In this document: positions 1 through 64,000 of the stretch, piece after piece
Position numbering within the stretch: the stretch's first letter is position 1
Layout of the letters: every line of letters starts with the position of its first letter
DNA from: Fistulifera solaris
Taxonomy: Eukaryota
Assembly: GCA_030295235.1 (NCBI GenBank)
Contig: AP026135.1
Span: 186,001-250,000 of the forward strand
DNA length: 64,000 bases
Direction: 5' to 3'
Notes under the pieces: generated by a model
The model's input: only the letters and a program-made list of their open reading frames with translations
Databases searched by the model: none
Told to the model about the DNA's origin: nothing
Program-made: the position numbers and the translations under genes

Positions 1-2396
1 TAGAGCCCGCCGAATTTGCCGAGCTAGTTGCGAACATGGATTCCAGTATTCGTTCTCGGGTGAGTACGTCGGGAAGTCGGCATGGTACGAGTGGCAGTCG
101 ACACGGATTGCGTGGAAGTCGTCATGGTAAAGGGCGCTCCCTCGGGTTCCGGGCCAGTACGAGCAGTCGGAGTCAAGCGTATCAGGATATCAGCTCCACA
201 TTGGGGGCTGCAGCGAATTTGCAGACGGGTAATCTCAAGAGTCGGTGGGTGGAGCTGTTCATCCCGGATGTTTTACAAGAAAGTTATAGTGGAAGGTGGG
301 TTTTGAGTTCGTCGTTTACACAATTCGGATAACGTGGAAATGCTTTCTCTTACTTACCCTGTTGCTGCATTATATTTTCAGAAAAGAAGAGGAGATCTTG
401 CTTTTACGCTTACCAGAGTCCGTCCATCCTGTCAGGAGGGCGGAGCTCGCTTTCACTTTGCTGGGAAGAAGCGACGAGTTTGTTGCGTACTACGAGTCGA
501 ATCGATTCGGTGAAACCAAACTGTCTGGTGAGGGAGGTGAGAAAGCAAGGACAAGTTATTTATCCGCGCTTACAGGTGATGACATCAGCGTAGGAACAGA
601 TCGTATTTTCTATGCGAAGACGCTGCCGCATTTGTGTGCATCCGTCATGGGCTTCTGTGCAATTGAAGCGGCCCTTGAATATGGAAACTTTTCAGATAAA
701 GAAGGAGAAGCAACTTCGAGCAGCATGGCTAGATCTGGAATCAACAAGCAAGTCTCGATGAGTTCCGGTGGGTTTCGGGAATCATCCGAAGCTTATGAGA
801 GAAGCCTGATTGGGGAGCTCGGATCAGTCTGCCGCTCGCGCTCTGTCAACGGGCAACTTTGCGAGCTCGTTCGCGCGTCAGTGTTGCTGTCAATTTTTCG
901 TGGGGCGCTGAAAATTTCGCATCCTAGTTCGACGTCAAGACGCTTTGATAAAGATTTGCTTTCCGTTGACAAAAACATTTTGACCATTGCTCTCAAGGTT
1001 GCAAATGATGAACAGTTGCGCGTTTCAGCTGCGCTTTCGTACGATGATCAAAAAGTTCCCATGTTGGTTTCGGATGCTCCGACACGCATTGATACCAGGC
1101 AACCCGCCGCAACACTTTCTGGTATTCCTGATCCAGAAATCGAGAGTCTTCCGTTTGGGCTTAGTGAATTGATCCAAAAACCGTCACAGGTAGAACTTGA
1201 TTTCCAGGATCAAGCGAGAACCAGCTTTAATAGAGCACCCATGGATGAGGCGTTCACCTTTTCCCCGGCAGTTCCGCAGGTGATTCGTTCACTTCACGCT
1301 CGATCCATTACGCTGGCGGTATTCGCTTTGAGTCAAGTTGAGTTGGGTCAATTTTTTCCTGACAAGAAATGTTGCAATGCGGCTGCCTATGTCCTTGATG
1401 GCGTTGACGGACTAGTTACTTCGACTGCCATGGGTTTGAAAGATAGTGACAATGTTGCTGAAGAAGGCTCTGTCGAAAAGGCTGTCCAGGTAATGGCCAA
1501 TATTTCCGCGCTACAGCGGTGCCTCCCTCGGTTCTATGGCTGTTTGATTCGTGGGATGTGCAATATTGGTCTAATTCGATCTGACGAGGTCGATGCTACT
1601 TTGGCATACTCCGAAAGAGTGTTGAAATCCTCGGATAAAGCATGCGATGCCCAAGTGGGGAGCATGTACAGTCTCGTGTACGAGATTTGTAGGAACAAGA
1701 TCGATTCACACATGAATTTAGCTTTGGAGAATTTTCAATGGGTGGCGAAATCGGAACGCGATATGCCCAATGCGTACTGTGAAGGACTGATTGGATACCT
1801 TCGGTCCGTTTTTGCATCATTGGGTCCTATGGATGAAGGTTCTCGAGCTGGTTTGCACTTTTCGTGCTGTGGGCACATTGCCGAGAAACTCGTCAAGCTA
1901 TTATCGGGAAAACCTGGTGACACTGCCACGTTCGACGACTCGTCACTCCCGCCCATTACTCGTATTGATGCTTTTGGAATCAAGAATCTATTCACTGATT
2001 GCCAGGAGTTTGAGAGGTTCGCTGATACCACTGGCGTGCCGCAGCTCCGAGATTGCTTCAATGAATTACGTATCTTGACCACTTTTATGTTGGATAAGGA
2101 GTTGCCATTGCTTCTTCTGCCTGAAAATTCAACATCACGACGACGCAAATACCCTATTCTTAGCATGGATAAGGTCTTGAGCATGCTAGAAAAATATCAA
2201 GGAACTGGTTTGGTAAGTGCAATGTTGCGGTTGCTTGTGGTGGTTGTCGTGCTGCAAGACTAACGATGCTTTGCCCCGTCTCGAACTACAGGGCGACAAG
2301 CTCATGGGCGGATCGAGATCTTCCGACTTTTTGTTTATCGACAAGAAGGAAGTCACACAACTGATCAAGATTGCGCGCAGCCAGACAATTCAATAG
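1..2396 (+). CDS. SEC15: Exocyst complex component Sec15 (EXOC6), 5' end outside window; introns about 296-381 and 2213-2291
   Basis: The 655-aa ORF has the Sec15 C-terminal pattern (RNKIDSHM..ENFQW..PNAYCEGLIGYLRSVF..CGHIAEKL..CERFA..CFNELR). GT-AG introns (the second with a CTAAC branch site) restore the frame to a TAG at 2394-2396. Confidence 0.8.
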
Positions 2397-2489
2397 TCTT
2401 TTCTACGTCCTACAACACTAGTTATCTTGTTCCCTATTTAACTCGTCTAGCCTTGTGTTATACCCCGCTAACCTTGGTGTTTTACTATA

Positions 2490-3575
2490 TTATATGATCT
2501 GCTCCGCCACAACGGGCGTCATTTCCGTGGATGGTGGTGTTCTTTGCGAAACCGGCCGACAAAATCCTAACACTTCGTCCCGTACATGAGCGGGAAAGCA
2601 CGCTTTCGCAAACGGGGAAAGCCAATCCATGCGACAGCGGGTACCATCTCCGTGGGTTCCGACCCCAAAGACTTCCGCTACCCCCGCCAGTGCTCCCGAT
2701 ACTGTTTGACCTTTGATGCGATCAATGTGGGTTAATTTCGAAAAGATGACATCCCACTGGTCGAAGATCATGCAGGATGTGAACATGCCAAACAGTACCG
2801 CCTCAATGAGCAATCCGAGAATATTCACGAGCTGTGTCGGATGATCCAAACATGAATAATGACGAATGGCTTTGCCTGTGCCACGAACGGCATGACACGT
2901 CGCGAACCGGCTAATCAGTAAAGCTAAAGAATAGATGCACGAAAGCATCGTGTAAAACACAAAGAGCAGAAAATATTTGTGATTCCCAATCCCGACACAA
3001 TTGTTCACCCAAGGACAATGATGATCCATTTTGATAATACACCGACGGCAGACACTACAGTGATGAGCCCGTTGTGGTTTGAATGAACGGCAACGCCGAC
3101 AGAGTTTTTTCGTAGGTGGAACCGGCACGGCCAGCAGACCGATGGCCTCTTCCTGCTGCGAAGGCTGCTCTTCTGGAAGAGGTTTCGCGTCGGGAGGTAC
3201 GGCACCTGGATCTGTCGTCATGGCCATGAAATGAGAAATGACCGCAAACAGAGCAATGGCGCAAAACACCACTTCGTGGAAGCGACCCAGCAAAGACATG
3301 TGACGGATGCCGTCCTCTCCAGTAACGCCCATCCACGGCGGCAATAAAATCCAGCAGACGGCATACACTCCGTACGCGTGTAAAGCATACGTACAAAGGG
3401 CACAAAAGAGACCACAACAGTCTAAATTGAGCCAGTGTCGATCAAACGGCCCTGTTCCGCAGAATTGACGACGAACGGTGGCTCGTTTTACAATTCGTTC
3501 TCCGCCGTCCTCGACCAGTCTCGTTTCGGGTTTCGGGAGTGGTTTTCCTCGACGAAATGGTTCCGTAGACGACAT
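2490..3575 (-). CDS. DHHC-type palmitoyl (S-acyl) transferase
   Basis: Cys-rich domain CRRCRSFKPQRAHHCSVCRRCIIKMDHHCPWVNNCVG with four TM segments and a TTDPG motif; single exon. Confidence 0.95.
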   Translation of the reverse strand: MSSTEPFRRGKPLPKPETRLVEDGGERIVKRATVRRQFCGTGPFDRHWLNLDCCGLFCALCTYALHAYGVYAVCWILLPPWMGVTGEDGIRHMSLLGRFHEVVFCAIALFAVISHFMAMTTDPGAVPPDAKPLPEEQPSQQEEAIGLLAVPVPPTKKLCRRCRSFKPQRAHHCSVCRRCIIKMDHHCPWVNNCVGIGNHKYFLLFVFYTMLSCIYSLALLISRFATCHAVRGTGKAIRHYSCLDHPTQLVNILGLLIEAVLFGMFTSCMIFDQWDVIFSKLTHIDRIKGQTVSGALAGVAEVFGVGTHGDGTRCRMDWLSPFAKACFPAHVRDEVLGFCRPVSQRTPPSTEMTPVVAEQII

Positions 3576-3870
3576 TATTCCTTGATGAACAAAGGAAAAT
3601 CAGAGAGTTGATGCTATTGTTCGAGTTGACCGGCGATAAAATAATAAGAAATGCGGCATGCCGCGACAAGATTCAATGCGCCGTTTACCTGGTACTAGCA
3701 ACAGGGAACAGGACAACGTTGTACTAAAAGTATGTCGTAGCGGCAACGATAGGATAAGGATTCCCCACTCAGTTTCAATCAGCCCTAAAACTACAACGAT
3801 GAGTGAAAAAATATCGGCACAACTATAGAGAACCTAACGAATTATTCTTTGATTGTGTGTTGGAAACAAA

Positions 3871-6800
3871 TCATCTCGGGGGCATCGTGTCCGGCTGCGA
3901 GAACGACCAACCCTGGTCGGCTGCCGAAGGGACCAGGGGATCGACCGTCGCGCGGGGAAGTGGGCTGTCCTGAGTGTCTCCCAGAGCCATCGTTCCCCAC
4001 ACGTCCATGCCGGACATGCTAAAGGCCCGACCGTACGATCGGCCACTGTCAGGGGCGGACCGTGCAGGTACAGGAGCATTCGAGGTATGGACGGGTGCGA
4101 CTCCATTACTCACAATGGAGCCATCGCGGGCAATCAGTCCAGCGTTCGTCAGAGCTTGCTCCTGCCTTTGCACCAGCTTCTTCAACTCGGATATTTGTTC
4201 CAGTAAATCATCTGGAGCATCCGTCATGCCGCCCGATTCTTGAGACTTTCTCGCATAGCGAAGGATATCAGAAACCACCACGTCCGCAGATAACGCATTG
4301 TGGTACAGCAACCATGTTTGCAACAGCCGCGGGAGTTGCAGAGCGGCTAGGAGGAACAAAGGAATGAAAATCAAGTGTCCGCAAACAATATCATGAAGCA
4401 TGTAAAAATGTTTGACGAGTTTGACTCCTGCCAATAGGCCAATCTGGCACAAGGCTCCCAAAGCATAGTACGCCGATAAAGCATATCGGACGTAGTTCGA
4501 GTCCTCAAGGAAAAGGGTTACGACACCGGCAATGAGTCCACAAAAATAGCGATTCCTATGGTGCGACGCACGGGATACGGGAAACTTCTCTCACTTGCAA
4601 TGAAGCCCCTCTCTAGTACCAGCAAGGCACCAATGAAGATGAGCACGTTGCCGACGGCAACAATTGGCTTGTTAAGGCTAGCATCGGATCGGAACAAATT
4701 CGATCGACGAATACCTTCGGCGACGAGTAAATACAATGCCGACTTGACGCAGAACATAAGTTTCGATGTGAGTGGAATATTCTTGTAAAAAGCGGTTTCC
4801 TCGTTCCACCACATTGACCAGCTTTTCGCGGCTCCCCCAGAAGGGCATCGCATCCACTTGACCCAGAGCTCGTAGTCGCTTACAACAACACTCCAGTCGA
4901 AAGTAAGGGGATTGAACCAAAATGGACTGCACAAGAAAGAAGCTGACGCAAGCCATAATGACCACGTTCTACCAAAGTATTGCTTCGCCTCCGTATAAAT
5001 ACCCATCAGCACTAAACCAGCCGCCAGCTCTACGCCCAAATAGAGGTGACTTGACGCAAAGAAGCGATACTGTTCGTCAAACGGAGTGTGCTGAGTGACG
5101 AAACCGCGGCCTGTTGGCCTGTACTTCGCGCCGCCGACGAGAATCGTTTGGGCCATGTATGTTGCTTTCGTTTGAATGTGGAACATGAAGTGAAGCGGCC
5201 CTCCGGTAATGAAGATAGAGAACAGCTCCTGAAAGCTAGCGAACCAACCTCGTTCAACTCCGAGCGTCGCAAACAAGGGGATGGTCTGCAACAAACCAAG
5301 GCCACCAAGAAGCATTTGAATGGTTCCCATTGGCGTGATTAGACGATCTCCAATCCTCTCTAGATCGAACACCGCCAGAACTAACATCAAGTACACAACG
5401 ACGTAAACGGTAAAGATCGTAAGAACGTTGCTGAAGTAGTGACCGATTCCCCCGTAGTAGAAAGAAAGCAACCGGCAAAAATCAAGCCGGTTGCACATTC
5501 GGTACACATCTCGTGAAAGACTCTGTTCGGCTGCACCTTGGCTGAGCTTAGCTTCGAACTTGTAAATCTGACTCATTCCTACGTCTCTTCCCTTTCCTAC
5601 TTGAACGTATTCTTTGAAAGCAACAGAGCCTCCTCGAATAACATTATTGTAGCCAGCAAAGATATCTTCCGACAAGTTTATACCTTGTGAAGCCTTGCTA
5701 ATTCCACCTCTCGTTATAAAGAAAAGCTTATCGAAAACGTCAGGGTGACCGTAATGCAAGCGAATGCGAAGAGGTCTAGCGAGAACACGCTGACCCAAAG
5801 AAACAAACGAAATTTCCTGTAAAGCCATGTAATTTGCCAGAGAACTGACGCTGCCCGTAAAAATGTGCTCTCGAAGTCCGAGGATTGTGGTTGGTAGCGG
5901 ACCTTCACGTTTTGCAAACTCCTGTAAGCAGTTCCGCATCTTGAGAGCTTCCTCAAAATAACCTTCTTGATTCATGTCAATAGTTTGGACAAACTCCCCC
6001 CTCGTAAAAAATCATAGCATGATTCTGGTTCTCAGGCTTGCCCTCGCCAATCACGGGATTTCCTGGCAAGCGAACGCGATAAATTTCTTGGATCTTGCCT
6101 TTACCATTGCTCTTCACCAGCACCGAATAGAAGACCGACGCTCCTGACCGGTTGATTCTTATGCTGTCGATATACGCCACCCGAAGATGTGGAAAGCGGT
6201 GCATTAGGCTGTCTATGTCGTCTGCTTTCGGATCTTGATTTCTCTTCATCTGCCCATAAATCTGGCATGTAACAACGTATCCGAACTTCTCACCGAGGAG
6301 ATCATTTGTAGTGTGGTCATCGATTCTTTCAAGATTTGCGAGGAGCCTGAGTGCCTTTTCACAATACATCATCCCAGTTACTGTTCTTGTGAGTGTTTGG
6401 GCTCGAATACTAGCCCATCGTCGTGTCTCATCGATGTATTTTGGCTGCCAAACTTTTTCTTCCTCTTTCACTCCCAGTCTCTCTAAAAAGTTATTCCAAT
6501 CAGAACGATACAACGTCTGAAGATAAAGAAGCGTCGAAACACCAAGAGCGTCAGTTCGCCGTTCTAAATCGGCTTTGCTATAAAGAACGTCCTCAGAGTA
6601 AAAGGGGGTCAACACATTCCATGAAAACATGTCATGAATTGATGGAGCATCAGGCATATCCATGAAAAGGGAGTTAACGAAGAAAGTGAGGCGGCGGCGG
6701 GCTTCTTTTGACTTGGGTTCTGCATCATCCGGATGCATACACACGAGGCCATAAAGCTTCTTTAAAACTCCTTTGAAAGTTTCATTCTTTGATATGTCAT

Positions 6801-9800
6801 CAAGCTGAGAGGACGCATAGTAGTCATCCCAAAAGAATCCATTCTCCATACTTCCTAGAAAGGTGAGGCGGTCAAGGACGTCCCTTCCATCGGAATCCAC
6901 AGCCGTGTTCTTCAATATTGCTTTCAGTCCATGTGTTACATTGCGCAACTTGTCTCTAACTTGATCACGAACAGCATCCACAATGACCACAGTTTCTTCG
7001 ATTGCTGCTACCTGGGGCACCTCCCTTGCCTTGTTATCTGTGTCTAGGGTAGTAAGTGATCCTGCGCTGACCACTCTTCGAACACCGGGTGTACTAGGTT
7101 TCGGCTTGGTCTCTTTGCTACGCACACCTGAGTCTTTTCCTCTTGCAAGAGGTGAGCGTTTCTTCATGCCTTTTTCGAGAATACTTACGAGCTCTACAAA
7201 AGGAGTAAAGACAATTTTGATCTTTTCAAGCTTCATGTGGGCGGTGATCTCCTCATTCTCTGTCCATTTGTTAACCATGGCTAGAATTCCTTGAACATCC
7301 TTCGCGTGCACAGGCCCCATAATCTTAGCGAAAAGAAAAGAACCGAGTTCCCAAACTTCGGCGACCGCGGTCTGCATAGTCACATGGTCGGTTATTGGCT
7401 TGAAGAAAGATGCATCAGTGTAGGCCCCAGTCCTCGGATTTGTGTATTCATCCGCCGGCCGTTGAAGCTCGGCCATGACGTCGTCAATCACACCTGCCGT
7501 CTGGAAAACAGGCAGATAGATTGCCTGACTGAAACCGTCAAACTGGCTGAACTTGAGGTTATCGCTTTCAGTGTTGGAAATGATATCTTCTTCTCTGAAA
7601 TGGTCTATAATTTCATTCCATACAGCACTGAACATAACCCACTTTTGAATTCGAACATCGAGAAGGCGATTGACATAGCTCTGCAGCTTATGTGGATCAC
7701 TACCAAGTAATGACGTTCCTTCTGAGATATTGTTTCCTGAACCAAGAAAGCTGGCGGATGAGCCTCTACGACTACCAGCATCCGAGGACAGCATCTTTTT
7801 ACAAAAATGTTCCGGAGCACGGCCAAAATTATTTCGAATATCATCGATAGATCGGACGTCTCCCAAGTGATCGGAAAACCCGACTGAAGTACCTGCAAAC
7901 GCCTGCCATGCAGCGTACCAGATGCTCATGTCGATCAGATAAACAATGAATTGAGGTAGCCACCTCATACTCAGCAGCAGAAACATTTTTGCAAAGCTTT
8001 GGTCGGGATAATTGACATAGTCGTCTGCAGAGTTGCAACGATGGTAGCACCATCGAATTAACCTCAAAAACGTAGGAGAAGAAAAGTTTCCAAGCCATGA
8101 GCGTTACCCAAAAGGTAACATAAACGATCGTGTGTCGAAAGGATTCGTGTACTTCCTTTCCGACATACAGGCGGCTCAAAGGATACAGGATGTTTAAAAA
8201 GGATTGAACGTAGTCATTCTGGCTCGTGTAAATCCGTGTAGACAGTGATGGCACGATCTGGACAAACGTCTCTACAACGTAGGGGATCATGACAATGAGC
8301 GAAAGCCAAATGTACTGCCACCACCAGAAAACTGGCTCTGCCTCTATTCCCAAGTATACACCTTTCTGCGGGGAAAATGCCCACATTAAGTAGAGCGTCT
8401 GGTAGACAAGAGTTAAAAAGCGGGCGACAATTATGAATACCGAGCCGCATACAGCAGTTCCTGACAGCTGAATGCCCGGATAGATCGCCCATACTTCCAG
8501 TAAAGCCCACGTGAGATGAAGAGCGTTGAAAAGCCAAAAGACTCCGCTTGCAACCTGCAATGAGTATACCCAGCCCCAAACGAGTTCACGAGCAAAAGCT
8601 GCCGCCGCGAGCAGGTAGAATGTTACAATGTGCCACTCCAAAATACGACTCAGCGCCATGATGCCGCGCAACCACGATCTCTTCTCCAAGAATGTTTTCG
8701 GAGAGGCTGCCAGTCCTTCAGCAACCGGCATGATGGTTTCGCCAGGAAGAGGACCATAATTGGACCCAAACTCTTCCATATCATTCGGGTCAGGTTTAAA
8801 CGATGAGTAATGATATTGAAGACACTCTCTGGACCAAAAGAATTCGTTGAAGTCATCATAGTTCTTTCTTTCATCGTGGTCCGCTTTCGATTTCATATTC
8901 TAATAAAAAACCAGATGTATGAGGTGACGTGCCTTCGACAAGACAGAATCGTCAAAAACGCGCTCACGTACCTGTTCGACGACCTCGAAAATCGGAGTGA
9001 CCACATAATCCATAAAATGGCCAGCATATAGACTCCGCGTCTGTGTATATCCTTCACTCTGAATATGTTCTTCCATCATTTTGTGGTAAAGAAACCACAC
9101 ACATTCCGACATGTGACGCAGATTGGCGCCTTCGCCCCAGATGCAAAAGAAGAGGACGAGATCCACGACACGGCTCGCCACCGCCGGCGGTGCATTCATC
9201 GACGTGTTCAATTTCGAAAAATGCGGCGCCACTCCCATGGCACGGCACCACTTGACGTAGTTCGAAAAGACTTTGGCGTGCAACGCATGAATGGGACTTG
9301 GTGGCTGTACCGACGGAGGCAAAATATGACTACTCATGTATCGGCGGTTATTGCTGAGAAGAATCAACAGATGCTCGGCTTGGTTCCGTACCGAACTATC
9401 CTGAAATCCAAAAAAGTTTCCCAAATCTTCGCAAGCCGAGTAGACCATGTTAGCATATTCCGCTAAACGAGGAGGCAGATCCGCTGGATTGAACATGTTG
9501 AAAACGTCCAACGATTCCGGTGGTGGATTGGGCGTATACGACGGTTTGGTCGAAGAACCATTCCGATCGCTATTCTCTTCTTTGGTGGGAATGGGCGTAT
9601 AACCGGTTCGGAATGCCGACCATAGATTCAACGACTCGTAATGTCCGTCCCGATACGCGGCGGAAGCTGCCACCAACAACGCCGCGGCAATCCACAAACA
9701 GCCCAGAAAAATCCGTTTCTCGGGAGTAAGCTCTGCCAAATAAATGGAATCTGTTTCACTGGGATTGTAAGGATGCCCTTTGGCCACGTCTTTGAGAAAG

Positions 9801-10510
9801 GGAAGCATCGGTTTGACTACCAAAGCCGCCGCGAAAGCACCTCCTGCCAGACAAGTTGCCATGGTGGCAAATACTTTGGTACGGCCACTAAAAACACAAT
9901 AGCAATCATCATTAACATGTCTGTGAGAGTCACCTACAATATATGCGCACTGACACACACACACACACGAAACCAACTTACTGCGCCGCCAGGAACGAGA
10001 ATGCGAGTGCCAAAGCACCCCCAAGAAGGGAAAGAGCATGGCTTGAGGGAGATTTAAAAACGCCGCCACCAGCAGAGCGACACTAGTCCCTAAACAAATT
10101 CCGGAAAAGAACGATGGCAATAAGACGCCGAGTGACATGCCGACGCATCCTCCCATCAGGGTGAGAATGTTCAAGAAGGCCATGGAAGTATCGGAATGAA
10201 CCGGAAGGAAAAGTGGTTCCAGGAATGTGTAAACCAAAAACGCCGAAACAAGCGCGGAAAGAATTCCGGAAAATAATCTCGGTTTTCTAAAGGTTGAACG
10301 ATGAGATAAGAGATTAGAAAAAGACAAAGAACCAACACACATATTCTCTCAATCACTAACTTACGAAGGGGCATTGGAACTAAACCATACGACCGCTAAA
10401 GCAGTAGCCAGTCGTATGGCTGGATAACCATAAACTGCCGCTTCTTCTGTCCATTGATGGTGGTGCTTCGATAAAACCGTGTCAGTGTCGAGGTCCACCG
10501 TCGACGACAT
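3871..10510 (-). CDS. 1,3-beta-glucan (callose/chrysolaminarin) synthase, GT48; introns about 10287-10364, 9888-9981 and 8900-8971; 1-nt frameshifts near 10020, 8025, 6008 and 4540
   Basis: FKS/callose synthase motifs across consecutive ORFs: FGFQDSSVRNQAEHL, WGEGANLRHMSE, YDDFNEFFWS, EARRRLTFFVNSL, GEGKPENQNHA, DMNQEGYFEEALKMRN, HYGHPD, INLSEDIFAG, GKGRDVG. The start MSSTVDLD (ATG at 10510) joins by a GT-AG intron. Confidence 0.93.
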
Positions 10511-11183
10511 GACGAATGGTTCTTATTATAATTATTATAAAAAGGAGCTTCTCGCTGCCCCACGATCTTCTTGAATGAACGAATTAACGACTGTATTATT
10601 GAGCGTGCTGGATAATTCAAATAATCGCTCCAGTCTTTATATCGAATGGGCAACGTCCAATACTATTTGAATATTCGAATTTCCCTTTGCTATTACTCTG
10701 GAGTAGTTTCGTGGGATCCTTTGGATGGATACAAGTATCTGATTCGAAAGCGTCTTTTCCGTTTGGAAATTAAAAAAAAAGTCAACAACGACACGCATGC
10801 AATTTGTGTCGAACACTTGCGTCACGTTTTGCTCCGACACGAACAGCTGACTTTTTTGGTCATACACACCAACGAACGCGTCGTGTCCATGCTCCGGACA
10901 TTCGGGTCTGAATTCAGTCTTGAGGAAGTTGAAGATGCCACGGCCAAAGAAGACCCGGATATAAATTGACGCGACTGAGTTCTGTCCCGGACCTCAAGGA
11001 CGTCAACATAACATAAAGACGAAACGTTCTTTTTATTTTCGGAGCCGATGATGATCGTTTCCTCACTGGATTATTCGTAGAACACGTCCACTCATTTATC
11101 ATCTTTATCAACGTTCTAACATTCCTGATAGAGAGGAGGAGATTTTCTTCGAAGAAAGTCACAACAAAATCACCGACCAGGTT

Positions 11184-12010
11184 ATGATTCTTCTTCGACG
11201 ACTGGGACGAAGAACGGTCTTTCCCTCACTATTGTTCCTAGCATTCATTCGTTTCGTTCCTTCACATGCACTTTCTGCAAAGATTCATAGCGACATGCAC
11301 ACAGGAATCATTTTTGACGTGGATGGAACACTGGCCGACTCGTGGAAGTTGGGTTTCGATGCCACGCAACAGATTTTGGAGAAATACAACATTCCCCTCA
11401 TTACGCCAGAAATCTATCACGAATGCACTCGCTACGCGACACCCGATCGTCTCGCACGTCACGCCGGATGGCAACCGGAAGATGACGAATATGTCAAGGT
11501 GGGAAAACAATTGGCGCAAGAATTTGATGAATTGTACATTGGTCTCGTTTCCAAAGACACCGCATCCTTTTTTCCCGGCATTGAACAACTCCTCCATTCC
11601 ATCCCCGAGACAATCGCGATGGGTGCCTTAACGAATGCGGCGGAACAATATGCACATGCTGTTTTGCGGACCAATTGTCCCGTTACGAGTCGATCGTCAT
11701 CGTCATCATCATCATCATCCGCCATTTATTCTCGTTTTCAATCCATCCGCGGCGCGGATACAGTACCAAGCCCAAACCAGCACCCGATGGGTTACTACTG
11801 GTATGTCGAGAGCTGAATGTGCCGGCCCATCAGTGTGTTTATGTGGGTGACAGTCCCAGCGATGGTGTCAGCGCTCACGCGGCGGGTATGAAAGCGATTG
11901 GCGTCCTTTGGGGTAGTCACACGGAAGAGAGTTTACGACAAGCTCCTTTTGATCATTTGTGTTCGACCGTGGAAGAGCTACAGGCAATTCTTGTCGAACA
12001 CTGCAAGTAG
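11184..12010 (+). CDS. HAD-superfamily phosphatase (phosphoglycolate phosphatase-like); frameshift near 11770
   Basis: Motifs FDVDGTLADS, LTN, KPAPD and VGDSPSDG are split over two frames. The N-terminus resembles a targeting peptide. Confidence 0.88.
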
Positions 12011-12303
12011 AGTCCGACTATTGCGTCTGCCACGGTACATAGCACTCACATTGATAACTTTGAAGAAAGTTACTGTACAAAACGCCAATCAACGATCGTG
12101 GAACGATCTGTGATGAAAGTTGTCGTTCTTTAAAAAAATCTAGACGTGATTTTCATACTATCATAAAAATGTGACTAAAATTCAAACAACAAGTACTAGT
12201 TATAGTCGGCCCCCTTTCGAAACAAAGGCTGAAATGATGAAAACAGTAAGTAAACAATAAGTTGTCTCTCACCTGTTTTGTTTGTTATGATAGAACCTGC
12301 CGC

Positions 12304-12813
12304 TTACTTAATTTTCTTTCCAGCTGTGAGACCAGCGTCAAGTAGTGAATCTAAATCCGCATTCTTTTTCACGACTTTTTTGGGTTTCACAGGGGCACCG
12401 CTGGCCGCCGTTGGAGGAGCCTTATCACCATTCGGGTCATTGGGATCAAAATCTTTCATTTGAACGGGAAAGCAAACCTTCGGATCCGTACCGGCGGGGT
12501 GCTTTGCTATAACGTGTTGATACAACAAAGGAGGTCGGGCATTCACCATGAAAGTCTGGCGACAAAGCTCGCACATGAAAGCAGACGCGTCTTTTCTGTC
12601 AAAAGTTGTTTTTCAAATTGGCGGGGCATGTGAGTAATGTTCTTTGACATTATTACAATAGGATATTTGCACTAGGAATGGGTTGTATGTTGTATTCCGA
12701 CTCACTTTGCCTTTTCGGCGGCAGCCTTTCGCTCTTCTTCTGTCTTGCCTTTATCCTTAGCATTTCGAAGCTGCGCCTGTTGCTTTTTTTTGTACGTTCG
12801 ATCCCTTGCCCAT
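12304..12813 (-). CDS. Small zinc-binding protein (At2g23090/DUF1909-like); intron about 12596-12705
   Basis: MGKGSNVQKKQQAQLRNAKDKGK... splices to FMCELCRQTF...HVIAKH...CF. One extra base sits in the T8 run at about 12784-12791. Confidence 0.75.
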
Positions 12814-13304
12814 TCTATCTATGAATATCAATACAGATAATTTCCGTGAGCCAAACAAGGTATAAACCAACAAATGTCGATAATATTTCGAATTCAATAA
12901 TGATGGGAGGAGAAAAATTCTTATGTCGTCATCCGTCGTCGTCGGTCATGCAGACGATCCGGCGCTTTTTGCTGGAGCTAAAATAAAGTGGTCCGTCCGT
13001 CGACATCATTCCCGGAACGATTGCCTCCCACTGTTACGCCTATAATAAACCAATACAAGATTCCATTCACAGAATAACGGCAACGTTAAAGTAACTAAAC
13101 ATTGACGAAAGGTCCCCTAAATGATTCAAACAGAAATTCGACGCGAACATATGTAATCTTCAGCGTTGTTTACACTAAATAATGTTGACTATCGTTTATT
13201 GTGAATTTATTTTGTGAAGCCTTCATTCGACATGCGATGCGATCGACCGATCACACAAACTGAGGAACAACAAAAATGCATTGTTGCCTTGAAAAGACTC
13301 GACC

Positions 13305-15174
13305 ATGACTTCGATAGGAAAACGTCTACATTCGCCTACGGTAAAGTTTGACGAGTCGTCCTTTATCGCATCGGATAGTGTGCTGGCGAGCCCGCTCAGC
13401 ATGCCACGAAACAACAATCACAATGGAGATCAAGGCAAACGAAACACGGCTGCGTTTACACCAATTTTAACTCCCAAGGGTGACCGCAGTGGTAGCATTG
13501 TTCCCACACTGCTGTCACCTTCTCGTACAATTACGGAAACGTTAGCGACTTTAGCGGCTTCAACGGGAAATCAGCTGGAGGAGATTTGGGATGAAGTCGG
13601 ATACAGCCCCGAGGATCGAGCCGCACAACTTTCCGACCTTCTGGTCAAATTTCAAGATATATGCGCAGAAAAGATTGCAGAAGAGCGGAACGTTGCAGAA
13701 ACATTCCGTCAGACAATTGTGCAAGCGAAAGACGAAATCAAAAAGACGGCTTCGGCATTAAAAGTGGCCGTTGATCCCAAACTTCTTCGGGAGAGTTCAG
13801 AACATACTCTTTCTGATGAACTTGCGATGCTCGAAACAACTCTGGAAGGTCTTCGAGAAGCAGCGGATACAGCAAAAGAGGATTTGAAAGCATGTCTGGA
13901 ATATCTTATTGAGTCACACGCCGCCCTAGGCCTTGAATTGGACCCATCATGGCGGGACATCGAATCAGATTTGACGGCCCGTCGCAGGGAAGAGTTTCAC
14001 AGAAAAAAGACGGAAATGAAGGAAGAAATTAGTTCACGTTGTTCGGCTGTTATTCAATTAGTCCGAGACTGTCAGCATCTCATGGCTGATTTGAAGATCG
14101 AAGCGGAACGAGACGGTACAGCCTTTGATCGACGAGTCGCGGGTTCTCTGGTACGATCAAAAGACGGCAGCTTTATCATGTCTTCAAAATTCTCGTCGGA
14201 TTCTTGTGTCGGAATCAGTGCGTCTGCCATAGAAGATTTAACAAACCGTGTCGCTGAACTTCACAAGGAGAAGCGAGCAAGAAAAGTACAATTGGAAGAA
14301 ATGGGCGGGGCGATTGCTATGCTCTGGGAAAAGTTGCACATACCGGAGGAGGATCAGATCGCGTTTACGGAAAGTGTACAAGGCTTAGGATTAGACACAA
14401 TCGAAAAAGGCAGACGAGAACTGCAGCGACTACAAATTCTCAAGTCACAGATGCTTGGAAAGTTGATCCAAGAGGCCAGGGACAGGATTGTAGAGCTTTG
14501 GGAACAAATCGACGCTCCCCGCGAATACCGTGATCAATTCACTCCGTTTAAAAATCCAGCTAGAGGACTGTTTTGACGATAAGCTGCTGGAGCAACACGA
14601 AGAGTATGCCTACAATCTTTATTCAAGACTGGAACAAATGAAACCCATTCTCCGGATAATCGAGCGCCGCGAAGCTATTGTCCGTGAAAGATTTGAGTAC
14701 GAAGAACTTCAGAAAGATCCCGACCGTCTGCAACAACGTGGTGCAGCCATGACACGGCAGCTGATGGAGGAAGAGAAAATGGCCAGACGAATCAAACGGG
14801 AACTACCTCGGTTGACAGAGCTCCTCGTCGAGAAACTGATCGAATGGAAGGATTTAAACGGCGAAGACTTTCAATACAGAGGAGAGAAGTATTTAGACTT
14901 AATGGAGAGACAGGAGGAAGAGTGGAATCAATATAAGGCCGAGGAGCTTCAACGGAAGCTTAAGAAGAAGCAAGAAGAAAAATGCATGAAAGAAAATAAG
15001 TTTAGCTCAGCGCCTCTGTTTGCCCGCCATGCAGCCGGGAAGAAAAAGAGAGGTCCGTTGGGGGACGTGCCTAGCACTACAAACGCAGAGCGACAAGTGG
15101 GAAAGGGCTACGACTCGAAGAAAGCGGCAAGCACGCGGTACAATCGTCAAGCAGGAGATGAAGTAGGCCTTTGA
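13305..15174 (+). CDS. Microtubule-associated protein MAP65/Ase1/PRC1 family; frameshift near 14550
   Basis: LEEIWDEVG, LWEKLHI, IVELWEQI, DKLLEQHEE, KDPDRL..RG..LMEEEK..RIKRELP and W..NGEDFQYRG are typical of the MAP65 rod and spectrin domain. Confidence 0.88.
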
Positions 15175-15755
15175 AACCACGATAGTAGATCATTTCATAG
15201 TAACGAGTAACGTCATCGCTTTCATGATAGATCATGTGTCGTTTACCACCACTTAGAATTCCTTAAGCGTTAACTCTCCGAGAAGTAACTAGATTCCAAA
15301 CTTGGGAGCAACATCAGAATCATCCATGGCTAGCTAGCAACTAGTGTCGGAAGATCAAAAATAGGACCGCCACTCTCGAAGCAAAGCGCTTTAAAGACAA
15401 TTATTCATTTGTTGATTTTACTCCCTGACAACAGTTTGGGTAAAGATCCCGCTTTGGTAGCTCCTCTTGGAAGATAAACACCAAACGACTGCGAGCGAGG
15501 CTACTCAGGCCAACAAGCTAGTCACAACGCAAGCCTACTGATATACATAGTTCTCTGGAGTAAAGGAATAGAATCTTTTTGACAAATCAGATCTTCCCTC
15601 TTCAAAAGAAACAGACCAGCAACACGAAGCACAGAACAGTTATGAACGATACTTAAGTATAAAAGACGATTTCTCAGTTTTTGACACATCCACACGCGAA
15701 CAAAGTTATTGCGAGTGTGGATTGGAACCAGGGGAGATACAAGTGTTTTCTATGC

Positions 15756-16375
15756 TTAGAATCGTAGTTTCTGGAAGAAGTAAGTGCTTCCTTGTGCCTT
15801 CTTTTCGCTGGTAACTTCCTTTTGATTCATGTATCGCTCATAGAAGACCTTCTTGAGGTTCTTCTTGACCTCAACCTTTCGTTCCACATCAACCAAATCC
15901 GCCTCATCGACCGTCGTCTTCAAATCAATGTCCACCACATAACGAGTGGGGAATACATGACGCACGTTCATGTACTTGACAAAAGGCTTCATTGTTTTGG
16001 ATCGTTTTTCCACCTTCTTCTTAGACATGGCCTTTGTGACTTTACGGGGGTTTCGTGCCAATCCTGCTACCAGACAGTGCGAGAAGCGGCGATCGCTGTT
16101 GCCATCATCAAAGGTCTTGACAACAACGGCCTTCTTGCCGGCGTGTCGTCCAGCCAAAAGAATGACAACTTTTCCTGTTTCTAAAATTTATTAAAAGAAG
16201 AGAGAGAGGGCATTAGATATTAATTTATTCCAAGACAATTTGTCGTGCAACAGCAACTAAAAACATCCAATCGATCATTTTAACTCCGATTAATTCAACA
16301 AAACAACCCTACAATATCTTCGATTTGCATCAAATAAGACAATTGCGATAACGAAAACTCACTAATAATAGCCAT
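15756..16375 (-). CDS. RPL27: 60S ribosomal protein L27 (eL27); intron about 16181-16362
   Basis: GKVVILLAGRHAGKKAVVVK...KPFVKYMNVRHVFPTRY...YFFQKLRF, with a short first exon MAII. Confidence 0.96.
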
Positions 16376-16765
16376 GGTTGTCAAGTATTGTTATTCGTTG
16401 TAGAAACCCGTCGAAAATTCCCAGGTGCACGCGCTGTTTTTTCGTTGTCGCTTTGTTTGTTTGTTGGCCGACGCCGCAGCGAAAAAGTAAAGAGAGAAGA
16501 GGTAAATGAAAACAAAAGAACTCGATCCCTAATGCTCATGCTAGTAGTTCCTGGTATGGCAAAAACAAAACCTGTGAGAAATGAAAATGAAGATCCAAAC
16601 GCGGACAACTGACGTACATCCCAGAGTTTTCAACGGCTTCAGTGATCACCACACGGCGTAAAAAAAGGGGTGGAGAGAAGAAAAAGAAAAAGGCAATCAT
16701 CTCTACCAAATCAATCCACGCTCTAGAATTGTTATCTTTGAGTTTGTCCTTTCATCTTTCCAAAA

Positions 16766-17035
16766 ATGGCAGAGGAAATCGTAGCCACGAGTCCACTCGA
16801 ATACGTGATCAACGGAGCTAAGGTAGGCTCTTTTTTCTGTTTTGCTACTTTTGCATGTTGGCAAGGAGACGATAGACTCATCATTCGACCTTGTTTGGTT
16901 TAACAGATACTCTTTGCTTTATCACCGCTTATTGCTCTCGCGTACATTCTCTTTTCGGCATTCGAATCGCCCGAGGCAGAAGCCCTAAAACGACGAAAGA
17001 AGGGTGATTTTGAGTTGGAAGGACACGGAGAATAA
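16766..17035 (+). CDS. Putative 61-aa single-pass membrane microprotein; intron 16823-16906 (not in ORF track)
   Basis: AAAAATGG start context and a GTAGGC...TAACAG intron give an in-frame join: MAEEIVATSPLEYVINGAK|ILFALSPLIALAYILFSAFESPEAEALKRRKKGDFELEGHGE*. Confidence 0.65.
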
Positions 17036-17316
17036 AGAATGTGACAGAAATAGTGCTCGAATGGTCAAGACTTCGGACTACAACAACCTACTTGCATTTG
17101 TCTAGGACTCTTACAAAATTAGTATAAATGCAACAACAACGACATTATCAACAACAAAACTTATTTTATTTTTCAGTGCTATCCCAAGACAGGTCGATCT
17201 TCCAACACATACTTCATCTTTCTTCTTTCAAATGGAAGATTATCGTTTCGTTGACCGCCTACCCCAAAGCCATAAATTCTTTTGATCCAAAATTATGTTT
17301 TTTTTTCGTTACCGCT

Positions 17317-17893
17317 TCATAGCGTTTCTCTTTTCAATACGGATACCCGATCGATATCAAAATCTGGATCACAGTGAATGGGATGAATCCGTTGTCCCGA
17401 AAACGCGCATACATGCATACGCTCATCTTCCACTACGGTTCTCCAGTTCCACCTGCCAAAAAAGGTGTGAGAAAAATACGATACGGTGTACGCTTCTTTT
17501 CTCAAACAGAACGTACCCCTCCGCAGCAAATTCCACGACATTTCGTGCGATATTCTGTTGCAACTCCAGTCGATTCGACCACAATTTGGACCGAACCTGC
17601 CGACAGTATTCGTTCCGCATCGGAATTGCCACCACTGTCACGGTTTCATTGAACTGCAGAGATTGACGCTTTCTTCGTTTGGATGAATGATTGACATCTT
17701 CTGGTTTTTGTGTTTCGTCAAAACATGTTGGCTCGTTGTTGTTCTCCACCAAGTCAACGACTGTACTGGCGACGTCGCCTCGCAACAGTTCATTCTGAGA
17801 TCGCGTCGTCTTGGGTAGATCGTTCGAGGTGGACTGGAATAATAGTTCGTTGCGAGCATTCATCGGATTTCGAAACGTAGCTGTTGATATCAT
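17317..17893 (-). CDS. Hypothetical protein of a diatom-type family; intron about 17453-17516
   Basis: SLQFNETVTVVAIP..EY..LWSN..RNVVEFAAEG|WNWRTVVEDERM..SGQRIHPIH; a GT-AG intron joins two ORF-track frames. Confidence 0.65.
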
Positions 17894-18483
17894 GTTGAAT
17901 ATTGTTTTGGGTCTTCTATATTCTTATGCACTGCATATGTCTGCTAACGCGGTCGGAGGGAATGAATAGAAGATTTTTTCCTGTTCTGTGACACGACGAA
18001 AAAGAGCATCACGTCATTCAACTACAACGAACAAAATAATCATAATCACCGTCTTTCGAAAAGTGAAGTTGATGAAAGAAGAAATCATTTCTCAAGGGCA
18101 CACACGTCATTCTCCTCCTTCGGTTGTCACACAACGGACAACATCCACCAACTAATATCGCAACGGTTCTTTGTTTGCCGTATTCGGAGAAGAGTTTTTC
18201 TGAAATGCGGAGACGTCGGAGTAGACGATTGAGTCACTCTAATGTTCGATGTCTGCGGCACTCCAGTATAGGATGCATAGTATGAAAGTGAAGAACACTT
18301 TAGGTTACTTCGACGAAGCATCGAGTCCCACTATCCGTTGCAGAAAAAGGTGGTGAACACGAAAGCAGATAACGCGATAATTTGTTATTGTAACCGAAGT
18401 AAGATTCTTACGATTGAAGAAACAAATAACAAATCCTCGCTCGTTACATCAAAAGTCAGCAGTCTCTTCTTTTCCTATAAGCC

Positions 18484-19603
18484 ATGGATCCTAACATTAA
18501 CCCCGAAACAGGCGAAACAATGGCGTCCGGACGATCTCCACGATTCAGCATGTGGGTCGCCCTAACGGTGTTTAGTGTGATTGTCTTGGGAGCTTCCGTT
18601 GAAGTGGTACGTAAGATTTTTACAATGACGATACCATTTGTGCTTTCCATTTCTCTGTTGAACGAAACGGTTCGTTTTCTAGTAGTCGTTGTTTTCCAGC
18701 AATCAACTCACACATATATCTTGTTTAGAAAAACGATCAATTCTGGCCCGATTCCGAAGTCAAATGGGCCGTCGCGTGTTCCTCTCTGACCGCTGTCGTC
18801 GGCGCCGTCATCTCGGCAGTGCACATGTCTCCGGTCGCGTCTTCCATCATTATTGGCACGCCCATCGAAGGTGTCTTGGCGTTGCTGTTGGATATTTTCT
18901 GGGGATGCACCGTCGGGGTCGTCAACAAATCCGATGACGATCAAATGTTCGCCAACGCCGCTTCGGTGCGCAACGCCAATCTCTATTACTTTTCCTGGGC
19001 ATGCTTTGTGACGGCCACCGTGTTAGTCGTCAATTACGCCCGCCATGCGTATGGACTCGACATGGTGGCCGAAGTCCGCAACCGTGGTTCGCGTCTCAGT
19101 GCCTGGGCGGCCCTCGTTGCCACCAGTTTGATTGTCATGGGGTCCAGTGCGCGCATTTTGAATTCGAACTGTCCCATGGCATCGGATCCTTCGCAATCCG
19201 TTGCCACCGAATCGAAAGAAGCCTATTTTGTTTCGGAGAGTTACTGTCCTCGCACCAAATTTGGTGTGGCGGTGGGATGTTTGGGAGTTTTCACGGCTTG
19301 TACGATTGTGGCTTGCAAACTGATGCTGTCCGTGGTCCCCTTTTCGTTGGAATTTCGCGTCTCCTTGGTGACTTGCCTAGTGAACGCTTTTGGGGTCGCG
19401 TACATTACTTCAAACTCGGGTCCCGGCTCGTACATTGGCAATTTATATTATTTCACGTGGATGTCCTTTTGTTGTCCGTATATCTTCTCATTGAATGCTT
19501 CCATGAAATGCGTACCGCACCCGCCGATCAGACGGGGACAGATGGTAATGATACACAAAAGGACGGAGGCGAATTACCCGTAGAGCCTTTGGATGATGTC
19601 TAA
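18484..19603 (+). CDS. Multi-pass membrane protein of unknown function with an internal repeat (NLYYFxW twice); intron about 18607-18728; frameshift near 19470
   Basis: About 8 hydrophobic segments; ANLYYFSW and GNLYYFTW; GTACGT...TTTAG intron. Confidence 0.7.
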
Positions 19604-19728
19604 ACGACAATTGATGATTCAATGATGTCGTGTCTCTCGAGAATAGTATTATTAATTCATTCAGTCATTAGTATGACGGTCTAGTATAGCCTTAGCAAAA
19701 CAATCTTTTCGGAAACCACATTTCTTTT

Positions 19729-20517
19729 CTACAGCTGCTTCTTGTCCGACACGGTTGTGGGGCTATTGATGCAAACGGACAAGACATACGTCCATATACT
19801 GGTGACCGCCAAGACTACCAAGGACGAATAGAATTCGGATTTTTCCGACGGCGTCCGGGGTGGCATTCGCGAAAAAGTAAAGTTGTTGCGAATCCAATCT
19901 TCGATTTGTTCATTGAATTGATAGTGATCCAAGGTAGCGGTCAAGGCACTCCCCAACGCAATTGCCGTCAAGCCAATGGGGACATTCGCCATCAACGATG
20001 AAAAGTAGCGATCGGGCCATCCAAAGACGAGGAGACACGTCATGACATGTTGCATGGGAATAAAGAGAAGATAAAGGCAAGAATACAGAGTGGGTGCCGG
20101 AATTTTTTGAAAGGAATGAACGGCTGCATTGTATGCAATCATGAACCAAATATTGGAACACAAACCATTGAAACCGAACCGTACATGCAAGGGGATTTTG
20201 TGTAAGAACGGATGCAGCAACCGGGGTTCGTGTTGTAGTAGTAGTAGAGGAGAGAGACTCCCTCGACTTTTGGGGGCTTCTTCGATACTGATTCGGCGAT
20301 GCGTGGGTGATATCGCTGTTGCTGTTGTAACAATTTCTTCGAGTGTTGCATTGGAATGGTAACGTGGATTGTCGGTTAGCCGCCTTCGGGAAGTATCCGA
20401 AGCATGTAGGTGCGCCTCAACATCATCGTGATACACGGTGGGCAAGGGACTTTCTCGGGCCTCGTTTGTGCGTCGAGGAGAAATTGCTTCAATGACAGAC
20501 GTTATTCTTCGTAGCAT
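19729..20517 (-). CDS. Hypothetical membrane protein (262 aa)
   Basis: Long ORF with about 4 hydrophobic segments in the C-terminal half; no family recognised. Confidence 0.7.
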   Translation of the reverse strand: MLRRITSVIEAISPRRTNEARESPLPTVYHDDVEAHLHASDTSRRRLTDNPRYHSNATLEEIVTTATAISPTHRRISIEEAPKSRGSLSPLLLLQHEPRLLHPFLHKIPLHVRFGFNGLCSNIWFMIAYNAAVHSFQKIPAPTLYSCLYLLFIPMQHVMTCLLVFGWPDRYFSSLMANVPIGLTAIALGSALTATLDHYQFNEQIEDWIRNNFTFSRMPPRTPSEKSEFYSSLVVLAVTSIWTYVLSVCINSPTTVSDKKQL

Positions 20518-20929
20518 ATTCTTCTATTGAGTAGATTGTTTACTATGTTATAGTCACTTCTTTTTATGTTGGAACACACTATAGAAAATGAATGATTGTT
20601 TCAAAAAAAATAAATAATCACACACGTTATTGAAACAAAATACGGAGTAAAGAGTAAAGAATGGAGTACCTGAGTACTTTCCAATAGAGTGTTACCTATT
20701 ACATCGTACCTTAATTCGTACCGGTTCCTACATGTCATGCAAAATATCGTCTTACATAGCGATTTCAGAACCGTTTCCCTAGTTTGAATAAAAGCGTTTT
20801 GTCATTCTCTTCACATCACATCGCCCTCGCGTCGTGTCATTTTTTCCCCTCATGCCACACAACAAGTCTATTTCCATCGCAATGAAACAGCTTGCCCCTG
20901 TAAACTCCTAAAAATGAATCACAATTACT

Positions 20930-22087
20930 ATGAACAAGTCTGATACGAGTATAAAACAATTCACGCCCATGTTTCGCCGTGCCTGGATTCGCCGGGTCAC
21001 CTTTTTGTGGCTTTTGACGGCCGTCGCTCATCCCATCTACTACGCCCTTTACATAGTTCCTTTGCCACCAGCACAGCAAATAGATGAACCATCCTTTGCG
21101 GCATGTTTACTCATCAAAGATGACAATGATTTGTTACCCGAATGGTTGGCCTATCATTATACCGTCCTTCCGTTACGGCACGTGGTGATTGCGGTCGATC
21201 CGCATTCGGTACAAGATCCTGCGCCGATTTTGCAGCGCTGGCAACCGTACTTGCGTTACACGATTTGGCAAAACGGGGACGATTCTTTACGGCAGAACGA
21301 AAATAAACAAGAACAACAACATCATCATCATCATCATCACGCATTGGTGCAGCGACAAAAAGAATTCATTAAAAAGTGTTCGGAATATTTGAAACACGAA
21401 GGAGCGCAATGGACGGCGTTTATTGATACGGATGAATATGTGATTCCGAATCGCCTCAATCTTCATAACGACGAGCAGTTGGTTATCGATGGTCACGGCC
21501 CTCATGCGATCCAGAATATATCGTGGCACATCCGTCAACACCTTCCTCCGATGGGAGATGCGACGACCGTGGCGGAGATTTTGACAAAACTGCAATTTGC
21601 CGGCTTGGTCGGATCGTGCTATACGTTACCACGATTGCTCGTGGGAGCCTTGGAGAATCGGACGTGTCATCATGCTTCCAGAAATACATTTCCCCCGTTA
21701 TCGACGTTGCGCTTTTTTCAGCACGCCGTAAAAGGCGATTTTCGACTCAACAAATTTGGGAAAGTATGGATGGATTTGTCCCAAATATCCTCACAGACCA
21801 TTCAATCGACCGTGCCCCGCAATATTCACCGGCCTTACAAGGATAACTGTGGTCCAGGAGCGGTGCATTTCCCGGATGCTTTCTTTTATATCAACCATTA
21901 TTTGGGGAGCTGGGAGCGGTACAGTGCGCGGTCGGATCCACGTCGCAATCGCGAGGAATGGGAGAAACGCGCATTTGTGGATGACGGGTCACCGACTTGT
22001 GAAAGTGGTGTTTACGAATGGCTGCCACGCTTTGTCGAACAGGTCGGTGGTGAAGCCCGCGCCCGGTATCTTTTGGAGGGAACATGA
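20930..22087 (+). CDS. Type II membrane glycosyltransferase-like protein (GT92/GT2-like)
   Basis: N-terminal TM anchor, then FAACLLIKDDNDLLPEWLAYH, a WTAFIDTDEY DxD motif, INHYLGSWE and a poly-His tract. Confidence 0.75.
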   Translation: MNKSDTSIKQFTPMFRRAWIRRVTFLWLLTAVAHPIYYALYIVPLPPAQQIDEPSFAACLLIKDDNDLLPEWLAYHYTVLPLRHVVIAVDPHSVQDPAPILQRWQPYLRYTIWQNGDDSLRQNENKQEQQHHHHHHHALVQRQKEFIKKCSEYLKHEGAQWTAFIDTDEYVIPNRLNLHNDEQLVIDGHGPHAIQNISWHIRQHLPPMGDATTVAEILTKLQFAGLVGSCYTLPRLLVGALENRTCHHASRNTFPPLSTLRFFQHAVKGDFRLNKFGKVWMDLSQISSQTIQSTVPRNIHRPYKDNCGPGAVHFPDAFFYINHYLGSWERYSARSDPRRNREEWEKRAFVDDGSPTCESGVYEWLPRFVEQVGGEARARYLLEGT

Positions 22088-22140
22088 CAGCCGGTGGTGA
22101 AATTCAGCCAAGAAAGAGCCACGATGAATAGACAATAAGG

Positions 22141-22250
22141 AAAAAGGCGGCGCATCGATGGTGTCGGACGACGCATGAATTTGGATGTACGATATCGAAA
22201 AGGTGGCGTATCGATGGTGTTGGACGACGCATGAATTAGGGATGTCGACG
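22141..22250. repeat. Imperfect direct tandem duplication, 2 units with period about 56 bp
   Basis: AAAAGGCGGCGCATCGATGGTGTCGGACGACGCATGAATTTGGATGT versus AAAAGGTGGCGTATCGATGGTGTTGGACGACGCATGAATTAGGGATGT. Confidence 0.85.
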
Positions 22251-22351
22251 CACGAGCGATGAAAGTAAATACAATATAGAATGCTTTTATTATTTTGATC
22301 ATACATTATGTATTCTAAACAGGAAAAAACGGAGAAACGTGATGCGCATTG

Positions 22352-22858
22352 TTAGAGTGACTCATCCGCGCTGTGGTTCAGGCTAATATCATTCGGTAAG
22401 GAGCAACGCTCCACGGAGGACTCCCAAAAGGTGGAAGGGTCGTCCGAGATGGAGTCCAGGTCCTGACACATTGAAGTGGCTTCACGAGACGATAATGAGA
22501 AATCGTCATCTTGGCAATCCATGAGATCTATATGGGAGGCAAAGGTATTTGGTTCAAACAGGAGCGAGAAATCCACTATGCAGGAATGTTCTTCCGACCA
22601 ATCCAATGGTGTCCCTCGGTCCTCCGAATGAGCGAACGGTGAAATGACACGTCGTTCCGTCTCACTTTCGGCACTCTCGATGGGTTGAGCTCGACAAACA
22701 GTGTAGGATTTATCCAAAGTTTCTTCCATGGTCATGTCACGAAAAATTTCGGCTGCGGCCTTTTCCATGACAGAATGTGAGGAGTCGTCGTCGTTGTCGT
22801 TGTCGTTCTGGATCGGCTGGAAGGAAAAGCTCATGTCTTGCATGTTTACCACATTCAT
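22352..22858 (-). CDS. Hypothetical acidic protein (168 aa)
   Basis: ATG-initiated ORF with D/E/S-rich composition; no family recognised. Confidence 0.5.
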   Translation of the reverse strand: MNVVNMQDMSFSFQPIQNDNDNDDDSSHSVMEKAAAEIFRDMTMEETLDKSYTVCRAQPIESAESETERRVISPFAHSEDRGTPLDWSEEHSCIVDFSLLFEPNTFASHIDLMDCQDDDFSLSSREATSMCQDLDSISDDPSTFWESSVERCSLPNDISLNHSADESL

Positions 22859-23546
22859 GTTTACCTGTGTTTATATTCTTAAATCGTTAGACGAAACGAT
22901 TCACTTATGTTTCGATGGATAGACTTGTCTCTAAATGAAGCATTATAAATTTGTGTGACGGGTCGGAACATTCCTTTTCAAATGGTTGGATTTAGAGATG
23001 ATGAAAAAGTGGGGCGGTTGCTGTTTGGCGGAATTGCGTGATGCCGATTATGAGGATGGAGGCGTTTGAATTGTTTGGACGTTACTTAGCGGTTATCTTT
23101 GGCGGGCTCGGCGGTCCTATTTCCGTGGTGGTTTGTTCGCTTTGGAGAAGCATCGAATTTGTCTCAACGCTCTAAGTAAATCCTTTACAAGATTGGAGTA
23201 TCTCCTTTGAAGTGCTTAAGCCCCATTCGCTTACGGCTCGATTATTGACCGAATTGACCCGTGTCGTAACGGTGGATTTTATGTTCTATTTCATATCATA
23301 GCTCGTTTTTGACAGTGATGCAGAAAGTCAAAAGTTTTTCAGCGACAATTCTTGCCTTTTAAGAACGGCGGGCGTCACTCAACGTCGGTAGTGTTTAGTC
23401 GCTTTCAGTACCGGCTCTTTCCAACGGAAAAAAGCGAACCTGATCTTCCTCTTCATCGCTGGAGAATCGACAGAAAGAGGCGAACAGCAGCGACGGCGCA
23501 TCAATCATCCAGTTGCCAGAGGCAATAAACACTAACCACTTTCACC

Positions 23547-25319
23547 ATGGCACACGAAGAACGTTTCATCCCCGAGCGTCAAAGCTGGATCAGCTGTCGA
23601 TAGTCAAAGACTACGCAGCAGTCCCTCGCCTCGAATACCGGTACGTACGCATAGAATCCACGTTGACTCTCAGACGTCTTTCACTTCTTGTCCTTCCGTT
23701 CCACGGTAACGGCTCGTTTTAAAACGGTCTTGAAAATCGCCAATAGTTTTTCTCCCGTTACTGGACGAAATGATTAGCATCGTTCAACCTACACGAAACG
23801 GACGCCTTGTTTCAAAAGCGGGTTCAGTCTCATGTCGCCATTTACAACAACGCACCTGTTTCTCATATCATTCAAATAATATACTTGTTCCCTTTACAGA
23901 ACTATTGCGGGTGTGAACGGCCCCCTCGTTATTTTGGATAATGTCAAGTTACCCAAATATGCCGAAATTGTGAATTTGCAATTGCGCGACGGCACGACTC
24001 GGTCGGGTCAGGTGTTGGAAGTCGCTGGTAGTCGTGCGGTGGTACAAGTCTTTGAAGGTACGGCGGGGATTGACAACCGAAAAACGACGTGTGAGTTCAC
24101 CGGTGATGTGCTCAAGATGGGTGTTTCGGAGGAAATGTTGGGTCGCTCGTTTAATGGTTCGGGTAAAGTGATTGATCAGGCTCCGAAAGTTCTGGCCGAG
24201 GCCTATTTGGACATCAACGGGCAGCCGATTAACCCGTCGTCTCGTGATTATCCGAAGGCTATGATTCAGACCGGTATCTCGGCCATCGATGTCATGAACT
24301 CGATTGCTCGAGGTCAGAAAATTCCTATTTTCTCGGCAGCCGGTCTTCCCCACAATGAAGTCGCGGCCCAAATTGCCCGTCAAGCTTCTCTGGTCAAACT
24401 GAAGGACACCCAGGATGGACATGAGGACAACTTTGCCATTGTTTTCGGAGCCATGGGTGTCAACATGGAGACGGCTCGCTTTTTCCGATCCGATTTCGAA
24501 GAGAGTGGTGCTATGCAACGTACGGCCTTGTTCCTCAACCTGGCCAACGATCCCACCATTGAACGTATTATTACGCCTCGTTTGGCTCTCACCACCGCCG
24601 AGTACCTAGCGTACGAGCGTGATTTGCACGTGCTGGTCATTTTGACCGATATGTCTTCGTACGCGGATGCTCTTCGTGAGGTTTCGGCGGCGCGTGAAGA
24701 AGTCCCCGGTCGTCGTGGTTACCCCGGTTACATGTACACGGATCTTTCGACCATCTACGAACGTGCCGGTCGTGTGGTGGGACGCAATGGTTCCATTACG
24801 CAGTTGCCGATTTTGACCATGCCAAACGATGATATTACGCACCCCATTCCCGATTTGACTGGTTACATTACGGAAGGTCAGATCTACCTCGATCGTCAAT
24901 TGCACACGAAGGGTATTTTCCCTCCGATCAATGTGCTTCCTTCATTGTCTCGTCTCATGAAGTCGGCCATTGGAGAAGGCATGACGCGCGACGATCACGG
25001 CTCTGTTTCGAACCAGCTGTACGCTTCGTACGCCATGGGTAAGGATGTGATGGCCATGAAGGCCGTTGTCGGAGAAGAAGCCTTGTCGATGGAGGATCAC
25101 TTGTATTTGAGCTTCTTGGAGCGCTTTGAAGGCAAGTTTATTTCACAAGGACCCTACCAGGCGCGTACTATCTTCGAGTCGTTGGATCTGGCCTGGAGTA
25201 TTTTGCGAGCATTCCCGAAAGAACTGCTCAAGAAGATCCCGAAGAAAACGTTGGATCAGTACTATGCCCGTCGCCGGGAAGCAGCGGAAGACTTCAATCA
25301 GGCGGCGGGATCCAGTTAA
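23547..25319 (+). CDS. VMA2: V-type H+-ATPase subunit B; intron 23641-23899; probable 1-nt indel just after the start codon
   Basis: [67 protein letters not shown] and [10 protein letters not shown]. Confidence 0.97.
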
Positions 25320-26028
25320 CGTTATTTATAGAAAGCGGTTATTTCTGCATTTATCATAATTATTATAGAAGTGGGCTATCACTGCTTTCTAGACTCTCTT
25401 CGTGGATACTCTGTGTTGCTTTGACTTTCTGCTTGCTCCCAATCGCCCGTGATTGCCTCGTTTACGAGTTCTACCCTCAGAGTCCTTGATTGACTGAAAG
25501 TGGTGTTTCATCAATACTAATAAGGAAGTCATCAAAATCATCAGTTGGGCCAGCAATGCGGTGAGTTGGACCGCATACAAATAATGGAACCTTTGCCAGG
25601 CGCGGCGACGAGCCCGCCGCGCAGCCGCTAGCTGTGAATAGATGCAAGATTCCTTGTTGGAACGGAAGAGAGTCATCAGGATAAGTTTGTAGATATCAGA
25701 GACGTACAATGACAGAATGCATTACGAAGGAAAAAAGAAGCAGAAATAATAATAATGTGATGGCGTTTTGATGCACCGCTGAAAAATGCGATGCCCTTGC
25801 AAACTGGGACTCACAAGCTGTCGCAACGGTGCAATTGTATATTACTATCGTGGTTATTGTGCATTCCTGTACGTCAACCGCCTTGAACCTAAAGCGTCAG
25901 TCGGATGCGACGACTTAGGATGCGATCGAGATGACATGAAAATTTGGAACTTTTTCATTGCAAAGGATCATCGGTGTTTGTCATCACATTTTTATCATTC
26001 ATTATTAATTCATTGAAACTGTAGAAGA

Positions 26029-27297
26029 ATGGGACAGTTCAAAACTTTGATCCTGCTGGCGACAACGTCCTTAATTTGGGAGCAGTCCTTGGCGTTCGTC
26101 GTACCTCAACCATCACTTTCGCGATGTGTTTCGGTAATGGCAGCCGGTGGCAACAAGAAGCGCCGTCGGAGAAAAGAAGCACCGACCGGATCCACCGCGA
26201 TAGACCCTATCAAATTAGAAAAAGAGGCAGTCGAAGAAGAAGAAGGTGACGAGACTACGATATCAACAAAAGAATTATCCCAATTCGATCTCAAGCCGGA
26301 TGGTGTTGCGCAAGGTAAGGCTTCTTTTGTACGAGTTTGTTTCGACAGATAAGGTCGGATTCTCACATCGATTCCTTTCCTAATCGTAGATTCCACCATT
26401 TTCTTGCAGGACATTGAAGAGGTGGCACAATTCAACTTCAAAAATCGCGATGATATTTTTAAAGGTACGTTCTTTGATTGCGTTTTTTGTATCATGTATG
26501 CAATCACTGAAAAGCACATTAGGTATCGGAGACGAGGAAAGACCGGCCCCAAGTACGACGGATGCGGCTATTCCTTTGCCCGATATCAGGGAGGCTCGAC
26601 AAAAGAAGCTTCTAGAAGAAGAATTGGCGCGGATGGAAGAAGAAAAAGAGTTATCGAAACCTAAAATCAAGCGTAGTGATAGGGCGGCTTTCATGAAGGT
26701 AAGCGCAAACTACTAGCGGAAGATACAATGTTGTGATTTTGAACTGATTCCGAACACCGCTTAATCTATATCTCCCAGTTACTCGAGCAACAACCATTCT
26801 CGGATGCCGATGATTCTTTGTTTGAAGAAGAGGAGTACACCACAATCAGCGCTTTGTTAGGAGAACGGTCGGCCAAGTTTATCGGTATTCCAGCCGGCCC
26901 AATTCAAGTGGGTCACTTCATCGGTGCATTGGGTATTTTGCTCATGGCCTTTGTGGAGTACCCTGGCTTCCCATTGACCAACTTACCGACACCCCTGCGC
27001 GGAGCATTACAAGGAGGTAAGTAATTGAAAAATACCGTTGTAGTGTTGAAGGACTAGTACATTTCTCAATGTCCTCAACTTTGGAAAGGCTTGGGTATTG
27101 TTTACGGAATCAACACAGTGTTGGCAGTTGCAGCTGCATTCCAGGCACGTCAAAGAGACCAACCAATTCCACTATGGGTGGCAAAAACATGGGCCGTCGG
27201 CGGTCTAGCTTATGATCAGCTAACACAATTACCAACACTTGAGTCAATCGAGAAAGCAAAATCTGTCAAGGGGGCTAGATCGAAAAAGAAGCGCTGA
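26029..27297 (+). CDS. Probable plastid-targeted hypothetical protein; introns about 26315-26389, 26465-26522, 26699-26778 and 27017-27088
   Basis: Signal peptide ending SLA-F followed by a transit-like stretch. GT-AG introns link the ORF-track fragments in frame, and there are C-terminal TM segments. Confidence 0.7.
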
Positions 27298-27470
27298 GAT
27301 TGCTAGTTGGGTTGCGTGGTTCACGATATTTACAACAGTAACAGTTAATGCATTCTGGTTCAATCGCTAGCCAATGTACGTTATGAATACAACAGATTTT
27401 TTTTATGAAGGTCCTAATTTATTATGCAATTGTGACGCCCGCCATATGTTACTTGGACAGCCTTCCCAGT

Positions 27471-28810
27471 CTATTCTTTCATAGAGGGATCCGTGACACT
27501 GGAGGGCGGAGGGTTAGAAGATCTTCGATACGGGCGGCTATTCGGAATACCTCGATGTTGGCTCATCATCATGCGCATTCGTACTCGTGGAGTATGCGAC
27601 CCACCTGATTTGCCAACAGATAGTACTCGATGACCGGACAAGCCCGTTCGAAAATCGATCCCGTCGAAGGAGGAAGTGTGTGTCGGCATTCTCGGCAACG
27701 AATGCATTTGCTCCGTTCGGTTGTTCATGTTCTCGTCGCATTCTGACCCCGTGTAGTAAAACAATTGCCTGTAATTTTGTTCGTTTTCACCCTTTTGATA
27801 ATCAGGGGAAGCTTGACGAGTGGGAGTATCCTCAAACGAATTTGTAGCCGATGAACCAGGGGAGCTTTGTGGTGTTTGAAAGGTAGGTTTTACAATATGT
27901 TGTTCGGGGGTGGTGGGATAAGACTCAAAGGAGACGGGCTCCATAAAGTTGGGAGCCGCGGTTTCCAGCGCAGCTTCCAATTGACGACTCAAGTTGGTTT
28001 CCAGCTTGCGGTTCGCTTCCAGTTCTCGTTGCAAGTCAGCGCTTCGATTTCGAACCGTTTTTAGTAGCCCTTCTAATCGACAAGCTTCGTCAACAGGTGT
28101 CCCGACTGGTAAAAATGTGAGAAAAGGTGGCGTACGAGCAACAATGCATGCGACTAGTCCTCACCTTTGACAAGCTGTGATTTATTGGCCTTGACAAATC
28201 CTGCGTTTCGTGCCAGACGGGCTATGCCATTCTCGAAATCCACAACTTGTATTTTCTGACGTTTCATGAGCACTGTGCTGTCTACTTCTCTGTTTTTCAT
28301 TTCACCTTCGGTGTTGCGCGGATCCCAAGATACGACGGTCAAGGGCTCTTTTACAAGATAGGTGCCACAAGAACTCGACAAGGCTGTTGTGCCATGGATC
28401 ATCGGATGCGACTCATACATTTCCTCGTCATCCTCCATGGCGGCATTGTCTCCCGCCGACGGACGCGACTGACATTCCGCTACTTCCATCAATGACATCA
28501 ATACAAGATTCTTCGGTATGGGGAGCGGTGTTGTGGAAGTTGGCGGGGCATGCGAACGGACAGGCGACTGTGGACTCATGAGGGCGTGAACGGCACGAGA
28601 AGACGGAATCGAGTGACTGCTCAAATACAAGGACTCTCGACATTCCATGCACTTGTCTATGCGTTTGGTGCACGGCAAGCACACAAACGTGTGTCCACAG
28701 GGAAGGACCATGGGAGGACGATCCTTGAGATGGAAGGCTTCAAAGCATATCAGGCAATGAAAAGGGATCCGCTTGGCCGTTTCAGCGGCCATTTTGGATG
28801 GAGTATCCAT
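27471..28810 (-). CDS. RING-finger protein with coiled coil; intron about 28107-28163
   Basis: CLICFEAF...LPCGHTFVCLPC...CMECR RING-HC motif with a downstream PKNLVL; splices into the 27471-28034 frame. Confidence 0.8.
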
Positions 28811-29319
28811 GATCGTAAATGCTTATTGTTTAATAATTATGAATGAATGATGACCTTTGGAAAATATTTTCATCTTTGATTGGAAAGAATAGCTGTTTCA
28901 TGTTCGTTGTGAATCATGATGGGGGAGAGATTTTGGTGTTCCATTCGTCCACTTCACAATAATCGAAAAAATGTTTCGCCCTAAAATTTTAATTCGCATA
29001 ATGTATACTATGGGAGCGGAGACGTATACAATTATTCGTATCTGTAGCTCGCTATAAAAAGAAGGCCTAAGATCACGGAGCGAGCCGGCCATAAAACCTT
29101 TTAAGTACTCATCTCACTATCACATGGCAGTCCACTCTTTTCACCACTTTACGCGTGGCGGGAGAATTTGATAAGAAACGATTGCGACGCGGAGCGACAT
29201 AACGATCGACGCAAGGATTGCCAACAACATAGTGTTTATTGACACGCATCTCGTCTCAACAAAAGTATCATTATTTGTTGCTGTTTAGAAAGCTCTTTTA
29301 AACTTTTGACAAACAGTGC

Positions 29320-30690
29320 ATGATTGATGAGGTGGAAAAACATGACTGGAGCTATCTCACGGAAGGGGGAAAGCATGTGATCTTTTCTTCTTCCTCCTCA
29401 ACATGGCTGCTTCGCATCGACAAAGCCGATCTAGTTAAAGGAGGCCAAGGAAACAAAGGCTGTACAGATGTAGAATTTCTCAGCAACTTTCTTGCGCCCT
29501 ACGTCTCGAAGCCCACGTACTTGAATTTGCCCCCTTGTTTCGCGAAAAAGCTTTTACAAGAAGCGCTCGCGTGTGGTCGCATTCCGGCATCGCGCAAAAA
29601 GGACTGGTCCAGCTCTGACAAAGACAATAAGAAATCGAAGCAACTGCCTACAATCGCTCAATTCGTAAGGGATGCTCGCTTATGGCACTCGGATCCCAGC
29701 CAAAATACACTTTTCAGTGTCGAAATCAAACCCAAAGCGGGCTATCGATGTTTTTCGCCGTTGGTGGATCCGGGTCGTCGCATCAAATATCAAGTTCCCC
29801 GTTTTTGTTTGATGCAACAGCTTCGTGGGTCTTGTAGTAAATACAATCCTCTGGATTTGTTTTCGGGGAATATCGACCGAATGGAAATCGCCGTGCAAGA
29901 ATTATTCCAGTGCCCCCAGAACAATTTGCGGGTGTGGAGAGGGCGAGAAGCATTTGATGCCAAAGGAGATGCTGTTTCTTTTCTAAAAGTAATGACTACT
30001 CGTGTACTTTATGAGGAGCCTTGCTTGTCCAAATTGTTGGAACTACAAAGGCTGGACATTCTCGACGGAGACGGAGCGGTTCTATTATACGAACACCTGA
30101 TCCAATTGTGCGAAGGGCAGGAACATGTGGCCATGGAATTGATCGATTCCAGTTGGAGTATTGCTAATGAAAGAAGCACGTCTATTCTCCCAGAATCTCC
30201 GATTCGCTTGGTGCATCCTTCATCTGAATTATTGTTGTTCGGTGAAAAGATTCGAATGTTTTCACAAGAACTCGACCGGGCATGGCCGAATGTTCCACCG
30301 AAGACATACCTCGATACACAGAGAGAAGAAGCTCTGGATTTGCTCTATCGACTCGATCGAGATGATTCTGTTTTCCTGTTACAGAACTGGCTGTTGTCTC
30401 TTTGCTTGTGTGATGTTAGTGTCTTTGTTACCTTTTCCTGTCGAAGTGACTGTGCAGTTCCTTGGTCCATTCTTCCCCGTACGTACACCACGGAACGTCT
30501 ACAAGAAGCTGGTGTGCCTGGCTTATTGCAGATTCAGCTGTCGAATTCCCATGATAGTAGCGCAGAGTGTGTGGATGTTGAGTTCGAATACTATATTCAT
30601 ATCATCGATTTTGATCGCAAACCGGCGAGTAAGTTAAGGACACGACACTTGAAGGAAAAGGCGCTCAATGGATTAAAGCTAAATATATAA
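29320..30690 (+). CDS. IPK1: Inositol-pentakisphosphate 2-kinase
   Basis: WSYLTEGGKH, VEIKPKAG, PRFCLMQ, YNPLDLFSG, PQNNLRVW, DVSVFV and IIDFDRK match IPK1 motifs. Confidence 0.85.
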   Translation: MIDEVEKHDWSYLTEGGKHVIFSSSSSTWLLRIDKADLVKGGQGNKGCTDVEFLSNFLAPYVSKPTYLNLPPCFAKKLLQEALACGRIPASRKKDWSSSDKDNKKSKQLPTIAQFVRDARLWHSDPSQNTLFSVEIKPKAGYRCFSPLVDPGRRIKYQVPRFCLMQQLRGSCSKYNPLDLFSGNIDRMEIAVQELFQCPQNNLRVWRGREAFDAKGDAVSFLKVMTTRVLYEEPCLSKLLELQRLDILDGDGAVLLYEHLIQLCEGQEHVAMELIDSSWSIANERSTSILPESPIRLVHPSSELLLFGEKIRMFSQELDRAWPNVPPKTYLDTQREEALDLLYRLDRDDSVFLLQNWLLSLCLCDVSVFVTFSCRSDCAVPWSILPRTYTTERLQEAGVPGLLQIQLSNSHDSSAECVDVEFEYYIHIIDFDRKPASKLRTRHLKEKALNGLKLNI

Positions 30691-30755
30691 AAGAAGGAAT
30701 TGCAAACAGCGTTCTTGGCAATGTTAAAGTAGCTGAAATAATTCATAATAATGTT

Positions 30756-33700
30756 TCACCGGATGTCCATTTTAATTTTGACATTCATTCCTGCAAGTTC
30801 GTTGACCAAATATCTGTAGACATAAGGGAGAATAATAGGCTCAACCGCATCATCATTTCCGTCGTCACGATCTGACGCTTCCATGCAAGCTCGGTTTCTG
30901 CAGAACAGTCTAAGCTTAGGTTTGTTCACAGCATCGAGCGCACTTTGACCAGTTGTTTGAACAATACTTCGCTCTGTCGTCGGCATTAGTAGATCTCCAC
31001 ATCGACTACACGCATAGGCAACGTGCTTGTCACTGCAATTGAGAAGCCGGTCTTGCAAGAGAAAAGCGGTTCCGTGACTAAGAAGACTATCTCGTTCCAT
31101 CTCACCGAGTCGAATTCCACCACCCTTCTTTCTGCCTTTAATGGGCTGCCGAGTGAGCTCATTGATTGGCCCTGTCGCTCGCACTTGATATTTATCAGAT
31201 ACCATGTGACGGAGTCGCTGGTAGTAAACTACTCCAATGTATAGATCAGCCTGCATGACACACCCTGATACCCCGCTATAAAGTGCCTCGCTTCCGTAAT
31301 AGTTGTAGCCTGCTGCCTGGAGTTGTTCTCCAAAGTAGTCAATGGAAACTTTGTCACCGGACTCGTGGAATGTAAATGGCGTAGCGTCTTGATAGCACCC
31401 GTGCATTGCCCCGGCCTTACCAGCCATACTCTCAACTAACATCCCAATCGTCATTCGACTAGGAAATGCGTGTGGATTGATAATCACATCTGGTGACATT
31501 CCGGATTCGCTGAAAGGCATATCCTCCTGAGGCCAGAGAATGCTTAGAACACCCTTCTGCCCGTGTCGACTTGAAAACTTGTCTCCGATGATTGGGTTCC
31601 TCGGAAATCGAAGAGTGATCGATGCCATTTCTTCGGAAGGCTTATCACTGTCACTCGCTAGCTTCCTAACCGATTGAACGTACGCTATTTCTCTTTCTTT
31701 GTGCTTCTTGACCCTATCCTTTCCACTGACAGAGTCTATCACACAATAGATCGGGTCTCCCTCTGTGATTCGATCACCAGTTTGTGGAAACCCATCTTCT
31801 TGGAGGCTTTCGTACCTGTACTTGTCGCCGTCCCATTTGTTGCCAATCGAACTCTCGCTTCGGCGCCAGATGACGGAGCACCCGCCATTTTGGCTTCTTC
31901 CGCGAGATCAACCAGCATTGTTTTGTACACTGATGCGTGACCAAATCCTCTTTCATAGGAGCTTTTGTTGAGAATCATAGCGTCTTCCATATCAAAACCG
32001 GTGTAACTAAGGACAGCTGGCAGAGAGAGTGAGACAATGTAAATGCTGGAGAAGACCGAAGCTTGGCAAATACTTACCAACAACAGCATTGGCCCCATTA
32101 GGGTATTCGTCCATTTTGTACTTTCCATGCGTTGACGTCTGTACCAGTGGTGCCTGCGGATTCTGTAGTCTGTACAGCTTATTGTCAGGTCTATAAGGGA
32201 ACGAATGACATGGCGTTCCCATTGTTTGTTTCCCCATCTGGCACTGGTACATGTTACGAGGAGACTGGTTCTGATCTGAAAATGGAGTCAAGTTTGCAAT
32301 CAAACTGAGCATGTCAGTCGGATCAAGCTCTTGGTGGGTGGTAATACCTTCTCGGATGTCCTCATCAAGACACGCAATATCCATAAACGCTTGCTCAAGC
32401 GGTCCAATCAATTCTATTTTTCCGCTAGACCTCTGAAGCACAGGACGCACGAGTCGCGCTGCTCCGGTAAACAAAAACAGCCCAGGGTATGGTGATCCTC
32501 GATTGCCAGGTGGGACATATGCTGCTTCAAGTGTCGGAGGAACTATCGGCGGTTCTGATACCTTCAAACTGCGTAAATGGACAGATATCTTTTGCAAGTC
32601 GATGCACTTGCTCCTCCTACAATACGACCATCGATGCAAACCGGAAGGAGGTGGTGTAAACTCGGAGCTCGACCATCTCCATTGCTACTTCCACAACCAA
32701 CCGGCGAAATGCCAAGCGATATGAGTAATTGCTCGAGGTCCTTCATTCCTTTTTCATTCAATTTTGCGGGGTACGTCATTATTTTGGACTTGAGCGCCAA
32801 ATGGCTGAGTAAACCACACGGCCCTCCATCAGGAGTGTGTACCGGACACAAGAAGCCCCACTGGTCTGGAAGTAATTTCCGCACAGCAGTAGTTTTCATC
32901 TCCATGAAAAATTGACCTCGGTGGACCGATCGAAAGTGCGCGCAATACCGCAGGAAATTCAGCCTTTCGGCAACAATCGTGTATCCAGAGACCTGCATCA
33001 AATCTAAACCCGTTGTCGAGACAATGTTACCTGTGGATAGAAAGTGCTGCACTTTCTTCCCAATTCCACCCGACCCCTTTCCTGAATATCGATCCACCAT
33101 CTTTTCCCAATACCGCTGGTCATGCGTTAGTTTAGCCGACGTGCGGACAAAGTCTTTCCTCATCTCAATATAAATACCCAACCTCATCGCCTGCAAGAAC
33201 TCTTCAAACTTTTCTTTGACGAATGCGCACATAAGATGACCAGGAAGAAGGATCTCTTGGTTTTGCAAAGAATCGGCATTGTCCACCCCACAATCACCTG
33301 CAGCAAAAGAATAAACCTTTCTCAACATCATCAACAAGCACTCTAACTTGTCACTGTAATTTTCGAGATGAATCATGATATACCTTCGAATCATGAAGTG
33401 TCCAATGTCAATGTCACTGGTCGTTTCCGCTTTCAAGCTCAGTCGTCGGAATCGTGCCCCTATAAACGCCAGGCATTCATCCGGTGTATTGAGCTGACGA
33501 AAGCGCGCACGAGCATCTTGCAACAACAAGCCCGCTCGCGCCACCAAAAAGGTGTTGGTATCATCCCCCTGAACGATCCGACGGTACAGTTCTTCGTCGG
33601 TAATTCCTCCCCGACGATCTGACCCCGCGGCAACATCGGCCGCTCCTACCGATGAGCCACTCAACGATCGCAGTAGCAAGATGACGGGAATCAAAAATTC

Positions 33701-34570
33701 TTGTTTGCGACACACAAAGCGCAAACTGGCTCCGCCCGTGGTCAAATAATGCACCGTATTCGTGATACTGGTCTGATCCCCATTCGATCGAGCACACCGC
33801 ATGGCGACACCCAGATCTGTATACGTATTTCCACGATTTTTATAATTGGAACGTTGAATGGCGGTGGGATGATTGCGACGCGGAATCTGCAACAATCGGA
33901 CACACCGTTCAATGCCCTTGACGACAAAGTATCCACCCGCTTCATTTTGCTGTCCGCGTGGGAAGTGAGTAGCGAAAAAAATCTGGCACGGTATTATTAT
34001 ACTATTCAGTATTCCTTGTCTTACCTCTTCTTTGAGTTGAATTAACTGTTTCGGTTCTAGTTGATGCAAATGACACGCTCGACTCATCACACAAATGGGA
34101 ATATTGCCAAACGCCCGTTTCGGCAAGCGCACCGTTTTTCCCGGAAACGTTTGTCCATTGCGTCTTTCCTGTATTTGATAACAAAACGTCGCTGTCATGG
34201 GTCCCACATACATGAGATTGCGTTCGCGACATTCTCGTGGCAACAAAGGCTTATTATTATTACTACTATTGCCATCTTGTTGTCGACAGGGAGGACTGAC
34301 CCGGACATCTTCGATCCAAAATTGCAACGATGGTATTTCACTCCAGTCTAGTTGTTGTTGTTGTTGTTGTAATGATAATTTGCGGGGATCTACAAGACAC
34401 AATTCGGCTGGTTCAATGTCCTGTATGCCTTGACTCAATCCGACATCTAAAAAGTAATTGAAGGAATCGACGTGCGGGGCCGTCAACTCACGCAATTGTT
34501 CAACATCTTGCAAATGCGGTTCATGACCATTGCGAAAGGAAGGACACGTCTCGACGGGGCCTGATTTCAT
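30756..34570 (-). CDS. RPA2: RNA polymerase I second-largest subunit; introns about 33950-34024 and 32016-32077; frameshifts near 32600 and 31820
   Basis: [79 protein letters not shown] and NELAGMNV are Pol I-type signatures. Confidence 0.95.
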
Positions 34571-34980
34571 TCTACAGAGAGTGTACTGATGATAATAAAA
34601 GGATACAACGAGAAAAACAGAGAAGGACAAATAATAATAATGGGGGATCTCTCGGTTTTTTCTTTTGGTGCCAGGTACCAGGTATATTTTTTCTTCGGAA
34701 AAAAAAATAGGAGTAATAAAAAAGTTGGATGGCGACGATGTGTGTTGGCATTCGACAGCCAGACGTTCGTGAGTCAAATGAATCCCATGTCGCACCGAAA
34801 TCGAGGTACACCTTGTATACGACGTACGACCACGCGATCTTTATCCTTCAACTCTCCTCACACGTAAAAATGGCTGACAAGAGGAATGGATCGCGTCGTA
34901 CAAGTACTTTGTACCTTTTGGCTTCCTTTGGTTGAACTGAACGTTTTATCAATTATTTCAATAATATTCATTAATACACC

Positions 34981-35867
34981 ATGAAGTCCGCTGTTGTTGC
35001 ATCACTCATCGCCTCCGCGGCTGCGTTTGCTCCCGCCTCGCAGACTGGTATGTCGATTGCATTATAATATTATACTCTGTATTATTTTATTTTTTTGGAA
35101 GCGAGCAGCATTGAGAAAGCCGAAAGCTGTAGAGTTTGTAGAATGACTGGAATGAATGCTAGTCTGGCTAGACAAATAGCGTATCAAACAGATATATATT
35201 CGCTTTCTCAATAATTTGCAATACAAAAGCCTCCTCACTCTTTTTTTCTCTTTGTTTCTCTTTCATACTACTTCCAGCACGCCCAACGACCCAGCTCTTT
35301 GAAGACGCTGCGGCCACTCCGGCGGCGGTGGCGACCCCCGTCTACAAGGCCAGTCCGGCTTTGCCGTTCTTGGAATATCCCCCCAATTTGGCCGGATACG
35401 CCGGTGATGTTGGCTTTGATCCGTTCCGTTTTTCCGACTTTTGTCCGGTGGATTTCTTGCGCGAATCCGAACTCAAACACGGTCGCATTGCCATGTTGGC
35501 CATTGTTGGCTTTGCTTCGGTCGATTTGGGCTTGCGAGTGTATCCGACACCCGATTTCATGGAAGGCTTGACGTCGGTCACTGCCCATGATGCCTTGGTG
35601 CAAGCCGGATCCATGAGTCAAATTCTGTTGTGGGCGTCGTTCATGGAAGTCTTTGGTACTGCCGCCTTGATTCAAACGTTGCAAGGTTCGGGACGGGCCG
35701 CCGGGGACTTTGGTTTCGATGGTGGTATGCTCAAGAACAAGTCGGCCGCTCAGATCGAAGACATGAAGTTGAAAGAAATCACCCACTGCCGTTTGGCCAT
35801 GTTGGCCTTTGGTGGCATGGTCACACAGGCCGTCTTGTACGACACGGGATTCCCCTATTTGAAGTAA
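34981..35867 (+). CDS. Fucoxanthin-chlorophyll a/c light-harvesting protein (Lhcr-like); intron 35048-35277
   Basis: Presequence MKSAVVASLIASAAAFAP, then SPALPFL, GFDPF, LRESELKHGRIAMLA, GDFGFD and EITHCRLAMLA. Confidence 0.95.
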
Positions 35868-35874
35868 ATTGCTT

Positions 35875-35897
35875 CGAACGAACGAACGAACGAACGA
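35875..35897. repeat. (GAAC)n microsatellite in the Lhcr 3' region
   Basis: CGAACGAACGAACGAACGAACGA is visible directly. Confidence 0.8.
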
Positions 35898-36201
35898 GCA
35901 AGTGAGTGAGGGAGTTGTAGCTAAATCGATACTCTAGAACGAAATCGGCCTTTTTCGATTGACTAGTAGTAAGAGTCTGTCTTGTATTTGGTGTTGCTTC
36001 GATTTTGATTCATGGGCTTTGTCAAATAGTTGTAAATTCGGTATTCTTGCTAGTATCACTTTCGCTTAACGAAACACAGACTTTAGGAAAATGACCCAGC
36101 TCTAATAATGCTGTGATTACCAACTAGAGGATAGCTGCTGCTGCTGCTACTCATGGTTTCTTTCTTCTTTCTTTCTTTCCAAAAGATATACAGTGTTCTT
36201 T

Positions 36202-36919
36202 TTAAAAGTAAGGAAAGCCCTTGTCGTACAACACCGCTTGCGTCACGGCACCACTAAACGCCATCATGGCCAAACGACCATTCTTGAGTTCCTGATACTT
36301 TAGCTTGTTGATTTGTGCTTCCGTCTTTCCCTCCAAATACTTGGTCCCAAAGTTAAAGTCACCGGGAGCACGTCCCGATCCTTGCAACATTTCCGAAACG
36401 CCAATGTACGAAACAATTTCGGCCAAGACGATCCAAATCAATGCATTGCCCATGACTTTTTGATCGACCAAGACATCGTGCGCCGCGACGGAACTCAATC
36501 CTTTGCCCAAGGGATGCAAGACAACACCGACATCGGTCGTAATAAAGCCCACAATGGCCAACATGGCAATGCGACCGTGTTTCAATTCGGCTTCTCGCAA
36601 ATAATCCATGGGGAAGTAGTTGGAAAAGCCCAAAGGATCAAAACCAGTTTCTTCACCAATGTAACCCTTGCAGTTTTCGGGGTAGGGAAGGAACGGCATG
36701 GCGGGGCTCTTTTCGGCCGAAAGTGCCGTGGCTTTGCTGGCTGTGTAGTGGAGAGAGAGAGAGAGAAAGAAAGAAAGGGATGAGAGACATATCTATCTAG
36801 CGAATGAAAGAGAAAGAGGCTTCCTCTCTAGTTCGCACAAAAACGAACGTACCTCCCTGAGACGCAGGGGCGAAAGCAGCAGAGACACCTACAATAGATG
36901 CAAGAACGGCGAGCTTCAT
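36202..36919 (-). CDS. Fucoxanthin-chlorophyll a/c light-harvesting protein (Lhcr-like); intron about 36741-36852
   Basis: Presequence MKLAVLASIVGVSAAFAP, then SPAMPFL, GFDPLGF, LREAELKHGRIAMLA and ELKNGRLAMMA. Confidence 0.95.
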
Positions 36920-39486
36920 CTTCGATCAGTTATTACAGTTGAATTGGAAATGAAGAGGATGTGTATAGATATATTATACCTTGAGAGGATCAACAGAGGA
37001 TGATGGTGCGCATGGTCGTTGGCGTCCTTCTGGTTGAGGTCCCAGCTGTGAGAAAGATCGCGAGGGCGCGTTGGCTCACGTCATGTCGATCGAGTCAGAG
37101 CGGTACTGGTAAAGTAGAATAGAAGTCGTCAGGATTGATTTTCACAACATAGGTTTGAATAATGACAGTGCAAAGGAAGTAGAACGGGTTTCCTCCCATC
37201 ATCCCGACGCAATACGCAACACGGAACCCATGTTTCAACCATCATTATCGAACGGATTCTCATTCCTTCGTCCTTCATTGACTCAGTATCATTCATCTCT
37301 ATCATCTGATTCAATCAGTCGTATAATCCTCTTAAAATGACAACTCCCGACAAAGTACCCTGCCGTGGATTTCAAGGAGACAAAAAGTCAATGACTGACT
37401 TGTTTCGACAATCCTTGGGCACGGGTCCACCCGTATCGCGTCGGCTGTGTCTTTCCCCAAACCTCGATTTGCCAGCGTATTATCCCGGAGCTGCCCACTT
37501 CAGAATTTCGTCTCTGTTAACAGAAGAATGTATGTGGATATTGGTCACAAAATCGTGTCAACACGAATTGGGATCGCCACCGTAAGACGCGCGCTGCTGG
37601 GTGTCCGGACGTTTCAATCATACCAAGAAATCGTCAAAAGACGATGACGCGGCCACCGAAAATTGATGTCATCCAAGTGCAACAACGATTGACGGAACGC
37701 AGTTATGTGCAACTGGGCGGCGAATCCTGGTAAAAATCAAACAACTTTCAATGAAAGCCATTCGTGAACAAAGGATGGAGCAATTGACCGAATTGCGACG
37801 GAAAATTCGAAAAATGAATCCATCTTATTTATGATGAAACTGGAAAAGATGTAATAAATTGTGTGAAGCGGGTAAAAGGGAAAGAGTCTATAATAATATG
37901 TGTGATGCCGTCGGACTTTCCACAAGGATTTTTTTAATCGACGGATGTTTCAAATCAAGACTGAAATGTATTTATTCGTGAATGACGCAATGACGGCCAG
38001 AACGGTGGCGTGGTACCACCCATCATCAAAACGAAAAAGCCATCCTTCCTTCCTTCCTTCCTTCGTGTCAATCAACGCCGAGACGAATGAGTTCCAGGTT
38101 CCAGGAGAGCAGCACCTCAACGGTGCTTTCCTACAATGCACGGGTTGGAGGAGGAGTCGCTCTTACGTTGAAGATGTTGGGCCGATAAAAAGGTAAGAAA
38201 AGTTGGTCGACGGTAATCGATTGGAGAGACGACTACTCGCTGATTATAGACAGATTATTAGCTCTATCGGAAGACTCCCTCGAGGGTTTGTCGACAAAAA
38301 TCGCACGTATTATATGAGAGAATCTTCGACATGATTTTTAAAGGAACACTTATTTCATTTTTTACCTCACACTTTTTTCTGTTGTTCAGATTGATTATTG
38401 TTGTGGAATATTGAATTGACATTCATTGTCCAATCTTTTCGTCAAGGTAAGACACGAAACGCGCTTTGACAAATCTTCGTGGTGGAATGCATCGTTATGC
38501 CTTTTTCGCAACGGCAACCCATCTGCCATGGAGAGTTGTCCTATCTATGGACAAAATTATTTTATTCTCCGCCAAGGGTTGCCAAGAATGATCTAGCCGA
38601 GCTACTTTAGGAATCATCCCATTAACTATACTCATTGAATGGGGCGAGTCGAAAGCTCGTGACACTGTTTTCGCGCGTGTATAGTAATCGACCTCACGAG
38701 TGTTCGTTTGCTGTTCGTTTGCAGAAACAAGGAGACGTAGTATGGAATGCCCTTTACTACGCTTGACCAGCAAAAAGTTCGTACGGTAAGTCACTTTTAA
38801 GTCGGAGCGCACGCCTTCCTCGTGACGAAAAACCATGCTGCGTTCTTTCTGAAACTATTCATGATTGATTCTACATGTTGGTTTGTATTCTCCGAAGGAA
38901 TCTCGTTGTTGTCGTGCGTCCTCTTAAGTTTCGATTCAAATCTGTCTAATAACCTTCATTGTGTTCTACAGAGCGCAATGCGTAATGTCAAGCACGCATA
39001 CGAGTAGAACATAGAATAAACAATAAAGATTTGAGGTAAGATCTGCTGGCGAACAATGTCTTGCGTGGGTGGAATTTTGCAAATGAGGAAGTTGAAGGGA
39101 ATGATTACTCTGCGGAGTAGCAATGTGAAATAACCTTTTTACCAATGGATCCTTCTGATGCACTATTGTCGTGATTTTGAGAATTGTTTTGAAAACCCGA
39201 ATCTCATGAAGATCCATCGTTTGCGTGGGCAACCCATAAAATCGTGGTCATGGCCTTTGAACAGCGAACGAGCCAGGGCATAAACTATGGGTGACTCGAG
39301 ACCCTATCTGAGATACTTTTTTCGTTTTCATGATAACGTTCTAAAGCGAACGAGCTCACTTCATTCTCTCTCACATACATTGTTTACAAGGACAAGATGT
39401 TCTTTTAATTCTATATTCGGATTTTACTCCACATTCTACATCTATGTTAAGTACGACGATTGATTCCACAAAACAAATGAACGGAA

Positions 39487-41197
39487 TCATGCGTACTTTT
39501 CGGGATATTTCTTTACATGAGCTTCCAGCTGAGCTTGCTGGCGCTGGAGGTGAAGAGGCATGTCGTGGTACACATCGGTAAAGAGCTCGCGCATGGGCAC
39601 CGGAGGGCGTCGCTCGGCCTGTTCCATCGCCTTCACCACGTCATTACGTTCTTGCTTTCGCATGACTTCCACATCTTCTTCTGAAAGTAGATCATGCTTT
39701 TTGAGAAACGCTTCTAGGCGGTTCAGTGGGTCATGATTCTCGGTCGTAGTTAGAACCTCATCGACGCTTCGGTATTGCGATGAGTCGTCAGAGGTGCTGT
39801 GATGTCCTTGACGATAAGTCATAGCTTCAATGAGGACTGGAGCATTTTTGGAAAGGGCGTACTGTTTAGCCTCCCGGACAGCAGCATGTACCGCGAAAAT
39901 GTCATTGCCATCCACACGAACCCCCGCCATTCCGTAGCCCGGTGCGCGAGAAATTACCCCATCTCCAGCAAACTGATCCGACGTCGGAGTGGAAATTGCG
40001 TAGCCATTATTACGGCAGAGGAAAATAGCTGGCGCATTCAGCGTCGCTGCAAAATTCAGCGCGGAGTGAAAGTCTGGTGTGGAAGTTGATCCATCACCGA
40101 AGAAGCAGACTGCCACATTCGGTTCGCCTGCCAGTTTAAGCCGGTAAGCTGCTCCAACAGCGTGTGGCAATTGTGTCCCCAGAGGACTTGACACGGTGTG
40201 ATAGTTTAAAGCTCGAGAGCCGTAATGAATGGGCATTTGACGTCCTTTGCCAAGGTCAAGTATATTCGAAAAGCACTGGTTGGTGAACTGCTCGAGCGTA
40301 AATCCACGCCACATGAGAACACCCTGTTCCCGATACTGCGCAAACACCGGATCTCCCACCTCCAAGGCCGATGCGGCTCCCATAAGAATCGCTTCTTCCC
40401 CGCGGCAAGTTAAATAGAACGAAATTCGACCCTGTCGCTGCGCATTGAGTAAAATGTCGTCCATCTGACGCAGACGAACAATTTGACGATGCGCTCTGAG
40501 TAATGTGTTGTTGGAATTGGTGTCGACGTAAGGATATTTGCTAGCGCGCAAGAGGCCGCTTTTCTGGATTTCATCGGACTGATAGGGATGGGCGTGGGCC
40601 AGGAAAGCCCGAAACTGGTCCAAATTATCCTCTACGTCGTCGGGAGTTGTCACGTCGGGACGAAGGACCGGTTGATTGATCCCGTCGTAAGCCGGGTCTC
40701 GGATCTCTCCATCTTGTTCCTGTTGTCGATTGAAACGAAACGGCGACTTTTAGACAAATGATGGGAAAAGTGTTCTCGTTCGACAAGTGTTCAAAAACAA
40801 GGGTTCGCAATGCATTCTGTGGTCGTCGTCGATGGGTACTTACCATGAGTCGATAAACGGGCCAAATACCTCGAGGCGTATCATCTTCGGGTTGAATCAA
40901 TTGCAAATTCGACGTAATAGGAATAGGAACCGTTCCGGCATAGGAAAGTGTCATTTCTTGAGCCGCGGATGTTCGCTCTTGAATCGAGGGTGCCAGACGT
41001 GCTGGATGATAAGGAATCATAGCCCGCTGTTTGTAATCATGGATAGTACCCCAATCACTCTCTACTTCTTCTTGCGGTAAGGGACGAGCAGATGATAGCG
41101 AACGATTCTTTGAAGCACGACTGGCGCTCTTGGAACTGAAATGCCGGGGCGTTCGAAGAACCTTGATAGGATGAATACTAAGAATAGGAATTCTCAT
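39487..41197 (-). CDS. BCKDHA: Branched-chain 2-oxoacid dehydrogenase E1 alpha, mitochondrial; intron about 40720-40843
   Basis: QRQGRISFY, GKGRQMPIHYG, a FGDG..S..DF..N TPP motif, RNNGYAISTP and TYRQGHHSTSDDS, with an Arg/Ser-rich presequence. Confidence 0.95.
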
Positions 41198-41844
41198 GAT
41201 TGCGTTCTTGTTTTCCTTTAATTCTTATCTTGCTCTTCAAATGATGGATGAGAAGAACAATGTCTTTGGATGAAAGTTGATGATTTCTTTTGACAGAACA
41301 CCATCGAGAAAGGGAAAAAAGAACAAATTGGGGAAGAACCGTTTTGAAAATCTGCGACGTGATGGGCCCATCGAGGTGTCACATCCTGACTGTTTGTAGA
41401 GGGGGAAAGTAGAGCGCTGGAACGCGGAACGACCGTTTTGGTGACCTGCCGTGTCGGATTGCGACATATCTGGCTAAGTATCAGTTACCTGTACGAGGAG
41501 GCGAGCGAGCCGCACTCCTAACCCTTTAACGTCTGTCCGACCACCGCTTCTGCTCGAGGAGAATGAATTGAGACAAAGTAATTCGTAATTGAAACAGCAC
41601 GACTTTCAATAAAAGGCGACGTTAGAAACTACACTTACAGCTTGTTGTATCAATCAAAGCTACTTTTACGTCAAAACAACGATTTAAAAAGGTCTAGTTC
41701 TATTTTGGATTAAATTGGAAGTGAGATCGCACAAAGGAAATCGGTATGTACAAAGGTTTTCAGCTCCGATGCCGAGCTCAGCGATGGCTTGCGAGACGAC
41801 TCTCGTTCTTTCTATATTTCTCACACAGTATCGTTGACAGAATC

Positions 41845-42021
41845 ATGGTATTTCGAGGACAAGATGCGTGGAGACAACATCGTCTCTTTACGAACTTACA
41901 TAAATTTCCGATCCCCGGCTTTAGCAAGGCCGTCGCGATTTATGGTGCCTTTGTCTGTGTTGAATATGCTTACAAATTAGCCACCATGCCGGCTTCCGTC
42001 AGTCATGGGCATCATCATTAG
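41845..42021 (+). CDS. NDUFB3: NADH:ubiquinone oxidoreductase B12 subunit-like (58 aa)
   Basis: DAWRQH..F...PGF..AVAIY..FV.VE followed by a His-rich C-terminus, as in plant and algal B12 subunits. Confidence 0.7.
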   Translation: MVFRGQDAWRQHRLFTNLHKFPIPGFSKAVAIYGAFVCVEYAYKLATMPASVSHGHHH

Positions 42022-42152
42022 ATGGAAAGTTGCTAAAATAAGAAAAAAATTGGAATGGAGCGGCTTCATCAAGCACTGGTGCCTCGATCCCTGTAATAAG
42101 AAATTGTCGATGCTTTACACTCGTTTCTAGAACATCCTCTTCTATAAGTTTA

Positions 42153-43663
42153 CTACGTTTTCCAACGCACCGTCACCGCTTGACCCGCCAGTTGACATGC
42201 CTCTATGGTTTCACGTTCCATCTTGTCTGCCAAATCCTCCGGAGGGAAACCCGCCATGACCACAAATTCTTTACCGCCCCGGGCTTCTTCGTTGGTTTGC
42301 TGGAAACAAAAACAAAGTGAGAATTAGAATCTGGACGAGCTCGTGCGCACATGTAACTTACCGCAATAAAGGCATACAACACTTTGACACGATCGCCGGC
42401 CGCAAACTTCCGGATGACTCGTTTGCCATCGGGCATACGAATTTGGATACGAGCTCCATCCGCTGGTTCCTCTCCCACCGGCATATTCAATAGTTCATTG
42501 TGAATCGATGGCTCTTGTGCGACTGGCTTGGAACCCATGAGCTTGTCGTCATCCTCTTCGTCGTCGTCATTGACATAAAGAACGGAACTATCGTCATCAT
42601 CATCATTCTCCGCACGACTATCCTGCAAACTCGCACGCATGGCGGCTTGCAGTTGTTCATCTTCGGACATGTCTTGCACCGGTCGTTTGACACCAGCCGG
42701 ACGAGCGGCTTGCGGGGGACGATCGAACGAGTTTCGTGAACAAAAATCCATGGCCCTTTCCGCGAAATAATCGGCCGTCATGGGTTGTTCCATCGTCCAC
42801 CCTTCCTTTTTCCACACGAGTCGTCCCGTACGTGGATCAATGATGGCGACATGAGGATAATCGGTGACTTTGTATCGTTCGACGTACGTTTGTCCTTCGG
42901 GTGTAATGTCTCTCTATTAAAAAAGCAAGAGTGAGATGGACTTCGAGACACCGGTAGGTTCATTCCAGCATTCGCTTACCTGTTGCCAGAAAATGAATCC
43001 TTCCCGAATGAGATTTTCCACTAATTCATCTCTCCAGACATCCCGATTCAAAGCATGACAAGCAAATTCATCGTCTTTCTGTATATTGACCAGTAACCAT
43101 CGCTTGGAGTCTTTCGCCATGGTCCGGGCTCCTTGAAAACCTCCTGCTTTGTGCAATAAATGATCCGGAGGAGCAAACATATCCGTTAAATTGGGTGGAT
43201 TGTGTTGAATGATTTGAATTTCATCATCGTCGTCATCATCGTCCGTATCCATATCCTCTTTTTCTTCGTCTCGAGCGTACGCTGCCGCCGCCGCCGCTGC
43301 ATTCACCGCCGCACGGACATCGGTCATCCGACTGGAGGAGCCACCAAACGCGGTTTGGGCGAATTGTTCTTCCATCATGGCACTCATCAATTGAAAGGTC
43401 GGATCTTGATGCAACAACGAAGTATTATCGTCCATCAATCGCATCGTACGTGTTTCATCAGGAGCACGAATGTCCTCGGCAAATGGATTTGCCGCCGTCT
43501 CATTTCCACTACCGCCGCCTTGTTGATGTTCGAGAAACAAACTCACGGCGGTTTCTAAATTCCCACCACTCATTTCTAGATAACTGGTTGCACTGGAAGG
43601 ATCAGCACTTCCGGTAAAAGCCAAAAATTGGGAAACGAGTTCATCATCGACAATCGTGGACAT
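42153..43663 (-). CDS. UBX domain protein (UBA-like, UAS, UIM, UBX; UBXN7-like); introns about 42915-42979 and 42300-42361
   Basis: FLAFTG..YLEMSGGNLETAVSLF, KRWLLVNIQ..FACHALNRDVW, SEDEQLQAAMRASL, RIQIRMPDGKR and GFPP. Confidence 0.9.
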
Positions 43664-44104
43664 TGTGTAATCTTTCCCGTATGCGGCGAGAATCGTCAGT
43701 CAAGCTTCGATTGCTTCCGAACAAGCGAGCAGGCAAACAAACAAACAAAATCTTTTGTTCTACAGGTTGTTGAGAATGACGGGAACTCTGACTTCTCTTT
43801 TGTGCAGATATCGTTTCTTATTGTACTAGTATGCATGACAGAATGATCCTCTCGCACTTTCGACCTTCCGTGACCTTCGTTTTCGAAAGGAGCGGGTTGT
43901 TCGTTGTTCGTCAACCGTCCTGTAGGTACATTTTTTCTATGTGTCGCATCAATAACTACTAATAATTACAAAACAACATTGAAACGAATGTTATGCGCGC
44001 ACCTCGATCGTCGCGTCGATCGCGTTGACTTTTTCCATTAGTTTCATTTCCTGGATTACTTCATCCTCCTCCCCATAGGATCCTATTACCGCTGGCTACG
44101 AACC

Positions 44105-45247
44105 ATGACCAAAGGAACCCCTAACAAATCGTCAGCCAAACAAAGTCCCTATTTCCGCCACAAACGTCGCCAAATATGTGAGAATAGTCCTTACTTTCCC
44201 AACGCCCCTTCCTCGCCGTTCGGCGCGATGCAATCGTTGGGATCCTTGTGGCATTGTCTCGGTGCCAGCATCATCGCGTCAAACTCTGGGACGTTGGTTG
44301 AGCCGAATATTCCAACCGTTCATCAGATTCGTAACACGTTGCGTCATTTCGAAGCATGTCCCGTATTTCAGAAACGTTATGGGAAATCATCCTCTTCGTT
44401 CGACTCCAACAACGACAGCCGCTGTCTTACCGACAGGACACAACATCTCGAAATAAGCGTGCGGCATCTGTGTACCTACCGATGTTATTATCGTGCGTAT
44501 GCACCGGCACGGGCGTGGTGGGCTTTGCGAGAAAAAGTACAAAGCCAGACTTGTTTACCGATACAATCGTTGCTGCAGGGATGGAGTTGTCTATTGATGA
44601 TGCCCTCGACGAATAAAGTAGTCTTTGTCGATCCATCGCATCGTGTCGTTTGGAACGAACAGGATGTTCTGCATCAAATCTTGGGTCCCCAACGAAGAAT
44701 CCAAAGAAGAGTGGAACGATATCCGGTGTTACCCCAACGTATCTGGTTCGACTCTACGACCGACGAACGTCCCACGAAACGATCCAAATCCTCGTGTCCC
44801 CGACGAATCGTTTGTACTGACTCTCCCTTTGGTTTGTTGGAAGAACTCTTTGTCGAAAATCCCTTCCAATTGTTACTTTCTACCATTCTTTTGAATCGAA
44901 CGACCCGCATTCAAGTCGATCCTGTCTTGTACGAATTGTTGCAACACTGGCCGACGCCTGAATCGTTGTTCCAGGCGGAACTTGATTCCTTGATTCAAGT
45001 AGTACGTCCCTTGGGAATGGGTTACCGCCGTGCGATGGGTCTTTTACAATTTGCCCGTGATTATCTGACGCAAGATAATTCAAAGTATCAGGATGTCATG
45101 GAATTGTATTATTGTGGCCCATATGCTCAAGATGCATACCGGTTGTTCATTCAAAAGAATGCTTCGATCAAACCATTAGACCATGCACTGCGTGCCTACG
45201 CTAGATATCAACGTGGGGTACTAGCGGACCAAGAAAAGAAAGCATAA
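44105..45247 (+). CDS. MBD4-like HhH-GPD DNA glycosylase
   Basis: SPFGLLEELF..NPFQLLLSTILLNRT, WPTPE, RPLG, CGPYAQDAY and KPLDHALRAY, which retains the catalytic Asp position. Confidence 0.88.
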   Translation: MTKGTPNKSSAKQSPYFRHKRRQICENSPYFPNAPSSPFGAMQSLGSLWHCLGASIIASNSGTLVEPNIPTVHQIRNTLRHFEACPVFQKRYGKSSSSFDSNNDSRCLTDRTQHLEISVRHLCTYRCYYRAYAPARAWWALREKVQSQTCLPIQSLLQGWSCLLMMPSTNKVVFVDPSHRVVWNEQDVLHQILGPQRRIQRRVERYPVLPQRIWFDSTTDERPTKRSKSSCPRRIVCTDSPFGLLEELFVENPFQLLLSTILLNRTTRIQVDPVLYELLQHWPTPESLFQAELDSLIQVVRPLGMGYRRAMGLLQFARDYLTQDNSKYQDVMELYYCGPYAQDAYRLFIQKNASIKPLDHALRAYARYQRGVLADQEKKA

Positions 45248-45467
45248 GCATTAGCGAAAAATAATTCATCGGAACTACGTTTGATCGAATAACAGTTTCG
45301 CATACGATCTGATACAAATAGACTTTACATACAGGAGGCGCGTCAATGGTTATGAGAAAGAGGCATTGCTGCAATCGAAACAAAGTAGATTATCTGTATA
45401 AGCAATCAACCTTCCAAAGAGCAGGTGGAGTGGAGATCCCCCTCAAGCTTACAATGTTCCTTGCGCG

Positions 45468-45851
45468 TTAGAGTTTCCATAAACGCAGAAACAATTGTGC
45501 TTCACCGACTGTCGTAGTCGTCGGTTTCTTGGGTGGTTTCGGGTATGGTTCGGAGCGACGTCGTGTCCGACGTTTCGGTACTCGTACTTTTCCACCGCCT
45601 TGCGGTATTGTGACTCCTTCTTCGTCTGGAGCTTCCGGTTGAATCACCACGTACGGTACGGGAGGTGCTTCCGTTTCATCATCCTCAGTTGGTATTAAAC
45701 TGGCCAATGCGGCGAGGGCAGGATGCGCCGCAAAATCGGCCGGCAGACTTTGCATGAACAGTGGACAATGAGTGTAATTGTCGTCGTCGTCGTCGTTGTT
45801 GTTGCACGAGAGCTCCTCGTTCACTTCTGCGGTGGTTACTTCTGTGTTCAT
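45468..45851 (-). CDS. Hypothetical small protein (about 127 aa)
   Basis: ATG at 45851; contains CPLFMQSLPADFAAHPALAALASL and a C-terminal GEAQLFLRLWKL. Confidence 0.6.
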   Translation of the reverse strand: MNTEVTTAEVNEELSCNNNDDDDDNYTHCPLFMQSLPADFAAHPALAALASLIPTEDDETEAPPVPYVVIQPEAPDEEGVTIPQGGGKVRVPKRRTRRRSEPYPKPPKKPTTTTVGEAQLFLRLWKL

Positions 45852-46590
45852 TGTGAATTCAATTGATACTGTATGCAAAGGATAATAGATGATATGTACA
45901 AACAATGATAGCAAGAGAAAATACTCGGAGTACCTGGGAATGTGTGGTTCTCACATTCTTGCTCACATTTACGCAAGCGACGAGCCGAGCGACGATACCA
46001 GTAGTGAGGGAAGGAAAAAGGAATTGGCGAGGATCCATGACTCGTCTGGCTTTCGTCAGACAAAGTGGGACTGAGGCCAGCGAATCATCGCAAACACGTT
46101 TCTTACTTATTTTCCTGTGTGACATTACGGTACCGGTACCGCAATGGAGATTGGGGCCAAGAAAGAATACGCGCGCGTGCACCTTACCTGGTACGATTTT
46201 TTTTTTGTTTATTTTTTACTTTTTACTTGTTCTGATGCCGATGATCTAGTTTTCAAAGAAGAGGACTCCCACACCGTAACATAATCCATTAACAACTCCG
46301 ACGTATAATTTGTTTTGCACACTATGTGGGGATAACGGAAGGACTCCCACGAGATCGTACAATCATCATCGGGAATAGAATACTGACTGGTAGCGCTTGA
46401 ACAGTTTATGTCCTCCGTATGCGAACGTCAGACAAATAATTGAGACGGCAGTTGCTCTTGGTGTCTTGGTGTAGAATATATTTGACTACGTAAGAACGTA
46501 GGCACGAAAAACATTTGACAATCTATCGACTGAGCTGTATACTACCAGTAAGGATATTCACTTTGGGCGATATGGCCTTTGTTAAAAGCA

Positions 46591-47855
46591 ACAACAACTC
46601 CCACCATTTGTGATTCAATTTAGACATGCAGGCGTAGCTTTCAACAGGAGATGAGTATCTAGTGCTGGAAAAGAATACGATTAGTAGAGGCCCAACCGAT
46701 TTGCGATGTCTAAAATGAAGAGGAATGAAACAAAGTTCATGTGCTCACAATTTCGTTTCGGTCCAACTTTCGATCGGCCCTTCCCTTGCTTTCTGTATCT
46801 ATCCAGTCGCTTTACCAGTCTCGCTTTTCTATCTTTGATCATGCAACTCTCTGCTGCTTTGATGTCCCTTCTTTCTTCCACGGTGGAACCGACTACCGCT
46901 CCCATTGCCATTGGTCTTCAGTGCGGTAACGTCCACTTGCATCAACTCAGTGCACCTGCCCAGCAGTTGGTCGCACAGGCCTTGCAAGATTCCTTCCAAA
47001 CGTCGTACAAGTTGCATGACAAGGGTGATTCGTTCCTCGCGGATGTTCAGTTCGATCAGTCGCATGCCACGAAAGAATCTCTCAAGTGGAACGGAACTTG
47101 GAACTACGGTTGCCGTTTGTGCCCCAACGATGATGATTCGACCTTATCGGCTCCGTTTGCTGCGTTTGTCGCCGATCTGGATTGCACCAACTGTGCTCCC
47201 ACGTCCATGGCCGGTGTCCGTGCCTGGGAGAACGCGTTGACGACGATGCTTCGTGCCACGAATCACGCCGAGTTGAAGAAAGCTACCGCGTGTCAGATCT
47301 CGTTGCACGATCCGGAAGAGACAGTCGTGAATGTGGAGATTGGTGTCAAGTGCGACAACACGGACTTTGCCGGACTGGGTGCGAAAGCGTCGGGCTTTTC
47401 GGCGCGTGCCTTGGAGGATTCCTACAACAAGGTCCATGAGATGCTGGGTGACAACTTCTTGGCGGGTGTCTACTTTGAGAGTGCCCATACGAACCAGAAA
47501 GCGGCGCTCAAGTGGAACGGAACCTGGAATTACGGATGTCGTTTGTGCCCTAATGATGATGACAGCATGCTGACTTCGTTTGTCGGAGGATACGCTGGTC
47601 AGTTCGGATGCAGCCAGTGTCACGAGGAAGGCAAGATGTTGTTCACGAAGGAGACTGCCTTGCACGCGTGGGAAGCCGAGTACACGGCGGCCTTGCTCGA
47701 GAGTCAGTTCGACGAGTTTGTCCACGCCAAGAATTGCAAGATTGATATAGTCCCGGTCGATGCTGGAGTGGTCTTGAAGGCTTGAGTAGCGAGGCCAAAT
47801 TGACGGGAAACATCGTTATTCGGTTGCGCCAGGCACTTTCAAAATACATAAGAAT
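46591..47855. repeat. Left arm of a 1265-bp inverted duplication
   Basis: Reverse complement of 50197-51461 (coordinates sum to 98052). All mirrored ORF-track translations are identical. Confidence 0.95.
46841..47785 (+). CDS. Two-repeat Cys/Asp-motif protein (314 aa from the likely ATG), possibly secreted; copy 1
   Basis: Strong codon bias and two internal repeats of about 145 aa, each containing LKWNGTWNYGCRLCPNDDDS. The hydrophobic N-terminus MQLSAALMSLLS is weak. Confidence 0.85.
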   Translation: MQLSAALMSLLSSTVEPTTAPIAIGLQCGNVHLHQLSAPAQQLVAQALQDSFQTSYKLHDKGDSFLADVQFDQSHATKESLKWNGTWNYGCRLCPNDDDSTLSAPFAAFVADLDCTNCAPTSMAGVRAWENALTTMLRATNHAELKKATACQISLHDPEETVVNVEIGVKCDNTDFAGLGAKASGFSARALEDSYNKVHEMLGDNFLAGVYFESAHTNQKAALKWNGTWNYGCRLCPNDDDSMLTSFVGGYAGQFGCSQCHEEGKMLFTKETALHAWEAEYTAALLESQFDEFVHAKNCKIDIVPVDAGVVLKA

Positions 47856-47988
47856 CTATATTATTTATATCATCTTCGGGTTGTCGTTTTGCAGATTAGG
47901 ATGCTTGACCTCGCACTTTTATGCAAACAAAGATTGTTTATGATTTGTCATTCCATTGATAAACGGCATTCTACTTCTGCTTATTCTT

Positions 47989-49525
47989 TTATCGTGACCC
48001 ATTGTCAAATTCTGTTTTCGCTTGACTCAATGCGTCGAAGATTCGTTTCGCCAAAAACCGCTTGTCCGCATCGAGATGATGCGTTTTATCCGGATGGACC
48101 ACACGCGACGCCTTGTGAAAAAACTTCTTCAACTTGCTGTCATCTAAAACATCCCCAATACTAATCGGCTTCCAATCCGCCCCCGGCCACAAGATCGTGT
48201 GCAAAGACGCCAAAAGAGCCCGCAGTTGCTTCTTCTTGCCGTGCTCTTCACTCCAGGCCTTGATGGTGGGTTCTAACTTTTGCGAACCATGTCTTCTTCG
48301 GCCTCGGCCGCCTTCTTTTTCTGTTCGCGATCACGAATTTCTTGCAAGGCTTTTTCTTGTGATTCGCGCATTTCGTTGACACGCTGGTGCACAGCGGCCT
48401 GTACCGTCGCCGATTTTCCAATCGCATTGGCGGGATCCAAGGAAATACCGACTTCTTTCTTCTTGGGAGGCAGATTGTTACTTCCCGGTGGTTCCGACAC
48501 TGAAGTTTGAAGACTACCGCTACTCGTAGTTCGTGGATCTACTTCAACCCACCGCTGATCAATTTCATCCCAGACACGGTTCGCTTTCTGATTCTTTTGT
48601 GCATACTCTCGCTTCAAACGTTCGGCACGACTTTCGTTCATGGACGCCGGTGAGGACTGCGAATGATGCAGGGGACGACGTGCAGGGGGGAGCACTACTG
48701 GGCGGTCCAAAGTCCATGAGGGAGGCTTCTGGTTGTCGGGGTGGCGGTGGTGTCACGCGGGCGGCGGCTGGCGGAGGTCGACTGGCTGGTGCGGGTGGTG
48801 CCGCGACTCGCTGTCCTTGCGAAGGCGCTGGCATATTAGGCCGCGAACTGCGGGGTTGCGGTGGAGGTGCCGACGCCTTGTGACCTGGACCTCGACCATT
48901 CGGGTGTTTGGCCGAGAATTCATCGTGTAATTTGACCAGATCGAGTAATTTGAATGCAACTATGGGCACTGGTGGTCCTTCCTCGCCACCCAGATCTCCC
49001 GTTACGGCCTGAGACATGGCTTTCCCCAACGATTGAAAGGCACCTCGTGCCGCCTTCGCTGGATTCGAATGTTCGTGTTCTTTATGAGGAGCAAACAATT
49101 TTGAGAGACGATATTGCGATGCCTGTTTGATAGGAAGCTTGGCATTTTCGTCCTGAATATCCCACCAACTAAAGGTCGGCCCATCCGAAGTAGTGGGTTC
49201 GCCCGGAACTGGCTTGTCCTCGACGCAGACGCGCCAGTGATATCCATCGGGTCCCAAATGACTCAATCCTCGCAAAGCAGCGCAATTTCTTGTTTTAAAA
49301 CAGTGTCGAGAGAAAGAGGAGAGAAAGGAATGGACCATTAATGAGAAGCGACAGAAGACGTTGAAATAAAACAGAAAAGACTCACTGTTTGACACTGGCC
49401 AAGGTCAGTCCTTTCGGACCGGACACGTTCATCGTGAACGCATTGAAAAGTGAATCACACGAGTCGGATTCGGAATTCACAATCGTGTAAAGCACGACGA
49501 CCTTATTGCCTCCATTTGCTGACAT
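47989..49525 (-). CDS. Auxilin-like J-domain protein; intron about 49289-49385; frameshifts near 48690 and 48275
   Basis: C-terminal LRALLASLHTILW..WKPI..DV..LKKFFHKASRVVHPDK..AKRIFDALSQA is an auxilin/Swa2-type J domain, preceded by a Pro-rich linker. Confidence 0.88.
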
Positions 49526-50196
49526 ACTGTTGTTAAAGGAAAAAGTGAGACAACATATATTCTGAAAACGTCCATAGGATGACTGACTTTATCGTTTTCG
49601 ATGATGATGAACAACAAGTTGACGAAAAAACGATACATTCGTGAAGCTTCCGTCGAAATTTACTCACATAACCTGTGATTATTGAGCGAGTCGCTTGTTT
49701 ATCCAGTTTTTGGTTTGTCTAGAAACACTACGTTGTTGACTTTTGACCTTTCCAATGGAAGCATTGTTGCCATGGTGGTGCGTGCAGCAAAAAAAGCCGC
49801 AACGGTCGAAAAGGAATGTCTTCAGAGACCCGGACCCTAAGAGGCCACTCTTGGAGTACCGCGGTACCGTTAGCTAGTTTGTGTTACGGTACAAGTAATA
49901 CGTACTTTGTACGATGTACGATGAAACATCTTGATCAAGAGGAGTCACGAGTCAAAAGGAATACTAGTAACTACTCCGGTAGTCACACCCGTTATCCACA
50001 AGAATACAAGTACTCCGGTAGTGGGGACGTTTCGCATGGACAATGGACTACTTTTGAATTAACCACTCAAGAAAAGCAAGTTAGTGACTCGTTCGATATA
50101 TCTCTTGCAGATCAACCGATTTAATTCTTATTCTAATCAAGTGGAGAAAGAAAATACAGAGTTTGCAAATATGCAGAAGATACGGATTAAAATAAA

Positions 50197-51461
50197 ATTC
50201 TTATGTATTTTGAAAGTGCCTGGCGCAACCGAATAACGATGTTTCCCGTCAATTTGGCCTCGCTACTCAAGCCTTCAAGACCACTCCAGCATCGACCGGG
50301 ACTATATCAATCTTGCAATTCTTGGCGTGGACAAACTCGTCGAACTGACTCTCGAGCAAGGCCGCCGTGTACTCGGCTTCCCACGCGTGCAAGGCAGTCT
50401 CCTTCGTGAACAACATCTTGCCTTCCTCGTGACACTGGCTGCATCCGAACTGACCAGCGTATCCTCCGACAAACGAAGTCAGCATGCTGTCATCATCATT
50501 AGGGCACAAACGACATCCGTAATTCCAGGTTCCGTTCCACTTGAGCGCCGCTTTCTGGTTCGTATGGGCACTCTCAAAGTAGACACCCGCCAAGAAGTTG
50601 TCACCCAGCATCTCATGGACCTTGTTGTAGGAATCCTCCAAGGCACGCGCCGAAAAGCCCGACGCTTTCGCACCCAGTCCGGCAAAGTCCGTGTTGTCGC
50701 ACTTGACACCAATCTCCACATTCACGACTGTCTCTTCCGGATCGTGCAACGAGATCTGACACGCGGTAGCTTTCTTCAACTCGGCGTGATTCGTGGCACG
50801 AAGCATCGTCGTCAACGCGTTCTCCCAGGCACGGACACCGGCCATGGACGTGGGAGCACAGTTGGTGCAATCCAGATCGGCGACAAACGCAGCAAACGGA
50901 GCCGATAAGGTCGAATCATCATCGTTGGGGCACAAACGGCAACCGTAGTTCCAAGTTCCGTTCCACTTGAGAGATTCTTTCGTGGCATGCGACTGATCGA
51001 ACTGAACATCCGCGAGGAACGAATCACCCTTGTCATGCAACTTGTACGACGTTTGGAAGGAATCTTGCAAGGCCTGTGCGACCAACTGCTGGGCAGGTGC
51101 ACTGAGTTGATGCAAGTGGACGTTACCGCACTGAAGACCAATGGCAATGGGAGCGGTAGTCGGTTCCACCGTGGAAGAAAGAAGGGACATCAAAGCAGCA
51201 GAGAGTTGCATGATCAAAGATAGAAAAGCGAGACTGGTAAAGCGACTGGATAGATACAGAAAGCAAGGGAAGGGCCGATCGAAAGTTGGACCGAAACGAA
51301 ATTGTGAGCACATGAACTTTGTTTCATTCCTCTTCATTTTAGACATCGCAAATCGGTTGGGCCTCTACTAATCGTATTCTTTTCCAGCACTAGATACTCA
51401 TCTCCTGTTGAAAGCTACGCCTGCATGTCTAAATTGAATCACAAATGGTGGGAGTTGTTGT
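50197..51461. repeat. Right arm of the 1265-bp inverted duplication
   Basis: Reverse complement of 46591-47855. Confidence 0.95.
50267..51211 (-). CDS. Two-repeat Cys/Asp-motif protein; copy 2, identical to 46841-47785
   Basis: Identical translation in the ORF track. Confidence 0.85.
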   Translation of the reverse strand: MQLSAALMSLLSSTVEPTTAPIAIGLQCGNVHLHQLSAPAQQLVAQALQDSFQTSYKLHDKGDSFLADVQFDQSHATKESLKWNGTWNYGCRLCPNDDDSTLSAPFAAFVADLDCTNCAPTSMAGVRAWENALTTMLRATNHAELKKATACQISLHDPEETVVNVEIGVKCDNTDFAGLGAKASGFSARALEDSYNKVHEMLGDNFLAGVYFESAHTNQKAALKWNGTWNYGCRLCPNDDDSMLTSFVGGYAGQFGCSQCHEEGKMLFTKETALHAWEAEYTAALLESQFDEFVHAKNCKIDIVPVDAGVVLKA

Positions 51462-52317
51462 CGCCTTGAAGGGAGGACACGTCGTCCAACTTGAAGTGTC
51501 TTGTGTACAGAGTCAATAGATGTCCCGTAAGAATTGTCGATTGTCATTCATGCATGTTTTCGTACGATTTCATTTTATGAATGAATGCACCCAGTTCAAC
51601 TTTCGCCTCATTTATTTGTCTAACGTTGTCCTATACGCAGGACATATCCGTTGCAGCGCTTCAAAATTCTCAATGATTGTACGATCTCGTGGGAGTCCTC
51701 CAACCAGCCCGACAAAGTGCACCGGTAACAATCATCACCATTTCAATGTGTGATTTCCTTTGCAATTCATTATTATTTCGTCTCGAAAGTAAAACTTAGG
51801 ATTAAAAAGCGATACCGGCTTTATTGCCAACATCTCCTCCGAATAAAACTATATGGCGTCTCTCCCGGAACCGGTGTGTCTCCGACACCCCAATAATATC
51901 CCTCGAAAACCTTATGTAGCCCAATCCTTTCCATGCCGCGCATTTCCTCTTGTCGATAAAAGAGATCATTAACGAATGACACAATATATAATAAAATGAT
52001 AATGAAGCATTGTTATTCTCCGCCGCCATGGTCTTCGGGTCGTCTCCATCGTGTCCATCGGGATCGCGGCGAACTAACTAAATGCTGAGAGAACATGAAC
52101 CTTATCGTAAAAGCGTTGTTTTATTTGCGTAGCGAAGCAGATTTTGGTATTGACAACAATTAAAAACAACAAACCTATGCTGACTTATTGTGTTTGTTTT
52201 GTATTATCACGCAATTTACCAAAGAATCTACTGAATAAGAACAGGACTAAGCAGCTACAGAAACGGTGGCGATTTTTCGGAGAATTACCAAACGCAACAA
52301 TAACTTCACAGCCAAAT

Positions 52318-52614
52318 ATGTCGCTTCTTCTGCAAACAACCTTTCGTAACACCTTGCTGACCGCACGATGGATGCCCTCTATGAGTCAAGTGATGATCCC
52401 TACTAACACGTCGAAATTGATGGCGGCATTACCTCCGTGGCGCAATGTGTTGCTGGATGTCGCCATTTGGTTCGGAAAACGCACCTTTCAACCTTCGATT
52501 GTGCGCAAAAAGCGTCAAACGGGTTTCTTGGTGCGTCAAAGAACGGTCGGGGGACGTCGGGTCTTACAACGTCGACAAGCCAAGGGTCGTATGCGGTTGG
52601 GAGGAGGTATTTGA
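52318..52614 (+). CDS. MRPL34: Mitochondrial ribosomal protein bL34m
   Basis: [38 protein letters not shown] is the L34 signature, preceded by a presequence. Confidence 0.9.
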
Positions 52615-52784
52615 GTGAATAAATAAATAACAGAAAAAGTAATTATGTTTGAATTCAACAATTATAATCTTGAGTTGGTTTCTTAAAGCTTACTGACGCG
52701 CTTTCGATCGAATAGTATCCCGTACTTGGTAGCTACTCAGTAATAAGCTGTAACATTCCAGAAAAAAACTCCTCCCGAATGTCA

Positions 52785-55700
52785 TTACTGCAATGCGCGT
52801 TTGATGATATTCATAATGTTGCTCACTACCAGCGCATGATCACAACACACCGTCACTTTGCTCGTCGTTATCAAGATATAGACCGGATCACCAGATGCGG
52901 GCAGTGAGCCAACGAAGCGTAACACTCCGTTCGATGGCCAGTCCGATCCGGGGCCTACCACCGTGAGACTGGCCGCTCCTAAAATGCGATCCTTAATTGG
53001 CACGCTAGCATCCAGTTGCACCGACAGTTCCACGCGTTGAAAGCCTTGTAATCGCGCCATGGCGGTGTCAAATTCCGACAAAGATCGCTGACAAGGCAGT
53101 AATAAGTCTCCAATCGAAGGCTTGATTTCCACGGGGATTCCTCCACTTCCGTACTTGATGTCCACTTTGGCTTGCATCGATCCATCCCGGTCGGACGTTT
53201 CCATGAAGTCAATGCCCAAGATTCCTATGGCTTGTTTTCCGGCTTCGAGAAGATTAATTTCGGGTGGAGGAACAAACAGGCGTGGGCGGATTATGGAACT
53301 TCCGCCGGGCTGGCTCCGTTGCAACAAACGTATCCGACGAAAGACGCCTTGATTTCGGTTCTCGAATCGCAGTTGCAAGCAAACAACCGACGGTTTGTCG
53401 ACGGTCAAGCCTAACTTTTGCACCTGTTGAGATTTGGTGAATCCTCGCAGATAACGACCTTGTACAGAAAGTCCACCGGCATGTTCGGGACGAACCAGTT
53501 GAATCCAGGCACCCGAATCGCGTTCCCAATTTTGGTCCGTGGGACCCGCGACAGGTGGCGAAAGAACGAGTCCTTTCAAGTCATCGGCGACAGACGGTAG
53601 TGATACATTCGCAACACCAAAGTAGTTGTTGTTGGGAGACACTTCAGTAATATGCATCGGAATAAGAGCGTCAGCATGCGGTTGTCCGCCTGTGTTCATT
53701 GAGATGAGATCAAATTGATCATGTAGTCGGCCTTGTTCTCCGTTGGAACTACTTTCGGAAGACGAGGATGACGAATCATCTGACGAAGAAGATGAGTCGT
53801 CGGAAGCGTCACCTCCATTCAATGAAAGTAACTTTAACTTCTCTTGTTGTGTGTTATTTTGAACCGACGGTTGCGTGATTTTTCCAGAGGACATCGGTAG
53901 AAGCACTCTACTACTACTTTGCTGCGAACTGTCATCAGACGACGACGAGGAAGAGGACGACGAATCATCATCGCTTGAAGACGAAGAAGAGCTACTATCA
54001 TCGCTGTCCGAATCATCCCCGTCGTTGTAAAATTGAGAATTCGGTGCGCCAAATTTTTCGTTTGGCAAGGAGGTTGTCGACTTTTTATCATTAGGGTCTC
54101 GTTCTCGCAATGAAGAGGGACTATTCTCTGCAGCCCACGGTGGAAGTTCGACATATGCATTGCGAGCTTTGTGTCCAACCATGCTGCTGAGCGTGCCAAA
54201 GCGAAAAGCACCTGACTCACTTGTGGTCATATCGCCCTCCACGGGCAGAAACGACACCGGTGGTCGGGCATGGGTAAACATTTTTAGCATTTGCTCCTTT
54301 TCCAGTTTGCGGTGAATTAATGGCAAGCCCTCTATCCCATCTAAATCGTGCTTTAAACTTCCACCCGCATGAATCATGCCGCTGAACATACGAGCCTGGT
54401 CTCGTACGTCCGGATTAACATCTAGTCGTCCCAAAGACAAAATCTGCTCGCAAATTTTTTTCTTCTTCCGTAATTCCGTCACTCTCTGTCAATAGCAGTC
54501 TAGTGGCAAAGTGAATAGATTGTTCCTTCTCACAGTCATGCAATAGAGGAAACGCTTTAGCGACTAGCCGAAGAAGTTCATGTCGAAGTTCAGCTCGTTC
54601 CTCTATCGAGTATTTGCCAAATATGGGAGAAAATGAAACGGATTGTTGGTTCGATAGCAAACATTCTCCAATGACCCAGAGGGCAGAAGCCACCGCTGGA
54701 GCTGGGAGGCTCACACCAACACTTTGCAGTTTGCTCGCATCGGCATCTTCGTCCTCGTCTTCACTTCCAGCGTCAATCGCCGGTTCGTCCCTCTTCTTAG
54801 AAAGCGTGTAAACTAAAAGTAACAGGATACGATGCACGGCTCGATCCTGCACATAATTCGGGTCCTTGACCGGCTGGACATGACTATCCGATCGCATTAG
54901 CTGTAAGATACATTGCATGACAATAATGCTCTCTCCCACCAGTGCCGGTCGATGATCGACGGTTTGTGACAAAGTCAAAAGACCGTGCAAACAATTCAAT
55001 GCAATGGTATTGGCTTCATCGCGACCCATCGCGTCTCGACGGTCGTGCACAATGCGGGCCATTTCGGCGATCTTTCCCACGGCTTGTATGGCTGCACAGG
55101 CGAAACGACGATCACCATGGCGTACATAAGAACCCAATTCCTTCAAAACGAGTTGTATAGCGGAAGGTTCCAGTGCCAGGCTCGAAAGAATATCCAATTT
55201 AATCAGACGTGTGAACGGTGGATCCATGGCCTTGACCAAAAAATCATGTAAGAAGGGTGCAAAGGCAGAAGGACATTCCTTGGCCAAGGTCCGGATCGAA
55301 GTTAAGACGACATATTGAATTTCTCGTCGATCGCGATGAATGCGCACCAGTGCCTTACCCATGGCGGCGCGGACTTTGATACTGGACACACCACAATAAT
55401 ACTGCAAGGAACAAACTGCCAAAACGACACCCGCATTGCGACTTTTCAATAATGGCAATGCCGATTGTAACAATAAGCGATGATCGGGCGCCAGTTCCGA
55501 GTCTTCATGATCTTCTAATACGGTCGGAGACGCGGTGGCAGTGACAGCGGACACTGGATTTTCACGAAAGGCTTTCGAAATGGGCAAGGCCGGACCATTG
55601 GTATCTTGGGCGTAGACTTCTTCTTCGGTACTTTCATCTTCTTCATCCGAATAAAATCCCTTCTTGACGACCCGACGCTTGATTTTATGGGGAACACGAG

Positions 55701-56653
55701 GTGGCAATGACACTCCGGCCGCGGCACTGGTTTCTGCAAGACTCGGGGTCGGTACCGGAATTGCCGCGGCTGTATGTTGTTCCGTACCAGTATTATTCTT
55801 TTCTGTTATTAAAGTCCTCCGCACTCGCCGTTGTCGATCAATCCGTTCTGCTGTTCCTTCTTTCCACGCGACGGGTTGTTTGAAAAATTGTCGACAATAC
55901 CGTGCCAATAAATCTATAGTAACGACTTGTCCCCATTCATCAAAAATCCGTCAAAAGGTGACAAATTTTATGAAAACACTTGTGCAGTAGATGCAACTGA
56001 TCCGGACACAATTCTGAGAAGGCGATTAATGCCGAAGTCAAGACCATGGTATTGGAATCGTCTTCGAGCAACTGTTGCATCAATTCCAACAAGAGACTGA
56101 ACTGCAATTCATCGCACCGGGGTGCCAATTTGCTCAAGGCATTGGCGGCACATTTCCGAACGTACGGCGATCGATCGGCGGCACATTTTTGGACGCCCAA
56201 AATTTGAATTTGCAAAATATCGGGAATTCGGATGGATGTGAGGACCCTGAGGGCCAACGCCCGGATCCACTGTTCCGCATCCGCGAGTCCACGTTGAAAG
56301 GAATTGATCGATAGTAACGAAAGTTCCCGTGTCGTGGTATCGTAATCGGCGTATTGCACTAAATACATGTAGACCATTTTCCGGACTTCCAAGTTGACGA
56401 CTCCAACACATTTGACGACATGTGGATAAAAGTCACTGACATTGCGGCCTTTACTGATACTCGCTAATAACCATTTCATGGCCCTTAGATAGGTGGATGT
56501 ATGATGCGGATTGGAGGGATCGGCTTCTAACAAAGATTGTTGAATGGTCGCTGGTGATATTGATTCTTCCCAATATTGGGCATCGCCCATCGTCGACAAG
56601 GCTGACGCCAGTTGTTGATGCAGGACCGTGGCGGGATCGGCAGCATTCCACAT
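52785..56653 (-). CDS. AP3B: AP-3 adaptor complex subunit beta; frameshifts near 55940 and 54470
   Basis: SKGRNVSDFY, LEVRKMVYMYL, LLSINSFQR, DRSPYVRKCAA, GFYSD, DHRLLL..LLKSRNAGVVLAV, DVRDQAR, GTLSSMV..YVELPPW and a Ser/Asp hinge. Confidence 0.92.
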
Positions 56654-57093
56654 TGTCAAGAGAAAGATTTATTCGTACAAGGAGATGGTTGGGAATGTGC
56701 AAATAATGATAGAATAACAACGACACCTAGTGCATTGTATAGCAACTGCACAAATCAGCGGCCGTTGTGCGGTGTTTTGAAAACCCCTCAAGTCTTCAAA
56801 AATGCTCGCTGTGTGTATAAGGTTACCAGGTTGGTACGGTAGGGGGACAGACGCGGCGAAGTTGAGTAACGCAAAATGCAATGTGCAATGTAGATGTACA
56901 CAAGGACCTATAATATGGATGTACAGGTACGGTACCGGCGTACAAAGTACAGACGACAATGACGGCATTCGGCGACATAGTTGTTTTCTCGTCTTCATAC
57001 TGGTATTTTTTTTCATTCATTTTACTTCGCGTTGTCATTCATTACTACTTGTTTGTTTCTTTTCTTCGTACCTGGTATTATATTCCTTCCAAC

Positions 57094-57783
57094 ATGGCCG
57101 AATTATTTCCGCAAGCAGCAGCAGCAGCAACAACAACAACAACAAATAACGAACCTACCGACGACGGCAAAGTGGTGAATTTGAATGCCAAAATTTGTAT
57201 GGCCGAATGTTACGCCCGCAATGAATCCAAGAGTTTTCCCATGTCCAATTTGTTCATCGGAGACAGTCGTTTGGGATGTAAAAGTGACGCCGATGAACAA
57301 CTCATTCTGCATATTGCCTTTGATGAATTTGTTAAAGTGAAAGAAATCAAATTGACCGAATTCAATCAAGGGTTGGAACCCGAAAACAATCCTTCCAAAA
57401 TTCATATCTTTGTCAATCGCGATAATCTAGGATTTGGTACGTGAAACAAAAAGCAACGAAACAAGTAGAGAAGATTTTTATTCTTTTTCTCGCTCAACAC
57501 CCTTGTTTTTTTTTTTGTTTTTTTTTGATTTGTTTTCTTTCTCCAGAGGACTGTGATGATGTCGATCCGACGCAAACGTTGCATTTGACGACGGAACAAT
57601 TGAAAGAACACGCGGCACCGATTCCCCCTCCAATTTGTCAAATATCAACGGGTCAAAAGTATGACACTCTTTATTGAAGACAATCAGGGTGGGGATGTTA
57701 CCGCTTTGGGTGGCTTGAAATTTTACGGAAGACCCGTGGTATCGACCAACATGTCGGAATTCAAAAAGAATCCTCAAGAATAA
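57094..57783 (+). CDS. PITH domain protein; intron 57437-57546; frameshift near 57630
   Basis: SDADEQLILHIAF..VKV..I, P..IHIFVN..NLGF|EDC..P.Q.L and VKYQRV.S.TLFIEDNQG. Confidence 0.88.
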
Positions 57784-57875
57784 TAAGGAAAGAATAAATA
57801 CAACATGAACAAAAACGAAGGGGGACTTTCTAGAAAATCAGTTATGATGCTTAAAACGGCGGTATGATTCAATAT

Positions 57876-59351
57876 TTATCTGTTTGCCACGACAAAAGCT
57901 GCCGCGACGGGTAAATGATCGGATGGTTCGTGTTCGTTCGGGCAAGCAACCTCGGATCGGAAATGCATCACCGCCGTCGGCTGAATCGCCGAGGAACCAT
58001 AAATGCGATCGTAACGACTTTGAAAGACACCGGCATCCGGCAGTGGTTCTCCGAGGACCGCCAAGTCGTAGGCAATACCCCAAAATTTACCTCCTTTCAA
58101 TTCATTCTCGTATACATGTCGAAACCCTTCCAATGTTAGATATCCGTTCACTGGAAGAGTGATTCGTGTCGGACCCTCGGAAGCTTCATCCTTCCCTTCA
58201 GCACTTTCGGTCCACCCCATTTGTCGCGCGGCTTCACGAAACTCGCTCCCTCGACCAACTTGCCCGTTAATTGCAATCAACCACCGTTCGACGTCCTGTA
58301 CATTCATCACGCGTTCGTCCGCTTCGACTCTGTGATGTGTCGCATATCGATCAAAAATACGTTCCAATCGCTGCAACACATCTTCGGTGAATTGGGGTTG
58401 TTCGTACGCGGATCCATGTTCCACCAACAAAGAAATGAGTTCGGATACCACCAATGTCGGTGGTGCGTTTTCCATTTCGTAAAACACATCCCGGAGGGGT
58501 GGCTGAAACGGCAATCCTTTGCGGGAGGAAACCACCGGAGCCCCATCTTCGATAAACGATTCATCTACGAAACCATCCTCTAAGAAACGAATGGCGGCAC
58601 ATTCTTGTCCCCCATTAAAATCACCGCACACAATCACTTTCGCATTCTTCTCGGCCTCAACTTCTATCCAAACCGGAAAGCCCAAGATTCATAAGCACAT
58701 TCCGTCAACCGAGATCACAGAAAAGTCGATCGACAAATCCCTCACCTTGTAATTTCTTGGCCAGCGTGATCACAGCTTTGGTACCTTCATGTATTTGTCG
58801 GACCCGTCGTCGAGCTTCCGCCCCCGCTTGCAAATGACAGTTCAACACATACCACATTATTTGTTCGTCGTCGCGTCGGAAGGCCGTCAAAAGGGTACGA
58901 TCTTTGTGGATGGCCGGTGCGACCAATTCACACCGTTTCCAAAATGTCGCCGGTCGGAATCGTCCCCGTTTGAAGATTTCTTTTCCCGTATAACCCAATT
59001 CTTCGGTCATGAAAGCAAAATCGTCGTCAAACGACAGTGGTGATACTTCTTGCAAGCACACCACATCGGCGTCTGAAGAAAAAAAAGATACTTTTGAGAG
59101 ACACGCTGGAACGTAGCTCTGTTATTGAGTCCGACGTACCCACCGCCGCAATCCGTTCTTTTTAGTAGTTGCTGTCGATACTCCCAATTGCAGAATGTAT
59201 TATTGTCCGATGGAGGATGGTACATTTTGTAATTCCACCATCCATCGACACTGTTGGGAAGTAACACATTGTAGGTCAAGACCGATAAAGAGGGTAGTTC
59301 CAGCGAAGTTGGCAGCAAAGCCGGACCCACCAGATGTTGTACGATAGTCAT
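57876..59351 (-). CDS. Endonuclease/exonuclease/phosphatase (CCR4/nocturin/angel-like) protein; introns about 59073-59139 and 58664-58745
   Basis: LTYNVL, DVVCLQEV, NCHLQAG, IVCGDFN, YDRIY and PSDHLPV are EEP catalytic motifs. Confidence 0.88.
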
Positions 59352-59811
59352 ATGGTTGTGATATTTTACGTAGTATGAGACAATAGAAGAAGATAGACAA
59401 CAATAATGAATAAGTTGATGAGGAGTTGTTTGTTGTTGTAGGGGCATCTCGGTTTGCGCTAGGACGATTGGAATCCCGGTACGATCTTCTGATGTTCCTT
59501 GCCTTGCCTCCGGGTCTCTTCAACATCAACAAAGAACAAACGCGTCATTTGTGGTGCGACACTTTATAAAGTACAATGAGTACCGTCAAAGAAGATACCG
59601 AACGGCGAAAGATGCCCGCCGTGTCACGGAAATGCGGATAGCGGGCAGACTACTAGGGACTCAGCCAATATGGCCGCACGACCTAATGCGAATTCCGATC
59701 CCCAAATCGGAAGCATCCGAATGTAACCTCTTGGGCGAGGCCCAAGGGTCTTTGCACGATTTGGGTTGATCGTGAAGGCGTGAAAGGTTTGCAAGCAACG
59801 CGATACAAGAA

Positions 59812-60040
59812 TGTTAGAGCCACATACGTGAGCTCAGAATTTCAAGATAAAACAAGACCTAGTCCGATGGCAGTGACATTCTCGGCGGAACCATCACCCA
59901 GTGAGATTCCACCTTGTTCATTTGTCGGATTTGTAAAGGCTTCATAATATTGTTGTTTGGAAAACTTTGACTGTTTATCGTCTTAGCTCTACCAGATACT
60001 TCCTCTTCTGTTGTTGCTAAACGTAGCGACTTGGTTGACA
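59812..60040 (+). repeat. Putative 5' LTR (boundaries approximate; could extend to about 60072)
   Basis: TGTTAG...TTGACA (TG..CA) upstream of the PBS and gag. The second LTR is not in the window, so this is unconfirmed. Confidence 0.45.
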
Positions 60041-60072
60041 GAATTTCTGTTTCTGTCCGTCGATACGTGAGA

Positions 60073-60086
60073 GGTTACGAGCCCAG
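60073..60086 (+). promoter_or_regulatory. Putative primer-binding site (initiator tRNA-Met half-molecule type)
   Basis: GGTTACGAGCCCAG resembles the Drosophila copia PBS GGTTATGGGCCCAG and lies about 100 bp upstream of gag. Confidence 0.65.
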
Positions 60087-63000
60087 ATTCACACTATCTG
60101 GTACAGTCTTTGCAGTTGTTTGATACACGTGCCCTACTTACTCCTCTTTTGTCGCCTTTCGTTATTCGCGATATGTCTTCCGATAGCGAAACTGATGACA
60201 GGAAACCTCCTCCGGTGACCGCCGGTACTCGCCTCGCAGTTTCACCAAGCGCAAAAGTCGAAAAGGATGTTCAGGCCACTTTTCCGAGCCCGTTCTCGCG
60301 CCAAAGTTCGGCCTTGTTCAAGGTTCTATCCCAGCTATTGGTGGTCCTCCGGATGCAAACTTTACTCGCAGTGTTAACCTTGTGCCTGCGACGCCCTACT
60401 GCTTCCGAGATCCGAATCCTTATCAGCGCTGAGAAAAGTTTTAAGGATCGCATCGCCGGTCTCGACCCCAAGTTCAGTCCTACTGCGAATGACTACCGCC
60501 TTGTTGAGCTCGCTGGATGAAGCGCTCAACCATTGTATTACGCATGGTCTCGAGCACGCCGTTCTACATGAATGATCCTGCTGATCTCAGTCGTGTCATC
60601 GATCTCTTCGTGTACCATGGCAAGTTCACTTTCGACGGTCGCCAAGCATCTCGAAGACATGATCAAGTCCGGTGTCTTTGATCAGTACATGATCAACTCG
60701 CTAAGCGATTCGGCTGCTTTTCTGCTCAACTCGTTGGAGCTCCTTCCAGCGCATTCGTACTTCCTTGAGTTCCGGCCATGCGCGCTTTGGCCCTTTGGTT
60801 TGGATGAAAATCACCGAAGAAGTTCTTCCCAACGATTTCGGCCGTTGTCTCAGAGCTCGGAGAAGAGTTCACCAAGCGCACGTTGGTTGAAACTCCCGGT
60901 GAGAATGTTGCTGCTTGGGGCGAATGCGCAGATGGAGACTTTGCAGGAGTTGGAAGCTAATGACCAGCTCCCTCGCGACCACTTGATTATTTTGCAGCAG
61001 CAGCTGTGCAAATGTTCGGTCGGCTGCCCGTGTTCACTGGCACACGGTTAGCATCTCTCTCCGACTTTGTGCCGTCTCTCTGCCGGAAAGTCGAAGGAAG
61101 TTGCTGAAAGGATGAGCGGTTATACAAACTATCGCCGCATTCTCCATGAAGCTAAAGATTTCTACAGCACCCTTAAGGACGATTGGGGACCGGCTAAAGG
61201 AGTTGCTACTGATGTTAGTGCTAATACTGCGGCTATCAAGAGTCTCAAAGCCGAAGTTCAAGACCCTCAAGTCGAAATTCGAGTCGAACGGCACTAAAAC
61301 TGCCTCCCTCGAAGACCAAGGACAAGAAGGCGAACAAAGACAAGGCTGCTCCGAAGGCTGGCGGTGGTGATGGCGACAAGAAAAGCGGTGGTTCGACCGA
61401 AACTCGTTGGACTCGCATCGCCGAAGGACGGGCGAGCCCACCACCATGACCAAGTACGGCAAGACTTTCTATTATTGGCGCCCAAGTGCAAGCGTTGGAA
61501 CCAGACTCATGGAACCGACGAGCACAAGAGCAAAGAAGAGAAGCCCGCTGATGTTAAGCCCGCCCTCCTGCCGCTAATGTTGCTCAAGCTTGGACGGCAC
61601 CCTTGCAGTTCTGTTGGGGTTCCGACAGCGATTCGAATAGGAAATCGGCAGGGAAGGTGAACCTTCGATCGAGGTCCCTTCCTGAGCCTTTTGTCCATAT
61701 TTATCGGTCGTTTATTGTTGGAGCTTTTGCCGAAGCATTTTATTCTTTGCTGGTTGATTGTGGAGTGCTTTTCTTGGTGGCGTCATTTCCGTGTTGCTGC
61801 GACCATCTCGAAGTGGTTGCGTGCCCAAAGTGCCGCCCTCATCGTCGCTCTCTTGGTCTTCGGCCGCGATTCACGCCTTTGCCCGAGCGTCTCATCTCTC
61901 TCCCGTGTCGTTTCATGGTGCTTTCTTCGATCATGACGAGCATGTGGCGAGTGACGCTTACGCCGGCGCCCCCCGGTGTTGTTTATGGAGTCAACTTGGT
62001 GCCCGCCCTGGCATGGCTGCTACCAGTTTCATCCAAGTGATCGCAGCCGACGTTTGCCGACCTCCTGATCCTTCTTCATCTTCAAACGATTCGTCTTGTC
62101 AGCATGGTGAGGATGGTGTTTTTCGGCGTCGCAAGCAAAATCGTTTTGTCGGAAACTGCGAGAGGAGCAAACGCCGTCGAAGACTTCAAGCGATTCCTCG
62201 TTGGGCCTTGGAGCTTCCGGATATGATTGACAGCAATGGCCATTTGTGTACCGAGTCTTTAGATTTATCGTGTCCGCCGAACGGGCATCCTAAGCCTTGG
62301 AACCTACTGGACGACTCTCTTCTGTTTTGCTATCCCACTGGGCATTTCTTTCCAGAGGGAGCTGCTAGTGAAAGTGAGACGATGTTGCTTCGAGAGGGAG
62401 ATAATAGTGTAGACAACTCTAAAGCCTACTTTGCACCGTACGCGAAGCTGCCCCCGTCTATTTATGCCCTCCCTGCTTTGCATCAAGTGCATGTCGCTGG
62501 AAAGCCTACCATGGCGGATCTGTTTCCGGTTATTTGGGATACTGGAGCCACAGTTGCTGTTACTTTCGACCGTGCTGACTTCACGTCCTACACTCCGACT
62601 ACTGGCGATAAAGTTTTGTCTGGCTTTGCTGCAGGTTCTTCGATTGCCGGCACGGGCACTCTTGAGTGGACTGTTACTCTGTCCAACGGCAAGGGCTTTA
62701 CTTTTCGGATCCCTGGGCTACATGTGCCCGATGCCAATGTCCGACTCTTCAGCCCACAGTCCTACTGTCAATTGGTGAAGGCGCAACGTAACGACGAACC
62801 GCGTTTTTCAGGCGACTCGAGCCTCATTCATGTCGATCTGTTGGACGGCCACTTTCTTGATATTGTTTACTCTCCGGAAAACAACTTGCCTACTCTGGAG
62901 ATGTTCCGAAAACAATCTGTTGCTCTCAATGCTGCAAAGATTCAAACTGTGTGACCGCGGCTGAGAATCAAAACTTGAGTGAAGCACAGAAATTTCTTCT

Positions 63001-64000
63001 TCGCTTACATTTCCGATTTGTTCACCGAAGCATGAAAAATATTCAAGCCTTGCTCAAAACCGGCGCTCTCGGAAATTCTGCTGAAGTCAAAGCGGCGGCG
63101 TTGTGATATTCCCAAGTGCTGCTTGCATGTATGGAAAAGGAAAGCGCAAGTCGACTGGAGCAAAATTGACCGTCGATCGCCAATCCAAAGTTCTCTCGAA
63201 GGATATTTTAATTCCGGGCCAGAAGGTTTCAATGGATCACTTCTCTGTTTCAACGAGGGGACGTCTCTACTCTGGTTTCGGTGGTACCAAAGATGATGAG
63301 AAGTTCAAAGGCGGTGTGATTTTTGTCGATCATGCAAGTGGATTCGTGTACGTCGTTCACGTTTTGAATTTTACTGCTGGCGAGGCTTTGCGCCAAGTTG
63401 GAGTTCGAAAGTGCAATGGCTAATCACGGCATCACGGTGGTCCAATATCATACCGACAATGGCACGTTCACGGGCGCAGGAGTTCACAAAGCAAATTGAT
63501 ACGAACTACCAGTCGATGACTCTCAGTGGACCTGGTGCTCACCACCAAAATGCTGTTGCTGAGCGATCGGAAGTATTATATCTCTTGCACGCACCACGAT
63601 GCTACATGCTAAACTGCGTTGGCCGAAAGCGATTTCTTCGGATTTGTGGCCTCAGGCGATCGATTATGTCGTTCAAAATTTCAACTACGGACCCGGGCGA
63701 AAATAATTCATCTCCGGCTGATATGATCTTCAGAACAACGACCGATCGAAAAGTGTTTGCTGATATGCATGTATGGGGATCACCCGCGTATATTTTGAAC
63801 CCTCAATTGCAAGATGGGCACAAGATTCCAAAATTTGAACCTCGCTCGAGACGCGGGCGTTTTCTTGGGTTTGTCAAAGCGGCATGCATCGAATGTTCCT
63901 GTCGTTCTGAACCTAGAAACAAACCGGATTTCCGCGCAGTTCCATGTTGTTGTTGATGATTGGTTTGCCACTGTTTCGAATGTCGCTAATGAGGATGATT

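Follow-up and report, generated by a model that had tools for sequence, protein, structure and literature searches.

The Locus and Its Inverted Duplication

The window, i.e. the whole stretch of DNA that was analysed, comprises 64,000 nucleotides of contig AP026135.1 of Fistulifera solaris and contains a perfect inverted repeat, each arm of which carries the same gene (Table 1). The protein encoded by this gene, P0001, is 95% identical to FisN_30Hu020 of Fistulifera solaris. The arms show 100% identity over their entire length, and upon extension to 1299 nt 12 mismatches are found, all of them at the outer edge (46561-46590). A duplication of the gene leading to four copies of the core Cys-Arg-Leu-Cys-Pro-Asn-Asp (CRLCPND) had been proposed in a first-pass annotation of the window; this could be confirmed, as the two coding sequences are identical in every nucleotide and all four cores were located, two on each strand. 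Contigs from four sequencing runs of one study contain the P0001 stretch, and in one public run the contigs diverge into unlike sequence at 46582/46591 and 47855. These are the ends of the identical arms, which fits a genuine repeat in two contexts. One contig with 13 mismatches skips 84 nt (46665-46748) and probably represents a paralogue or homoeologue.

Table 1. Positions of the genes, repeats and motifs, counted from the first nucleotide of the window
Feature	Position	Strand	Remarks
Left arm of perfect inverted repeat	46591-47855		1265 nt; right arm 50197-51461; spacer 2341 nt
CDS copy A (P0001)	46841-47785	+	stop-free open reading frame of 314 codons and a stop; precursor-like, presumably secreted protein with two repeats
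N-terminal hydrophobic leader MQLSAALMSLLSSTVEPTT	46841-46897	+	probable signal peptide; best 9-aa Kyte-Doolittle mean 2.12 (heuristic)
Repeat 1 (residues 20-162)	46898-47326	+	predicted ferredoxin-like beta-alpha-beta-beta-alpha-beta scaffold (AlphaFold2 model)
Conserved 20-aa block 1	47081-47140	+	predicted strand beta3 (LKWNGTWNY), then G, core, acidic tail
Core 1 CRLCPND	47111-47131	+	position equivalent to CALCPPD in S. robusta homologue
Degenerate second C-x-x-C site of repeat 1 (CTNCAP)	47183-47200	+	from homologue comparison
Repeat 2 (residues 163-314)	47327-47782	+	from alignment with repeat 1
Conserved 20-aa block 2	47507-47566	+	same 20 aa as block 1
Core 2 CRLCPND	47537-47557	+	within block 2
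Degenerate second C-x-x-C site of repeat 2 (CSQCHEE)	47609-47629	+	from homologue comparison
CDS copy B	50267-51211	-	inverted duplicate, every nucleotide same as copy A
Copy B cores CRLCPND	50921-50941 and 50495-50515	-	inverted duplicate

Despite an alternative upstream ATG at 46706, which would yield a protein of 359 amino acids, the ATG at 46841 is the likely start, since six homologues (P0004-P0007, P0009, and P0010) begin at the methionine of the MQLSAAL sequence. No hydroxylase, sulfotransferase or protease gene was found within the 64-kb window. A biosynthetic gene cluster around the P0001 gene was considered and rejected, the neighbours being housekeeping genes.

Repeat Structure and the Conserved Block

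P0001 consists of two repeats of about 145 amino acids each. A block of 20 amino acids, LKWNGTWNYGCRLCPNDDDS, occurs at residues 81-100 and again at residues 223-242, with a spacing of 142 amino acids. Outside the block only 37 of 120 aligned residues are identical between the repeats (31%), and at this rate the probability of 20 consecutive identical residues is about 6e-11. The two 60-nt stretches coding for the block differ at 10 nucleotides in 8 codons, comprising seven third-position changes and one TCG/AGC serine, and 100% of these differences are synonymous. Both the strong divergence of the two repeats and the identical block with synonymous differences in 8 of its 20 codons had been described in the first-pass annotation and were reproduced here. 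Since the block is identical between repeats of 31% identity and has at the same time 10 synonymous differences, the sequences indicate that purifying selection acts on the core. Part of this conservation may be structural, because the C-x-x-C pair and two further cysteines are retained in members that have no acidic tail (P0080 and P0087) and half of the block corresponds to the predicted strand beta3.

Downstream of the core each repeat has a degenerate second C-x-x-C site. The counterparts of the repeat 1 site read GCNICHPDDD in P0006 and GCALCAPD in P0007, and some other family members contain two full cores per repeat. The CTNCAP site of repeat 1 is probably a decayed second core.

The Family and Its Cores

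A search with the single sequence of P0001 yielded 17 matches, and a family profile search retrieved 256 clusters at E<=1e-3, 101 at E<=1e-10, and 32 at E<=1e-30. All named members are from raphid pennate diatoms. By these searches P0001 belongs to a large, undescribed and unnamed family of predicted secreted repeat proteins. In the alignment of P0001 with its relatives (A1) G-C-x-x-C is invariant, and R, L, P, N, D, D, and D are nearly invariant. With the Kyte-Doolittle heuristic a hydrophobic N-terminal segment was found in 91 of 96 N-terminally complete members, and by the same heuristic P0001 probably has the signal peptide that characterises multi-core precursors. No Pfam family was above threshold for P0001 (VCIP135_N, zf-CHY, Enterotoxin_ST, and TB were far below their cut-offs), a PDB sequence profile search gave 0 matches at E<=1, and the ESM Atlas yielded no usable match for P0001 and only matches of TM<=0.26 for P0071, the Seminavis robusta member described below.

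Among 168 proteins 87 distinct 7-mer cores of the type C-x-x-C-x-x-D were found. At least two cores are present in 59 of the 168 proteins, of which 44 contain the same core throughout. When only proteins with repeats less than 50% identical were considered (n=19), the cores were identical in 12 and non-identical in 7. At the four variable core positions the match within a protein is 3.11 of 4 as compared to 1.23 +/- 0.19 with shuffled partners, and the observed value was reached in 0 of 10000 shuffles. Identical cores are kept while their flanks diverge, which is the pattern of a multi-core precursor. Cores are also amplified without the scaffold, at distances of 13-30 amino acids, with six copies of CQLCPPD in P0093 and seven of CMLCPPD in P0153; CTLCPPD, CRWCPPD, and CELCGPD are further cores of unnamed members. 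The residue preceding the first cysteine is glycine in 108 of 210 cores and aspartate, histidine, asparagine or glutamine in the others, and two aspartates directly follow the core in 147 of 210. No known processing signal, including dibasic Kex2-type sites, flanks any of these 210 cores.

The core CRLCPND is common to 15 of 96 core-bearing proteins, and it also occurs in P0013 and P0017, proteins of merely 30-35% identity. Pheromones are often species-specific; as judged from its distribution, CRLCPND is not species-specific here, which counts against reading it as a pheromone.

Predicted Fold

As the full-length AlphaFold model calculated from 15 sequences was poor (pLDDT 49.8), a single-repeat AlphaFold2 model was used instead (alignment A3, pLDDT 77.5, pTM 0.74). 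It suggests a beta-alpha-beta-beta-alpha-beta arrangement, in which strand beta3 leads straight into the core and the core opens a long loop with a pLDDT of about 45-50; the underlying alignments are shallow (15 and 31 sequences), and such a low pLDDT may reflect their depth rather than exposure. The model places the core on this low-confidence loop and does not bury it, the point on which the first-pass annotation had wished to see the AlphaFold prediction. Disulfides between cysteines 91 and 94 and between 28 and 151 are predicted.

A Foldseek search of the repeat model against the PDB gave no match at E<=1e-3. The best Z score in the wide VIA search was 6.8 (6v55_A, rmsd 3.2, 89 aligned residues) and SEA domains followed with 5.2-5.9, all of which is within the background of this tool (about 7-8). 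No thioredoxin was among the fold matches listed, and the C-x-x-C pair is modelled in the loop after beta3.

The Seminavis robusta Member and SIP+

The structure of the Seminavis robusta pheromone SIP+ was reportedly described by Klapper et al. in 2023. According to the accessible parts of a review, SIP+ has a ring made up of Cys, Ala, Leu, and Cys and closed by a disulfide, to which Hyp-Hyp-Asp(OSO3) is attached, the order of Ala and Leu being unstated there; the two cysteines are bridged to one another, the residues are without exception proteinogenic L-amino acids prior to modification, the fragmentation is described as b4/y3, the published formula is C29H45N7O16S3 and the reported [M-H]- is 842.2042 (PMC12843257). 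The first-pass annotation had referred to SIP+ as a cyclic heptapeptide reported to contain hydroxyproline and a beta-sulfated aspartate, and the order C-x-x-C, proline, aspartate looked for is present in SIP+ as described in these parts. SIP+ is produced by a single mating type, as stated in the available text of PMC12352721.

The family profile search detected, with an E value of 2.8e-20, the protein P0071 (CAB9524856.1, "expressed unknown protein [Seminavis robusta]", Sro1596_g284750). It contains the sequence SGCALCPPDDD three times, each time at the aligned motif position, and a BLASTP comparison of P0071 with P0001 yields an E value of 4e-9 over 269 columns, including the helix and the cysteine-bearing strand after the core. 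The 7-mer CALCPPD was found in P0071 alone among 195 proteins compared. With one disulfide, three oxygens and SO3 added, CALCPPD has a mass of 843.2085 and the formula C29H45N7O16S3, and the calculated [M-H]- is 842.2012 vs 842.2042 reported. Assuming the ring order Ala-Leu, CALCPPD of P0071 would thus be the backbone reported for SIP+, and the homologue encoding this backbone for which the first-pass annotation had called appears to be at hand, with three copies at the aligned site and an identical formula. Among the 87 distinct family cores the respective position frequencies are 3/87 for Ala, 44/87 for Leu, 35/87 for the first and 18/87 for the second Pro, from which a probability of about 0.0015 is obtained for a random family member to have this combination; Pro-Pro after the ring occurs in 18 of the 87.

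According to the parts of the supplement of PMC7335047 that were available, Sro1596_g284750 is classed as "Core" in S. robusta populations, i.e. it is in all resequenced strains, and has a piN/piS of 0.038 as compared to 0.27-0.54 for three neighbours. The accessible portions of two reviews treat the biosynthesis of diatom sex pheromones as an open question (PMC12843257; "an open topic" in PMC12352721). A literature search found no paper naming Sro1596_g284750 or the motif, or linking any gene to SIP+, two bioRxiv preprints do not mention such a link in their accessible parts, and Sro1596 is absent from six supplement files of PMC8027222. The earlier impression that no precursor of SIP+ had been described is in line with this search and with PMC12352721 as far as its available text goes.

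The core of P0001 has the ring positions of the SIP+ scaffold (C-R-L-C) and encodes an aspartate at position 7, followed by Asp-Asp. It has Pro-Asn in place of the two prolines after the ring, and its composition differs from the residue set Cys, Ala, Leu, Cys, Pro, Pro, and Asp. As asparagine takes the place of the second proline, the encoded core of P0001 is not SIP+ itself.

Proposed Precursor Role and Alternative Explanations

What the sequences show is the anatomy of the protein, the family, the selection pattern of the core and the agreement of the S. robusta member with SIP+, and from these observations a role of P0001 can be proposed. The family probably encodes SIP-type signalling peptides. 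By analogy with the S. robusta homologue, whose three CALCPPD cores match the reported SIP+ backbone, it is fairly likely that P0001 is the secretory precursor of a CRLCPND-derived signalling peptide, including the processing route given below. The first-pass annotation had read the gene as a RiPP-like precursor of a signalling peptide, and this reading gains support from the family, the SIP+ match and the core, which the model does not bury.

The precursor would present its two cores (four in the locus) on the beta3-alpha2 loops of ferredoxin-like repeats. After entry of the protein into the endoplasmic reticulum the C-x-x-C pair would close to a small disulfide ring, the proline would be hydroxylated, and Asp7 beta-hydroxylated and O-sulfated by enzymes of the secretory pathway. 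The heptapeptide would then be freed from the scaffold, possibly by cuts or trimming that separate Cys1 from the preceding Gly and take off the Asp-Asp tail behind Asp7, conjecturally through an Asp/Asn-directed endopeptidase or an exopeptidase, and released as a diffusible signal. With one disulfide, one Hyp and a sulfated beta-hydroxy-Asp, CRLCPND would have a calculated [M-H]- of 928.2605 and 11 nitrogen atoms. Import, modifications, cleavage, secretion and a signalling role in Fistulifera, sexual or other, are thus proposed by analogy. Points against the proposal are the non-identical cores in 7 of 19 proteins with diverged repeats, the cores being free of known processing signals, the window containing no hydroxylase, sulfotransferase or protease gene, and Fistulifera not being known to have a sexual cycle.

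A different explanation would see the motif as serving structure or ligand binding in a ferredoxin-like, SEA-like domain that is secreted or displayed on the cell surface, the cysteines forming a disulfide staple and the acidic tail possibly binding Ca2+. In Fistulifera the protein would then act intact without release of a peptide, and only the S. robusta branch or a few branches would have been co-opted for peptide release. This is unlikely, albeit far from negligible, as it would agree with the near invariance of the four cysteines per repeat across the family even where the DDD tail is lacking, with the same core in very divergent proteins, with the lack of recognisable cleavage sites around the cores, with the modelled position of the core as direct continuation of strand beta3, and with extracellular SEA-type domains as nearest structural neighbours, at Z scores (5.2-6.8) not above background. 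A purely structural loop does not, however, account for the amplification of short cores alone, up to seven per protein without scaffold, together with variable core positions that are constant within a protein and different between proteins. In addition, the loop is not modelled as a component of the fold, and the S. robusta member has its counterpart in a natural product that is released.

That the C-x-x-C pair is a redox-active or metal (Zn/Fe) site, and the protein an oxidoreductase or metal carrier, is very improbable. C-x-x-C is well known from redox and metal sites, each of the two repeats of P0001 has another C-x-x-C about 20 residues downstream, and there is a weak sub-threshold match to Pfam zf-CHY (E 0.077, 13.9 bits vs a cut-off of 31.3), but no Pfam family passes its threshold, no thioredoxin-type Pfam match was found at E<=10 and no PDB sequence relative at E<=1. 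P0008-P0011 lack the second C-x-x-C, which is degenerate elsewhere, so that the four cysteines of a zinc site are not maintained, and the absence of the first scaffold cysteine from the S. robusta-type subfamily likewise leaves no conserved four-cysteine site. The C-x-x-C is modelled within a loop of the beta-alpha-beta-beta-alpha-beta fold and not at a helix N-terminus, and the two cysteines of SIP+ form a mutual disulfide according to the accessible parts of PMC12843257. Just as little probability is given to a coincidental match of the S. robusta protein, with SIP+ being non-ribosomal or derived from another precursor and the function of the family being unrelated. In favour of coincidence, the link of gene and SIP+ is drawn from sequence and formula, the order of Ala and Leu in the ring is left unstated in the available parts of the review (PMC12843257), and the gene is "Core" in all resequenced strains while SIP+ is made by one mating type; regulation can, however, supply mating-type specificity. 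Against coincidence, 7 of 7 residues are of the right kind, in the sole order class compatible with the described b4/y3 fragmentation, CALCPPD is present three times at the hallmark position of the family, the formula is identical, the chance estimate per family member is as low as given above, and the residues of SIP+ are all L and proteinogenic before modification in the accessible text of PMC12843257.

Comparison with Known Systems

With SIP+ the core of P0001 shares the heptapeptide scaffold, i.e. a four-residue ring closed by two cysteines, then proline, and aspartate at position 7. It differs in that Ala is replaced by Arg and the second Pro by Asn, and it is known from the gene alone, whereas SIP+ is a known chemical entity with a gene not described in the literature searched.

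The precursors of the yeast alpha-factor (MF-alpha1), a mating pheromone, and of the dikaritins (UstA) have a signal peptide followed by several identical short cores that give rise to a secreted product; in these fungal precursors, short spacers with Kex2 Lys-Arg sites lie between the cores. P0001 likewise has a leader and repeated identical cores, but its type of core is found in a loop of a folded repeat of roughly 140 amino acids and without flanking dibasic sites. PawS1 (the seed albumin precursor containing SFTI-1), cyclotide precursors and BURP-domain precursors harbour a small disulfide-containing or cyclised peptide inside a larger folded protein, sometimes in multiple copies, and in PawS1 and the cyclotides release occurs at Asn/Asp by asparaginyl endopeptidase. 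Similarly, the last residue of the cores described here is Asp, in some cases preceded by Asn. P0001 showed no relation to these three precursor types in sequence or fold (no Pfam match, no PDB sequence match), and the ring of the P0001-type core would be closed by a disulfide, in contrast to the backbone or side-chain macrocycle of the plant peptides. SEA-type and other extracellular ferredoxin-like domains (Gpr126, MUC16, TMPRSS6, and PCDH15 MAD12) resemble the modelled repeat in having beta-alpha-beta-beta-alpha-beta topology in a secreted protein, but P0001 has no Pfam SEA (PF01390) match, and its 30-residue core-bearing insertion between beta3 and alpha2 is without counterpart in these domains.

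Implications

The structure of SIP+ was solved with hundreds of litres of culture and isotope labelling. A member of the family in S. robusta with the SIP+ backbone in three copies makes the question of SIP+ biosynthesis experimentally approachable, and the link to the family implies ribosomal synthesis of SIP+ with modification in the secretory pathway.

It may be put forward as a tentative idea, for which the odds are rather against than in favour, that raphid pennates in general derive their SIP-type sex or cell-cycle pheromones from genes of this family. In this case the pheromone could be read from the C-x-x-C-x-x-D core, for example CALCPPD in Seminavis robusta and CRLCPND in Fistulifera, the ferredoxin-like repeat would serve as a built-in carrier and be recognised for the hydroxylation of proline and aspartate as well as for sulfation, and paralogues without a core or with a different one, for instance S. 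robusta Sro2882_g339270, could be considered as sources of other signals like SIP-. The family would also allow candidate pheromones to be predicted from sequence and synthesised for many diatoms, among them oil producers and bloom formers with sexual cycles that are hard to trigger. For the Fistulifera solaris locus, a concrete CRLCPND-derived molecule is predicted.

The Locus and Its Reading Frames

The window contains an open reading frame of 314 codons which the first-pass annotation had described as two diverged repeats sharing one identical block, a description that was right in every particular checked. Both repeats of the protein contain the identical 20-residue block LKWNGTWNYGCRLCPNDDDS, encoded by two 60-nucleotide stretches with 10 nucleotide differences across 8 codons, all of them synonymous. 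Without the block 37 of 120 aligned residues are identical between the repeats, and at this rate the chance of 20 straight identities is about 6e-11. About 20 residues past the core, the seven-residue C-x-x-C-x-x-D motif which reads CRLCPND here, each repeat has a degenerate second C-x-x-C-x-P/E site. Near-complete cores stand at this place in relatives (GCNICHPDDD, GCALCAPD), each repeat of other subfamilies contains two intact cores, and the ancestor of the repeat is likely to have had a pair of them.

A second, inverted copy of the gene is present. As the coding sequences of the two arms have zero base differences, the locus encodes four CRLCPND cores. The lack of differences between the arms points to a duplication of very recent date, to gene conversion, or to an effect of the assembly. 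Contigs from one sequencing run break at the ends of the arms. One contig of run X2, which has 13 mismatches to the window, skips 84 nucleotides upstream of the start codon; the skipped stretch, with ends CT..AC, may reflect an insertion or deletion in a homoeologous copy, or else an intron on the antisense strand. The spacer between the arms contains another gene, and in two contigs a run of T precedes position 47951, which, should those sequencing runs be RNA, would mark the poly(A) tail on a transcript of the minus strand.

Elsewhere in the window, the reading frames of at least 200 amino acids are those of housekeeping genes: exocyst Sec15, a DHHC palmitoyltransferase, 1,3-beta-glucan synthase, MAP65, V-ATPase, Rpb2, an E1 dehydrogenase, and the AP-3 beta subunit, along with a retroelement Pol fragment. 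The glucan synthase is read as four consecutive open reading frames, which suggests introns or frame breaks in this gene. No hydroxylase, sulfotransferase, or protease was found among these frames, and a biosynthetic gene cluster around the precursor candidate was therefore ruled out.

Features of the locus and of the single-repeat structural model
Feature	Position	Strand	Remarks
Open reading frame of the window protein	46841-47785	plus	
Hydrophobic leader	residues 1-19		
Repeat 1	residues 20-162		
Repeat 2	residues 163-314		
Identical block	47081-47140; 47507-47566		
Degenerate second site	47183-47200; 47609-47629		
Inverted-repeat arms	46591-47855; 50197-51461		1265 nt, 100% identical; spacer 2341 nt
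Stretch skipped in one contig	46665-46748		
Gene in spacer	47951-49395	minus	weak C-terminal DnaJ-like match
DnaJ-like match	47989-48213		E 8.7e-4, under Pfam cut-off
1,3-beta-glucan synthase (FKS1-like)	4518-10342	minus	
Retroelement Pol polyprotein beta-barrel	62013-62954	plus	PF22936, E 4.3e-6; 27.4 bits, cut-off 27
Model, beta1	repeat residues 2-10		
Model, alpha1	repeat residues 19-41		
Model, beta2	repeat residues 45-53		
Model, beta3	repeat residues 62-70		LKWNGTWNY
Model, long connection	repeat residues 71-101		
Model, alpha2	repeat residues 102-119		
Model, beta4	repeat residues 130-137		

Protein Family and Predicted Fold

With the window protein as query, a Pfam search gave nothing past threshold and a PDB sequence search found no relative. 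A word-indexed search yielded 17 relatives, headed by Fistulifera solaris FisN_30Hu020 (95% identity), which places the source of the window in Fistulifera or a very near relative. FisN_26Hh099, FisN_23Lh007, FisN_5Hu424, and FisN_33Hu058 are further F. solaris paralogues. A profile built from 15 members was searched exhaustively against 1.84 billion representatives and matched 256 clusters at a cut-off of E<=1e-3, with 101 of them at or below 1e-10 and 32 at or below 1e-30. An HMM of the repeat gave 371 matches in 181 proteins, with one repeat in 53, two in 85, three in 26, four in 16, and six in one of them. Among the 96 members whose N-terminus is complete, 91 have a hydrophobic leader (69 of the 96 begin with MK or MR), and the family is therefore predicted to be secretory. 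The sources, which name the species for a minority of members, give Fistulifera solaris, Seminavis robusta, and Epithemia clementina, all raphid pennate diatoms of the Bacillariophycidae.

Several members (P0018, P0020, P0056, P0080, P0087, P0107, P0118, and P0137) end in a second cysteine-ring motif, C-G/A/H-L-R-x(0-3)-C-x-D/E as in ...CGLRACADA, at the very C-terminus; this motif could be a further peptide, excisable or terminal. In P0169 and P0170 (Sro2882_g339270.2), two S. robusta proteins paralogous to the CALCPPD protein discussed below, the scaffold is kept, the cysteine core is absent, and its position is taken by a stretch rich in Gly, Trp, and Tyr (GGWDDWYIGLEYYLGG...GGWWGEL); the product of these genes may be a different one. 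The JGI label 'ribosomal protein S14' on a member with seven C-x-x-C-G-R-D-type cores (P0052 and P0182) is almost certainly a mis-annotation.

Structure prediction, based on shallow alignments throughout, yielded a poor model of the full-length protein (pLDDT 49.8) and a better one of a single repeat (pLDDT 77.5, pTM 0.74, 31 sequences), in which the repeat is predicted to form a ferredoxin-like beta-alpha-beta-beta-alpha-beta sandwich. G-CRLCPND-DD directly follows strand beta3 in this model and opens the long connection; pLDDT averages 50 over these ten residues and drops under 50 at residues 84-102. Foldseek found no match to the repeat model in the PDB at E<=1e-3. The best VIA-align matches were extracellular SEA-type domains (6v55_A, Z 6.8, rmsd 3.2, 89 aligned residues; MUC16 and TMPRSS domains, Z 5.2-5.9), all values at what the tool states to be background. 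The scaffold thus appears to be a common alpha/beta sandwich, of which the core is not modelled as a part.

Relation to the Pheromone SIP+

SIP+, the sex-inducing pheromone of S. robusta, has the formula C29H45N7O16S3 ([M-H]- 842.2042) and is split by b4/y3 fragmentation in two parts, the N-terminal one a disulfide ring of Cys, Ala, Leu, and Cys, the acyclic C-terminal one consisting of two trans-4-hydroxyprolines and an L-threo-beta-hydroxyaspartate O-sulfate; the sulfated residue is at the C-end and every residue is L (review PMC12843257). The SIP+ scaffold, Pro-Pro-Asp after a C-x-x-C ring, is of the class that had been guessed from the window sequence. When the motif at the hallmark position was tabulated for every retrieved protein, a homologue with the residue set of SIP+ emerged: all three repeats of P0071 contain SGCALCPPDDD. 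By exact look-up it is CAB9524856.1, 'expressed unknown protein [Seminavis robusta]', from gene Sro1596_g284750 (UniProt A0A9N8EPF0); it has 578 amino acids and matches the profile in three stretches (E 2.8e-20). CALCPPD with one disulfide, three oxygens, and SO3 has a mass M of 843.2085, the mass of C29H45N7O16S3, the order of Ala and Leu in the ring being left unstated in the available review text. Neither CALCPPD nor its Leu-Ala variant occurs in the other proteins of the 195 retrieved, and the chance that a random member has A, L, P, P at the four variable positions, estimated from the family's own frequencies there, is about 0.0015. BLASTP aligns the window protein with P0071 over 269 columns (E 4e-9), extending beyond the motif to the helix (AWE.../FE...), the cysteine-bearing last strand, and one whole repeat period. 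It is practically certain that both belong to one family, and the S. robusta protein is very probably the SIP+ precursor.

Some observations speak against release of the core as a peptide, and part of its conservation may be structural. The flanks, mostly Gly before the first Cys and Asp-Asp after the final Asp, resemble no known processing signal, C-x-x-C is kept in members lacking the acidic tail, and CRLCPND is common to proteins only 30-35% identical and to both subfamilies within F. solaris, so that it may simply be ancestral here. At position 6 the window core has Asn where SIP+ has its second Pro. On the other side cores have multiplied independently of the scaffold, as in P0013, where six CRLCPND are arranged in pairs at a distance of about 20 residues, in P0017 with four CRLCPND, in P0093 with six CQLCPPD, and in P0153 with seven CMLCPPD. 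A single kind of core is used by 44 of 59 proteins with at least two C-x-x-C-x-x-D cores, out of 87 kinds in the set.

Repeat pairs with scaffolds less than 50% identical numbered 58 in 25 proteins. Taking one pair per protein and dropping the near-duplicates P0177, P0178, P0179, P0180, P0002, and P0088 left 19 proteins, of which 12 have identical cores and seven unlike ones, the latter counting against a released peptide. On average 3.11 of the four variable positions agree within a protein, versus 1.23 +/- 0.19 with partners shuffled, and none of 10000 shuffles attained the observed agreement; the variable ring residues thus change between lineages and yet stay uniform across the copies within a protein. 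Selection on the exact peptide predicts such uniformity, which is not required of a structural loop. In the data of PMC7335047 Sro1596_g284750 is listed as 'Core' in the S. robusta species complex with piN 0.0008, piS 0.021, and piN/piS 0.038, as compared to 0.27-0.54 for three neighbouring genes. Independent multiplication, uniform cores, identity within proteins, and low piN/piS argue for a released peptide. Sequence analysis, as far as it can go, supports the pheromone-precursor interpretation of the first-pass annotation, and processing of the window protein to a SIP-type peptide is considered probable, with distinctly less confidence than the assignment of the S. robusta precursor.

Proposed Maturation and Comparison with Known Precursors

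The leader would take the window protein into the endoplasmic reticulum, where the scaffold would fold, the other two conserved cysteines (28 and 151 of repeat 1) probably bonding beta1 to beta4, and the C-x-x-C pair would close on itself as in SIP+. The exposed loop could then be modified by a prolyl 4-hydroxylase, an aspartyl beta-hydroxylase, and a sulfotransferase of the secretory pathway, and the heptapeptide freed by an endopeptidase or by exopeptidase trimming halted at the ring and the modified Asp. With SIP+-like modification the predicted product is Cys-Arg-Leu-Cys (disulfide)-Hyp-Asn-Asp(beta-OSO3H), [M-H]- 928.2605.

Functionally, the closest known systems are SIP+ itself and eukaryotic multi-copy or carrier-embedded peptide precursors, such as those of yeast alpha-factor, fungal dikaritins, plant PawS1, cyclotides, and BURP peptides, none of which is to our knowledge related to this family in sequence or fold. 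The literature searched, which included few subscription journals, describes neither the family nor Sro1596_g284750 nor any precursor of SIP+, and the available parts of two preprints do not mention them; a 2025 review treats pheromone biosynthesis as an open topic (PMC12352721). The window gene would add a new protein family and a new lineage to the known ribosomal, multi-core, secreted precursors of signalling peptides.
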